NCBI GenBank assembly: GCA_003971905.1 | Contig: RSEE01000097.1 | Span: 1-64,000 of the forward strand | Length of the DNA: 64,000 nucleotides | From: Moniliella sp. 'wahieum' | Taxonomy: Eukaryota | Direction of reading: 5' to 3' | Shown here: positions 1 through 64,000 of the stretch, in pieces | Position numbering within the stretch: position 1 is the stretch's first letter | Layout of the letters: every line of letters begins with the position of its first letter | The notes under the pieces: generated by a model | Told to the model about the DNA's origin: nothing | Seen by the model: the letters and a program-made list of their open reading frames with translations, nothing else | The model's database searches: none | Made by a program: the position numbers and the translations under genes

Positions 1-1364
1 ATCTTCTCTACCTGGTACTGTCCGTGCTGCTGTGCATGCAAGCGGCCGAGCTGTCGGATGCGCTGATGCAGCCGCTCCAATGTGCTTCGATCCTGCGCCA
101 TGCCATCACGGCCTGTTGAACGTCTCGATTGACGGACGACACCTTTCGCGGGTATATGCCATTCTCTTACGCAAGGGGGGCGCGACCGTGCTCAAGCACG
201 AAGAACGTCTCGGTCAAAACCACACCCTTCACCCGTTTCCGACCCGGCCCTCGCGGAGAAACTCAACGAAGCCCGTTCACGGCACCTTCACCATCGCGCT
301 TCGGCCCGGTCCAACTCCGCTGTCCTCCGTCCACGCGGCCCCTCCATCCAGCCCCAAGACCCGCAAAACGATCCAAGCGCTCAGAACTCGACTCTCCCTC
401 CCACCCAACCCAGATGCATCCACCTCTCTCCCCCATGCCCACTCGGCCGACTCCATCCTCCCCGCCCCTTCCCACTTGACATTTGACTCGGCTCATGTCT
501 TCCCCCCCCGGTGCATGCGGATGCGGCGACTCGACCACCACGCCCACGTCCACGTCCACCTTCCGCCCTCGGCACCGCCCCTCCCACTTTTTGGACCACT
601 TCTTCCCACCCGTCCACTTCCACTTCCACTTCCACTTCCGCGTCGGCGCCACTGCCGCAGTCGGCACCAGCTTCCCACCCCAGCTCGCCCTGGCCGCATT
701 CCCATTCGGAGAGATGCCGTACCATATGACCCCTAGCGTGCCCCACCTCTCGCCTGTCTTACCTACCAGTACCACGGCCAGCGGGACAGGTACAGGTACG
801 GGCACAGGTACAGGTACGGTACGTCACCAGCTTCGACGGGCGACCCGTCCCCCTCGGCCGCTGGGACCGACCTCCCCGTCAACTTGAACAGCTTGTACAC
901 TCCAACTCCCCACCACAATCCCAATCCCACGTCTACGAGCACATTGGCTCATCCTTTGCTGCTCTCCCGCCCCCGCCCCACCGTCGTTGCTGGTGACATT
1001 GTGCCCTCCTTACCGCGCATGGAGGACCTCTGGTCTTTCTTTGGCTCGGTCGACGAACGGTTAACTTGGTCCCACCCACGTCGACCGCCTCGGCCACGGC
1101 AGGCGCGGGAACGGGTGTGGGAGCCGCAGCTGCAGCAGGCACAGGGGCAGGCGCAGGCACAGGAGCAAATGGTACAGGTGGTACAGGTGCAGGCGCAGGT
1201 GGCGTATGGGACGATGGGCCGTCAGTGATGGCGCAAGCGCGGACGCGGGTGTCTTGCTTGGTTTGTCCGATGCCGATGCGGCGCGCTTGGCTTTGGTCGC
1301 TGATGAGGCTGGCTTGAGCGCCGGGTCCTTGTTGCTCAACCTTAACCCAGCCTTGCACAATTGA
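1..1364 (+). CDS. 3' part of a hypothetical protein, possibly the C-terminus of a fungal transcription factor (partial, frameshifted)
   Basis: Joined frames give LLYLVLSVLLCMQAAEL / LLNVSIDGRHLSRVYAILLRK, then Ser/Thr/Pro/Gly-rich tracts and an acidic-hydrophobic tail (MEDLWSFFGS, GLSDADAARLALVADEAG), ending at TGA 1362-1364. No diagnostic domain is visible. Confidence 0.3.
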
Positions 1365-1812
1365 TTGTTGGATCTTGATCGTTGATCGTTGGATCTTGAT
1401 CGTTGATCGTTGGATCTTCATGGGCTTGGTACTTGATGCGTACAGTGATTGCAGATGCTTGGCCATCGTGCTGGCGTGGGGGGTGGCGTGGTGACCTTGG
1501 ACCGCACCACCACGTCAAGGTGTCTATGCTGTGCACACTTTGTTTTTTTTTACCGCAACACCAAGAGACCATGGCACAGAAGGCGAATCGTGCCGAGATC
1601 TGAGAGGTGGGATCTGAGGGTGGGGGGCACACCAACCCTGCGAATCCCCAACACGAAAAAATGTCTAATCCAAGGAGAAAGGGGTGCGCCTCCGTGTGGT
1701 GGTGTGTGGTGGATGTGTGTGGGAGCTCAGGCTGCTCAGACTGCGTGGAGGGTTCGGTTGGATGTGTGCCTTGTTGCGGATGGTTGGTTGGCCTGGGTGG
1801 CAAACGGGGGCG

Positions 1813-1888
1813 GATGAGGAGGATGAGGATGAGATGAGGATGAGGATGAGGATGAGGATGAGGATGAGGATGAGGATGAGGATGAAGA
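1813..1888. repeat. (GATGAG)n microsatellite
   Basis: About 12 tandem GATGAG units read directly from the sequence. Confidence 0.95.
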
Positions 1889-2678
1889 TGAATGGACTGT
1901 GAATTTGCTGCATCTCTTCTCTACAGCTTGTGTCTGTTTGTTTGGTGTTGTGTGTCCAAGGGCGTGGATCGTAGGCGTGGTGGCCATCCCACCTGGTCGA
2001 GGGACCAAGGACAGGGGTACTAGGGGTGGGCTTAGTAGCCTGTGAAAGATTGGGGCTAGGGCGAAGCACTAGACTAGGCGATCAATGGGTGAGCGCGATG
2101 AATCGGTCACACCAATGAGAGCCCAGAACCGCGGTTGTCCGTTAACTGAGAGAAGTAGTAGCTACGCTACCAAGCTAAGGACGATTGCACTGTGCAGGGT
2201 GGGAACAGTCAGAGATAGCTTCTTGTAAGCTCCTGACGCTAGTCCAACCTTCAATGCAACAGGGAGAAGAGGAAGGAGGGGAACGAGGGCGCGACGGTAA
2301 CCAATCCGGAGCGCGCGAGTTGCGGAGCTCTATAGCCAGTTCCGCTTGCCAGCGACATGGCCGATCCAGCCATCACACCAAGTGGTGCCACATGCCACCA
2401 CACTCCAACATCCTGGCGTAGCCGCTTTCCCAGCTTCCAATCCCCGCTTTCCCGCTTTCTTGCCCCGCTTTCCCCGCTTTCTTGCCCCGCAGTTGCGGCT
2501 GATCGAGCTGATCCAGGCCAAGCCGGCGGAAGCGGACATGTCCACGTAAGCAGCCAGATAGATCAAGCACACGAAGGCCAGACAAGTGGCTTCGTCTACG
2601 GTGGCTTCTTCTCCCGCCGCCTCCGCCGCCTCCACCGCCTCCACCGCCTCCACCGCCTCCACCGCCTGCCTGCTGCCC

Positions 2679-5675
2679 ATGACGGCCACCAGCGACACCG
2701 CCAGCAGCGTCCCGCCCTCGCCGCCCCCCCGGCCCCGCCCGCCGAGCTCGACGGCGACACCTTCTTCTCCCCGCTGCCCACGCTCCACCACGACCCCCAG
2801 CAGCCACCAGCCTGCCGCCACGCGCCGCCCTCGCTACTGCCCCGCCCGCGCCCTCGTCACCCGTACTTCCTCCCAGACGCCCCAGCAGCAGCAGCAGCAG
2901 TAGAAGCCGGAGCAGCAGCTCCACCCCGCCGCCAGAGCTGGTCGTTGACGCCTACCCCGCCCCCGATGGCCAGTCGGACCCCCAGGACGCTCCCTATGCC
3001 GACTCGGACATTGTCGTCATCTCGGGCGGGTCTGGGTACACCAGCTGGTCAATGCGACCCCGAGTGCCACCTACATCATGCCCATCAGCGACAATGGTGG
3101 CCTCCTCAGAGATCCGTGTTCTCGGCGGGCCCTCGGTCGGCGACATTCGCCCGCCTCGTTCGTCTCATCCCCCTCCCCTCGGAAGACCCCAATCATCCCA
3201 CCCCCGCACCCCAACAACCGGCCCATCAGCATTGCACCTGCTCTCACTGCGGCACCGTCAACCTCATCCCGGCTCCGCGCGCGATCGTGCCCCAGTCCAA
3301 TGCGGCGCTCTATCGCCTCCTCTCCTACCGTCTCCCCGTTACCGTCGTACTCGGCCGTCAAGGCCGAGGGCGCTCCATCCTCGAGGGCACTCACAAGCTC
3401 TGGCGCGGCATCGAGCATGAGCGTCGCGAAGCCGTCCGCGGCTTCCTCGTCCTCTTTGACACGGAAATCCTTCGCCGCTCCAATCGCAAGTTCAACTTTC
3501 GCGGCGGTAGCATTGGCAATTTCTTCATTGCGTTCGTACATCTCCCCCCCTAGATATGGACTTTCCACGGTCTTCCTCTGCTGTGACGCGTGGGAAGGAT
3601 GTCATGGACGCTCTGTACTGACTTGCTGTTTCGGTTGGCTTGTTCCGTCGCCCTCCCCCCCCCCCCCCCCCCCCCCTCTGCTCAGCGCTGCCCAAAAGTT
3701 CTTCCGGTCCATCCAGTCGGCCATCTTTCTGTTCAGTGCCATTACGCTCATCAATGGCGCTGGTGTGGCGACAGGCCTCACGTTTGGACCGTTTGCCAAT
3801 GGAGGCAACATTGCTGCCGCGGGGCCGGAACGGGCTCGCGTGTGATCCCAGCCATCAAACCAATCATACCGCTACCATCGCGGCGGACTTGCGGGATGGG
3901 GAAACGATCGTAGGCCAATGCGAAATCTCCCACCCCGCTCACCCGTCGCCTCCCCCAGTTCCCATCGCGTCCCAGCCTCACACGCCCGGCTTGATTGCTA
4001 CGGCGGCCGCCGCGCAGCATGCAGCTCGCTACGGTGGTTACCCTTCTTCCTCGCTCCACGCCCGCACTCTCTTGACTGGCGGGTTGCCCTCGTCCCCAAT
4101 GGGGGTGGTACAGGCACGCCAGGCTCGATTGATTCTTTCTCCCTCACCCTCATTCTCATTCTCTTCCCCACCCTCCTCCCCATTCCCACTCTCATCCACA
4201 TCCACATTCGCATTCGCATTCTCACCCCTCCCACCCCCACTCCTTGGCAGGCAGCATGGTCTTTGATCCTTCCCAACCGGGCAGCGGGATTCATACGCCC
4301 CACACGCCCTCACCCTGCCCCATGCCGTTGGCTCGCTCACGGGCGATGGCCTGGAAATCCATCCCATGGCGAACCGGACAGCGCTGACCCTCATGGCGAT
4401 GGATGGAAGGCTCAGAGGACTCGGACTCGGATTCGGACTCGGACGGGGAGCAGAGGCAAGGAGAGGAAGCCAAACAAATCGATCCCCTCTATGCACCCTA
4501 TCCCTCCCATGCCTCCCCATCCCGTCTTCGACGGGCACCACAGCCGCAACCGCAGCGACCGCGACCACTGCGCCCCCGACGGTGCATCCTCTCGCCCAGT
4601 CGATCAGCGCACTGGATGAACCCCCTCCCGCAGCCTCCCCCTCGGCGCCCCGACGCCGTCGGCGCGCAAGCGAGACAGGGGCACGCCCGCATCCAATTTG
4701 GTCTTTAGCAAAGACGGCGGCGACGAGCCCAAATTGTCTGCGCCAATCGATCGGGTGTACTATGTGAATGCGTACCGGAACGTGATTGCGCCGGCCGCCC
4801 AACCCGGGGTACCTCGCTGCATTGGGCCAAGCTTCAACGTTGGTCTATTCCTGTGGATCGCTCTGGACGTCCATTGTGCCGTGCCTTTCGTTGCGCGGGG
4901 TCGCCACGGCGATCGCCAAGTCGCCCACGCTCAAACGTAAGATCCTCCTGCTCAACTCGGCCTGGACCGCGAACGGACGGAATGACTGCTCATGACTTTG
5001 TCCATGCCCTCGTCGATTCCCTCAACTCGTCCGATATCGATGCGGGCTTGCTGGGACAGGGCGTGATTGGGTCCTTGGGCTCCGGCGTCGTACCGCCCAT
5101 GTACAGATCCGTGCCCCGCGCCCCGGGCCAAGTACAAACTCAACGCAAACGCAACGGCTAGCTCATCCTCAAGCGTCCGTTTCCACGCACGACGTTTCCT
5201 GGTCCGCGGCCGAGACCGGGAGGCGTGGCACATACGTGGAACGCGTTCAGTGGCAAAGGGTATGCCCCGCACGAATTGGTCAATTGGGTTGTGTACCTCG
5301 AACATTCCCAGGTGCCCGTCGAAGCATACGATCTGACGTGCCAGACGGGTATTCGCACTGTTCGCATCCGTGTGCCTCAACCGGCCGATGACGCCCGCCC
5401 AAGTTTTCAGAAAAAGGTACGTTTGTTTCTTTCCCGTTTTCTGGTCCTTGTTTCCCATCGCCTGTCGTGCGGGACCGTCGTGTGGGCCCTTGGCCCCTGC
5501 GGTTGTGGCTGGGGTTGCGTTGGTCCATGGCGCTGGTGTTCTTTTTTGCGGTTTGCTAACGTCATGTGTGCCCCTGTACGTCTCGTCTGCAGCAATTTGC
5601 AAAGCACTCGCCATCATTCGGCAAGAAGAAGACAGAGAACATCAGACACGATCAGCAGACCACGTCGTGGGATGA
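2679..5675 (+). CDS. UPF0052 / CofD-YvcK family protein (yeast YNL011C-like); introns and frameshifts
   Basis: Motifs in order across frames: DIVVISGGSG, YIMPISDNGG, IRVLGGPSVGDIR, FNFRGGSIGNFF, KFFRSIQSAIFLFS, TIAADLRDGETIVGQCEISHP, IDRVYYVN, LVYSCGSLWTSIVPCLSLRGVATAI, KILLLNS. Probable introns near 3532-3685 and from 5417 (GTACGT). Confidence 0.85.
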
Positions 5676-6643
5676 ACGTGATACGTGAAGCGTGAAGCGT
5701 GAAGCGTGAAGCGTCAAGGGCTATTAGGTTGCAGGGATCTTGAATCCCTTGGGTCGGTTAGGATCTTGCGTCCCGCGTCCACCGTTCCGGGTCGGTTTGT
5801 CTTGTGTGCTTTGTATCAATGCGAATCTTATACTTTGTGTCACTAGAAGACCACCGGGCCTACGGCCCGGTCAGCTGGGGCTTCGCCCCAGCTTGGTGTG
5901 CTTTGTGCTTGCTCGCCACCTTAGCCACCGTTCCCCCGTCGCCACCGTAGCCACCGGTCCACCGTTCCACGCTGGAGAGCGGAATAGTATTCACCACTAC
6001 GCCTCGGCGGAATTTTATCACCCATGTGCATCCGCCTGGCTGCGCCCGCCTGGAACGCGCGGGTGGCACGCTTACCACATAATCTTGTGCTGGCGCCAGA
6101 AAAAACGCCCCAATTTTATGTAGTAGTAGAAGTAGATGTGCCTGGTCGGCTCTGTGGGCAGAGGAGCGGGATTTTTTTTTCTTAGTTTGTTTTGCATGAT
6201 GACGCATGTTGACCTGCCGTTCGACACTGCTGCCTGGTTGATGGATCTCCGGAGAACCATGCTGCGCTCGTTTGTCTTGGGCACAATGAACGGCCGCTTT
6301 ACGAGCAAATGGATGATTGGCTAGATGACATGGAAGCGTTCCATGGCCCTGATTCATGCTTCATGGTGTCGATTGCTGTGACGACGGCGGCCCGGCTGAG
6401 TTCGGCGGGGAGAATGGGTGTGGCCCGTGCGTCGGGCGGGCCACAGAGGGTCACGTGCACACGATGCCGTCGTGCGCAATCGAGACTGGATAACCGGCAG
6501 GGTTGAACGTTCAGTTCAGTTGAACGTTGAACTTGGCCTCGCCGTTTCGGTTCAGACCTCCACCCGAACCGCCGTTTCCCGTCCAAACAAGCATCCACCC
6601 ATCCTTCCGCCCCCCCCCCCCCACACACCGCCACCATCCCCGC

Positions 6644-7769
6644 ATGCCCAGCCGGTCCAATCTGGAAGAGTCATCCCCGCTCCTGGCGGCGAGCATGTCG
6701 CTCCCCCCCGTGCCGTCTCCCGCCGCGCCGTGTTCACCATTGCCGGCGTCCTGTCTGTCCTGATTCTCGGGGGCATGTGGATGTTTACCCTGGGTCTCCT
6801 CGTGCCCAACGTTGCGCCCTGTCGCGTGTCGCCTCCCTCGACCCTGCCACCGCCTCCGTCCCGGCGACCCGGGCCGTCTGATCATTGCCGGCGACGTCCA
6901 CGGCATGCTGCACAAGCTCAAGGAACTTCTGGCCCAGATGGAGTACGACCCTACCATTGACCGCCTCATCCTCCTTGGCGATTTTACCACCAAGGGCCCC
7001 GATGGCATCGAAACCATTGACTTTGCCATCGAGCATGATGCGTACTGTGTCCGCGGCAACCACGAGGACCAGATCCTATGGGCGTATGCCAAGTACCACT
7101 ACCTCGCTCAACCCCAAACCTACCCGCCGTTTGCTTCGCCTACCCCGCAGCTGTTTGGCGCCCGACCCCAGGTCACCTTGGCCCCCACCAGGCCCGTGCG
7201 TCCGGTCCCAGTGTCTGCCCAGCCTACGCACCGGAGCTGGCGTGGCCGGGCTCCCCCTGGGCTGGCCTTAGTGCGTTTAACCCCGACCGGGACATGGCGC
7301 TGGTCAAGGCGCTCCGACCGCACCATGTTCGCTACATGCAGTCCTGCCCGGCCATCTTGGAGCTGGGCCAGGTTTCGGCCAAGGGCATTGCGGCCGTGGC
7401 GGTGCACGGTGGGTTGATGTGGAACGAACATACTCTCGAAAAGCAAGATCCGGCCGTGGTCATGCGCATCCGGGGCGTGACGGGCCACCATCATGAAGAT
7501 CCGAGGAGCCCTTGGGCGACCCTTGGTTTACCTGGTGGAACGAGGAACAACGTACCCGCGTCAAGGAGGAGCAAATCGAAGGTTTTACGGGCCACGACGC
7601 GTCCAAGGGCTTGCAGCTGTTCCGGTACAGCAAAGGACTGGATACCCGCTGCCAACGCGGGGGCAAGCTCTCGGGTTACACCGTGACCCTTCTGGATGGC
7701 CACTACCATGATGAAAAGCTCCATCAGGTAGATTGCTCCGACGAGGTCGAGGATGACGCAACTGCGTGA
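6644..7769 (+). CDS. Calcineurin-like metallophosphoesterase with N-terminal TM anchor (Ppn2/YNL217W-like)
   Basis: GDVHG, LGDFTTKGPD, VRGNHED, VAVHGG and KGLDTRC motifs; hydrophobic segment AVFTIAGVLSVLILGGMWMFTLGLLV near the N-terminus; several frameshifts. Confidence 0.85.
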
Positions 7770-8447
7770 TCGTTGGTCCCGTCGCGTCTCAGGTGACGGT
7801 GAGATGAGGAGTGGGGAGACGGGATGGTGACTCTCACGCAGGCCGCCCTCTTTCCATTGATCTCTGCCTACAAGTCTGATGCCCGCTTATGATCGTCATG
7901 TCGAATCGGGCACTTACTTCCTTTCCTTTTTCCCTTTCCCACTGGTGGCCTTGTCCGACACCATGCTCCCCTATGACCTTCACGCTCATTCCACCTCACT
8001 AGTCACTAGTCACTCCACCTAACTCTAAGCTCTACTCCTGTCGCGTTGGATTGTTGTCATTGGCATGAAGATCACATTCCCACTTTTTCCTCGTCGCACT
8101 GGAGGCTGGATCGCCGATAGTAGTTACTTGCGTTCTGTGGGGTGGGGAGGAGTAAGGGATCCCCTCTCTTGCTCTGTTGGGTGGATGTGGGGAGAGGTGA
8201 CTACGCCATTCCACGGGCGTGTGGGATGCCGATGGGATGGGACGGCGTCGGAGATCTGGCGTGTGACGGGTGATGAGCGTGGCTATTCGCACAAGCGAGG
8301 CGCAGCAGCAGGGCAGCCGCCGTGCCGCCGCAATGCAATCCGCAGCGAAACACTCGCTAGTAGAGCCTGTCAACCACCACCACCCGCCGCCTGCCGTCGC
8401 CAGCACACTCAGCCCACCCCCTCCGGCCCCGCATCGCATCGGCTGCC

Positions 8448-11400
8448 ATGGCGACCAGCAAGGACACGCCGCCGATTGCGCGCCGCCTGGATGCGCTCGT
8501 GGCCCAGTACCACACCCTCTACGGGCCGCCTGGCTATGTGCCCCCCGGCCAGTCCGGCGCGCCCTCCCCCGCCCTCCGCCGCCGGCAAGAGTGCAGCCAA
8601 GTCAACTGCCGCGCCGGCTGCGCCTGGCCTGCCGCCGCTCGCCGCCACCATCTCGGTGGTGCTGCCGCCGCCCGCTTCGGCAGGTGCTCCGGCGTCCGCC
8701 GCAGCCACTGGCCAGGTGCGGTCCATCCTGTAGTCATTATCCCTGCCGCCTCGTATGCCGCGATCCTGCGCCTGCTCCCAAGCCCACTCCGCCCGCACTT
8801 CCGGCCCCGCTCCTGCCCCCCCCCCGTCCCCGCCGCCGCCGCCTGCCGCTCCTCCATCACCATCACCACCGCCGCCGCCGCCGTCTGCACCCGTGCGTGA
8901 ACAAGCATCTCACAGTGTAGTGCCTCAAACGGTCATTCTCGTCGATGCGCGTCCTCAGTTGGCTCCGCTGCCTTCGGCGACCAAAGCGAGCTCGGTACGC
9001 TCGAAAGCTCTTCCCGTGCTAGCTCGACCAAGGCCGCATCCATTGTGGCAGCCGACCCAGCCCCTGCTTCAAAAGCCGAGTCGGTCAAGTCAGCCTCTTC
9101 CAAAGCTTCGTCCAAGGCTTCGTCCAAGGCTTCGTCCAAGGCTTCGTCCAAGGCCTCGTCCAAGGCTTCATCCAAGGCTTCCTCAAAGGCCTCCTCTACC
9201 ACTTTCCAAACCCAGGTCACTCACGTCCGATCACTCAAGCCTGCGGGCTCAGTGGCAGTAAGCAGCATGACAGCTGTATTGGAGGAGAAGGAGGAAGAGG
9301 AGGAGGAGACAAGCACTGTGACCAAGGTGGCCAAGACGGTCAATTTTGCCCCCTCCGAGTTCAGCAAAGTAGCAGCTCCCGTTCCTATGCGAGTATCAAG
9401 CGTGGTCCCATTCGTCTCGCCATCTTTTGCGATGGAACATGGCAGTCCCGCTTGGAGGTGGAGCCCATCAATGACCAGGGAACCCCCACGTCTAAAACCG
9501 ATTCCTACTACACCAACGTCGCCCTGCTCGCCCAATGCCTCAAATCGACCGGCGAACGGGCGGATGGAAGTGGGTATCGCATCCCTCAGATTTCTTTATC
9601 TCCCTGGCGTTGGTGCCACACCTTATAAAACTCAAAAGGCCACACAAGGTGCTACCGGACAAGGTACGTTTGCCCCCGTCCATACCCCTCTGACCTGTGT
9701 GTCTAACCACTTCGAACCTAGGTGTTGGCCATAATATCCAGACCGCCTGGGCCTGGCTGTCAGACAACTGGCAGGCCAACGATGAGATCTTCCTTTTTGG
9801 GTTTCCAGAGGCGCGTTTACGCACGTGCCCTGGGTTGATCCATTGGGGGGGCATTTTGACCAAATCCCAAGCAGCGTTCCTCAAGCCCATTTGGGATGCT
9901 ATTCCCAGCGTAGGCCCGACCGGCCCGAAACGGGCGTGCACGCTGCTGCACTTTGCATGCTGTTACGGGACTGTGGCCTAACCCTCAAGCGGTTGGGGTG
10001 AGCCATGCGGCTTCTCTCATTACCCTGGGCGATGGCGCAGCGATCAAACGCAAAGGCCGATCCAAGTCTCCTTCGATCCATTGCACGTCTCTGTTCCACC
10101 TTTGAACCCGTCCGTGCGGCCACCGCCGATCAAAGTGGTGGGTGTGTGGGACACGGTGGGAGCAATGGGATTGCCGGGCCACTTTCAAAACCCATTGGTC
10201 AAGGAACACTTTTCTTTCTTGACCCTGGCCTTGGGCACAACATTGAGTATGCGTTTCATGCACTTGCGCTCGACGAGGAGCGCAAAGATTTTCTTCCGAC
10301 GCTGTTTTATCAACCGCGCGATGCCCCGCCAAGCCAGTGCTTCGCCAAACTTGGTTTCAAGGCAGCCACGCCGATATCGGGGGCGGGTACCAAGAACATG
10401 GCTTGAGCGACATTACCTTGGCTTGGATGGTCGCCCATCTGCGCGATACCAACTTTGGCGAACTACTAGCGGTGATGTGCGACGCTTGCGCAAACTTCAA
10501 GACGAACGCATCTTGTGGGCACACCAGCCGCCCCACAAGTCGCGCATGGCCATCGAGTCACGTGCGGTACGGCAGTGGAGGATAGTCATATGTCCCTGTT
10601 GGATGTGGTGGGACCGCAATGGGTCGACATGGTGAGCAACGGGCACCGGTTCGAGTCGCTACATCACTCGGTCGCGCTCGGGCAGAGACATCCCCGCGCG
10701 ACAGCCCCCAGTTTGATTCGCTTCGACGCTCCGATCCCGGCAGGTTGATTGCCCTGTGGCGCGAGGCGACCGACCCAGGCAGCTTGCTGACCGAGCAGTA
10801 CTTGCGCTGGCCATGGGGGTGCGCCCGCGCCCCAGAGAAGAAGGGGTGCAAGCTCGTGTCGTCACAGTATGAGCCGACCCACCCTCCAGACCGACGAAGG
10901 TCAATGGGCCATGCCGCATCGTGTCCAGCGGCGCGCGTACCCAAACACCGGCCTACCTCCCGTCACCAGTACCAGCTCACCAGGCGGAGGCGGGCCGTTC
11001 CATCGCCGCGGTCAATCGGAAACTGCAGTGGAGACCGGACCTGGGCCAGGACCACTCAACCTGTCGACCCTCACCTCAACCCAACCCCAAAAGGGTAGTC
11101 AGACAGCGCAGACGTACGCTCTTCAGCGCTCCGTCACGGTCCTACTGGTGCACCGCCTTTTAGTGCCACCCCCGCGCGTCCCTCCTACGCCTCCTTCCAC
11201 TGGGAGACGACATCGCGGGGAACCGTGTCGGATACCATGCTTCCACGTCACCCCACACAGACCAAGCTTACCTCCTCTTCGGTTCTGGAAGTGGAGTACC
11301 CTGAGAACGCAAGCACCGCAGCGGAGCAACACACGACCCATCCGCCTCCTCCTATGGCCACGGGCGTACCCCCTGCAATTGGCGAAGTCGACCAGATCGA

Positions 11401-11653
11401 CGCCGCGTACCAAAACCAAACCTGCTTCTCTCTTTCCTCCCGCACGGGGACACTCCACCGCCACACGATCAAACCCGTTCGAGCATCAGCACGGTATCCT
11501 CGCGCCCGTCTGCGCACAACGAAGAGCCTGCCGTCGAAACCGGCCGGGTCCCGCACCCACCCACCCGGCCCCAGCCCCACCAAAAAAGGCGCCCGAACAG
11601 TGGACGTTTTCCGTACGAAACCGTCGTGGAGTTTACGGCGCAAAGGCGGATAG
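8448..11653 (+). CDS. DUF2235 (Tle1-like alpha/beta hydrolase) protein with long low-complexity N- and C-terminal extensions
   Basis: From ~9390: RLAIFCDGTWQS, YTNVALLAQC, YLPGVG, DEIFLFGF(S)RGA, VVGVWDTVGAMG, HALALDEERKDF, QTWFQGSHADIGGG. Intron ~9664-9721 (GTACGT..CTAAC..TAG). Start and end are uncertain. Confidence 0.8.
9097..9195 (+). repeat. 12-bp coding tandem repeat, (SSKA) x8
   Basis: Tandem TCGTCCAAGGCT-type units with synonymous variation, translated as SSKA in ORF 9045..9734. Confidence 0.9.
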
Positions 11654-11794
11654 GATAGGCAGCGGTAACTAGGTCTGCCGGCCCCTCCATACTTCCCCCC
11701 GGCCAGTTATTGTTTCCCCTGCCTTCCGCCTCCCGCCTTCGGGTCTCTGTCTCTACTTCCCGCCCCCATGAGTTTCATGCCCTGATTACCACTC

Positions 11795-11858
11795 GGGTTC
11801 TTCCTCTGGTTCTCCTCTGGTTTTCCTCTGGTTCTTCCTCTGGTTCTTTCCTCTGGTT
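11795..11858. repeat. Imperfect 11-13 bp tandem repeat with TCCTCTGGTT core, x5
   Basis: Read directly from the sequence, downstream of the DUF2235 gene. Confidence 0.85.
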
Positions 11859-12829
11859 CTCAACAAGATTACTGCCTACTCTGCCCTCGTCCTCGTCTGA
11901 TCCTCGCCCTGCTCATCGCACTGCGCCTCGTCCTATTCCTTATCCTGCGCCGGCTTGCGCTCGCAACTACACTCCTCGACTGTATGGCCTTCCTTTTTTC
12001 TTGGGCCTCGTCTGATCTTAAAATAGTATCTCTCTTTCGGCGTTTTGCTCTCCCTCCTTCCCTCTCTCCCCTTCTTCCTGTTGCTTCGTTCCTTGCCTTG
12101 CCTCTTGCCGCTTGCCTCTTGCCTCTGCCTCCCCTTAATTCTCGCTCTCGATCTCCCACTCTCACCCACCGTTTCCTCGCCGTATTCTGTGGATCCGTGT
12201 CCGTTTTTCTTTAACCCCCCCCCCCCGTCTCACTTCCTTCCTACTAAGCACCCCTGATCGATGCGCCCCTATCCTAAAGAAGGCCAGACTCGCTGGTGCG
12301 TCCGCGTGGCTGTTTGCAACGCTTGCCTGCATGAGAGCACGGTCTGGCCTCGGAGGCGCTCTTGATTGAAGCTTATAGTTTGAGTGAGACGTTGATGTTC
12401 GAACCGCACATAAGAATCGATCTTTGCTTGGTGATTTGTTCCCGTTCAACGACAGTATAGAGTAGTAAACTCAAGACTCAGTTGAGTAGTATAGTATATA
12501 TATCCTGATTTACTGATCACGAGTCAGTAAGAGGTACAATGCACGAAAGTAGTACCACGTACTGACAACGCTCGATCGTCAGTGGCTTAGTTTTTGTTGG
12601 CTTAGTGCACAAGCTAGACCAAAATGGTACGGTTGCGATTGGGATGGGACGCGCGGGAAGTGGGGGGACCTGACAGAGAGAAGAGAGAAGCGAGATCGTC
12701 TCCCTGGCTCATATTCAAAGGTCTTCTGGTGGCGGGATGCGGAATATGCGTGCACACCGCAAAACACGGCACACAGGCAACACCTGCCCCTGAGCCGCTC
12801 CTCGTCATTTCGTCCCGAGTACGTTTTCT

Positions 12830-13440
12830 GCAACTGTAGACCGTCTACTACCAAGAACGCGAGGTTGAAGAATGGAGTTTTGAAGAAGAGGTATAGGAAA
12901 CTCTAAGAGAAGGGCATACGACCTAATTGAGTTCAGCACATCGCCGAAGAGGTAGAGGGAGCGTCTGGGCCAACCATACGCTATAAGGACGTAGGAATAT
13001 ATGGGCATCACGCCGCATCAACCTCCCCACTACCCAATGCAGTCGTCAGAGGCGGTGAAGAGAAGGCACGGCAGAGGGTGCAATGTCGGCTCCAGTGGCT
13101 TCAGATGGCTCTCCTGTGTGCGGAACTCAGGGGGCGGAAGGCGGGGGATGAAGACAGACTGTCACGGGCAAAGATGGGCTAGCAAAAACCCGGCGGAGCC
13201 TATGCGTCCCCCTTCGCCTTCCTAACCCAGTCCCCAGGTTGGTCATAGGGTCAGATTCGATCTGATCCGATCTCACCTGAGGCCCGTCTGCTCTACCCAA
13301 CCATAGAGCACGCTCCCGTATCCAACTCAGTTCGATCTCGGCTGGCAATCCCGCCAGCACGATGACCTGGTCTATACGTATCCGCGCGACAATGATATAT
13401 CTCTTGCCCAAGTGAATTGGTGGCCATCGCATGACCACCC
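12830..13440 (-). mobile_element. Degenerate Ty3/gypsy integrase relic
   Basis: GKRYIIVAR resembles the start of the fungal gypsy integrase core; downstream PIYSYVLIAYG resembles TGxSPYxLxYG. Many disruptions. Confidence 0.4.
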
Positions 13441-15029
13441 AATTGTCAGTATCTTCCTTTGCAATGATAGTCGCCCCGTGCCTTACCTTACCTTTCTAGC
13501 TTGCCCGTGCCGCAACCGTTTAGCCCTGTTGGTTTCCCCCTGTCCCCTCTGTTCTTCCTCTATTGCGTTTTGTTTCCCTTTTAATCCTTGTCTGTTAGCA
13601 AAATGGTTCACACGGTTTTCCCCCACGGTCCATTGACGTCTCCCCCTACTCCTCTCGCCTACTGCTCAACCCAGTACAGGCAACTCATCTTAGTTGCTCC
13701 AGGCAACTCATAGTTGGTCCTCTCCAGTAGCTCCCGTCTTCAGATCGCCGTTCTTCAGTCCACCCACAGTTCTTGTGTGCCTCACAGGAGCCCACCCGCC
13801 AAGTTCCAGCTCAGTTCAGCCGCGTGTGATCCACGCCGCCCCCAATCCCAGTCCAGCTCCAGTCTCTGCTGTCTCCTCCCTTCCGTGAGGCCGAAGACTT
13901 CAGACACGCTACTTTGCCACACTTGTAGCCGCCTCTGCTATGCGCCGAGAGGCCTCTCCTTGTCCCTAAGCCCTCTCGGATCCACCAATCAGCCCCCCAC
14001 TCGCGTAACTACCGTGAGTGGACCTTAGGACCTCCAATGGATTATTGTACCCCAAAACGGTGCCATCCCATGAGGACAGTCAGAGGCGCATTTACACGTG
14101 CGCACAAGGGACGAGGAGGCGTCATATTGTGTGTGTCGATTCTCCCCTCCAGGACGTCCAAACGGCAGCTGCACCGATTCTTCTGGGGCTCTTCAACCAA
14201 TCGCGCCTACGTCGTCCCCAATCCCAAATCAGGGCCACGGTACAATCACGTTGAAGGTCACCATCGTCTGTACCAGCACACCAGACCGACAGTTCATTGT
14301 CCCGTATGGGAGCTAGGTCAAACAACCTGTGTGTGACCCTTCTGGCACTAGACCATTACTCTCTGTCCGGATTCCTGCACTTTCTCTGTATTCCTGTGTT
14401 TTGGCTTCCCCCGCTGTCGTTACAGGTTACAGGTGATGGCGGGTGGCCGATCCAGGTCAAGCATATCCTCTCTCCCCTTGTTTCCCTTGCCTGAGTTAGG
14501 TCTACGTCAAGACCATAGGCTGGCTTGGGCTGAACGTTAATGTGCAGCTATAAACTGTGAGGATGGCGGTGGTAAGGTCATCACATAATTCAGCTGCATA
14601 ACTCGCGCAAGAGCTATGCCCTCCCCCCCCCCCCATTCACAAGAAGGGAGAAGAAAAACAGAGCACTGCTGCTGCAGTGTCACAGGTCGTATGTCACCAG
14701 TGTTCAATTCATTTGCACAACAGGAACAACCTATAGCAAGTCCCACAACACAAAAAGATGGGGTTGAACGCCGGATATAATTTGGCTATAGTTCGGCTGC
14801 TTTGAATGATTTCGTGCTCTGGGGGGAACGGCTCGATGCACCCCCTGAAGTTACAGTAGGCCAAGGACTTGTACGCATGTCGGAATAGTTCTAATGTGGG
14901 ATCTCCCGAGAAAGAATCAACTGTAGAGGCGGATAGAGAGGAGAAATGTATGGGGGGGGATACAGCCAAAACCATAATCGAAGTGACGTTAAATGGAACC
15001 AGACAGCCCATTACAACTGGTTTCGTTTG

Positions 15030-15600
15030 TTACGACGCCAGAAAAAAAACCACAACACAGCCCCTTTTTCATGGATAACCCTTCCATTTTGGTTCGACAT
15101 CCGTTACAAGAAAACTGACAAAACTACGACGGCAGCCACATTACTATCTGGTTTGGGTCGGCATTTACCCCATAACCACCGGGAATGTGTGGTGGTTACG
15201 CACCCTTTGCGTGAACAGAGTGATCCTGAACGCAACAGAGGGAGAGGATAGTCACCCAGGATGCTACTGTTCTCACGACAGTAAAGCGTATTGGGTCAAC
15301 ACCTTGTGCCCGGAAAAATGCTGGATGCAGTGAAAGCACTTACGTGGAATTGCCGAGACGTTGAAAGCCGCAATAGTGACCGCCATAGCGACCATAAGGT
15401 GCCTACAGCCCTCGGTGGCAGGACATACAGACAGTGTGATGACATTTTACGCGAACAGCGGATTGAGGCGGAAGGCGAATCTTTTTCGGCAAGCGATACG
15501 CCCAGGCGGACGCCGACGGGTCAGGACCTGCTCGGACAACTAAGTAGTGAGACATAAGCCTACTTGGATTCCACTAGCATTGTTCCTTCGTTTTCAGCGG
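15030..15600 (+). mobile_element. Degenerate Ty3/gypsy RNase H-integrase relic
   Basis: WITLPFWFDIRYKKTDKTTTAATLLS resembles the RNase H end motif WxxxLxxFDFxIxYxxGxxNxxADxLSR. Heavily decayed. Confidence 0.35.
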
Positions 15601-15789
15601 GGTCCATCTCCCCCCCGGGCCTACGACTGGATCATACTAAATTACATTGATAATCGGCTAAGGCGTTCTGCAGTAAATACTTCATTGGGAGCAGTCAGGA
15701 CGACCCACAGACCATGCCCGACCTGTTCCGGCGATGATTCGACCATCGGAAGTCTGCGTAGCATCCTTACATCGACTGAACCCGCTTAG

Positions 15790-16700
15790 CACAGCTTCAA
15801 GAAGCCCAGTCTAAGATAGCCAAGAGTACAAATGTGTCGGTAGCCGAACTTGATTGGGCGGTGAATGCGAGCGATGTGCCCAGGCGACAGTGGTGAAGAG
15901 CCAGGAGGATATACCGCGACACCGTTTTCTCGACTACGTTCAGCATTGCACGACAGTCCAAATCCCACCACGCTACCTATAACTCGGGTGGCTTCTCGGA
16001 CAACGCCGACACACATATTTGTGCCATGCCCCTTGGTTCGTTGCTTGGTCTACTGATATCCGCCGTGCATCCGTGTCCAGTTGCCTATTTCAATTTTGAG
16101 CATGCTCACATGGTATAAGTCGACGGAATAGAGTTGGCCAGAGCTGCTTCTGACATCATCTGAGAACTTGCTTGCCATCACCTTGGGATGAACACTACCA
16201 CTTATTATTGTGGGCCTCATGTCTCGGTTCTTTGAATCAACTCAGAGAGGCGCTTCTCAGGTAAAAAAAAAATGTTGCGTGAAGTAGTCTGGCAAGTCCA
16301 CTCATCCGTGGCTAGGAGCAGGGGTGTGTGTACGGAGGGAGCCAAACATATCTGCGAAGTCGGGTCAATAAAATCTTGACGCAAACCAAGCCGCCCAAGG
16401 CTCTAATGGACAAAAGATAAATGACTTTTGCGATGCAGGTACGGCTGAGTCAATATAGTCGGTTGCGGAGGAGGGTATTGGGATTCAAGCAGACGAGGGA
16501 ATGAAAGAGCTTCATAAGAACCTAACGCTGTTGCGTAGTCATAATATGACTTAGGAATACTATTAGACGGGATATTGCATATCGAGTTGGACGTTGACCT
16601 CCCGACTAAGTGAACGAGGAAGAGGGAGAGAAACGAGGCGAATATACGCGAGACAATCTGGACCTCGCTATATGTCCAACTATTGGCCCGCCTTAAATTT
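15790..16700 (-). mobile_element. Degenerate Ty3/gypsy pol relic (RNase H then integrase)
   Basis: Minus-strand fragments YEALSFPRLL / ATDY / YLHRKSHLS / WAAWF / FADMFG, then RYILLAL, in gypsy domain order. Weak similarity only. Confidence 0.3.
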
Positions 16701-17573
16701 TTCTCTTTCCCTCCCTCATCAGCCTTGCATTCGCATACATCCTCGGCTTCTCGCCTGATGTATGGCCCTGTGCAGCATGAAACGGGATTCGCAAGCACAG
16801 TGTTTGCTCGAACCTAGCATCCTTCTTGGGTCGGATGAATCTTTTCTGCATTCCCGAGAGTGTTGTCTGTACTGACGCAATTGTTTCAACGATGTGCCCA
16901 CGCCAATGCGAGCTTGGGATGCACCATTGCGTCTGAAATATTTTTTCTTCGAGAAATGCCATACGGAAGTAATGACGAGATTGATCTACGGATCTTGAGA
17001 AGGAAATGTTTTCAATAACAAGATCATTTTGATTGGAATTGTTCAGTGGGACGCATAGTCAATGCTACTTAAGTCGAGGAAAGATATTCACTATGGCAAC
17101 ATAACATATCTAACTTGTTCAAGCGAAATGACAGTTCAATGAGTATGAAAATCTAACAGATTACGGTGTGTTGCGTGGCTAAAGAAAACCGTGTTTTATG
17201 GCCCATTTCTCGTCTCTGGCCATGTGTAAACACTGGCGTTCCCTTCATGTTTACGACCTGGCAATTCTGCACATGTCGGCGGCAGTGGTCGCTCGAATGT
17301 TTAATCACCCGGGTAACAAGAGCAAATGATCCCATTGGAAGGTGGGGCCCAGTCTACCTATCAGAACCATGGTACACGTACCCAGCTGACAGCACCTCAC
17401 ACCTTGGATGCTTTTCCATCCGTCACTCCCTTATGCTCTGCCCTGACTGGCTCGTTTCTTTGATTTGAATGGCACTTCCATCTCCTCTTTCTTACTGCAG
17501 TCCTGTTACTGTCTACGTCACCTTTCCGGTTGTCCTGCAATTACAACGTACTGTCTTGTTACAGCGCATCAGT

Positions 17574-17733
17574 TGTCGGCCTCGCTACTACCACAGAATG
17601 TGAGCACTGAACGTCGTATTGGACTAAGAAGCTTCTGCGACTGACTCGTCCAGAAGACTGGTGCGAGCTCGGAAGGAATGAAAGCTGACTCACGTGACTC
17701 AGGGTCCGCGCGGTCCTAGGACGGATGTCAACA
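17574..17733 (-). repeat. 3' LTR of the copia element
   Basis: Base-for-base match to 22474-22633. The pol stop codon (TGT TGA) falls in its first 6 nt. Confidence 0.98.
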
Positions 17734-20700
17734 CCCCCGCTGACCGGAGGGCCCAGTCATGTGGACTGGATCCATCTCCTCGACGCGGAGTTGAGCAAGA
17801 TGGCTTGTCAGGGCGGGACGGCCGAGAGGCTTGGTGAGGACGTCCGCTGGGTTCCTTTCGCCGGGGATGTGTACAAGTATGGCCTCGCCCGAGTCCACGT
17901 GTTGCCGTACATTGTGGTACCGGATCTTCAGCTCTCGGAGCTTGCCGGTGCTGCCAAATTTGTGGGCGAGATCGACGACAGACTTATTGTCGCAATACCA
18001 ATGAATGGGTGTACCCTCGCCGATGGCCCCAAGCTCGATCATGATGTTCTTGACATAGTTGGCGTCAACCAGTCCATCATATCCTGCCGTATATTCGGCG
18101 GCGGCGGTACTGGTAACGCTCTTCGGCTGAAGAATGGATCGCCACGACACCGGCACACCGTACACCATCAGTAGGCATCCAGATGTGGAGCGTGCCTGGA
18201 TGGGATCTCCCGCCAAGTCGGAATCTGTATACAGCGCAATGGCCGGTGCATCTGATGTTGGGGTCAACCTCAGGCCCTTTCCTCGAGTATGGTACAGGTA
18301 GCGAAGGAAGTCATCGACTGCTTGATGATGCTGCTGCGATGGGTCGGCAGCGGCTCTGCTGAGGGCCGTGATAGCGAAGAGGGAGTCAGGCCGGCCCATT
18401 CGTGCAGCCCACAGTCCCGATCCGATCTTCCCCTGATATGCCTTGCGCAAGGCTGGGAGGGATGGGGGTTCAGGGTCGGCACGGGGCGGTATCATCCGTA
18501 CGGGATGTGGGAGAGTCCGGATCCACGGGGCTTTGATGTGGTGCTTTGCCACCACTTCCTCGATGAACTTTGGTTGGCTCAGGTACAGCTCCCCACCGAT
18601 CCGATCGTATTGGCATCCCAGGTGGTAGTGAAGGGGACCGTTACCACGAACATCAATGTGTGTGTTTATCTCGGCCATAAACTCCTCGTACTTTTGGTGT
18701 GACTTGCATGCGAGGAGCAGATCGTCGGTGTGGACCGCCAGGAGGATCTGCTCACCCGGTGGTGCAGCGCGCACGAACAAGCAGGGCTCGGTCAAGCTTT
18801 GCGTGAAGCCGAGCTTGTCACGCAGCAGGTTCCGGATGTATCGTGCCCAGTTTGCTCCGCTCTGATGTAGCCCGTATAGACTCTTCTTGAGACGCCACAC
18901 GCGACCACCCGCTTCGGGGAAGTAGGGGGGTGGGCGGATGTAGACTGCTTCTTCGAGGGGGGCGTTCAGGTACGCTGCATTGACGTCCGCCGAGAAGAGG
19001 CCAAACTTATACTTCTCGGCCAGCACGACGAGGGTCAGGATGGCAGGTGTGCGCACCGATGGTGCGAACGTCTGGCCCCAAGTCTCGGCCGATTGTTGGT
19101 GTCCGCCCGCGACAAAGCGCGCGCGGTGGCGCAGGAACCGGCCCTCGGCGTCCGTCTTTGTGGTGATGCGCCATAGTCCTATGAGGATTTGTGCACCCGG
19201 TGGTGGGTACGTAGCCTCGTAGGTGCCGTATCGCGCGAGTGTGGCCACCTCGTCGGCCATAGCCTGCTTGACCATGGCAAAGGAGGGGTGAGTCTCGAGA
19301 CCCTTGAGCGTCTTGGGAGCGAGGGGTACGCCATCCTTGGTGAGCTGAACCGTGTCCGGGTGGATGGGTGCGCTGAGAGCAGTCATGGCGGCGTATTCGG
19401 GAGGTTGAACTGTGTCGGCAAACGGGGGGGCGGATGTGTCAGGTAGGGGGCGGGCGATGCCGATCTCTGGTGCGGCGCAGTGGGGCGTGGCGGCTGCAGC
19501 ACGAGCATGGTAGGTCGTGTCGGTGGGGTCGTCAGCGATTGGGAGTGTGTGCAGGTCGAGGGAGGTGCGGGTGGTGCGCTGGCGGAGGGGGTAGCGGCGC
19601 GGAGGGGGGGGGTGGTGGGAGCGGGTGTCTGGGGTGTGGCGGCGGTTCGGGGCATGGGTGCTGCCGCGGCTGGCGGAGTAGGGTTAGCGTCTTTTTCACT
19701 GTCGATTTTAATTTGAGGTGATTTGGAGATGTCGGGTGGGAAGTGGTCGGGGTGGAGATGGGGGTAGATGGCGTTGCCCCATTTGTACGGTTTCGACCAG
19801 CGGTAGGTGAAGGTACCCAGGGATGGTTGGTATGTGGCGAAGAGCCATCCCTTTGATCCGCGCTGATGGTGGTATCCTACCAGCATACCTTCCTCTGCCC
19901 GCGCGCTGAGCTTGTGCTCGCGGCGTGACTCGGGCAGATGGAGGTATGCAACGCGGCCAAAGGGTTGCATCGGTAACGAGTATGCGTGGCCTTTGTATCG
20001 CTCAAATCGCGATTTGTTGTCTTCCCCGGATGTTTTGAGTGGCATTTGGTTTTGGGTGAAGCACGCAGCGTGGAGGCTGTGTTCCCACCAGTCCGACGTC
20101 GGAAGACCTGTACCCAAGAGCAACTGCCTTGCACGAGTCGTTATGGTTCGGATGGCACGCTCAGCCACACCGTTGCTAGCACTCTGCCCCGGGATTGTCC
20201 GTTCTGACGTGATGCCTTGCTCGTCCAGAAAAGGTTGCAGTGCGCTTGTCAATTCGGGGGCGTTGTCCGTGCGCAAAGTCCGCAGCAGTCTGTCCGGGCC
20301 GTAGCGTTGCTCCCGCAATATGAGGTTCCGCAGTTCCTTCGTTGCAGCGCCCTTTGTCGGGATCGCTGTGGTGAAGACGTACCGCGTGAAGTCATCAACG
20401 GCGACGAGGGCGTATCCGTGCCCCATGCCGGTTACCCGGGGGAGGTCTACTACGTCGACGTGGAGGACCTCGAAAGGTCTTTTGGATCGGAGGCGGTCCC
20501 GGCTCGGATGGGGCGATGCTGTCGCTAGTGCCACCGCGCATGTTGGGCAATCCCACTCTGAACGACAGAGGGAGATATGCTTGGCTGTGACGCGGAGGCC
20601 TGCGGTTTCCGATCGTGTAAGCCAGGGGAGGAGGTCGATGGCTGCGTGGTTCCAGCGTTTGTGGGCTTTAGAGACGTGGTCCAGGGCCAGGGATGCTGCG

Positions 20701-21171
20701 AGGGAGTTTGGGGTTGAGGGTGGGTCGGCCGGTTTGATCGGTTTGGTCGCCATGGCCCGCAGGGGTGTGGGTGGCGTTCGCGGGTTGTGTAAGATCGTGA
20801 ATTGATAGTCACTGCCGGTTACTTTTCGTAGGGTGGATCCTGGGTTACCAAGCCAGATACCCTTCTGGTGTGGGGCGAAGTATGATGCGATTCCGGTGTT
20901 CGACAGGTGTGCTACACTGACGAGATTTCGGGCTGAAACGGGGCATGTATAGGCTGTTGGGGAGTTTTATCTCCATTTGGTGTCCTCCTAAGCATCGGAT
21001 ACGGATTGTGGCCGTGCCTCGTCCTTCCGCCTTTACATGTGTCCCGTTAGCAACCTCTATCTCGTCGTCGCAAGGGGTCATGGATGTGAAGACGGATTTG
21101 TCTTTCCAAATGGATGGGAATGCCCCACTGTCATATAATGCCCGGATGATTCGCATTTCGCCCCCGAGTTC
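17728..21171 (-). CDS. pol: Copia Pol polyprotein (protease, integrase, RT, RNase H) with two apparent indel frameshifts
   Basis: PR: LYDSGA, IEVANG, AEGRGT. IN: HKRWNH..CPTC, LHVDV, LRTDNAPE, NGVAERAIRT. RT: ADVNAAYLNA, LKKSLYGLHQSG, HTDD. RH: YTDSD, AEY, YCDN, NPADVLTK. Frame breaks at ~20930 (removing one base restores NLVSV) and in the Pro-rich IN-RT linker (~19400-19620). Confidence 0.93.
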
Positions 21172-22419
21172 CTAGTAGTCAGCTGTGCCCGCATCAACGT
21201 CAATCACTTCAGACTCGGGAGAGCTCGCTCTCTGAGCGACGTGAGCGTTGGCTCGGCCTGGGTTGCGCGGAGGGACAACAGGTTTATTAGACGTCGCGCT
21301 GCGCCAGGGTTGGTTGGTGCGGTCTTGCCCCTTGGTCTTTGTGTCCGCGAGGTTGTCGTCGCCGGCTTTGCCCCCGCTGGAGTTTTTTCCCCCGCTGGTG
21401 GGTCGTCCCCCGCTGTCGGGTCGAGTCCAAGGCGTTCCTCCGTTGACCGGCTTGCCTCCGTTTCTCTTCCTTTCTCCACCGGGATACGTGGCGGCTGGTA
21501 TGTCCATCACGGCCTGCCGTAACTTGTCTAGACTCGAGCGCTCTTCACGCTGGCGAATGCTCATGTCGCGTAAGCCGAGTAGGATCCCAGTGCGTTCCTG
21601 CTCTTCCGTAAGTGGGATGCCCGCTCGCGTCAGGCTTGCACTGATCTCTTCCATGTAGTCGAGGTAGTCTCGACCCGATCGGTTTCCTTGGTCGGCCGAA
21701 AAGTAGCGAATGAGTAGAGGCCCTCTGTTTGCGGTAGGCGTATATCCATACCGCTGACGCAGCATGTTCAGCGTGTCCTGGGTGCATGATATTTCGTGGT
21801 GGGTGCGGATCGTCCGGAAGAGGGTTGACGGCATGGCTTCCCTAAGAAGGTTGTGCAAGCGTCTGTCGAGGTCCTCGGTGAAGTAGCGGGAGCTGCGACC
21901 ATTCTGGACGACGTCGCTTGCGTGGGGGTGGGCATCTGTTATCGCGAAGAGAAATTCGTCTTCCCAAGCGCTGTAGGCGGACGGGTCTTTGTTCAGATCA
22001 GGCCACTTGATATTCTTGGTGGGAGACTCGCGTAGTGATCTGTAAAGGTCGTACTCGGGTCGCGAGGCTGCGCCTGTAGGTGCCCCCAAAGTTGCGTTGG
22101 GTTGAGTTTCCATTTGGTGGATGTTTTGCACCACAAAATTCGTAGCCCGTCGAACCCAGTTTGTCGTGATAGACGTAGGTTCGTCCTTCCATCCAAGCCA
22201 CTCGGCTCTGTCGTGTATAGCTCTGTTGATCTTCTCTTTAACGACATCGATGTCGTTCGTCTTCTTGAACCACAGGTGCGCTTCGGCGCAAAGCATCATG
22301 AGTTCCTCGTTGTCGGTGCCAATCGGTGGCGGATCGCGACCGGTTGGTGTCCAGTAATCGCGCTTGTTCACCATTGTGGTGTCGCTGACCGAGAGATCGG
22401 TGTTAGCGTTGGCGCCCAT
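21172..22419 (-). CDS. gag: Copia Gag
   Basis: First ATG after the 5' LTR (MGANANT...), open to TAG at 21174-21172; copia-gag-like YSAWEDEF, LRQRYG and DYLDYMEEISASLTRAGIPL..ILLGL. Confidence 0.85.
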   Translation of the reverse strand: MGANANTDLSVSDTTMVNKRDYWTPTGRDPPPIGTDNEELMMLCAEAHLWFKKTNDIDVVKEKINRAIHDRAEWLGWKDEPTSITTNWVRRATNFVVQNIHQMETQPNATLGAPTGAASRPEYDLYRSLRESPTKNIKWPDLNKDPSAYSAWEDEFLFAITDAHPHASDVVQNGRSSRYFTEDLDRRLHNLLREAMPSTLFRTIRTHHEISCTQDTLNMLRQRYGYTPTANRGPLLIRYFSADQGNRSGRDYLDYMEEISASLTRAGIPLTEEQERTGILLGLRDMSIRQREERSSLDKLRQAVMDIPAATYPGGERKRNGGKPVNGGTPWTRPDSGGRPTSGGKNSSGGKAGDDNLADTKTKGQDRTNQPWRSATSNKPVVPPRNPGRANAHVAQRASSPESEVIDVDAGTADY

Positions 22420-22473
22420 GGTTGTGGGTGTAGTTTTGGCCAGCTCAGGGATGAGCAGATAAGGATGTAACTC

Positions 22474-22633
22474 TGTCGGCCTCGCTACTACCACAGAATG
22501 TGAGCACTGAACGTCGTATTGGACTAAGAAGCTTCTGCGACTGACTCGTCCAGAAGACTGGTGCGAGCTCGGAAGGAATGAAAGCTGACTCACGTGACTC
22601 AGGGTCCGCGCGGTCCTAGGACGGATGTCAACA
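22474..22633 (-). repeat. 5' LTR of the copia element
   Basis: Identical to 17574-17733. Confidence 0.98.
22586..22601. promoter_or_regulatory. TGACTCA-CG-TGACTCA: two Gcn4/AP-1 consensus sites overlapping a CACGTG E-box in the LTR (also at 17686-17701)
   Basis: Sequence reads TGACTCACGTGACTCA. Function is inferred from consensus only. Confidence 0.5.
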
Positions 22634-23029
22634 TCAGTAGCCTTGCTCCCCAATCCGTCGTCCCGATTAAAGAACTGTCCGACAGTCCGTCGTCAACTAC
22701 TTAGCTCAGCTCCAATCTGTTCTGACTCTAGATCAACCCTGAAACACATCATTGGTATGTCCTCCTCACTGAAGAGAAAGCACCCTTAAACTGTTGATTG
22801 GGCCCCAGTCCCGGGTCCAACCCGTGGTACAGTTCTTGTCTTTCGTCTGTTTTGCCGGCTACGCTCTCTGATACTAACCTTCCCCCTTTTAGAGACCTAT
22901 ACTTCTCATATACCTCAGACACAGTCCTGTGTGTGACAACGACCTTGCTTCCTCCCATCCCCCCCTGCCCCTCGTCTTTAATACAGCTTGGAAACTACAT
23001 TTTGTTTGACATCCTCAGACTCCATGGGT

Positions 23030-23620
23030 TCTTGGCTCGGTTCCGACTTGCTGATTGCCAGTATGAAAGTGAGGAAAAGATTGAGAGTGGCATCCGTGTT
23101 GGGCATTTAATACAGAAGATTCTAGGGCGTCATGGGCGTGCCCCGGACAGGAGCCAGTCCCATAGTTTAGGGGTGCTTTCCCTTGGATAAGGACAAGCCA
23201 CTTACGGTTGATCGAACCCGAACATTACCGCGGGGTCAGAACGGAACTATAGAGACGAAGTGAGGCATCTCATTGGGGCGTCGTCTCGCATGGCAACGTA
23301 GCTCACACGGAACAAGCAGGACTTGGGCGTCCAGCCTGCAGTCCGTGATCCTGAAACGGAAGGTTGACACAGGCAAAGACAAGATAGGACAGCAGGCTTT
23401 GTGAACAGAACAATTCACCCGTTTTGTAGGAGGGTAGCCGCGGAATCCATACAAAGACTGAAAGTTGGAGATCGAGACGGCAATGGATGGCCGGTCGAAA
23501 GGATACAGAGAAAAACCAAGAGGCGGTCTCTGGAAGCAAGTCGGTAGGACTGCTGGTGAACTACTAGGAGTAACGCGGACGTTGCCTGGTGAGTCAAGAG
23601 CGGATGAATAAAAGATGTTG
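23030..23620 (+). mobile_element. Degenerate Ty3/gypsy integrase relic
   Basis: IQKILGRHGRAP (like IxxRHGxP), GQNGTIE (like PQxNGxxE) and a later PRNP, in the expected order. Contains stops and frameshifts. Confidence 0.35.
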
Positions 23621-23680
23621 CTACAAAAATGACTATAGGGGGAAAGAAACATGGATCAAGGGTGGCCGTGCAAAAGCGAC

Positions 23681-24331
23681 TTATTGTCGCCCCGACAGTG
23701 CCATCAAGGCATCTCGGCGACGAGGAGTCAACCTTTTGAACTTGATGTTCGCGTTCGAAGATAACAATGCGCAAGCCCATCCAGCCGTCAGCATCAGATA
23801 CTCGGGGGATAGTGTGTGCGGTGAGCGTATATCGTCCTGGCTGTTCATGAATGTTGCAGCCCAGATAGCAGAAAGTGGCTTATTTAGGTTCACAGCATGT
23901 CCTGCTAGAATGATGTCGACAGTGCTTGCCCATTGTTCGACCTCATCGAGAGAATCCGAGGGCATCTGGGGCGCCCCTTGAAGTATCGCGGTGCGGCGAT
24001 GTCGCCCTGACGATACTGAGTGCCCCCCTTGTGCTTCATCGGTTGGATCGTACGCAATGCGGGGGCGTCGGGCACGCGGACGGTTTGCAGGAGGAGGAGA
24101 ACCGGATTGTCTTCGGGCCACTGAAACAGGGACACGTCCTGTTGCGGGCACCAATCGAAGGCCCAGGTGGCCGGGCCTGCTTTTGCGGCGGCGATAGCCT
24201 GCAGCTGCGGGACGATAAAAAGTTGTCAGGCAGCTCCAAAATGTTGGAGGCAGGCATAGTAGCGGGAGCGGGAAGGGCGGGGGCTTTGGAGTGATGTAGA
24301 GAAGTGGCTCTGTTCGTAAAGTCTGTTGCAC
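23681..24331 (-). mobile_element. Possible retrotransposon gag relic
   Basis: Pro-rich N-terminus followed by DEVEQWASTVDIIL..IWAATFM, reminiscent of a gypsy capsid; lies among other relics. Confidence 0.3.
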
Positions 24332-25336
24332 CCCAACTAGAGGGCTGATTTAACGGTAGCACACAGCGGAAACGAGGTTACGAGTAGCTCGAAGAGAGTG
24401 GCGGTGACACAGATCGAGATAGGCACAAGTAAGTAGCACAGGAAGAAGAGGGGAGAAATGAAAGGGGCTGCGCGCGCACGCCAGGCAGAGCAGGCGCTGA
24501 GACTTACCCCGGCACGGATGCGGGTACGGCCCCAGCTATGGGCAGGCAATCATCCCTTTCACGCCACAACAGTACAAGCCACTCCGGCATACACTGGCAT
24601 GAACTGGGGTGCGAATGTCAATTGTACTAGGTCTTGCTACTATACTACGGATTCGTAAAAGGATACGGATTTCCTAAGTATAAAGGGCGGATATTTTGTC
24701 TTCTCCTGATACGTCTGCCCCTATGACGAGAGGAACTTATGCGGCTGTTTCATACTATATCTTAGTACTATATGCATTCGTTAGTTGCAGAGGCCATCTC
24801 GGCGCTTGTTGCGTTTCTTTGCCTTGTCTAGGGGGGGAGCTGCGTTACCTGGAGTGGGGGGCTTCAGAGTGATTGCATAGTAGTAGTAGTTCAATGGTGC
24901 TGAGATAGCTGGCATGGCGTTCCAAATGCGGAACGGAAGAGCTTTTAAGAGAGGATGGCGGTGTTGTTTGTGAATAACCATCCTTTTTCCGTCTCAGTAC
25001 CACTGGAAAGTAAGGAATAGCATCCGTCTGGAGGGAACAGTAGAGCCGATTTGGAGGTGCTTTCGACCGAGGCGAGAATCACAAGAAGCGAAAAGAAGAA
25101 GAAAATAAGATCACTGCTGCTGTAGTGCACAACAAACGTTAAGTAAACTCATGCGCTCCCCGCTGTGTGCTCCCATCGAGCAATGCTACTAAGATCAAGT
25201 CCCTTTCGTGTCGCTGAGGTGACCCAGGCGTGAGTTTCTGGGCTCTTAGTAATTTTATGCTACTTCAATTATAAGTAGAACATCAAGTTCTATATAAGGA
25301 GGATTCGGCTCGCCGCCAACAACATTGCCGCGGCAC

Positions 25337-25941
25337 TTTCACGGGGGGGCGACGATGAAGTCGCCTTTTGCACGGCTACCGTCACTCCCTTATCGTCGCT
25401 CTCGCTTCTCGGTTTCTTCCCTATCACTACTCAAGTTTCTATCTTTCGCTATCGCTCGCAATCGTGACTCGTATTTTCGGCCTTCCTACAAAACCCACAA
25501 CAATCTGACTCATTTCCCCTTTTAGCTGCAGACCTGTTGGTCTTTCCTATGATCCCCTTCTTCTTCTATAAAACCAGCCTGTTCTTAGATTCAATTATGA
25601 TGACCCCACCGCCCACCATCGTTTTTTCCCTCACCCTTCTTCTAGGAAAACTCTCCACTCTAGAAGAACCACCTCTTCGGTCAGCAGCGTCGCTTGCCCT
25701 TCCTCGCGCATCGGAGCTTTCCGCTTTCTTGCCCAGCTCCTAACATACAATCTCTGCCTTGAAAGCGCTGCCTGGCTCTGTCCGCGACAAAAACAGCAAA
25801 GTATAATACTCCCGGCCCTCTGATGTTCAAGCCAGGGTTCCTTTTGGACTTTAGATCTGAAACGTGTTCAATCCTTGGTGAGTCTTGTCTCCGATGGGCA
25901 AGGAAGGTGACTCCGCCTGGAAAGGCAGCATCCCCGTTACA
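25337..25941 (+). mobile_element. Diverged solo LTR, same family as 45365-46061
   Basis: Colinear shared blocks with 45365-46061 (CTATCACTACTCA, TTCTATAAAACC, CTGTTCTTAGAT, CCACTCTAGAAGAACCACCT, GTTCAAGCCAG, GATCTGAAACG, GTGAGTCTTGTC, CTCCGCCTGG). Ends TTTCACGGG..CCCGTTACA; GCAC on both flanks. Confidence 0.75.
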
Positions 25942-26479
25942 GCACAACCATTACTACAGCATCACGGATCGAAGTCTCCTGCTGCGGCTGGTGTCACTCT
26001 AATGAGACCTGTTGGACTCTGCGCACGAGAAGGCATCGTCCGCCGCAACGTCGACACTGCCCTGCCCGAGATTCACCGCAGCGTGCTCGAGGGCGATGTT
26101 GACGCCGACTGGAGCACCTGTGGAATACGGTTCTTTGCCGACAGGTAAACCTCCTGCAACGCAGGGCCAGCTCCGGTGATGTTTTGCCCTACAGCCGCCC
26201 AACCCGCTCCCCCCCCCCCCTCCGTCTACCCACCGGCCACCTCCATCCTAGACATGATATAACGCGCGCGACGCGCGCCGTTGGCGCGAACAGCGCGCCA
26301 AACAAAACGCCACCTAAATGGAAGTGCCCAAGTCCGAATTTTTAAGAGGACGGCTACCCGAGTCTTGCTCAAAACGGCGTTCCCTCCTCGAGGCCCTACT
26401 ACATCTCGTCCTAAAGGATTACGTTTCCCTGAGCAGACCGTAGTATCGGCCGATAAATTTCCTCCACCTTTCTCCCTAG

Positions 26480-26840
26480 CCGTTGGTTTGGCGCATGCCG
26501 TAATCTCGTCGTCCGGCACCGTTGCTACTGTGCCTATCACGGTTGAAAAAAACCGCGGGTACCGTCATCGTGGACATGGGTGCATCTGTCAACATCTCAT
26601 CTGCAGCGCCTGTGTTGGGTGCTCCCAGAAACAAAGATTGACGCCTCGGCAACGACTGCTCTCGATACCGTGGCCCTTGGCCTGAGCCACACGCTGGGTA
26701 CAGCCCGCCTCACCATCGGGCTGGGCTCCCGCTTCTTCGCCGAAGAGATGCTCCGTATTATCGAACACCGCAAGCTAATGATGCTGCTAGGGTCCCCTTT
26801 TCTCTCTAGGGGACCCAAGCCACCATTTCCACATCCCTGA
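26480..26840 (+). pseudogene. Possible decayed AMP-binding (acyl-CoA ligase-like) gene fragment
   Basis: AVISSSGTVATVP resembles YSSGTTGxPK; SRFFAEEMLRIIEHRK resembles RFDxEExLxxIExxK. The two motifs are in different frames. Confidence 0.25.
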
Positions 26841-29604
26841 ACGGCTTGTTCGTCCATTCCTTCTTCGTCCGTTATAGGAAAGCATAGGGGCCCTTCTCCC
26901 CGTTTCGCTCCGACACACGCCTGCGTACTTGGTCCATGCATGAGTCACTGGCCTTTTCCGATCTGAGAAAAGCGGACGAATACGCGCGCGCCGCGAAGTT
27001 GTACCTTACTTGGGATGAGACATCTTCAAGCGGGCAAGGCTCTGAGAGCCCAGAATTCCGGGAAGGCAGGTTCTGCCCCCGGGAAATCAGTAATCTTGCT
27101 ATGACGTCGGTCCGAAATACAGCAGAGCGGCGTGCGGTTGAAAAATCTCCTTGCTCTTTCTTGGCATTTTTGGAAGAGATGTGACATGCGCTATTGGTCA
27201 AAACATTACGAACGGAATGGGTTCTATGGTATCAATTGCGTAACGCGCCACCTCCGTTGTGGGTAAGAAGGGGCAGCTTGGAGGTTGCCCGAACGGTATA
27301 TGCCCTTTGTGAAAAATGTCCCCGAGACTGTCGAGCTAAGGCCGTTAAGCTTTAAGGTTATACGTTAACTTTAGTCATTGTGAAGAGCAAAGTCACTAGG
27401 CGCTAGTTACTCTGAATTAATGACTTTGGGCTCTCGCCACGCCTTTACAATTTGATCTCCATCTCCATCATTTGCTGTTCTCTGTCCTTTCTTCTTTAAG
27501 GCATGCGCTAGCAAGAGCCTGCGACCGAGTATCGTCTGGCGGCAGATATGGTATTCCCATGGTCAGGCGGAGGAGGAGGATTGAATGCAGCAATCATTAT
27601 ATTCGGGTCTCAAAAAGTTTCAAGAGGGCAGTAGCAGTAGCATGTACAAAAAGCTGATGTTGCAGGAGGAAAAAGGCCCCCGGGAGAGGTGGCTGTTTGC
27701 GATCTATCTCCTCTGATCGATCTGATCTCTTTTGCCGGACAGACCTTCTGGCATCTTCCTCTGTTGGATATCCTGGCTCTCTCTTCCTCGCATCGATCGG
27801 TTGCGCCCATCTTGCCTTCTCTATCCCTCCTGCATTTTGTCTGGAAAAATGGCAATCATTAATCACCACGGTATGATCCATTGCATGAGATGCATGTGAT
27901 ATAGCATGTGACATGTGACATGTGACATGTCTTCACTGTGACGGGTGACTCTGGGGCCGAGTAGTTATAGGCTTGGGCTGTAGGACTGACAGACTGCCGG
28001 ACTCGCGCAGAAACAAATCCATGGCTCGATTATCGATTACGATTATCGATCATCGATAGCGCTAACCAGTGCATGACGTGGTTCAATTTCTTCACACACT
28101 GGATCTGTGCTTGTGAACCGGTGTGATGCATGTGAATGAGGCCGTTGATCGATGATCGTTGATCGTACGTTGGTCGATCTATGATTGGCCGGTGCCGGTG
28201 ATCCCAACGTAATTGAACGTTCAGTTGAACTCGAACCTGCCCGATAAGGTCATGGCCGAAGCACCCTACCCTAAGGCCCTAACAGGCGGCGGGGCGACGC
28301 AATGGCAAGCATGTGCTTTTTTCTTGCTCAATGGCCGTCACGCGTCACCGGTGGTCTCACTCTCTCAGGTGTCCCTGTCAGAACAAAGGGAGCCCGCCGC
28401 AGTAGGGCACGGTTCACTAGTCACTGCAATCAGTCGATCAGACCCGTGAGAATCTGGGAGCATCCCATTCTTCCCGCCACAGCGCCAGACGAGGAGGGCG
28501 ATCGTCTCGAGATGTCTGCGCGCAGCCACGACAGGCGAGGAGGCGACCGGATGGAAACGCTGGAAAGGCGGCTGGGCTGGCGTGCACATGGCTCGCCCGG
28601 CGCCGCGCGCATCCCAGCGGTACTTCCTAGTTACTGTCTGTAGCCGTAGCAGCAGTGTAGTTCAGCGTCGTTTAGCGCTATGCAGAGGCAGCCTAGTGTA
28701 GCTGCACTGCTGATCATCGCGATCAACAACGATCCACTGCTCCAAGCCACACCCCGCATCCCGCCAGCCTCGCCGTGAGTTCGATCATCGATCGTATGCA
28801 TGCATCAGGCATGGGCAGTGTCCGCGCACGTGCAGGCACAGTGCGGGGGCAGCTGGGCAGACAGCAGACAGCCTCCAGCAGCCGGCCCCTGTCCAGCTTC
28901 AAGCTTCAAGCTGGGCCAGAAAACGTCATCGATCATCCGAACGTTCGCCTCCAAGTTCCAAGCTTCACCGTTGCAGCTCTACGCAGCCTGCAGAGAGCCT
29001 GCGGGAGCGCCTTGTCAGTCAGCGTCGCGCCACCGCCCGTGCCTAAGCGCCGCTTGCACTGCCCCTATGCACATGTGCGCTGTGGCGCGGCATTCCGGGT
29101 CCATGCATGTGCATCCGGCGGGGGGCGCGGGGGCAGGCCCCGTGTCAGGGCGCACAGCGGCACTGTATGTCGCCGCAGCCAAGCAGCAGTCGCAGCAGCG
29201 ATCGCAGACAGACGGACAGCCGAACGCACGGGGCCTGTGTACCCACCCGCTGCTGCTCGCTGGGCTCGGCCACGCTTCAGGCTTCAGCTTCAGGCTGAAG
29301 CTTCAAGCTCTTCACGCTCGATAGACGGCAGCACATCTAGCATGCAGCAGAATCACAGAGTTCAGTTCAGACACGCACCGCCCGTGTGCGCTGCCTCGCT
29401 TAGCCCGTAGACAGGTCCATTGGGGCCAGTTGCTAGCACCAAGCACAGCCTCTGAAGATCCCTCCACTACACCTCCAGCTATCACCCACACCCCACACCA
29501 CTCCCGTCTCTCTTTGCGACCGGGCTTGTGCTTGCTCGCTCGCCCGCTTGCTCGCCCGCTTCCGTCCTTCTCGCCATGTCGCGCCCTATGCCCCCCTGCG
29601 GCCA

Positions 29605-31790
29605 ATGCCGTCGCGGCAAGGCAGTGGCCAGTCGGTCTACACCGACGCACTTTCCGACTTGACCCCCCCAGCCGATGGCCAGCCCAGCGCCAACGCACTC
29701 GCCTCCCTCTCCCAGTATCCGACCATGCCAGTCCCCTCACCACCATCGCCAGCCAGAACATCCCAGCCCATTGACTATCCACCCTCGGCCGCCGGCCATG
29801 CCATTGCTCTTTCCCGTCCCCACGACGACGACACTGGCGCCATCGTGCCTCTGCCCTCGCCCAATGCCTCGGACGCGGACCACAGCCTCTCCACAGCACC
29901 GCAACCGCTACCACCCAATGCTCAGCACTTGCCTCACCATGATCACCCTGCTGCACCCATGCTCCAGTCCAACATTCCGTCCAGTGCGTCGGGCGCACAA
30001 CGTGAAGACGCTTGGGGTGATACACTCGCTTCTCTAGAGCGCCGGTACCCCACTGCCACTCCCTCGGGTCTTTCCCTGTCTCACACTACCTGCCGGGCAG
30101 AGCACAAAGCATCGTCTGGGCTCTCGTCGCCACCGCGGCCGCTCACTATACGATGATCAAAACAAATCGTCTGTCCGTTCCCCTCTGGCGCGGCCCCTGT
30201 CCCATCTGGTCCCCACCAGTGGTGGTGCTTTCCGTCGTTCGAGTGCGGTCACTCCTTCGATTTCGCGCATGAGCCGGTCCCAGGTAAATGGAAACCCTCT
30301 CTTCCAGCCCCCTGACATCCCTTGCCTCGGCTTTGCACACCCGTAAAGTGGGAGCAGGCCGTGCTGCCTGGGGCCTGATGGCGGAGGCAACGCCGCATTG
30401 GGTGCGGGGGCTATGAAGATGACGATGGTGTCGACATTGAACCCACCAGGGGGCTACGCGACTGAACCCGGCAGTGGTGGTCCCGGACTCATTCGTCGTG
30501 TGACGGGCCGCCGCCGCAACGGCCAGACTCAAGCTACCGAAGGGAACAATTTACCTCAGAGCCAATGGAAAAGTACATCGACGATGACGAGGACGATGAT
30601 GCATCGCTCGACAAGGTTGGAATTTTGCATCGTACCTTGGTGGATTGGTGTGGCGTCTGACAGGGCGTAAGGACAAGATTCAGCGCTTCGGTGGAACAAA
30701 TTTAAATGGGCATTGTTCGCAGGCAATTTGCTGCTCACGCTGTATGGAATCGCTGTTGCTTGGTCGGCACAATCCTCACGGGACGCGCGTCTGGAGCAAA
30801 TAGAAACGTGATCGTGTCAGCCAGGATTGAGTTGATTTGTACGTATTTTCGACGCTGTCGTTGATTCTGAATTGTTTAATTGACCACCCCACTCCCTCAT
30901 AACAGTATCGACGGTAGCCGCCACTCTGTTTTTGTTGCGGCTGTTGTGGGTTGGTGCGGAATCCTACTTAATAACAGGGCTTTTCTTACAGTGTGGAACC
31001 TGCTGCTGTGGATCTCGTTTGCTTTTCTTGTTGCACCGGGGTACCTGGCTTACAAGAAGCACACGTTCAACCTGGAGGGTAAGACCAACGAGCTGTGGAG
31101 CCGCTCGTTGAATGTGGCCCAAAGGAGAATAGTCCAGAACACACTGAGCTGCTGCGGGTATTACAACCCCGCGATCGAAGCGTCTGAGACCAATCTATGC
31201 TACGCACGCAGTTCTCTGCCCGGGTGCAAGGGGCGTTTCCTTCGCTTTGAGCGGATGATGTTCCGCTACTTTTACACGGCCGCATTCTCCGTGGTTGGGC
31301 CGCACCTGTGTCTCGTGGTGCTAGGTCTGTTGTGCTCCAACCACGTGACCTACGCTTTGGCAAGGCATTACCCCGCCTCCATACCAGCTCGATCCTGCGA
31401 CTGCTCGGACCATTAAGGACGACTTCCTTTCCCAGTTGGCCCAGATCTATTCGCCCGAGCTTGTGCGGCAAGTGCTGGAGGCACAACGGCGCAATGTGGT
31501 CCGCAAGCAACGCATGGTCCCCGGAACCCCGGGGAGCAAGCACCGCTCGTTCCTGTACCTCCCCGGCACCCCTACTGCTAGTGGTACAGCAGCCCACACC
31601 ATGGCTGCCTCCATCGTGCGGACTCCGGGGGGCACACTGTTCCCTCCGCTTCGCTCCTGGCCGTCCCCGGCACCGAGCTTCCTCCCCCCGACCGGCAGGC
31701 CCTATTTGGTGCCGGCATGCGGGTGGACGACTCTGACTCGTCCTCGGGTCCGAGCCACTGGCGAGGATGGTTCCTACCCTTTCACACTAG
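29605..31790 (+). CDS. Basidiomycete tetraspanin, Tsp2 family
   Basis: Long disordered N-terminus, then RWNKFKWALFAGN, GILLNNRAFL, LLWISF..PGYLAYKKHTFNLEGK, QNTLSCCGYY, CYARSSLPGCK, LLCSNHVTY. Intron ~30839-30905. The 3' end is uncertain. Confidence 0.85.
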
Positions 31791-32838
31791 AGCTTTTTCA
31801 CTTTTTGACCATCCACTCCGTTCAACACGTTCAACGTTCAACAGCGATGTTGATCGCATTGACTGCCATTCCTTTTATCCTCTTCCTGTTTTTGTTTTTT
31901 TTATCTCCTCCCAAGTACTCTAATATGGCTGAGCTGGTTCACCAACCCTCTATCCTCTCCTCTTGCTCTTCTCTGGAGCATAGATTCCCCGAAAGCATGT
32001 TGAGCTTCCTTTTTATCCCTGTGCCTCCTACCTATGATTGCACCCCCCCCCACCTCCGCCCTTTTCTTTCTAGCAGCCACCTCGACACATCCCCATGCTT
32101 ATCCTACTATGACCCGCGTGCGTGGCGCGTGCTGGAGGGAGGATGAACCTGTGACGTGCGAGACGTGTAATCTGTTGATACCGTTTTGAGCCGGATCTCT
32201 TGTGTGCTGCTCTGCTTGTATTATAGAACAGCTGGAATCACCTCCGTCGACGAGTCAGAAATCCGGCGATAGTAGTACTCCATGAAAAGCCAACATTCAT
32301 ATGAACAGGTACGGATGCACTGTCTGCACACGTCTGGAACGTCATTAATCATTCCTCTTCTCCAAGTTCCAAATAATGGTGGGGCAGTGTGATGGATGAG
32401 GCCGATGAGGCCTGAGAAAACCTAAGAGGGTCGTCCAGCCTCTTAGTACAATTGGTTATCGTGTACCCACTGATTGTGTGGGTCTGACAACCCATATCGT
32501 CGATGCGGTAGATGCAGTCAATTTTCATCGATGGTCGCGGTTTTCTGACTGCTCAAGAGGTCCTCCAGTGGCAATGGGCTACGTCGTGGGGGCTACCCGC
32601 ACATCGGCGTTCATGTGCCGGATTCACTCACTGGTCCTGTGGTGTACCACTCACCACACTGACCGACCGGTCTTCACAGGGTCATCGGCGGGGTACTTAT
32701 AGAGTGCGACTTTGGAGCACTCGATCGGGAATTCTATTCTGGGATCAGCTGAAAAGCACCCATTAGACAGAGTGTGAAGGCAAAGTAACGAATCGGGGCA
32801 TGCGCGGCAAGTCTTCCAACAACGTCTGAAGGGATTGA

Positions 32839-32869
<31 letters not shown>

Positions 32870-33527
32870 GAGAAGGGAGGGAGCACAGGCCCGGATGCGC
32901 AGCTTGCAACCGGAACTCTTCCGCCCGATAAGCGAGGTGGCCGTCACTGATCATCAACTTGAGGGCCGTGCAGGGGAACCCTAGAACTACCCTCCCGCAG
33001 TTGGTACTTCAGATGGCTCTGCTTAGATCAATCTTGGATGGATCCGCATTACTTGGGCGCTGGGACGAGCGAAACCTAGAAGGGCCCACAGCGTGAGCGT
33101 TCAAGCTCGGACGGGCTATTAACAAGTCAGCCGTTGCCACGACGTCGAGCCAGATCGATGGTAGATGAGGCTTCAGATGAAGTTGGAGATTCCCTTCCAC
33201 AGACGCTTTTACCTCACCTATGCCAGCCATGCATGTCAGCCCATGTCACCCCCCTTCGTGGCTCATGCTCTCACACAGCCAATCTTATTGACCCCTTGGT
33301 CCCATCGAGCTTGGAGGAAATTACATCATAAACTGCCCCCGTACCTCCTGGGGATGTGCCAACCCTAGTGCACCAGAGGAGGACAGGGGCAGTGTCCCCT
33401 CATCGGCCGCCACCAGATCTTATCTGAATCTGACTGATCAATCTGACGAGCTGCCTCTTAAATACCCCAACCCCTTGCGCTGCGCTCTCCATCTCCACCA
33501 CCTCCCCTCCCCTCCACCACCACCACC

Positions 33528-35213
33528 ATGCGTCTCTTCACTGCGGTAACCCTCGCCTTCGCAGCTGTAGTGGGTGCGCGACCGACACCACCCAGCTTTG
33601 TACCCGGAGCAACAGTGCAGGATGCTTCGGTCATCCCAGCCACGCTCAAGAGCGCCGCCACTTTGGCGAAGTCGAGGGCAAGTACATGGTCAAGCTCAAG
33701 CGTGGGGTATCCTCTAGTGTGTTCTTGGCTCATCAGCAGCTTATTGCCTCGGCCCAAAGCGAAGCAATGCGTACTACGGGTTCTCATCTGCTGAGCGGGA
33801 GACGCACGGCATCCGGCACGTGTATGACCTCGATGCCCATCTTCAAGGCTATGCTGGCCGGTTCACCGACGACGTGCTGGCTTTTATCCGGGCCCAGCCA
33901 GAGGTAGAGTACGTGGAGCGCGACTCGATTGTCAAAACCATGGAGATCCCTCCGGAAGAACAGATGCGTCTCCCCAGCATTTACTCTCCTGCCTCCCCCG
34001 TCGTCTCTGGCAAGCATGTCACCCAGAGGGGCGCCCCTTGGGGGCTGGCACGCATTTCTCATCGCGAAGAACTAGGCTTTGGCAACTTTAACAAATATGT
34101 CTATGACCCTACCGCGGGGGCCGGCGTAACTGCGTACATTATCGAGTACGTTTTCCCTCCATCCAGCAGGAAATGCCTTGCCGCAGAGCTACTTGACCTC
34201 TAACCCACCCACGACAGTACTGGTATCTACATTCACCATGCTGATTTCGGAGGTCGTGCTCGCTGGGGTAAGACGATCCCTTCAGGTGATGTTGACGAAG
34301 ATGGCAATGGACATGGCACCCATTGCGCTGGCACCATTGGCGGCACAACCTATGGTGTCTCGAAAAATGCGGACTTGGTCGCGGTCAAGGTGCTAAGCAG
34401 CTCGGGTTCGGGCACCATGTCGGACGTGACAGCGGGGGTACTATGGGCCGTGAATGATGCCAAGGAAATTTCAGCCAAACTTGCCTCGTCCGACCCAGCA
34501 ACGCGCAAGAAGCACAAGGGATTTGTGGCCAACATGTCTCTGGGTGGTGGTAAGTCGCCTACCCTGGATGCTGCCGTAAACGGTGCCGTTTCTTCTTCGG
34601 TCTTCACTTTGCCGTGGCGGCCGGGAACGAGAACTCGAATGCATGCAACGTGTCTCCAGCAGGTGCCAAGTTACCTGTGACGGTGGGTGCGTCGGACGTG
34701 GGCGACAAGCGGGCCTATTTCTCCAACAAGGGCGAATGTGTTGACATTTTCGCTCCGGGGCTCAACATCAAGTCCACCTGGAACACCGGTAAAGAGGCGA
34801 CCGCTATTCTGTCGGGTACATCCATGGCCACCCCGCACACCGTGGGCTTGCTAGCGTACCTTCTTAGCATTTACGGTACCGACGACTTTGCCACGATCGA
34901 GGGCGCGATTCCTATGCCCTCTGTTGAAGAGGTGGCACTTCAGTATGCTCAGAAGGACTTAGCCAATGCCCTTCGTACGCATGTCAAGTCTCTGTTCCAA
35001 GCGAATAGCCTACTGCCCGCTTCCGTTCTCGAATGGATGGTTGATGTTCTTGCTTCGGGGCCCGCGCCCTCGCCCCAGGCATCCGTTGTCTCGGTGCTTC
35101 ACCCTACGGATCTCAAGAAGGCGCTCGTATCGTTTGCTACCAAGGGCACTCTTACTGATGTCCAGGGGAGTCCCAATGTGCTGGCGTTCAACAATGCTAC
35201 CACGCTAGCGTAA
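33528..35213 (+). CDS. Subtilisin-like serine protease (S8A, Prb1/cerevisin type) with signal peptide and I9 propeptide
   Basis: Signal peptide MRLFTAVTLAFAAVVGA; YMVKLK, VEYVERD, APWGLARISHR, YII(D)TG split by an intron at ~34146-34218, DGNGHGTHCAGT, NMSLGG, AAGNEN, SGTSMATPH. Confidence 0.95.
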
Positions 35214-35270
35214 TGTCGAGAGGATATTTCTTCTCTTCATATGGACACAATGCGAGCATCGATCCCTTCT

Positions 35271-35717
35271 TTATTCTCTTCTTTCAGGCACAAGCTGTTT
35301 CAATCTTATCAACGCCGTACGCGCCGTGGGCGAGATATATGATAGCGCATAACAAGGGCGTGCAAATAGGATTGGTGTAGAGCAGAGGCCAACGAAAAAG
35401 CAGCCAGTAAAAAGCAGATTGCATAAGAGCCAAGCCTCCTTGAAGGCGAATAGCATCCAATATCCGTCAGTTGTGGGTTGAAGCGGGGTTAGAGGTACCA
35501 GGTAATCGGTAATCTGAGAGACCACTGTCTGCAGTGTTTCCCATACTGCCACCACAGCGTTTTGGTGAAAATTCTCTGGAGACTGGAATGAGGATGGGAA
35601 AGGCGGGCGTAGGTGGGTCCGTTGGATGAGAGCCAAAGCAATACCCCCCATTGATGACAGAACGGTCTCCACCGGGCCAGCGCTTTGGCCGGGCCAATGG
35701 AGGCACACGTTTATCAT
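35271..35717 (-). CDS. Hypothetical protein, possibly the 3' part of a longer frameshifted gene
   Basis: 148-aa ORF of protein-like composition, convergent with the subtilisin gene. No recognised domain. Confidence 0.3.
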   Translation of the reverse strand: MINVCLHWPGQSAGPVETVLSSMGGIALALIQRTHLRPPFPSSFQSPENFHQNAVVAVWETLQTVVSQITDYLVPLTPLQPTTDGYWMLFAFKEAWLLCNLLFTGCFFVGLCSTPILFARPCYALSYISPTARTALIRLKQLVPERRE

Positions 35718-36940
35718 CTATCCCGGCGGGAAAGGAGCTGGGTCTTTCCGTCAAGGAAGTGACTTCGTCCCGTTTCTGGGTATGGTACTGCCCCACCCTT
35801 TTGGTGATAGTCACATCCGGGCTCGGCGGGAAACGTGGGGTACTTTGGCTCTTGGTCAGGAGCGGGGTGACGGCAGGGAGAGGCTTCCCATCAGCTGATG
35901 AGTGCGCAAAAAGGAGCTGGCGGGTTCGCCATGGCAGCCTTCACAACCGCTCTTGCGGATGCTGAGTTAGCTACCTCTCACTTCTGACCCTCTAGCCTAT
36001 TCGTCCGCCACAATGGCCTTGACTCGTGCCGCAACAGTTGACCCCCTTTCTCCTTCTCCCAGCCGGATACAAAATCGAACTACTTGGCTATAGTTCCAAA
36101 TCATTATGGCTTTGGGGTCTTTGAGGCTCCTCCAGGCTGCTGCTCTCGTGGCCCTGCAATCACCTCGGCATCCGCCTGTGTTGTTCTAGCTCACATCCGA
36201 CCGCGTATCGAGATCGTGCCTGCCTGCTGTGTGAACGAAGTCCTCGAGTCTGCGAAAGAAGCATACAATACGGAATGCTATAATGTTTGATTGTGGCCTG
36301 GCACCCAGTGACGAGGTTCATCTCTTCTTCTTCGTCTGCGCATGCGGCGCAGCTGGTTGAAAATGACAACAGAGTATCCTACCCTTTGTCTGTTGTGTTG
36401 CACCCGCTTCACGGCTTGGCGCTTGCGGATAGAAGCCCCAGGGGAATCGTACTTTCCTTTCTGCGTCCAGTAGCTGCTTCCCTCCCACCCGCAACTGTCT
36501 GTCGATCACAACATTCTCTTGTGAGAGCGAACCCCCGCTGGGCCTGTGGCTCCTAGACAACACCACTGACTGAGCCCAAGTTTTGCTGGCACGTTACCCT
36601 ACAAGCTGGAACGCAAGGCATCGAGTTGGGCTGTCACTGAAGGTAGTCCAAGCAATGAGCTCGTCATGCTACAGAAAAGTAGTGGTAGCCCCACTGAGTT
36701 AACCCTTTTCCCCTTGCCTGGATATCACAGTTGGATCGGTTGCCACTGGCATCACGGCATCGGGAAGGAAGGGTGGTCCTAAGCGCAGCAACACGGGTCA
36801 GTCGGAGCACTAGCGAACTGGGTCTGCTATCTATTCCCCCCGTCAAAGGCGCGAGCGCAGATAATGAAGAGTCATGGTACAATGGCACAGAGCTCCTTGG
36901 GGCGAGTACACGCTCTCCCTCGTCCCGATCGAAGAGCAAA

Positions 36941-37279
36941 TTACTGCTTCTTACTGTAGTACTTGCGCAAGTGGAAGTTGATCGTCGGCTTGGGCGCAGC
37001 CCCAGGACCATTCTATCAAGAAGTATCAGTACCGATCGACCCAGCGCCGAGCACCTGGCGCCTAGCGCCAAGAGGGAGGACAGAAAGGGAGGTGGGACGT
37101 ACCTTGGCCTTCATGCAGCGTCCCAGTGCGGAGGCCGTCTCGGCGCATGCGCCAATGTTGATCAGGTCGCCCCTCGACGACCAGCAGGCAAGCATGGCGG
37201 CAAACTCGGGTGCGCAGGGAGTCTTCCCAGGCATACGCTTGGAGCGCACATACACCTTGTCCAAGCTGAACCCAGCCAT
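36941..37279 (-). CDS. MRP10: Mitochondrial small-subunit ribosomal protein mS37 (twin Cx9C)
   Basis: CAPEFAAMLACW and CAETASALGRCM. After a 90-nt intron (37102-37013, GTACGT..CTGAT..TAG) the second exon reads NGPGAAPKPTINFHLRKYYSKKQ*. Confidence 0.85.
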
Positions 37280-37916
37280 GGTCAAGAGCCCGAAGTGTGG
37301 ATTGGTAGGGGGATCAAAGCGTGGACGCCGTGTTAGATTCGGGGCGTCCATTTCTTCCCAGCCGGCTGCAGCGGGCGGAATTTACCAGGGGAGGAGATAG
37401 GGGCGGAGTCGACGATTTAACATTTCAATGCGCATGCCACAAGCCCTGCTAGCGTTTTACACCATCCGCTATTTGCTGGCAGCGCGCCAACTTTGTTCGG
37501 GTCAGGACCGCTGCCTCGGCTTCCTCGTTGCGACGGGGTTTGATGCTGTCGTGCAAAGCCTCGGTAGAAGGCACGTTGCCTCGCTGATACGCATACGGCA
37601 CCCAGGTGCGTTACATGTCCATACCGTAGAAAGATGTCTGCTACAATCAATCACCGCAGACACATGGGACCAATGCTATCATACCAGTGTGTTGGGTGCA
37701 GACAGTCAAGAGCGAAGGGGACAGAGATGTGGGTAGATAGAGGGCAAACTAAAGCCATGAATAAAGAGGAGCAGCACAAACGATTAGCAAGGCCGGCGTG
37801 AGTTCGCCCAGTACTTACTGGACTGGCAGGTACCTAGGTATCTTGACTTCCTTCCAAAGGCATCGGTCATTTCAACCTCGCCCCGGGTCAAAGCCGCCTG
37901 AACGACGTGCACGCTT

Positions 37917-39780
37917 TTACCCACTCGCTGATGCCTGCGCCTGGGCCAACTCCCGCGTATAACCCTTGGCCAGCGAACGCGCCTTCGTCGCATATGCCAC
38001 TGTGCCCATCTCGTCAAACGAGAGAGAACACGCGCAAACGCAAATAGTTCTTCCTCCCCGGCAAAGATGGGTTTCCCGGCGCCCGCCAGTGCATCACTCG
38101 ATAATCCCTGCCAGTGGGTCAGGACTGTAATTCATATTCTCCAGTGGGAAGAGGGGCAGCAGATGGAGAGAAATACGCACTTGGTCATGAAGCATACGTT
38201 GCACAGTGGGGTCGTACGAATCGTCCGCCTCACCCTGTTTGCTGGGATCAAGGAACAGGTGCAACACTGGTCCTTCAGTCAGCAGGATGAGCTGCGTGTG
38301 AGCCTCATAAATGGCATCGATGAAGGTGATAAAGCGACGGGCCACGTCGCGCTGGTCAATGCCCATTCGGGGCACCCCCTCAACGAAAACCACCTTGTAC
38401 GCCCGACAGACTGCAATGTAATCCGCCGCACTCGTCGGGCTACCACACAGACTCGTAAAGTCAAATTGGCCACTGTCGTGGAGTAATGAGGTCATCTGGA
38501 TCCGCTGGATCATGAGTAAGGGGAGAAGACTGGAGGAGTTGGTGGGTTTGATAGAGTAGGGTACGGTCAAGGTACGTCCCCACCTCGACTTGTTCCCCCT
38601 GCCGTTCGGCGGGGGGGCCGCCGGCCACGTTCATGTAGCGTTCCCAGAGTGAGTTGAACGACGCCGTGTCCTCGGGTTGGTGGGCGTCGAAGTAGACCCT
38701 CGTTTGAGCACGTTTGCGCCGACGGTAGTCAGTGCCAGAGTCGAGATCGACGACATCGAGTGTACGCTCCAACAGCTTGATGGCCGGAATGAAGGACTCG
38801 CGCTGGATTCCGTTGCGATAGAGCTCGGTTGGATGCCGGTTCGAAGTCAGTACAATCACTACCCCATACTCCACAATGAGCTTGGTAAGCAAGGTGCGGA
38901 GAATCATCGCATCTGCAATGTCAGTGACCTGGAACTCGTCAAAGCACAGTACCTCGGCCCTGTTTGCAATCTCCGGGCCACCAGGTCAGTTACATCTACT
39001 TGCAGATGAAGCTGTCCCTCTGAGCCAGCGGACACCTGTGCATCCCCAGCAGAGGCAGAAGACAGGTTGGACGCTTGGGCATTGGTCGCAGAGCCAAAGA
39101 GCTTCTTGTAGAAATGGGTGCGCTTGTGTACATCAATCATAAACTGGTGAAAGTGGATCCGCTCCTTGCGTTGCACGCGCGAAGGAGCGTGTCGTAAAAC
39201 AAGTCCATAAGCATACTCTTGCCGGTGCCCACGTCGCCGTAGAGATACATTCCACGTGGGGTGCCAGCGGGAGGCATGGCGGTCAGCTCCATAGGAGCAG
39301 CGGAAGAAGTGGAACGGGCACCAAAGCCCACTGCCGAGAAGAGTTTCCAAACAAGCCACCTGCGCTCGACCCCTTGGATCCATCCGACATAGGATGATCC
39401 TCAAGCCACTTCTTGGCTGCTTCGACCGTTGCGGGTGGGGCCTCAGGAGGGTTTTGCGCATGAGACGAGATCGCATCATTCAACGACTGGAATTTGGCCG
39501 CAATCTGCCGTTGAAAAGGATCGTCGGACAACGTGCCCTGCAGGACAAGTCGGTTGTAACGTGCAACGGGGCCTTGGGCTGTTCCCAGAAACAGACGCAG
39601 GGGACGCAGCTGTCGACGGGCCCTTGATGTCGACCGGCACGGCCTGGGCCGAGGAGCTGGCAGCAGGCTCCCACGCACTAGGCGTGGTGAGCATCCCCCT
39701 GGCCCCGGCCCAGAGGGGCGGCAGGCGTGCAGGCGCTGCAGTCTGGGCACCCGTGCTGGCACGCGCAGAGGCACACGCAT
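37917..39780 (-). CDS. AFG1: AFG1/LACE1-family mitochondrial ATPase
   Basis: [20 protein letters not shown] (Walker A), [81 protein letters not shown]. Confidence 0.95.
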
Positions 39781-40480
39781 GAGGGAAGAGGGAGGCGGTG
39801 GTGGAGAGGCGTGGAGAGCAGATGCGAAAGGCGATGGGATCGGTCTGTCTGCTGGTCTCTGCTATAGTAAGCCTAAGTTGAGCCAAGGCCTCCTAACCGG
39901 CTTTGTCCGACGCTCGCCAGCGGGCAGCCTGTGCTTTCAAAGTAGCTCACCTAGCACTAACAGCGGCCGCCCGGCGGGAACAAGTGGCTGGGTGGGAACA
40001 GCAGGAACACCTCCCACGGCGTCACTGTCCCGTCGGCGGGCGTTTCGGGGTTAGGCAAATGCATTTGAAATTTGATTGCCAAGCGCCCGTTCCTCTGTCC
40101 TGCGCGTCATCGATCATCACATCCACAAACTTCCACAGCCGCGGCGCTAAGCCCCAGCAAGGCCCAAGACCAGGCCCAGTAAGGGCACGGACTGAGCATC
40201 GGGCACGTCGAACACAAGCACGGTCAACGTCGTAGCCGACGGAGGGATGGTCTGGATGACCAAAGCTGGGACTCCCGACAGCTTGATGCGCTTGGATCGT
40301 CTTCACTTTTTACCCTCGTGCACCTGAACAATGCGGCAAAATTCTGCGCCCTTCAGATAAAGTCTAACCCCCACAACATCATTAGGATGGTTCCCTCATC
40401 ATCATCTCAACACCTCGGCCCTGAACTCAACTCAATGTAGCCGGCTGTGATGGTATCCACACAGTAGTCCTCTCACTGCA

Positions 40481-41015
40481 TCAAAGCTGCAGGTGCTTCT
40501 CGTAAAAGCGATCAGGATAGGGATCAGCGTTGAAACGAGGGATTTCGTGCCATCCGCCTAGGCGCTCATAGAATGCAATCGCCTCTGGCAGTGCCGTGTT
40601 GGTGTCCAATCGCAAGGTGGTAATACCAATCGCGCGAGCCTTGTCCTCAACCGCCTCCATCAATGCACGTCCCAATCCCAGCTTGCGCGCCGATGGTGAT
40701 ACCCACAGTCGCTTGACCTCCGCCACCGGTCCGCCCGAGCCTTTGAGCGCAACACAACCCAGTGGACCGGGTCCTGTGCCCGTCCAACGCGGATGGCTAG
40801 GCAACTCAATCTCCAGTGGGGAGCGCAAGGAAAAACGCACCCTTGGGTTCGACCAACGCCTCAACGTCGGGATCGGCACTGAGGTTCACATCAAATCCAC
40901 CCTGGTCTTGAAATCGGGCGTTTAACTCGCCATAGTACTGCTCCAGCGCCCAAATCGAGGAAGGATCGCGAGGGTGGAACGCCTCAAGAGTGAAAGGGCT
41001 GGGATTGTGCGCCAT
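40481..41015 (-). CDS. GNAT-family N-acetyltransferase, bacterial-like, no intron evident (one frameshift at ~40820)
   Basis: QYYGELNARF..GGFDVNLSADPD..PKGAF, LGCVALK, AEVKRLWVSPSARKLGLGRALM, LRLDTNTALPEAIAFYE, EIPRFNADPY..FYEKHL. Confidence 0.9.
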
Positions 41016-42070
41016 ACTCGTAAGGTGGTAAGAGCGGTTGAGCTGAACGATGAATCTGGCGGCGACGAGATCTGATGTTGACGCCGTTTTGAGGTGACCC
41101 TAAATAGTACGGGGGACGCTTAATTAGTAATTGATGTCTTCCATCCAGATGTCACACGTCCCAGGAGCAGCGATAAGATGCCCATCTCTCCAAGTGGTGT
41201 TGCTAGTGATGCCTTCTGTGGCCTTCTGAGGCCAGGCAAAGCCACTTTGGAAGCCTAATGAACTTGAAGCAGGACTATCTGATACACAGGATACGGGACG
41301 TACTCCAAGCTAGTTCGTCGTCAAAGGGGAGAAAGCTTGGAGGGATCGAGTCATATGCTGATTAGCGTGTTTGATCCAGAAGGTAATGGAAGAACGGTCT
41401 CCGCGCGCGTCACCCGTCAAGTATCATGCATGCATCGAGGCATCAGCTTCAAGCTTCAATAAAGTGATCCGTGGCTTCGAATTAAGTCCGCTTGGTTCGG
41501 TCGTATCAAGTATCCCAGCAGAAGAGTAGCAGAAAAGAGGAGCGCCATGGGTTACTGTTGCGAACGTCAGATAGGTGAACCCGGAAATCAAAGGCAATCG
41601 TTTCCCCTGTACCTGAAAAGGCCTTGCAGATGAGGTCTCCATCACGGAAAACTGCCGGGGGAGCAACAGTCCGGCGGCATCTCCCGATCTGATCGATCCT
41701 GTCAGACCTGGGGAACTATTGTCGTGGACTACCTTGCAAGATTCCACAGACGCTATATACCAGGATCATAGAAATCACAAGAGAATGAATGCGCAATGAC
41801 TTTTGGGCCAAGACCGCCACCAGGCGGTCTGTAGTATACAAGGTATGCAAGGGCAGCGCGCAGCAATGCCGAGGGAGTCAATCCACGCAGCAAAAATGGC
41901 CACAAAAGAGTTGGAATACCACAGGCGCGTAAGGGAAGCCAGCGCTTACGCTTGAACCTGGAAAAGAAAGGAATGTGATGGGAATCGGGTGACGATCAAG
42001 ATGTCGAAGGATCAAAAGACGACGAAGATGTCAAAGACGACGAAGATGAAGGTGAAGATGAAAAAGCCGC

Positions 42071-42556
42071 TTAGAAGAAGGACACGTGAACATCGGTCAA
42101 GAGTCCAACTTCAAGAAGGTCAAGGGTCTGGAACACGCCCTTGGTGGCATCCAAGTGGAGTGCATCGCACCCCTCACAGATGTCGCGAACCTGGGCGGGA
42201 ATCATTTTGCCGTTGAAGTGACTATTGAGGAAAGTTGAGTGGGTTAGTATGGAAATTTTGCACAAAGGGCGACGGAAAAAGAAGGAGGTGAAAACATACA
42301 GATGAACCCACTCGTTGCAGGAGAATGGAGAGTCGGCCGAGACGGCAACAGCGAGGTCCGAGTCGCTGGGGGCGGGGCCACCACAAGCAGGGGCAGCGAG
42401 AGACTCGCCAGCGTACCAGGTCAGGGAGCCGTTAGTGAAGATGTTCTTGATGCCCAAGTCGGGAAGAACGACGGCACTGCCCGCCTGGGGAATGGGGACA
42501 GCCGAAACAAGGGCGGCGGCAGCGGCCACAGTAGCAAGGACGGTAGAGAATTGCAT
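42071..42556 (-). CDS. Small secreted RlpA-like double-psi beta-barrel protein (expansin/loosenin-like)
   Basis: Signal peptide MQFSTVLATVAAAAALVSA; TWY..ACG, AVAVS, C..V, VRDICEGC..HLDATKGVF. 78-nt intron at 42299-42222 (GTATGT..CTAAC..TAG). Confidence 0.88.
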   Translation of the reverse strand: MQFSTVLATVAAAAALVSAVPIPQAGSAVVLPDLGIKNIFTNGSLTWYAGESLAAPACGGPAPSDSDLAVAVSADSPFSCNEWVHLYVFTSFFFRRPLCKISILTHSTFLNSHFNGKMIPAQVRDICEGCDALHLDATKGVFQTLDLLEVGLLTDVHVSFF

Positions 42557-44654
42557 GACAAAGGAGAGTAAAGAGTGACGAAGAGAGCGAAGGCCGTAAA
42601 GGAGAGTAAGGCGAAGAGAGCGGGTGAGGAAGAACGAAATGGACAGCGAGGCGGCCGAGGTTATATATACACTGGGTCCCAAATTGGGACTTTCCCAATG
42701 GAGAAGTTGCTCTTCTTTGGCATGTTGGAAAGAAAACCGGGGGGGACGCGTACTCACTATGCTGAGTCCCGTGTGCACACGATTATCATTCAACATTTTT
42801 TCGGGGGGTGAACTACCGGTGAATAGGCCGGAGGGAAAACACGCATCCCAAACCGTTCGTTCATCCTTCGCAGGGGGCACATCCATGGCGCCTGAGCGCC
42901 TGAGCGCGAGCGCGAGCGCTCAATTTCAACATTCACCGGTCACCGCTCAACGGTCAACGTACCGTCAACGGTCATCGGTCAGCAGTAAACGTTAAATTTT
43001 AAACCTGATCAACTCGATCAACACGTTCTACCGGCGCACACCGGCGCACAAAGTACAGTCTGAGTACTGACCAACTGACGTACTGATAGTTCAGGCGGTT
43101 ATAGTGAGTGGACGTGCAAACCGATATGCTATGGCGGTGTGGGCAGCGCTGAGTATGAATGTGTAGAGTACTCAGACTTTCGACCGTGCCTGCGGGCACG
43201 GTCGAAAAAAGTACTTCACAAAAAGTACACAGACTCAGTCCTCTCGAAACTACTCGAAACTCAGACTGAGTACTGAGTGCGCGTTGTGATTGTTGCTTTT
43301 GGGTTAGGGTTAAAGTCACCTCCGATAGCTGAGTACTAACTAAACTCGGCTGTGTACTGGAAGCTGGACTGAGTTATTACCGAGTGGGGGTGTTCGATAC
43401 AAAGTGGTGGTGATCCCCCTAAACTTGAACTGGATGATCTGATCGATCAGGTGGTCGGTCGATGGTTGATGCATGATGGCCATGCAAGCACCCCCGTTTG
43501 GCCTGGTCCGAGCTTCAAGACCACCACCAGGTACGCGCGCGAGCGGGGATAGAAGCTATATCGAAGATCATCGATCATGGATGCAACTCCCACAATATCA
43601 ACTAGTACAGGGTGATTGGGTGGCCAGTCGGCGGTCGGGTGCACCAGGCACCGGAGAGCACAGAGCAACTCTCCTCCCCAGCCGTGGTTGCCGATCTGGA
43701 GAAGATCGGCTCTGTGTTTGTAGGCCACATGTCGATCACGTTGATCACACTGCCAGCGCGCTGAGCGATATCGATGATCGGTGCAACTCGTGAAGCGGAC
43801 CGTGTGGGGAAGGAAGAAAAGAGGGGGACTCGGAAAGTGTGATCTCAGTGTGAGATCTGACATTCGGGAACTGAAATTCTGACAGACAAGTGACTATTGA
43901 CTATAGTGATGCTCCTGCGGCACAGGCGACGGCATGTTGAATTGCGATCGACTTTTGCCCCCCCCCGTTGCTGTGCACGGCAATAGCATGTGCATGATGT
44001 CCATCGTACGTTCATATATCATACGTTCATCAGTACTTCAGTTAGGTCTAAGACCCCTGGTTTGGACCATGCAACGCATATATCCTTCCAAGCCAAAGAA
44101 AGGTAGGCAATGGCGCTTCCCGAGCTTCCCGGCAACCCGGCTTGGTTCCTGGCCAGCGCGCCCAGCAGGAACAAGGATCAGATCATCGATCGATCATCGA
44201 ACATCGATTGCCATAGTTGTACTAGTTACGCGATGCTACCGCTCGCGTGACGCGTCGCACGTGATCGCCGTTTTCTCAAGCATATCGGCCGGTCGACCGA
44301 TTTGACCATGACCCGAATTCAGTGCACTCGGTACTTGTGTGGCAGTGGCAGGCGAGCAAGGCAGGGGAAGAGGTGGTGTGGATGCAAGGGGGGAAAGCAG
44401 CCGGAGGCGCAACAGGAAGGAGCGGAACAGAGGCGGAACGGGGCCGCCTCGCACAACTAGCCACTAGAGCACATCTTGGCTTGTACCCGTACCCAATGCA
44501 AGTTTGGTGCGTTGCGCGAGCCTGTGTAGGAGCCGATCCTCAAGCCCATGCCCTCCATCCCGGACATCCTATCAGGTGGAGATGTTGAGCTCAATAGCGT
44601 GTACGTGAAGACAGCAGGCCCTCCCATTTGCAGCTGGCCTTTCTCTGCAACATT

Positions 44655-44740
44655 GGGTACGTGGTGTAGTGGTATCATGCCTCTTTTGGGTTTCTTCTCA
44701 AATATAGAGGAGGTCCTCGGTTCTATCCCGGGCGTACCCC
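44655..44740 (+). tRNA. tRNA-Pro(UGG) with 14-nt intron
   Basis: Acceptor stem GGGTACG/CGTACCC; A box TGGTGTAGTGG; anticodon stem CCTCT/AGAGG with TT-TGG-G then the intron; T arm CTCGG-TTCTATC-CCGGG; T7 terminator follows. Confidence 0.9.
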
Positions 44741-45364
44741 ATTTTTTTCGAAGTTTTGCCCTCTTGGCTAGTCCATAACATGGGCTCAATACGTGAGTAG
44801 CAGACAGTTCCACAGTTACTATGGACGGGGCTGGGTCCAGCGAATCGCCCTCTTTCCGATCCCCCATTTGAGGCACTGTCAGTAAAACTTGATATGAAGG
44901 GAAAATAAGCACAGATGGATTGGATATGTCTTTGGCGGAATGGAGGTATGTGTACCTGGGAAGAGCAAGGCTGTGAGATCTGAGAGATGAACACATGATC
45001 TCTCAACTGATATGAATCAGGCCATAACTAATCAAAGGCCTAGTATGCGACAGGCCAAGCTCCCCCTAACACATGGCGTGAAGCGTCCGACGGGCACTCT
45101 CGCTTATGTTGCCCGTCCGGTTCTAGGTTTATAATGCATCTGGTATTCGGGATGACAAACTCTCTGTCTTATGACCACACGAAGGGTCAATGTGGGTGCT
45201 TCGCATTGTCTAAGCGAACCAAATGGAGCGGATGGTCAGGGGGTTAGTCATGATGCTCCCAAGTAATCAAGCGTTGTTGAGAAAACACAAAGGGTTTTCT
45301 TACGGTTGAAGAAGTATGAGGAAGGAAGAAAACGTACGTACCGGAAGAAGAGACTCATCGACAG

Positions 45365-46061
45365 TGTCACGGGACCACGATTAAGTCGCGCCACCTCCAC
45401 TTCCTCATCGTCGCTCCCGCCTCTCGGCTTCTCTTTCTATCACTACTCAGGTTCTCTATCTGTCGCTCTTGTGACTCGAATTCTCGGCCTATCTGCAAAC
45501 TCATAACAAATTGTCTCTTCTCCGCTCGCGCTAGGCCAAAATCCAAACACTACACATAGTTTCGACTCGCTCGCTCTCGACTCGTCTCTCACGGCGTGCC
45601 TGCCGCGCTTGGTCCACTTCTTCTTCCCTTAACTTGTTCCCCCTTTTGCTGTACACCAGTTGGTCTTCCGTTTGTTTCCCTTCTCTTCTATAAAACCTGT
45701 CTGTTCTTAGATCCAATTGTGATGGCCTAAGCCGCCCACCATTCTGACTCTGTCTTCTCTTTCCCCTTCATCCTTCTTCTAGGCAAACTCCACTCTAGAA
45801 GAACCACCTTTCCCATCAGCTTGCTTGCCCTCCCTCGCCCATCGGGATTCCCCGCTTTCTCGTCTGGCCTCTCACGTGCAACCTCCTCACGGACGCTGCC
45901 TGGCTCTTCCCGCCGAACAGTAAAGCCGACTCGCAACCCTCCTACGTTCAAGCCAGCAGTGTTTCTTGGACTTTGGATCTGAAACGCGTTCGGTCCTTCG
46001 TGAGTCTTGTCCCTGATGGACAGGGAAGGTCTCCGCCTGGGAAACCAGTAACCCCGTCACA
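45365..46061 (+). mobile_element. Solo LTR (697 bp) with 5-bp TSD
   Basis: Ends TGTCACGGG..CCCGTCACA form an imperfect inverted repeat; GACAG at 45360-45364 and 46062-46066; central TATAAAA; related copy at 25337-25941. Confidence 0.88.
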
Positions 46062-46677
46062 GACAGTACTGCTAATATCCCCCCACTCGTGCTCGACCCT
46101 ACCTCTCGCCACGGAATATCGGGCACATCAATTCGTATTATGGAGAAGGGATGCTTGATGCATAGCAAGTTAAATCTTGGGGAAGGAGGGTGTGTGAGAT
46201 GGTGCTGTGACGCGATAGGGAATGCGTAAAAAGGGCAACTTAAGGACTTTTACACTATGCCATGCATAGTTGCCTCTGAATCATTGATTCTCATGGAACA
46301 AAGTGCGTGGGGTCGAAACCGTAACTCGGGGGTCATATACAAGGACCCCGGGGGTCAGCCACATTTGGCCTGATGGCTGGGAAGAAATTAAGGAAATCTG
46401 AGAAGGGAGAGAAACATTTGGAGCTCCTAGGCGGCCACAGACGAGAAGGACCGAAATGGGGCCTGCTGCCCTCAAAAAACACGAGTCATTCCATGCCAGC
46501 GCTAAGATGCAATGACTTTCTCAAAGGAGCAAACAAAAGGTGGAAGAACTGATATGAACGTTGGACGCATTGAAGGGACACCACGGTGCAACACAATATG
46601 GCATCAAAGAGAATCCATAAGGCCCTCAATTACTTTCTTTTCAGAGAGATATAGTAAACTCCGGCAATCGAGCACTT

Positions 46678-46765
46678 GGGTACGTGGTGTAGTGGTATCA
46701 TGCTCTTTTGGGTTGAAGAATTCCAAGTATAGAGGAGGTCCTCGGTTCAATCCCGGGCGTACCCC
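46678..46765 (+). tRNA. tRNA-Pro(UGG) with 17-nt intron
   Basis: Exons nearly identical to 44655-44740; B box GGTTCAATCC; one C missing from the 5' anticodon stem; T5 run downstream. Confidence 0.88.
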
Positions 46766-47952
46766 GTCGCTTTTTGCTAGTCTTTCTGTGCCTCTTTTTT
46801 GGTTTCTCATTATAGCTGGTGCTGAGCGTGGGGTGGGAGAAAGTGAGAGAGCTCATCTGTGAGTACAATAGTTTCATGCAACAAAATGCTTTAAAGGTAC
46901 GTGGGGCGGTTGCCATACTGCTGTTCCTGCATCAGATGGATGCCGCCAGCGCGGTGTCGTTTACGTGTAAACGTGTGTATTTGTCCCCTTGTATCAGATC
47001 TCAGATATCAGGGTGAGCCGGTGAGGATACTTTTGTTTCGTGATCATCACGCGGCTTAACGCATAAATTCAATCAAAGCTTCAATCCAACAGAAGGAATA
47101 GGGTTCCTTGTGGCGTATGAATTCAGAAGGTAAACTGGTCGGCTACTATATAATCATGATGACCAGGAAGCTCGCCACCTTCATCTCCATTTCTCATATC
47201 CTTCGGTTCATCACAGGACTGTGTACAAAAGAAAGAGTCGGAATACAAGACACATATAGAGACATCCGGTGTACCCTCTTCCTATTCCTGGGTGAGGGTA
47301 GAAAAGCCCTCGGATATTAGCTGAAAGTGAGATGCCTTCACTCGCAGCATTATCAAACGAGAGAATCAAGAAACGTATTCCCGATACATTTTTAAACGAA
47401 TATAGCAACACAGCACACTTTTGTGCATCAAGAAGGCGAGCAGTAAAAAGAGAAAGTACACCAAAAAAACCCAGAAAAACGAATGGTAGGTCCCAGAGCA
47501 AAGAGCACAAAAGCCACGCACAATGGAATCCGGACAGCCAGCGTCCAACGGGCACAGAGTAACAGCATGAGAAGAGAGAAAGAAGACGAGTATGACAGAA
47601 GCAAAAAAGAGGGTATAGCAATCATCAAGAGAGTGCGTCCACGCAGGAGAGTAGTGGGATGACGCTGGGAAAAAATGTACCTAACCTAACAACTTGTGGC
47701 CGTGGGGAGGGTACTCGACAGACGAAGACGAAGGTAATTCGGTCCTAGCATGTAGGGAAGTACCATCCAAAGAATCTTTCTTCTCCTCCTCCCTGCTTGG
47801 TTAGGGAGATTGTGGACAAGCTCTCGACGATCGTGGGCCGGTAGGTAGAAAACGCAGCGTTAGGGAAGACGTCGGTGTGTTGCTGCACCACACTTCGGAT
47901 CGCAATCCCATCTTTTCGGCGAGGCTCTGTCGGGTCGGAAGATTCGAAAGGT

Positions 47953-49198
47953 TCAGAAAGTCATCCAGTTGCGTCGGGCAATCATGCGCTCAATCCAGCT
48001 TACACGCTTGAGCGAGACGACCGTCTGATCCGACTCTGTATCAGTACATCTCCCTCTTTCTTTGTCAGGAACAGGTAAGGGTAAGACGTACCTTGGGAAC
48101 GATGGTGCTACACAGCGCGTGGAAGGGCAGAATCCATGCCATCTTGATTTGATTAGGAGTGGCCGGGGTAAAGAACAAAGCAAATGGCAAACACGATTCC
48201 TAGCCCCTCTAGTGCCCATGCGAGCAGCAAATACCGAGCGCCGTCTGCAATGAACGGCCGCGACGGCCGAGGATCCGGTCAAGTTGGACTTGTCTACACC
48301 CACCACACACCAGGAGGTATAGCGGACCAAAGAGCCGAGAGCATTGAGGATGGAGGAGCGCTGATTCGTGGTGATCGGGTGAGAGACGAATGTGGTTTGG
48401 ATCACGAATAATGCGCTGAGGTACATTGTCGTGTCCGTGACAAACGTGATGGCGTAAAAGCAAGTAGGCAAGAACCGTTTAGAGGTGGGGGGGCTGCAGA
48501 GGATCCCATTCTAACCCAAAGGGCACAACGTTGGGTTCACTGCCCAACAGTTCTGTTAGGAAATCGTGTCTGGGAGGGGCAGGAAATGGGGGGGAGGGGG
48601 ACAGAGAACATACTTGAAAGAGTGGTGTCAAAGGCAAAGTAAGCCAAATAACTCCAATAGCTGTATTGCAGACCCACAAGAAGAGCCAGAGGATGCGGTG
48701 GTGAGGGAAGATCGGGTGATGGCCATGGAGCGAACGTCAAGAGCATTTGACACAAATGGTAAGAAGGCCACATGAACAAGTCGCCCTGTAGGGCAGAGGC
48801 ACACGAATGGGCATGCGCCAATAGTTGATCAGCGCTCCAAAATAAGGTGGGACAAGGAGGCGGCAAAACAAGTGGAATAATGATGGCGTGAGGCATCCGG
48901 TTACCGCCTTGTTCGGGTGCATCCGAAGTGCTGTCGACGTCGAGGATGCGACCAACCGGGCAAAAAGACGAACTTGATATCAGATGGAAGAGAGGTGATC
49001 CAGTCAAAGCCGATGGCAACGATGTGACGAGGTTGAGCCACCAAGCAATCGAAGCTTCATAGCTGCCCTGCTCCATCTCGGCAAATAATGGCCTCAGTTC
49101 GGGGGGAAGACCAGCCCACTTTCCCTGCCCAGGATGGATGGCCAAGCAGGATTGGAAAGGATGGCCTGCTCGAGAGCACTGGCATCGCTAGCGCTCAT
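47953..49198 (-). CDS. Hypothetical protein (frameshifted, probable intron near 48612)
   Basis: Chain of same-strand ORFs starting MSASDASALEQAILSNP; GTATGT donor near 48612. No recognised domain. Confidence 0.35.
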
Positions 49199-51559
49199 GG
49201 TGGGATGGTGGTGAGAGCGAAGAGAGGGACCGATGAAGATCGTGGTTGGGGGGGGGGGGGGGGCTAAGAGCACATTGAGCGGAGGGGGCGTAACGCGCGT
49301 CAAACGCGCTGCCCAACATACTATGAGACGCTGAGGAGCACATACTCAGTATACTCATCTGAGTTCCGAGTTCTGAGACCTGATTCTGAAACCTGAGGCC
49401 TGAGTCCTGCCCTCAGGCCCTCAAGGAGGTCTTCAAAAGAAGACATCTGACAGTTGATCTGGTCGGGCTCTCATGCTCTCTTCCCCCACAGGGGCCTCAA
49501 GCTTCAAGCCAGCCGGCTTCAGGGGGTCTGTCATTTTTTTCATTGTCGATCGATCATATGATACGTCGACGTTGGTACCGGGAAAGGCGCCTTCCAAAAA
49601 AAGACGGTCTGTGTGACGCGCCGACGCGTGACGCGTGACGGGTCTCTGCTCCAGTGGAGCGATGTATAGAAAACGGCGATAAAATACGCACTCGGCTAAA
49701 GACAGAAAGCCCCCTACCCCCCCCAAAGGCGCAAGCTGCCCACATGGTGGCGCAAAATGGCGCAGACGCCGTCGCAGCCAGCCGGTCCGGTGCCGCTCAC
49801 ACGTACCCGCAGTGCTACTACATGTGACACGCGGAGCCTCAGCGCCTCTCCACTGTTGGCCTGGCCCCCAGGGAGAGCTTTGGCCATAGCCTGCTTGGGG
49901 TTCGCTCTTAGCGCCGGTTAGTGCTTAGCCCAAGTGCCTAATAGCCTGCTTTGGGGTCACCGGTCACATTGTCACATGTCGTGTCACGCATGTCACATGT
50001 CACATGTCATACCATATGTCACATCAACGTCAACACGTCAACACGTCAACACGTCAACGTCGTCTCCTTAGTCACTGGTCGCGCACGCGCACGACGCCAC
50101 CCATCGCCGTGAGCGATCTGGGACCTGAGCGCCTGAACCACAAACACATAGTGTGGGGCAGCAGCTAAAGACCGCATGGTGCCCATTGGTGCCCACTCCA
50201 ATTCTCCGTATCTCTGAACATTGTGAAAATATCAATCCGCCTTGGCAAAATGCATTCAAAAGCCTTCCTCCCGATTCCCCAGTATCCTATGGCCCTCCAT
50301 ACTGTGGGCGGAGGACGGCGAGACTGACTTCCTACCGAAGCGCAACTACGTCTGGCTCACTGAAACCTGAGACTGAGATCTTAGCGCCTCAAGTTCCACT
50401 ACCACCCGAACTCCGTGGACCCTGAGCTCCTGAAGTTTCTCAAACTTATCGAAGGCTAAATAATGTGGCGTCGTGTGTATTGGCCAGGAGACTGGCTCTA
50501 TATAGTCTTACTCTCCTGTGATATGCAACTCCCATCCTGCTCCCAATAACCACCAACACCCCCTGTCTCCCCAATTGATCGTCTATGCTACGCAAGGCCT
50601 GCACCATCTTCAGCACCATCTCTTGCTCTCTCAATAGCGGTATGGATCAGAACGTCGTTAAGGATCCATCATCCATGATCGGGGCGTGACATCGTGCTGG
50701 CAGCACTATACCAACAGTTGCCCTTTGGGGGATTTATGACGGTAGCCCCAAAAAATCCATGTCTCATTCGTAGTATTCCCAATCTCCCTTTCTTTTTCTT
50801 GTTCTCTTGTCTGTAAGACGGAGGAATCAAAGGTCTGGAAATGTAGAGCAATGCAATCGCGGTGATAGTTTTTGGTCTACTAAGCCTTTTGTCACACCAA
50901 AAGGAGACAGGGGTTCAAACAAACCGGGATATACACGTGGAGGTTTCGGAGGTCAAATAAGGGGGGAAAAGAGTGATAAGGTTGTGCCTTAACCTGTGTA
51001 CGGGACCACGGCTCCCAACATTCTCCTTCACTTTAGCGTTACACTTCTTGTTACTCTGGTATTACGCTGAGAGTTAACAATCGACAGCACTCTGCCACAG
51101 TCTTTTCTCTTGCTTACTTGCTCAAGTGTCATATAGTTTGGATCATCTCTCGCTCCCATTTCCAATTTCGTCCCGAACGTCTCGTTCCTTGCCTAGTGTC
51201 TTCCGCTTCGCACTGTGTCCTCTGCTCTTGCTTCTTCCCCACAAGCGATTGCTGAATCCCTTGGCCTAGTGGCCTAGTTCCGACTCTGGTCTCCCTCGCC
51301 TTAACGCCAACTGTGACAGGGGGGAGGGTCTCCCTTTAGCATACACATATGCCGAAAAAGTCGTGCGGGTTGCATCTCTCCTGCGAGATGCGGGCTTGTG
51401 GGGGCTCTATGTTCGGAAATAACCAGTTCGCCCTACTACTAAGCGCAGTAGTAACAGCGGTCTTCGTCCACCTCCAAGGGAATTCATCGATCATCCCTCA
51501 TGCCTGTGACCTCACCCTTTTGTGTTATGAGCCTCATATCGGATTCCATCCGATCTTAA

Positions 51560-52250
51560 CGCCCGATGCCGTTTCCAGCTTACCAAAGCTCGCTTCCAAC
51601 CCCGGCCAAGTCACGATCGAAGAGCACTTGTACCATGTCTGGTGGCCGAAGTGGTCATCGACCTACGAATCCTTTTTTCCGATGACAGTCGTCCCTTGTT
51701 CGTTTATATTTTCTGTTCATCTTATCCACGATTCGTCCCATCAGGGGTTCCATCAGTGGGGATGGAACGTTGCAAGCCTGAGAGTCCGCTTGTTTTCTTG
51801 TTTCCCACCCCCTCGGAATGGTGTCCCTGCGGCGACTACTCCCCACTTCCTTGTCTACCCACTGTTTTCTCCATCTTTACTGCGTTCAGGTGTTTCAGCT
51901 TAGTCCCTGCTTGTAAACAATGGTTCGTGGCTTCCCCCCACAATCTATTGGCATCTTCACCTCCCGTCTTTGTCAATCCGTTGGCGTCTCCACCTCTTCT
52001 TAAATCCATATACGGTAAAGGCGGCGTCTCCTCTTAATTGCCTCCTCCGCTCTCTGTTTTCTTGCCACCTTAGCTTCCCATCTCTTCATGTTTCGAGTCA
52101 CTGCGAATGGTTCGTCTAAACAACGCATCTATCCCATTGCGCCTAAACAGAGCATGTTTCCTTCGATCTGGGCTACCAAGATCGAGTCCCTTCTGTACGG
52201 CTGAGGTGATCCGTGCGCGAGAAGAGCTTTGAGTCCCTACCGATATTATT
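51560..52250 (-). mobile_element. Degenerate Ty3/gypsy RNase H-integrase relic
   Basis: Minus strand gives FSRTDHL, NGIDALFR (like NxxADALSR), then DHFGH..TWPGL (like the integrase Zn-binding region), in gypsy order. Confidence 0.4.
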
Positions 52251-53471
52251 CTACTTCAATTATTTGATCTTTGGTCTTGAGGGCAAAGTGATCTCTAAGT
52301 TGAGCTGCGGATCTGGGCTTCAGTTTACTGATCGGGACGTGTTGTCCTCGTTGTGAGATTTTCCCCTCATGCATTCTGCATTCTTGCTGAGGGTGGAGAG
52401 CCTGCCTATTTCTTGGGCCTTTTCGTGTTTGACGTTCCTGTTCTAGGGGACTCCTTGCTCTACTTGATCTGTGCTCATTTTGAGAGCCATTCGCCTTTTT
52501 TCTTCCTCCTTCTACGTCGAATGTACTCCCAAGTTCCTGTGTATCCCTTCGTTCTATGTTCTTCCACTATATAGCGGGTCATTTTGTAACAACAAAACAT
52601 TTCCTTGCGAATCCGTACTTGACCCACTGGGAAACGCTCGCATTACAACCTAGCTTACCAGCAATCCCGCCGGCCTGCTTCCGCGACCCCCTCTTTGTCT
52701 TGCCGAATCGCCGAATCCTTTCGCCCAAGCATCGTTGGCCATCAATTTCCCATCAGCTTCGGTCGCTTCTGTACGGATCCGGCCGCGATCCTAGTACAAG
52801 AGCCGAGTTGTTATGTGACAGGACCTGACCTACCCTGTCTTTGCCTGCGTCTACCTTCCGGTCAACTCTTCAGGACCACGGACTACAGGCACGCTAGTCC
52901 TGCTCGCTCGGGTGCATATATACCTAACCTTGCCACGCGAGCCGACGCCTCAATTGAGAGACCTCACCTCGTCTCTAGTTCTGTTCGGATCTGTCAATAG
53001 CGTTCAAGCTCGCTGATGAACCGTGAGTGGACCCTCCGCCTCACCAAGTAACCGTGGCTGTGGGCTCCAGTTCGGGGCCGACTAATGGCACTTCAGCTCC
53101 AGTACGTTCATCAGCCGCTCTCGTTTGGCCTTCCCGCATTCAATCTGGAGAGTTTTCAGTCCCCGTTTTCAGTCTTAGCTCCCATCCCAGTTCCCCAGTA
53201 CTCTATCTAGTAGTTGTCCAAAAGTTCGTGCAGCGTTGCTAACTGCTTCCCCTTTTCTGTCCCGAGTACGTCAGACCGACCGTCTGCACATTTCAATTCC
53301 CCAATCCGCCAAGGCGGCCAGCAAAGGGAAACTTTCAAGTTGCAGGGTGCCGACGTGCGATGGGGCGAGGATGCGATGCATTGTGGGAACGTGTGGAAAC
53401 GAAAAAAAAGTGCTGAATCGTGACTGGCACTCTGGTACTGAGTACTGTCACATGTCACACTATTGATGGAG

Positions 53472-53503
<32 letters not shown>

Positions 53504-54430
53504 AATTGAAGATTGGCATGGTAGGGTTGTCCTATCATGATACGAAGGCTGGAAAGAGTGGGCATGCGGATGAGATTCAGATCGGATGTGCTGATCGAGT
53601 GCGACGCTGCTGTCCACGTCCAACGTAGCGCACGGCGGCTGCTTACTAGTTACTGCGGACGCCGATGGGGGCTGCTGGCGCGGGGGTGCGTTCAAAATGG
53701 CAAGCGCTGGCATGCGCAGGCACGTGCTGCTGCTGCCGATTGGATGAGATCGATGAGAGCGCGAGCGTGAGCATGTGACATGGGAGGGGCGTGGGAGCCC
53801 CGCGTGCTATGTGGCACAGGTGTGACAAAAGATAAGACATACACTGCTCCTGTGCGGGTCTGCCTGCACTGCGCCCTGCCCGCCGCGGAAGGGCAGAGTA
53901 GTGCTGTGGGAGGGGGCGGTGCGCTCTAAATATATTGGCTCCCATGCCACGCCGGGGCCAATGGGGCGGACACACAGGCGTGGTGCGTGCCCCTCGCAGC
54001 GCTGCCGGTGCGGCGGAGTGCGTGCTGGTGCGGCGGGGCGTGGCGGCAGCAGGCCGTAGTGGCGGACCGTGGACGCATAAGCTTTTTTACTTTTAAACTG
54101 GACGGTGGGTTTAACACGTTTATCGAGCGTCGTCTGCATCATCGATAGCCCCAGTATCGATTGTCCACTATCGACTATCGCGATGGCAGCCATGGTGCAA
54201 GGCCCAACGGCTGTCTTCGCTTGTCGATTGTCGCTCGCTTCGCCAGCAGAAGCTTGGCCTCCCGAGGCTGCCTCATCGCCCTGACGGCAGCACTCGCCAT
54301 CCGTAGCATTATCGAATCCTGCCTATTGCGCTCTGCCCGTCTGCTCATAGTCCCCCCACCCCCTCCACCCCGTCGCCACCATTGTCGCCCGTATCCGCCG
54401 CCCGTGCTGCGCTGTGTCTCGGCCGACCCA

Positions 54431-56999
54431 ATGGCCACGCTCCCCACCGCCGCCGTCGCCCTGCGCCCCCCGCCGCCACCCTCCCCGCCCCCCAGCGCAA
54501 GCTGCCCCGCCACCGCCGATCACGATCACGATCACGATCACGACAGTCCCACCGCCCCCCTCCCGTCTGGGGCCTTGGCCACTCCGACCCACCGCTGCAC
54601 CACTACCCGGCTCTTGCTGCTCCGCGTCCGGCTGCCCGCCCCTGCGACTCATAACGCCTGCCCAGCTCGGCGCACTACAGCAGGAGCTGGCGCGGTCCGA
54701 GGTGCCTGCACATATCGTGTTCCCCTACCTCTATGGGCTGCACACACCTGATGCTCGGGCAGAGGAATTGCGGACGCTGTTTGGGCTGCCCTTCCCTCCG
54801 CCTGCGCCTTCGTACCGTGGCCTGACGCTCGTTCGGGCCGACATGCCTTCTCCCGGGGACACGCTGCTGGAAACCTGTGCCGCCAGTCCGCCCTAGTCCG
54901 CCGCTGGCGGGTCTGGAGACGCTCGTTGACCATGTGACTGATGAGGGGCCTCGGTTGCTCGGCTCCACCTCGAGCATGTCGTCGCAGGACACGGTGGACT
55001 CGCGCGCTAGCGGATCGGGGTGTTCCTTGCTGTCGATTGAGCAGAGGGCGAGTATTGGATCCACCACGAGCGTCGAGAGCAACGACCCGCCGTTGAGTCT
55101 CCCTCTTGCGCATGCCAGCCCAAGTCCCCCGCCCCAGGACCCGACCAAATGGTCCATTGTCGTCGCGTCGGCGTCGGCGTCGCGGCGCGAGCGCGAACGC
55201 AGGGGACGAGTACCGTGCCTACACACCCCAACCGGCCCACTCGATCTTGGTGGGCAGTGTGGATGGACGCAAACTGGTAGCTGCGCCGGCGCATGTGTGT
55301 CATCGCTCTTCGCGCAGTAGCAACGCTGGCTTTGTCCCTGCGCACAATCGCATCCGCGCCGAGTTTTTGCCTCCTCCGCGGCCGAATTCGGGCGAGGCGA
55401 GCTCGGACCTGCGTAACTTTGGTGCACAGCATACCTTATACGCGGGCGTGTCGGACATTGTAGTCTATTGTCCCGCGCTGCACTCGGGTATGGTCGAGTT
55501 GGCCAGCTGGCTTGCGCAAGCGCAAGAGCGAGCGCAGGAACAAACGCAAGGTCAGGCTGTTGAGTACAATGTCTTTCTGATCGAAGAAGGGTTTGAAGCG
55601 TTCCATCCTTCTCAAGTCTCCGTTGGCAGCGAGGGGGAAGTGGTGCACGTGCACGATGTGGAGGAGCAAGAGCGCACGTTTCTTCAAGAGATGGTGAAAG
55701 CGGTCGAGGTAGCACCCCATGTCTACGTTGGTGGGCCAGGGTGCGCCGACGTACCCGACCAACCCTGAGGGATGGGCCATCGTGCTACGTACGTCGGGTG
55801 GCGCCTTAGAGTCCACACGGTTGCCCAGGGTTACCCATTTCCTCGATGAAGTCGAGGCGGGCGTTAGTTCCATCATCCCCCCGAGGCTGATGTGGGGGAG
55901 GCGTGCACGCGGTATTGTCGCGAGATGGGGGAATTTAGCATGCTGGAATGTGCCCCGCCATGGGGTGCACGGGGCGCGGTGGAACGGTGGGTGGACCTGT
56001 TAACTATGGATGAAGGAGATGGCCGAACCGTCAAGATGGGTAGGAAGTTGTTGGGCCAAGAAAATTCTCGTCTACTCGGACGATGGCTACACCGAGTCGA
56101 CGGTGCTGTTGCTAAGCTACCTGATGTTGAGACACCAGCTCAGTCTGCCCCGTGCCTTTCTCTATGCCCACGTACGATGTGGGAAAGACTTTCACACCAC
56201 CTCCGATCAACTCTCGCTCCTTCACGCTATTGAAACCTGTATCCACGCCCGCATCTGCGGGGCCAACAACTGCTTCCACACGGACAGTGCCTCTTTTTCT
56301 TCCGACGGTACGGACGGGGCATGGATCAAGTACCCGACCTTTGACGGCTCCCTTCCTTCGCGCGTCCTACCCACCCTGTACCTCGGGAACGAGCATCATG
56401 CCCGGAACGCGGGCCTGTTGCAAGAGCTGGGGGTTACCCACATCCTTTCCGTGGGCGAGTCACCGTTGTTGGCGAGCGTACAAGAAGAAGGATTGGACGA
56501 GCGCTGTCTCAATCCGCACACCTTGGCTGGCGCATGGAGCTTAGGTCGTCTGACCGTGCGTGAAATCCAAGGTGTGCCCGACGATGGGGTGGGGGAATTG
56601 CGATCGGTGTTAGCGCCAGCAGTGGAGTTTCTGACGGAAGCTCAACGGGCTGGCGGATGCGTTCTGGTTCACTGCCGTGCGGGTGTCAGCCGAAGCGCGA
56701 CGATCGTGATGGCCTACCTGATGGCCCAGAATGGCTGGTCCCTCGAGCATGCCTATAGCCACACGCGCACCCGGCGCCTTGCCGTACTCATCCAGCCCAC
56801 CTTGCTGTTCTTTTGGGAACTGCAGAACTGGGAGGCCCATCTGACCCAGACAAACCAACCCAGCAAGACCACCTGGCATAGCTTGGCAGCCAACATTGCC
56901 AAGGCAAAGTACGTTTGCATCCGATCTGAGGTTGTGGGATGGGTTAGGTTTGGATCACTAGTGACTGACCCGACCGAATTGTGGTCAATGGCAAATTGA
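54431..56999 (+). CDS. PPS1: Dual-specificity protein phosphatase, Pps1-like
   Basis: VFPYLYGLH, YRGLTLVRA, LRNFG, SDIVVY; degenerate first DSP domain KILVYSDDGYTES; active domain GSLPSRVLPTLYLGN..VLVHCRAGVSRSAT..RRLAVLIQP. Terminal intron probable at ~56909. Confidence 0.9.
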
Positions 57000-57304
57000 A
57001 TCCCAAAGTGCTCGGTACGATAAATAACTCACATCTGCCTCCCCCTCCTCCCTCTTCTCCCTCTCCACCCCCCGCTCCCCTTGCACTTCTGAAAACCTCG
57101 CCGCCGCTGGCGGAGGCCCATATTATGGGCTTGAGGCGCGAAAACCGAGTTGCCAATCAACTCACTCTGCTCGTCTTCCTGTCCCGCCGCTTGCCTGTTG
57201 AACGTCATCGTATGCCATATATATAGATCTCCTGCGCTAGTACCCTCCCCTGCTTTACTCACTTGTTCATCGATCCTTCTCCAACCGGACCGCATGCAAT
57301 GTGC

Positions 57305-58967
57305 TCATGATTCCATCCCCCCCCTGCCCCATTCCCTGGTGGTACCCAGGTAGCTTCGCTCCCCGTTGCCTTTGCAGGCTAGAACAAGGCGAGGCTCAGA
57401 AATCCAGACCGAGGTAGGTACCGAGCTTGTCCTTGACTCCCGCTGCGACCGAGGAAGAGGATGGGAATGAGAATGAGAGGCTGCACTCGTCTTGTCATCA
57501 GCAAGGGTCTTGAGTTGGTGGGAGAACTGCGCCGCCTGTCCTTCCAAGCTGGTCATGCGCACCTCTAGAGAACGCAGGAACTCCCCGCGTTCCCGCACGT
57601 CATCGAGGTTGGACGCGACATGAGCCTTCGTTGCGGCCGTATCATCGGCGGCAGGCGAAACGGACGTCTCAGCGGTCAAAGCGGCGGCGGTTAGACCTTA
57701 GGTGGGAGAAGCGCGTATCCAGCGACCCAACCTCGTGCATTGTGTAGGTCCAAGGCGGGACGTAGGGGTGCAGACGAAATGGCTTCGGGATGCGCTTGAG
57801 TGTGCGCTACCAGTACCCCGGTAGTATGGGGGCTCGCCGTGGTACGCAACGTGCCGCTCGCTCCACTTGGGAGGAAGGGGGCGATTGGAACCGGCTGGGA
57901 CGTCAGCCAGTTCAGCGCCTGGGATAGCAACGCGGGTGGCGAGGCCTGCCTTCCCCCCCACCAACTTTGTCAAAACCTGAGCAGCTTTGGTCGCCATGAT
58001 ACCCCAGTAGGCCGTCAGCCCGCTCCATGTCGGGGAAAGATGTAAGTGGACTCCGGCCGGCTGGGCCGCAGTTCGTGCACCACCACAGTCCAGAGGTGCA
58101 CGTGGAGCAGGCACAGTGTATCGATAGCGTCCTCCCGCACATCGAAGATGATTGTCGGGGGCTGGTGGGCGCATGCTGTCGTACGGGGCGACCCAACGTG
58201 GGCCGTGCAAGGCGCTTACCGCCAGGCAAATGCATGTCATCCTGGAGATGCGCTCAGCCCAGATAACTTGAGGAGCGCTAGCTCCTCCGCCCATTCCGCC
58301 AGGAAGAATGTGCATCTGGTACGTCTTGAGTACAGTCTGTGCCCTCAACTCACGCAAGAAAACTCCGCCATCGTAGGCAATGAGGAGATGGTGAAGGTGT
58401 GGGTGTGGGTCTCCATTTGCACCATGACGGGGATGTGTTGAGAAGGGGGGACATACGGTACACCCAGCGACGGTGAATGTCCTTTTCTTTCCACCAGAAA
58501 TTGGAGAATCGGGACGGGCTGACGCATAGCCGACTCCGATCATATGCATCGATCGTCCCGTCGCGTAGGCCCGAAAAGGTGGTCGTGCCTCAGGCTCAGT
58601 TCAATGACGAGGTCTTGGTCCGGGCAGGATAGGCGCGATGCGCGAGGTCTCGCAGCACGAGGCGGGGTGCACGTGTCGAGGTTCGAAAAGGCAAATAGGG
58701 GTGGGATGCATCGCGCAGTCCGTCTGCCGCCTAGGGTCCTGCCGGGAAAGGTCAAGCACACTCAGATTGTCCTTCTCGTCCAGCACGACCAACAGGGACG
58801 AGGCCGGCTTGAAAGCCAGGCTGCACCTTGAACGACGGATGAAGGGGCAGCGAGGGCATGGACGGCGGGGGGGCGGGCTATGGTGGGGGGAAGGCTGCTG
58901 GGGCCAATGTCTGGTCCAGAGAGCCCGCCTGGCTGGCCTCGGCCGCATGCGAGCAACAATGAATCAT
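57305..58967 (-). CDS. Shortened Sro7/Lgl/tomosyn-like protein (partial WD40 plus R-SNARE-like tail), or pseudogene
   Basis: LAFKPASSLLVVLDEKDNLSVLDL, HDHLF-GLRDGTIDAYD, LLIAYDGGVFL..YQMHILPGG..ERISRMTCI; C-terminal SNLDDVRERGEFLRSLEVRMTSLEGQAAQF. Confidence 0.6.
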
Positions 58968-60047
58968 GGATGCGGTGGTGGTGGTGGTGGCTCAGCAGTA
59001 GCGACCCATGGCTCGATGTGGATGGCGCCTGACGTCATGGTGGAAACGCAAGCAGCGCACTGGGCGTCACGCGTCACGCGTCAGGAGAGCTACGCTCGAT
59101 GACGTAACCGGAATGGCCACATTCAATATTCAATCCACTCACAACTCTTCCGTCTCAGCGAGTACTCGCCGGCCTCGGCAGTCTCCAGCTGCCCCAACCC
59201 AAAGCAAGTCAGGCTGTGAGGGATATGGTGTCGCCCAGCCGCCCTCCTCGTTCCTACCAGGCCTCCATTCCACCACAACGGGCAGAGGGAGGGGGGGGGG
59301 GGGCGGGACTGTATGGGCCAGCCATGGAGTATTCGTGTCGAATCAGTCGATTCAAATGCGCTCGCGACATGGTGATCCTCCAGACCCTTTCGCCTTTCCA
59401 CGCTCTGCATGCCCCCCACACACAGTGTCTGTGCATAGCGTCACAGGGATTGGGGATTGGGGATTGGCTCAGCAGCAGGGGCAGTGAGGCCAGTGAGGCC
59501 GAGGCGTGTGGCCCTGACCGAGTCCTGAGTCGGAGCTCAGAAGCTTGAGACGCCCCCCCACGCGGTCGCTTGGGTACCTCAGACGCCCCGCAGACGCCCC
59601 CTGGAAGTCTCGCCTGGTAAAGGCCTAGCAGACTCGGATGCTCATCTGTGTTGGGCGCTGGCGCCCAGCAAGTCACGTGGCCCGACCGCCACCTGCCGCC
59701 GGTTGCCGTCTCCCTGGCAGCTGGGCGGTGCCAGCACCAGACGCATCTCAGTGCTCTGCCCCGCCAGGCAGGGGGGCAGTCTCTGGCCTCGCCCCATCTG
59801 GGGCAGTAATTCTCGTAATTACCAGGAACCGCTGATGCTTCGGCCAGGGGGCGCACAAGGGCACACAGCGGCGTTAACCCCGCTCTTCCACTGCCTCTTC
59901 GGCCAGCGTCAACCTTCAAAACGCCTACCGCAGCCATCTCCTTGCCATCGCTCCTGCACCCTCTGCCACCACCATCATCACCACCATCGCCATCCCTCTC
60001 CTCTTCCTCCTCTCGTCTCGTTCCGTATTACCCTGCCCCCCACCCCC

Positions 60048-62834
60048 ATGCCAGACCAATCCCTGTCGCTTGGCTTGCTCCCCCACGAACTCAAAGTGCA
60101 TGTGGCCCGGATGGTGTACCTGTTGGGGCGGCCGGCATCCGTGGCCGACACATGCACCAGTTCCCCTATCCCCAGTCCTCGGCCGGAGCGACGTGGGTAG
60201 ACCCAGCCCATGAAGAGCAAAGTGGCCCCACCACTCTGGACCTTAAGTTGGTGAGCAAGGCATGGAACGCTGCTTCCCGCCCCTTCCTCTTTCGCGAGGT
60301 ACACATCGGGTGGCCGTTTAGTTTCATCCTTCTGCTCCGCACTCTGGGCGCGAGTCATCTCCTGGTAGCTGCCTATGACACCCTGGGAGAAGCCAAGACG
60401 GTCAATATGGACCCCACCGATCCCGCCTCCTTCCCACGCATGGTCGCTGCTGCCGGTTTTGCCCAGGCCACGGGCACCGCATGGTGGTTGCCCTCCCATA
60501 AGGGCAAGGCCCCAATGACTGCCCATCCCCACGGCTTGCCTGTCCCATTTGACGACACAGCCGCCTCCTCACCTGCGCCATTCCCTGTTCGGGCCGCTTG
60601 CTTCCGGACGATGAGGGCGAGCTAGAACTCATTTGGGACGAACTACTGTCCTCCGAGGTGACTGAGACCGAGACGGACTTGACAGACGAGTCGGACAACA
60701 CGCTGGCGCCACGAACCAAGCCGAAACGTTATGTGGTTGCGCTCAAGCAAGATGGATCGTTGCGGCAATGTACGCTATTTTTCTATTCTGGTGTTGAGTT
60801 TTCGCATATGCTAACCTGCCAAAACAAAAGTGCATCGCTATGTACGCCTCTTGGACTTCTCCACCTTCCATACTCAAGGTCTCAAACGACTGTGGGACAA
60901 GGTGTGGTCGCGCGCTTCGTGACCCCTTCACGTCTTCTGGCCTTGATCACCGCGGTGCGCGAGAACCTTACCTCTTTTGCGGCGTGCGAGACGATGGACT
61001 CGGCATTGACGTTGCCCGTGTTGGAAGCACTCTTGCTCCGACCCGATGACAAAGAGGCTTCTTGGCCGTCGGAGTTGTCCCTCCCCGCACCAGTCTGTCT
61101 CCGACGGGCCAAGAACTGAGCCGGAGTCGAAGTCGAGGGCGCACGTTTCAGCGTCGGCCAGCATCGTTGCGAGGCGTCTCGCTCGAGTCGGTCCACGGAG
61201 ACGGAGTACCTCCCTCTCGATCCGGGCCAACCTACAAGATCCCGACGCGCCACTAGGAAAGAAGCAGCTCGAAGCACTTGACTTGTGCGGGTGTGTGAGC
61301 AGCGTGTTCCAAGCTGCCCTGATGGAATTTGTTGAGCGACACCTCACTCGCCGGACTGAGGAGCCGTTTCCTCCCCCTCTGCTCGAACGTCGTGGACGCA
61401 CGCTCACGCGCTCGCGCCTTGTTCCGCTCCCCGATGCCGTCACGGAGAGTCAGGGGAAGAGTCGGAGTGTGGACGTATGGTCCAAGGCCACTGACTCGCA
61501 GCTCCACCTACACGCCCCCCCAGCCTCTCGACGTCCACGCCATGCTGCAAGGTCCTCGTGCAGCATCGATGACGGACCAGTGGCGGTCCCGCTCCATGTC
61601 CACCTCCCGTCCTCGGCCACGGCGAAGGGCTCGTTCGCACTCTTCCAGTCAGGCACGGGAAGGTACTACCGTGCAGATTCCCAGTGTGCAACGACTTGGG
61701 CTTAGCGGTGTTCGTGCACCGACCGAGTGCCTGCACACATTTATCCTTGCCTTCCCCCGACTTACCCACTTGGACTTAAGTGGGACCCTGGTAACTGACA
61801 ATCTGCTGGCGTCCCTTGCGGTGGGACCGTTGTTCTTACCGGTCTCAGTTTGGCCGAGTGCAAACTGCTCTCCTCACGGGCCATCACGGACCTTGTCCTC
61901 TCGCCCGTGTGTGCTTCGCTTACCCAACTCAGTCTCCGACGTACCCCGACGGCCCGGCCTTGACTCGGGACGATGCGCAGCAACTCTTTCAGCCCCCTTT
62001 CTTCGGGGCGCGGTTGATTATTTGGACCTAGGTGGGTGCGGGCTGAACGATGACCTGCTGGAGCTGTTGCCGGCCCAAGCGCACTTACTTGACCTTGGTC
62101 TGAGCTACAACCGCACCTGTCTCTCACCTCGATTGCCAATTGGGTCCTGAGCCGAGCGAGGGGGGTGGAAGTTCTGACTTGGCCTACTCGTGTGACCAGG
62201 CGGCGCAGGGGCTGGTGACTGCGAACAAACTGTACACCATGCTCCTCGGTCCGCTCGGGGAGGCCAAGCCGCTCAGTTTGGCAGACCAACTAGCCTACCT
62301 GGACCGTCCGGACCTAGTGCCCCCGCAAGAAGCAGCAAGTAACCTCCTCGTCGTGGAGCTTTCGCCTGCTGTGCTCCACACGGTAGGTGCGGCATCAGTT
62401 CTTGGCGTGCGGTCCGTGGGGCCGGCCGACGCGGATGGGTGGTGGACACACGGGCGAAACGCGTGGAACAAACTAGGAAGAACGGCGAGACGGACGAGAC
62501 GGACGCATCCATGAGGGCCCGAGCTATTCCTGAGTCCAACTCACCGTGTGCAACGACGATCCTTCCCAGGACGAATGGGACTTGGTTCTCACCCGTCCCC
62601 CCTCACCTATCCCTTCCGCTGTGCCCGTTCATCTGTGACCCCGGAGCAGGAACCGGGGGTGCGTGTACTTCGTTCGGAACCTAGTGCTACACACCACCTT
62701 CAAGCGCTGGCGGACAATGACTTTAACCCTGCCTCGGTTGGATGGCACTCTCAAAGATGGCCATCGTTCAGGGCGCGGCGTTTCTTGGGAGAGAAGAGGG
62801 CGCGTATGCCCATGTTGCCTTTGCCCGCTCCTAA
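60048..62834 (+). CDS. F-box / leucine-rich repeat protein (YLR352W/Lug1-like)
   Basis: LLPHELKVHV..LKLVSKAWNAASRPFLFR (F-box-like), RFVTPSRLL, ETMDSALTLPVL, LEALDLCGCVS, LTHLDLSGT, YLDLGG, and C-terminal GWHS..GREEGAYAHVAF. Confidence 0.8.
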
Positions 62835-64000
62835 CCGCCCTGGCCTCGTCCAACAAAAGGCGGTTGCAAAGTGCTCAAAGATATTATATTTGAGTGGGTG
62901 GCAGGCAGTGTTGTGTACCACACATGTATTACGTTGATGGCACCCAAATCCCTGTATTCATTTCCTCTCGTGAACGCGTAAGCCGACATCAGTTCCATTC
63001 AAAGGGGAAACGCCAGGCTGCTTGATGGTCTCCCATCAAGGTCGATTTTGTCCGGCGTTGCTTCTGTTGCTTCGCTCGGGCAGGAAGAACTAAGAAGGAA
63101 TCAGGCAAAATGGGTCTGGTTGCGGATAGCGGTGGCACCCCACATCTTTACACCTCGCTCAAACGACCAACACTGCAGGTTAGCGATCCTTGCCAGATAG
63201 GAATGGCTATTCAGTCCTTTGTGTCATCGTTATCCACTGAGGAACGAATGGATACAGTAGTGAAGAGTTACTTTTGGCGTTAGTGTATTGTCCTTTTCGC
63301 CTCTCTCTCAGGCCGGCTGATGGTGACTCATACCGCGGTCAGTACGCAGTACGCTACTCGGTTATAGTATGTGTGGCGAACGAAGACGCGACGGGGGGTA
63401 CGCCTGGTTCCGGCGCGGCAAATAGGGACCCAAAAACGAAAACCGAATACACCCTCAGTACTCAGTAGGATTGATGCAATGGATGGCATAACTAGTAATG
63501 CCCGCGACAGTCATCAGTAACTAGTACTACACCGTTGTGACATGTGACCCGTGAAACCCGCGCTAACCTGCTAACCGGTTAGAACCCGACCCACTCGGAA
63601 CCAGTATCCACCGATGTGATTCCTGTGATTGATGCGGACGGTGGGCAGCGAACGTTCAGAACGCGAGCGACCCCTGAAAATCCAGAACAGAAGACGGGGT
63701 GCGCCAAAAATGGAGTGGCAAGCTGCTTCAGCTTCAAGCTTCAAAAGCTTCTCGTAGCTTCCACTTGACGCTGACGATGACGACGGTGACTGGTGTGACG
63801 GAAAGTGACATTGACAGGTGACAAAGAGGCAGGTGACCCGGTGACAAGTTTCAATGTGACCGATGACCGGTGACCGGTGACACTTGACGCGCTCGACGCG
63901 TGACGGTCGAACCATTTCAGGTGCGCGCATTACACGATGATCGATGAACTGCGCTACGGAAGAAGACTGTGGATATGCCCCCCGTCCCCCCGTCTTCCTT

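What the first reader, a model, noticed from the sequence alone, without database searches (positions are those of the whole stretch)
21110..21180. Copia gag and pol are in the same frame, separated by a single UAG: candidate stop-codon readthrough
Seen: gag ends GAC TAC TAG and continues in frame GAA CTC GGG GGC GAA ATG CGA ATC.. into the protease (LYDSGA), with no frameshift at the junction. The other breaks in this window are indels, so a clean in-frame stop exactly at the gag/PR boundary of an element with identical LTRs looks programmed. Known: readthrough is used by MuLV (UAG plus pseudoknot) and Candida Tca2 (UGA) but is rare among copia elements. Inference: the downstream RNA may fold (CUCGG with CCGGG; AAUGC with GCAUU or GCAUUCCC) into a pseudoknot-like stimulator. 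Reinitiation at the ATG 15 nt after the stop is an alternative.
Basis: partly seen in the sequence, partly recalled or inferred. Interest (0 to 1): 0.78.

Follow-up and report, generated by a model that had tools for sequence, protein, structure and literature searches.

The report
Conserved UAG between copia gag, pol
In this smut-related fungus thirteen different copia-type jumping-gene families all end the coat gene with a UAG stop just before the enzyme genes, most with the same short sequence after it, which points to a shared signal that lets some ribosomes read through the stop.

Summary
Confirmed. The copia element at 17574-22633 (-) has gag (415 aa), TAG at 21174-21172, then protease in frame. 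All 58 family copies found carry the TAG, so it is neither an error nor decay. Twelve further copia families in this genome, with RT as little as about 30% identical to this one, also have TAG there. G follows in 13 of 13, and 11 of 13 share UAG-GRN-NNC-GSG although the codons encode different amino acids. This is an RNA-level constraint. Best reading: programmed UAG readthrough setting the Gag:Gag-Pol ratio (about 0.78), not shown directly; no RNA run was listed. The proposed pseudoknot is not supported here (z about +1); two other lineages have strong 3' stems. Reinitiation fails as a general rule (in-frame ATG in 2 of 13). Use as a splice acceptor fits host introns poorly. Copia elements with gag-stop-pol are known (Tca2, VdLTRE5; both UGA). 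The UAG, the shared context and the spread across lineages were not found in my paper searches. The scan noted this junction before on other DNA of this genome (34 notes fit).

The parts
22634..22638 (-). target-site duplication ACTGA (5' side)
22474..22633 (-). 5' LTR, 160 nt, TG..CA
   Evidence: identical to 3' LTR
21175..22419 (-). gag ORF, 415 aa, no Pfam match, no CCHC knuckle, acidic tail
   Evidence: aligns at 19-28% identity with Gag of five sister families
21172..21174 (-). gag stop codon UAG, in frame with pol
21163..21171 (-). conserved 3' context GAA CUC GGG (pattern GRN-NNC-GSG in 11 of 13 families); candidate readthrough signal
21154..21156 (-). in-frame ATG 15 nt after the stop; not conserved (2 of 13 families)
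20932..21135 (-). protease domain (Pol_BBD, DSGA motif), same frame as gag
20184..20483 (-). integrase core (rve)
18532..19206 (-). reverse transcriptase (RVT_2); pol frame ends at TGA 17730-17728
17574..17733 (-). 3' LTR
17569..17573 (-). target-site duplication ACTGA (3' side)

Best explanation
The element belongs to a young, high-copy Ty1/copia family of an Ustilaginomycotina-like fungus. One genomic RNA is translated into Gag, which usually ends at the UAG. A minority of ribosomes insert an amino acid at the UAG and go on into protease-integrase-RT-RNase H, giving Gag-Pol at a low ratio. The signal is mainly the primary sequence of the first nine bases after the stop (G at +1, C at +6, G at +7 and +9, usually A at -2), shared across most copia lineages of this genome. 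In some lineages a GC-rich 3' stem is added. Shown: the layout, fixation of the stop, conservation of position and context. Inferred: readthrough itself, its rate, the inserted residue, and any role of structure.
For: TAG in 58 of 58 family copies; the copies are near-identical with own target duplications (40 substitution columns over 25 siblings of 5 kb), so the family spread with the stop. 61 further copia loci were examined: 47 had a readable junction, 36 of them (35 places, 12 families) with TAG. The other 11 are stop-less derivatives of two TAG families; 14 were unreadable. RT identity of the window family to the other lineages is 30-58%. Protease is in the TAG frame in 9 of 13 representatives. 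+1 G 13/13, +6 C 11/13, +7 G 11/13, +9 G 12/13, -2 A 11/13; all other positions from -12 to +22 are at most 10/13. Codon +2 encodes six different amino acids but always ends in C. Codon +3 is GGG or GCG, which are 16% of Gly and 20% of Ala codons in pol. The pattern occurs at 3 of 1385 other TAG sites in these loci (pattern defined after seeing the data). Families K and M keep a long stem from +6 with changes on both sides at +16, +17, +18 (z -2.9 and -3.6); D and F have a stem at z -2.9 and -2.2. A conserved context around a gag-pol stop is also the signature reported for fission-yeast Tj1/Tosmo elements (bioRxiv 10.1101/2022.12.06.519325, passages).
Against: No transcript, ribosome or protein data. 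In the window's own lineage no significant 3' fold. UAG-GAA is not among the type III hexamers listed in PMC13517186. In 4 of 13 representatives (E, G, L, M; single copies in an indel-rich assembly) the protease is 1-2 bases out of frame with the TAG. For E, G, I, J the gag frame is open for under 100 codons before the stop. The 13 families form only about six lineages, so counts are not independent. Stop-less derivatives have spread: in family D, 17 copies with the stop deleted and 3 with TCG against 6 with TAG, so the stop is not needed in cis. The best-studied precedent, Tca2, gave no readthrough from its local junction in a reporter.
Confidence: 0.78

Rival explanations
1. The TAG|G is a 3' splice acceptor: unspliced RNA makes Gag, and a spliced RNA joins an upstream donor to pol and removes the stop.
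For: TAG|G fits YAG|G in 13 of 13 families; CTGAC lies 3 nt before the TAG in families A and B. Splicing around the protease is common in plant copia elements (PMC5580714, abstract and passages), there to make Gag-only RNA.
Against: In 7 of 9 host introns called by eye the CTRAC branch motif lies 11-22 nt before the YAG, and the base before the YAG is a pyrimidine in 9 of 9. At the junctions there is no branch-like motif in 7 of 13 families within 45 nt, and the base before TAG is A in 8 of 13. In families A and B the only donor-like site found is in the LTR, upstream of the gag start. The deletions that remove the stop run 18 nt or more past the TAG and are not GT..AG bounded, so no intron-loss copy was seen among 47 junctions. 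Splicing does not explain conservation at +6..+9.
Confidence: 0.08
2. Pol is made separately, by reinitiation after the gag stop or from an internal promoter, and the conserved motif is a DNA or initiation element.
For: In-frame ATG 15 nt after the stop in the window family. Tca2 has a weak junction promoter. A similar string (TAGGACCGCGCGG) opens the LTR of this family.
Against: 11 of 13 families have no in-frame ATG between the stop and the protease DSG motif, so the protease would be cut short unless a non-AUG start is used. Strict frame and position conservation of the stop would not be needed. Free Pol needs its own route into the particle (argument in PMC2194720 Discussion).
Confidence: 0.07
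3. The host reads UAG leakily or as sense (suppressor tRNA, weak release factor or changed code), so no cis signal is needed.
For: All 13 junction stops are UAG. None of five host gene ends read was TAG (four TAA, one TGA, one of the five from a frameshifted copy).
Against: No in-frame TAG in 3445 codons of three unbroken pol frames that hold 114 Gln codons. eRF1 shows the usual NIKS and YxCxxxF motifs (motif names recalled). A pattern search for an intron-less CUA tRNA gave 3 hits and none is a tRNA. The Rfam tRNA search scored only 63 of 2133 candidates, so a suppressor is not excluded. The conserved context argues for a cis signal.
Confidence: 0.05
4. The TAG is a nonsense mutation or assembly error, and the family is moved in trans by a stop-less helper.
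For: Stop-less copia copies exist in the genome (families D and I).
Against: No stop-less member of the window family among 58 copies; unbroken pol frames of about 1146 codons follow the stop in several copies; the stop sits at the same place in 13 families; the stop-less forms are 94-99.6% identical in DNA to TAG-bearing relatives (three pairs compared), so they look derived.
Confidence: 0.02

Closest known systems
Tca2 of Candida albicans (Ty1/copia; PMC2194720)
   Same: Copia domain order; gag and pol in one frame split by a single stop.
   Different: Tca2 uses UGA with an 8-nt purine spacer and a predicted pseudoknot, and its 300-nt junction did not direct readthrough in S. cerevisiae. Here the stop is UAG with a conserved GRN-NNC-GSG context across many families.
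VdLTRE5 of Verticillium dahliae (copia; PMC3441728, passages)
   Same: Fungal copia with gag-stop-pol, short LTRs (159 bp), no CARYYA motif.
   Different: UGA, two copies, no signal proposed. Here UAG, about 100 copies over many families, with a candidate signal.
MoMLV / type III UAG readthrough (PMC13517186, passages)
   Same: UAG followed by G at the gag/protease border; base identity in the first 8-9 nt matters; a 3' structure in some lineages (K/M, D/F, I).
   Different: The window family reads UAG-GAA, not UAGGGV/GUA/GAU; no supported pseudoknot; stems start at +4 to +9 rather than after an 8-nt spacer in most families.
Tj1/Tosmo/Tcry1 of fission yeasts (bioRxiv 10.1101/2022.12.06.519325, passages)
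   Same: Several related fungal LTR families share a gag-pol stop with a strictly conserved context.
   Different: Those are Ty3/gypsy with GAA-UGA-CU.

Membership tests
Ty1/copia LTR retrotransposon | pol order protease-integrase-RT(RVT_2)-RNase H | tested here: met
   (Pol_BBD, rve, RVT_2 in that order); RNase H read by eye from the translation, not matched by Pfam
Ty1/copia LTR retrotransposon | TG..CA LTRs with 5-bp target duplication | tested here: met
Ty1/copia LTR retrotransposon | tRNA primer site after the 5' LTR | tested here: inconclusive
   GAGTTACA after the LTR in A, C, D; GGTT.. variants in I, J, K, L; likeness to a half-tRNA Met primer site is recalled, not tested
gag-stop-pol layout (Tca2, VdLTRE5) | single in-frame stop between gag and pol, fixed in the family | tested here: met
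gag-stop-pol layout (Tca2, VdLTRE5) | stop is UGA | tested here: not met
   UAG in 13 of 13 families
gag-stop-pol layout (Tca2, VdLTRE5) | descent from the same clade as Tca2 or VdLTRE5 | not tested
   their sequences were not fetched; nearest named relatives are Ustilago copia at 25-33%
type III readthrough (MoMLV-like) | hexamer UAGGGV, UAGGUA or UAGGAU | tested here: not met
   window family UAGGAA; met by H, K, M, G, L only (5 of 13)
type III readthrough (MoMLV-like) | 8-nt purine-rich spacer then H-type pseudoknot | tested here: not met
   no pseudoknot energy model was available, tested by stems and pair counts only
type I readthrough (TMV, UAG-CAR-YYA) | CARYYA after the stop | tested here: not met
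   0 of 13
programmed stop-codon readthrough | measured readthrough above background or a junction peptide | not testable with these tools
   no RNA or protein data for this organism

The most novel reading that the evidence does not exclude
A readthrough signal not found in the papers searched, UAG-GRN-NNC-GSG, acting mainly through base identity inside the ribosome entry channel, is the ancestral way copia elements of this fungal group make Gag-Pol. It may extend to smut fungi, whose copia Gag also ends at its own stop. Stop-less derivatives then spread as Gag-Pol-only passengers on Gag from stop-bearing copies.
Probability: 0.4. Interest if true: 0.75.

Novelty: new variant of a known kind. 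Interest (0 to 1): 0.58.

Why it matters
Copia elements with a stop between gag and pol are described as very rare, and for the model case, Tca2, the bypass mechanism is still open (PMC2194720; PMC7175516, passages). Here one genome gives 13 diverged families with the same UAG and a short shared context, plus natural stop-less variants. That turns an unexplained layout into a position-by-position reporter test. If confirmed it adds a UAG readthrough context to the known classes. It also warns that gene models and 'intact element' filters will mis-handle these elements; Ustilago gene models appear to splice over the same junction.

Tried and rejected
Pseudoknot in the window family: not supported. 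Searches used mis-registered structures and were redone. The D/F/H stem is 97.6% paired but no pair varies, so it says nothing on covariation. RNAalifold on the two-sequence K/M alignment did not recover the +12..+18 helix; the compensatory pairs come from the two separate folds. Long-range partner: perfect 8-9 nt complements lie 826-916 nt downstream in A, B and C, but at non-homologous places, and the A motif binds the B target better than its own; rejected. Rfam: nothing meaningful at the junction. Sequencing runs: no RNA holder listed; the contigs of two DNA runs laid do not cover the junction. Gag alignment search found no outside relatives. Viral and prokaryote collections gave no relatives. 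Metagenome scan gave only distant copia (RT 26-36%): 40 of 80 had a protease hit, and 4 of those 40 have a stop within 40 codons upstream; only L236 looks like a possible clean gag-UAG-pol. About 43 identical tRNA copies proved to be tRNA-Ala(AGC) with unique flanks in the four compared. Gao et al. 2003, the survey of gag/pol recoding, is not held and was not read; it may list further stop-type copia. Paper searches that found no UAG-type fungal copia or this context; subscription papers are largely missing from that library. No supplements were read.

Full report
Observation. The window holds a complete copia element on the minus strand, 22633 to 17574, with identical 160-nt LTRs and a 5-bp target duplication. 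Gag starts at 22419, runs 415 codons and ends GAC TAC TAG (21174-21172). The same frame continues into the protease (Pol_BBD, then rve and RVT_2). Two single-base frame breaks further down, near 20930 and 19611, are not shared by most siblings. The assembly is rich in random indels (441 indel columns against 40 substitution columns over 25 siblings).

The stop is fixed in the family. All 26 full-length copies returned (26 of 160 candidates were scored) read TAG. Of the family's protease hits, 58 of 58 have TAGGAACTCGGG directly upstream in the genome-wide pattern search (tables matched by me). The copies are almost identical and sit at different places with their own target duplications, and several carry an unbroken pol frame of about 1146 codons after the stop. 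The family therefore spread recently with the stop in place.

The stop is shared across copia lineages. I fetched 61 further copia loci (60, plus L104). 47 had a readable junction; 14 did not. 36 loci (35 places) fall into 12 more families, each with TAG shortly before the protease motif. The remaining 11 are stop-less forms of two of these families. With the window family that makes 13 families in about six lineages. RT identity of the window family to the other lineages is 30-58%, and as low as 24% between them (E, G and M are placed by junction and protease likeness only). The protease is in frame with the TAG in 9 of 13 representatives. In E, G, L and M, each a single copy, it is 1-2 bases off, which may be assembly error but is not resolved. 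Gag is open for at least 165 codons before the stop in 9 of 13 families.

The context is conserved at RNA level. After the TAG, +1 is G in 13 of 13, +6 C in 11, +7 G in 11, +9 G in 12, and -2 is A in 11; no other position from -12 to +22 exceeds 10. Eleven families match UAG-GRN-NNC-GSG. The second codon encodes Leu, Gly, Ser, Tyr, Cys or His but always ends in C. The third is GGG or GCG, minority codons in pol (16% of Gly, 20% of Ala). The pattern is found at 3 of 1385 other TAG sites in the same loci, and 137 of 562 plus-strand TAGs are followed by G. The pattern was defined after seeing the data and the families are related, so this is an indication, not a probability.

Structure. In the window family the first 50 and 80 nt after the stop fold no better than shuffles (z +1.1, +1.2). 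Stem 2 is 67% paired, and nothing beats the shuffles. Stem 1 begins at +4, within the 11-12 nt that a review places in the ribosome entry channel (PMC13517186, passages). Other lineages have stronger stems: D and F (z -2.9, -2.2; pairs invariant) and K and M (z -2.9, -3.6), whose separate folds keep a helix at +12..+18 with three pairs changed on both sides, although RNAalifold on their plain alignment missed it. A long-range partner was considered and rejected. I read the shared bases as primary sequence, with a 3' stem added in some lineages.

Rivals. Reinitiation: only A and J have an in-frame ATG before the protease motif. Splicing: TAG|G fits an acceptor, and A and B have CTGAC 3 nt upstream. 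But 7 of 9 host introns called by eye have the branch motif 11-22 nt before the YAG, and all 9 have a pyrimidine before it. Seven of 13 junctions lack a branch-like motif, and the stop-removing deletions overrun the TAG. Changed code: no TAG in 3445 codons of three unbroken pol frames, ordinary eRF1 motifs, no intron-less CUA tRNA by pattern; a suppressor is not fully excluded (one search scored 63 of 2133 candidates).

Against a strict need for the stop. Family D has 6 copies with TAG, 3 with TCG and 17 with an 81-nt in-frame deletion of the stop and the 5' arm of its hairpin; family I has one deletion form. These are 94-99.6% identical to TAG-bearing relatives in the three pairs compared and look derived. 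They may move with Gag supplied in trans (inference). For the gypsy element Tj1 the stop is reported as essential (bioRxiv 10.1101/2022.12.06.519325, passages).

Host and wider distribution. The host appears to be an Ustilaginomycotina-like, intron-poor fungus with duplicated genes. This is inferred from eRF1, pelota and tubulin sequences (likeness judged from memory) and from Ustilago copia being the nearest named relatives at 25-33%; the species was not determined. Two unnamed database proteins are 98% identical in RT to families B and D but give no junction DNA. In Ustilago and related entries, 54 of 120 listed proteins are Gag-only and end 25-47 residues after the start of the CCHC knuckle. 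Fused models join the protease through variable junctions, as if an intron were placed over a break. So Gag has its own stop there too; whether pol is in frame could not be tested. Among distant metagenome copia, 4 of 40 with a protease hit have a stop within 40 codons upstream, and one (L236) looks clean.

Comparison with what is known. Tca2 (PMC2194720: abstract, Background, Discussion read) and VdLTRE5 (PMC3441728: passages) are copia elements with gag-UGA-pol; the latter paper calls the layout very rare. For Tca2, Pol follows the LTR promoter but the local junction gave no readthrough in S. cerevisiae. MoMLV and type III viruses use UAG-G with a 3' structure (PMC13517186, PMC2754532: passages); the window's UAG-GAA is not among the listed hexamers, while 5 of 13 families match them. 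Plant copia use splicing instead (PMC5580714: passages). PMC7175516, PMC3248453, PMC9603552 and PMC5009743 were searched by term only. Ten searches showed no UAG-type fungal copia and no such context; Gao et al. 2003 could not be read. Earlier notes of this scan report the same junction on other DNA of this genome. They agree on the layout; one found no helping sequence, which the 13-family comparison here contradicts.

Verdict. A real, inherited feature. It works most likely like programmed UAG readthrough (about 0.78) and is a new variant of a known layout. It is not a member of the MoMLV pseudoknot class by the tests run. The added value is the shared context and the natural stop-less variants, which make the mechanism directly testable. 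Interest 0.58.

Noticed in passing
L074-L077, L150 and sites (family D): A stop-less derivative with an 81-nt in-frame deletion outnumbers the TAG form 17 to 6; three more copies have TCG. A possible Gag-Pol-only passenger.
   Followed up: partly
database proteins P0003-P0013, P0042-P0161: Ustilago copia Gag ends at its own stop after the CCHC knuckle, and gene models seem to splice over the gag/protease border.
   Followed up: partly
L236 261-263 and downstream: Metagenome copia with an acidic tail, TAG GGC GCG G, then a long open pol frame; possibly another gag-UAG-pol element. The contig starts 260 nt upstream.
   Followed up: partly
window 22609-22621 (-) and 17709-17721 (-): The LTR opens with TAGGACCGCGCGG, close to the family D junction string; at the 3' LTR this TAG is in frame four codons after the pol stop. 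Unexplained, perhaps chance.
   Followed up: no
window 22420-22633 (-): The gag frame is open through the whole 5' LTR (486 codons before the TAG).
   Followed up: no
window 22466-22473 (-): Primer-site region reads GAGTTACA in families A, C, D, not TGG; primer tRNA unknown.
   Followed up: no
genome-wide: About 43 identical dispersed tRNA-Ala(AGC) genes; 64 tubulin and 69 actin-family matches and paired eRF1 and pelota genes suggest a hybrid or polyploid assembly.
   Followed up: partly
L148 (family I): A copy in which the stop and the whole downstream hairpin are missing in frame.
   Followed up: partly
window 6764-7414, 9982-10632, 34554-35210, 56004-56996: Host ORFs matching metallophosphoesterase, Tle1-like catalytic domain (below cut-off), subtilase and dual-specificity phosphatase.
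   Followed up: no
window 9081-9212: 12-nt tandem repeat, about eight copies, inside an ORF.
   Followed up: no
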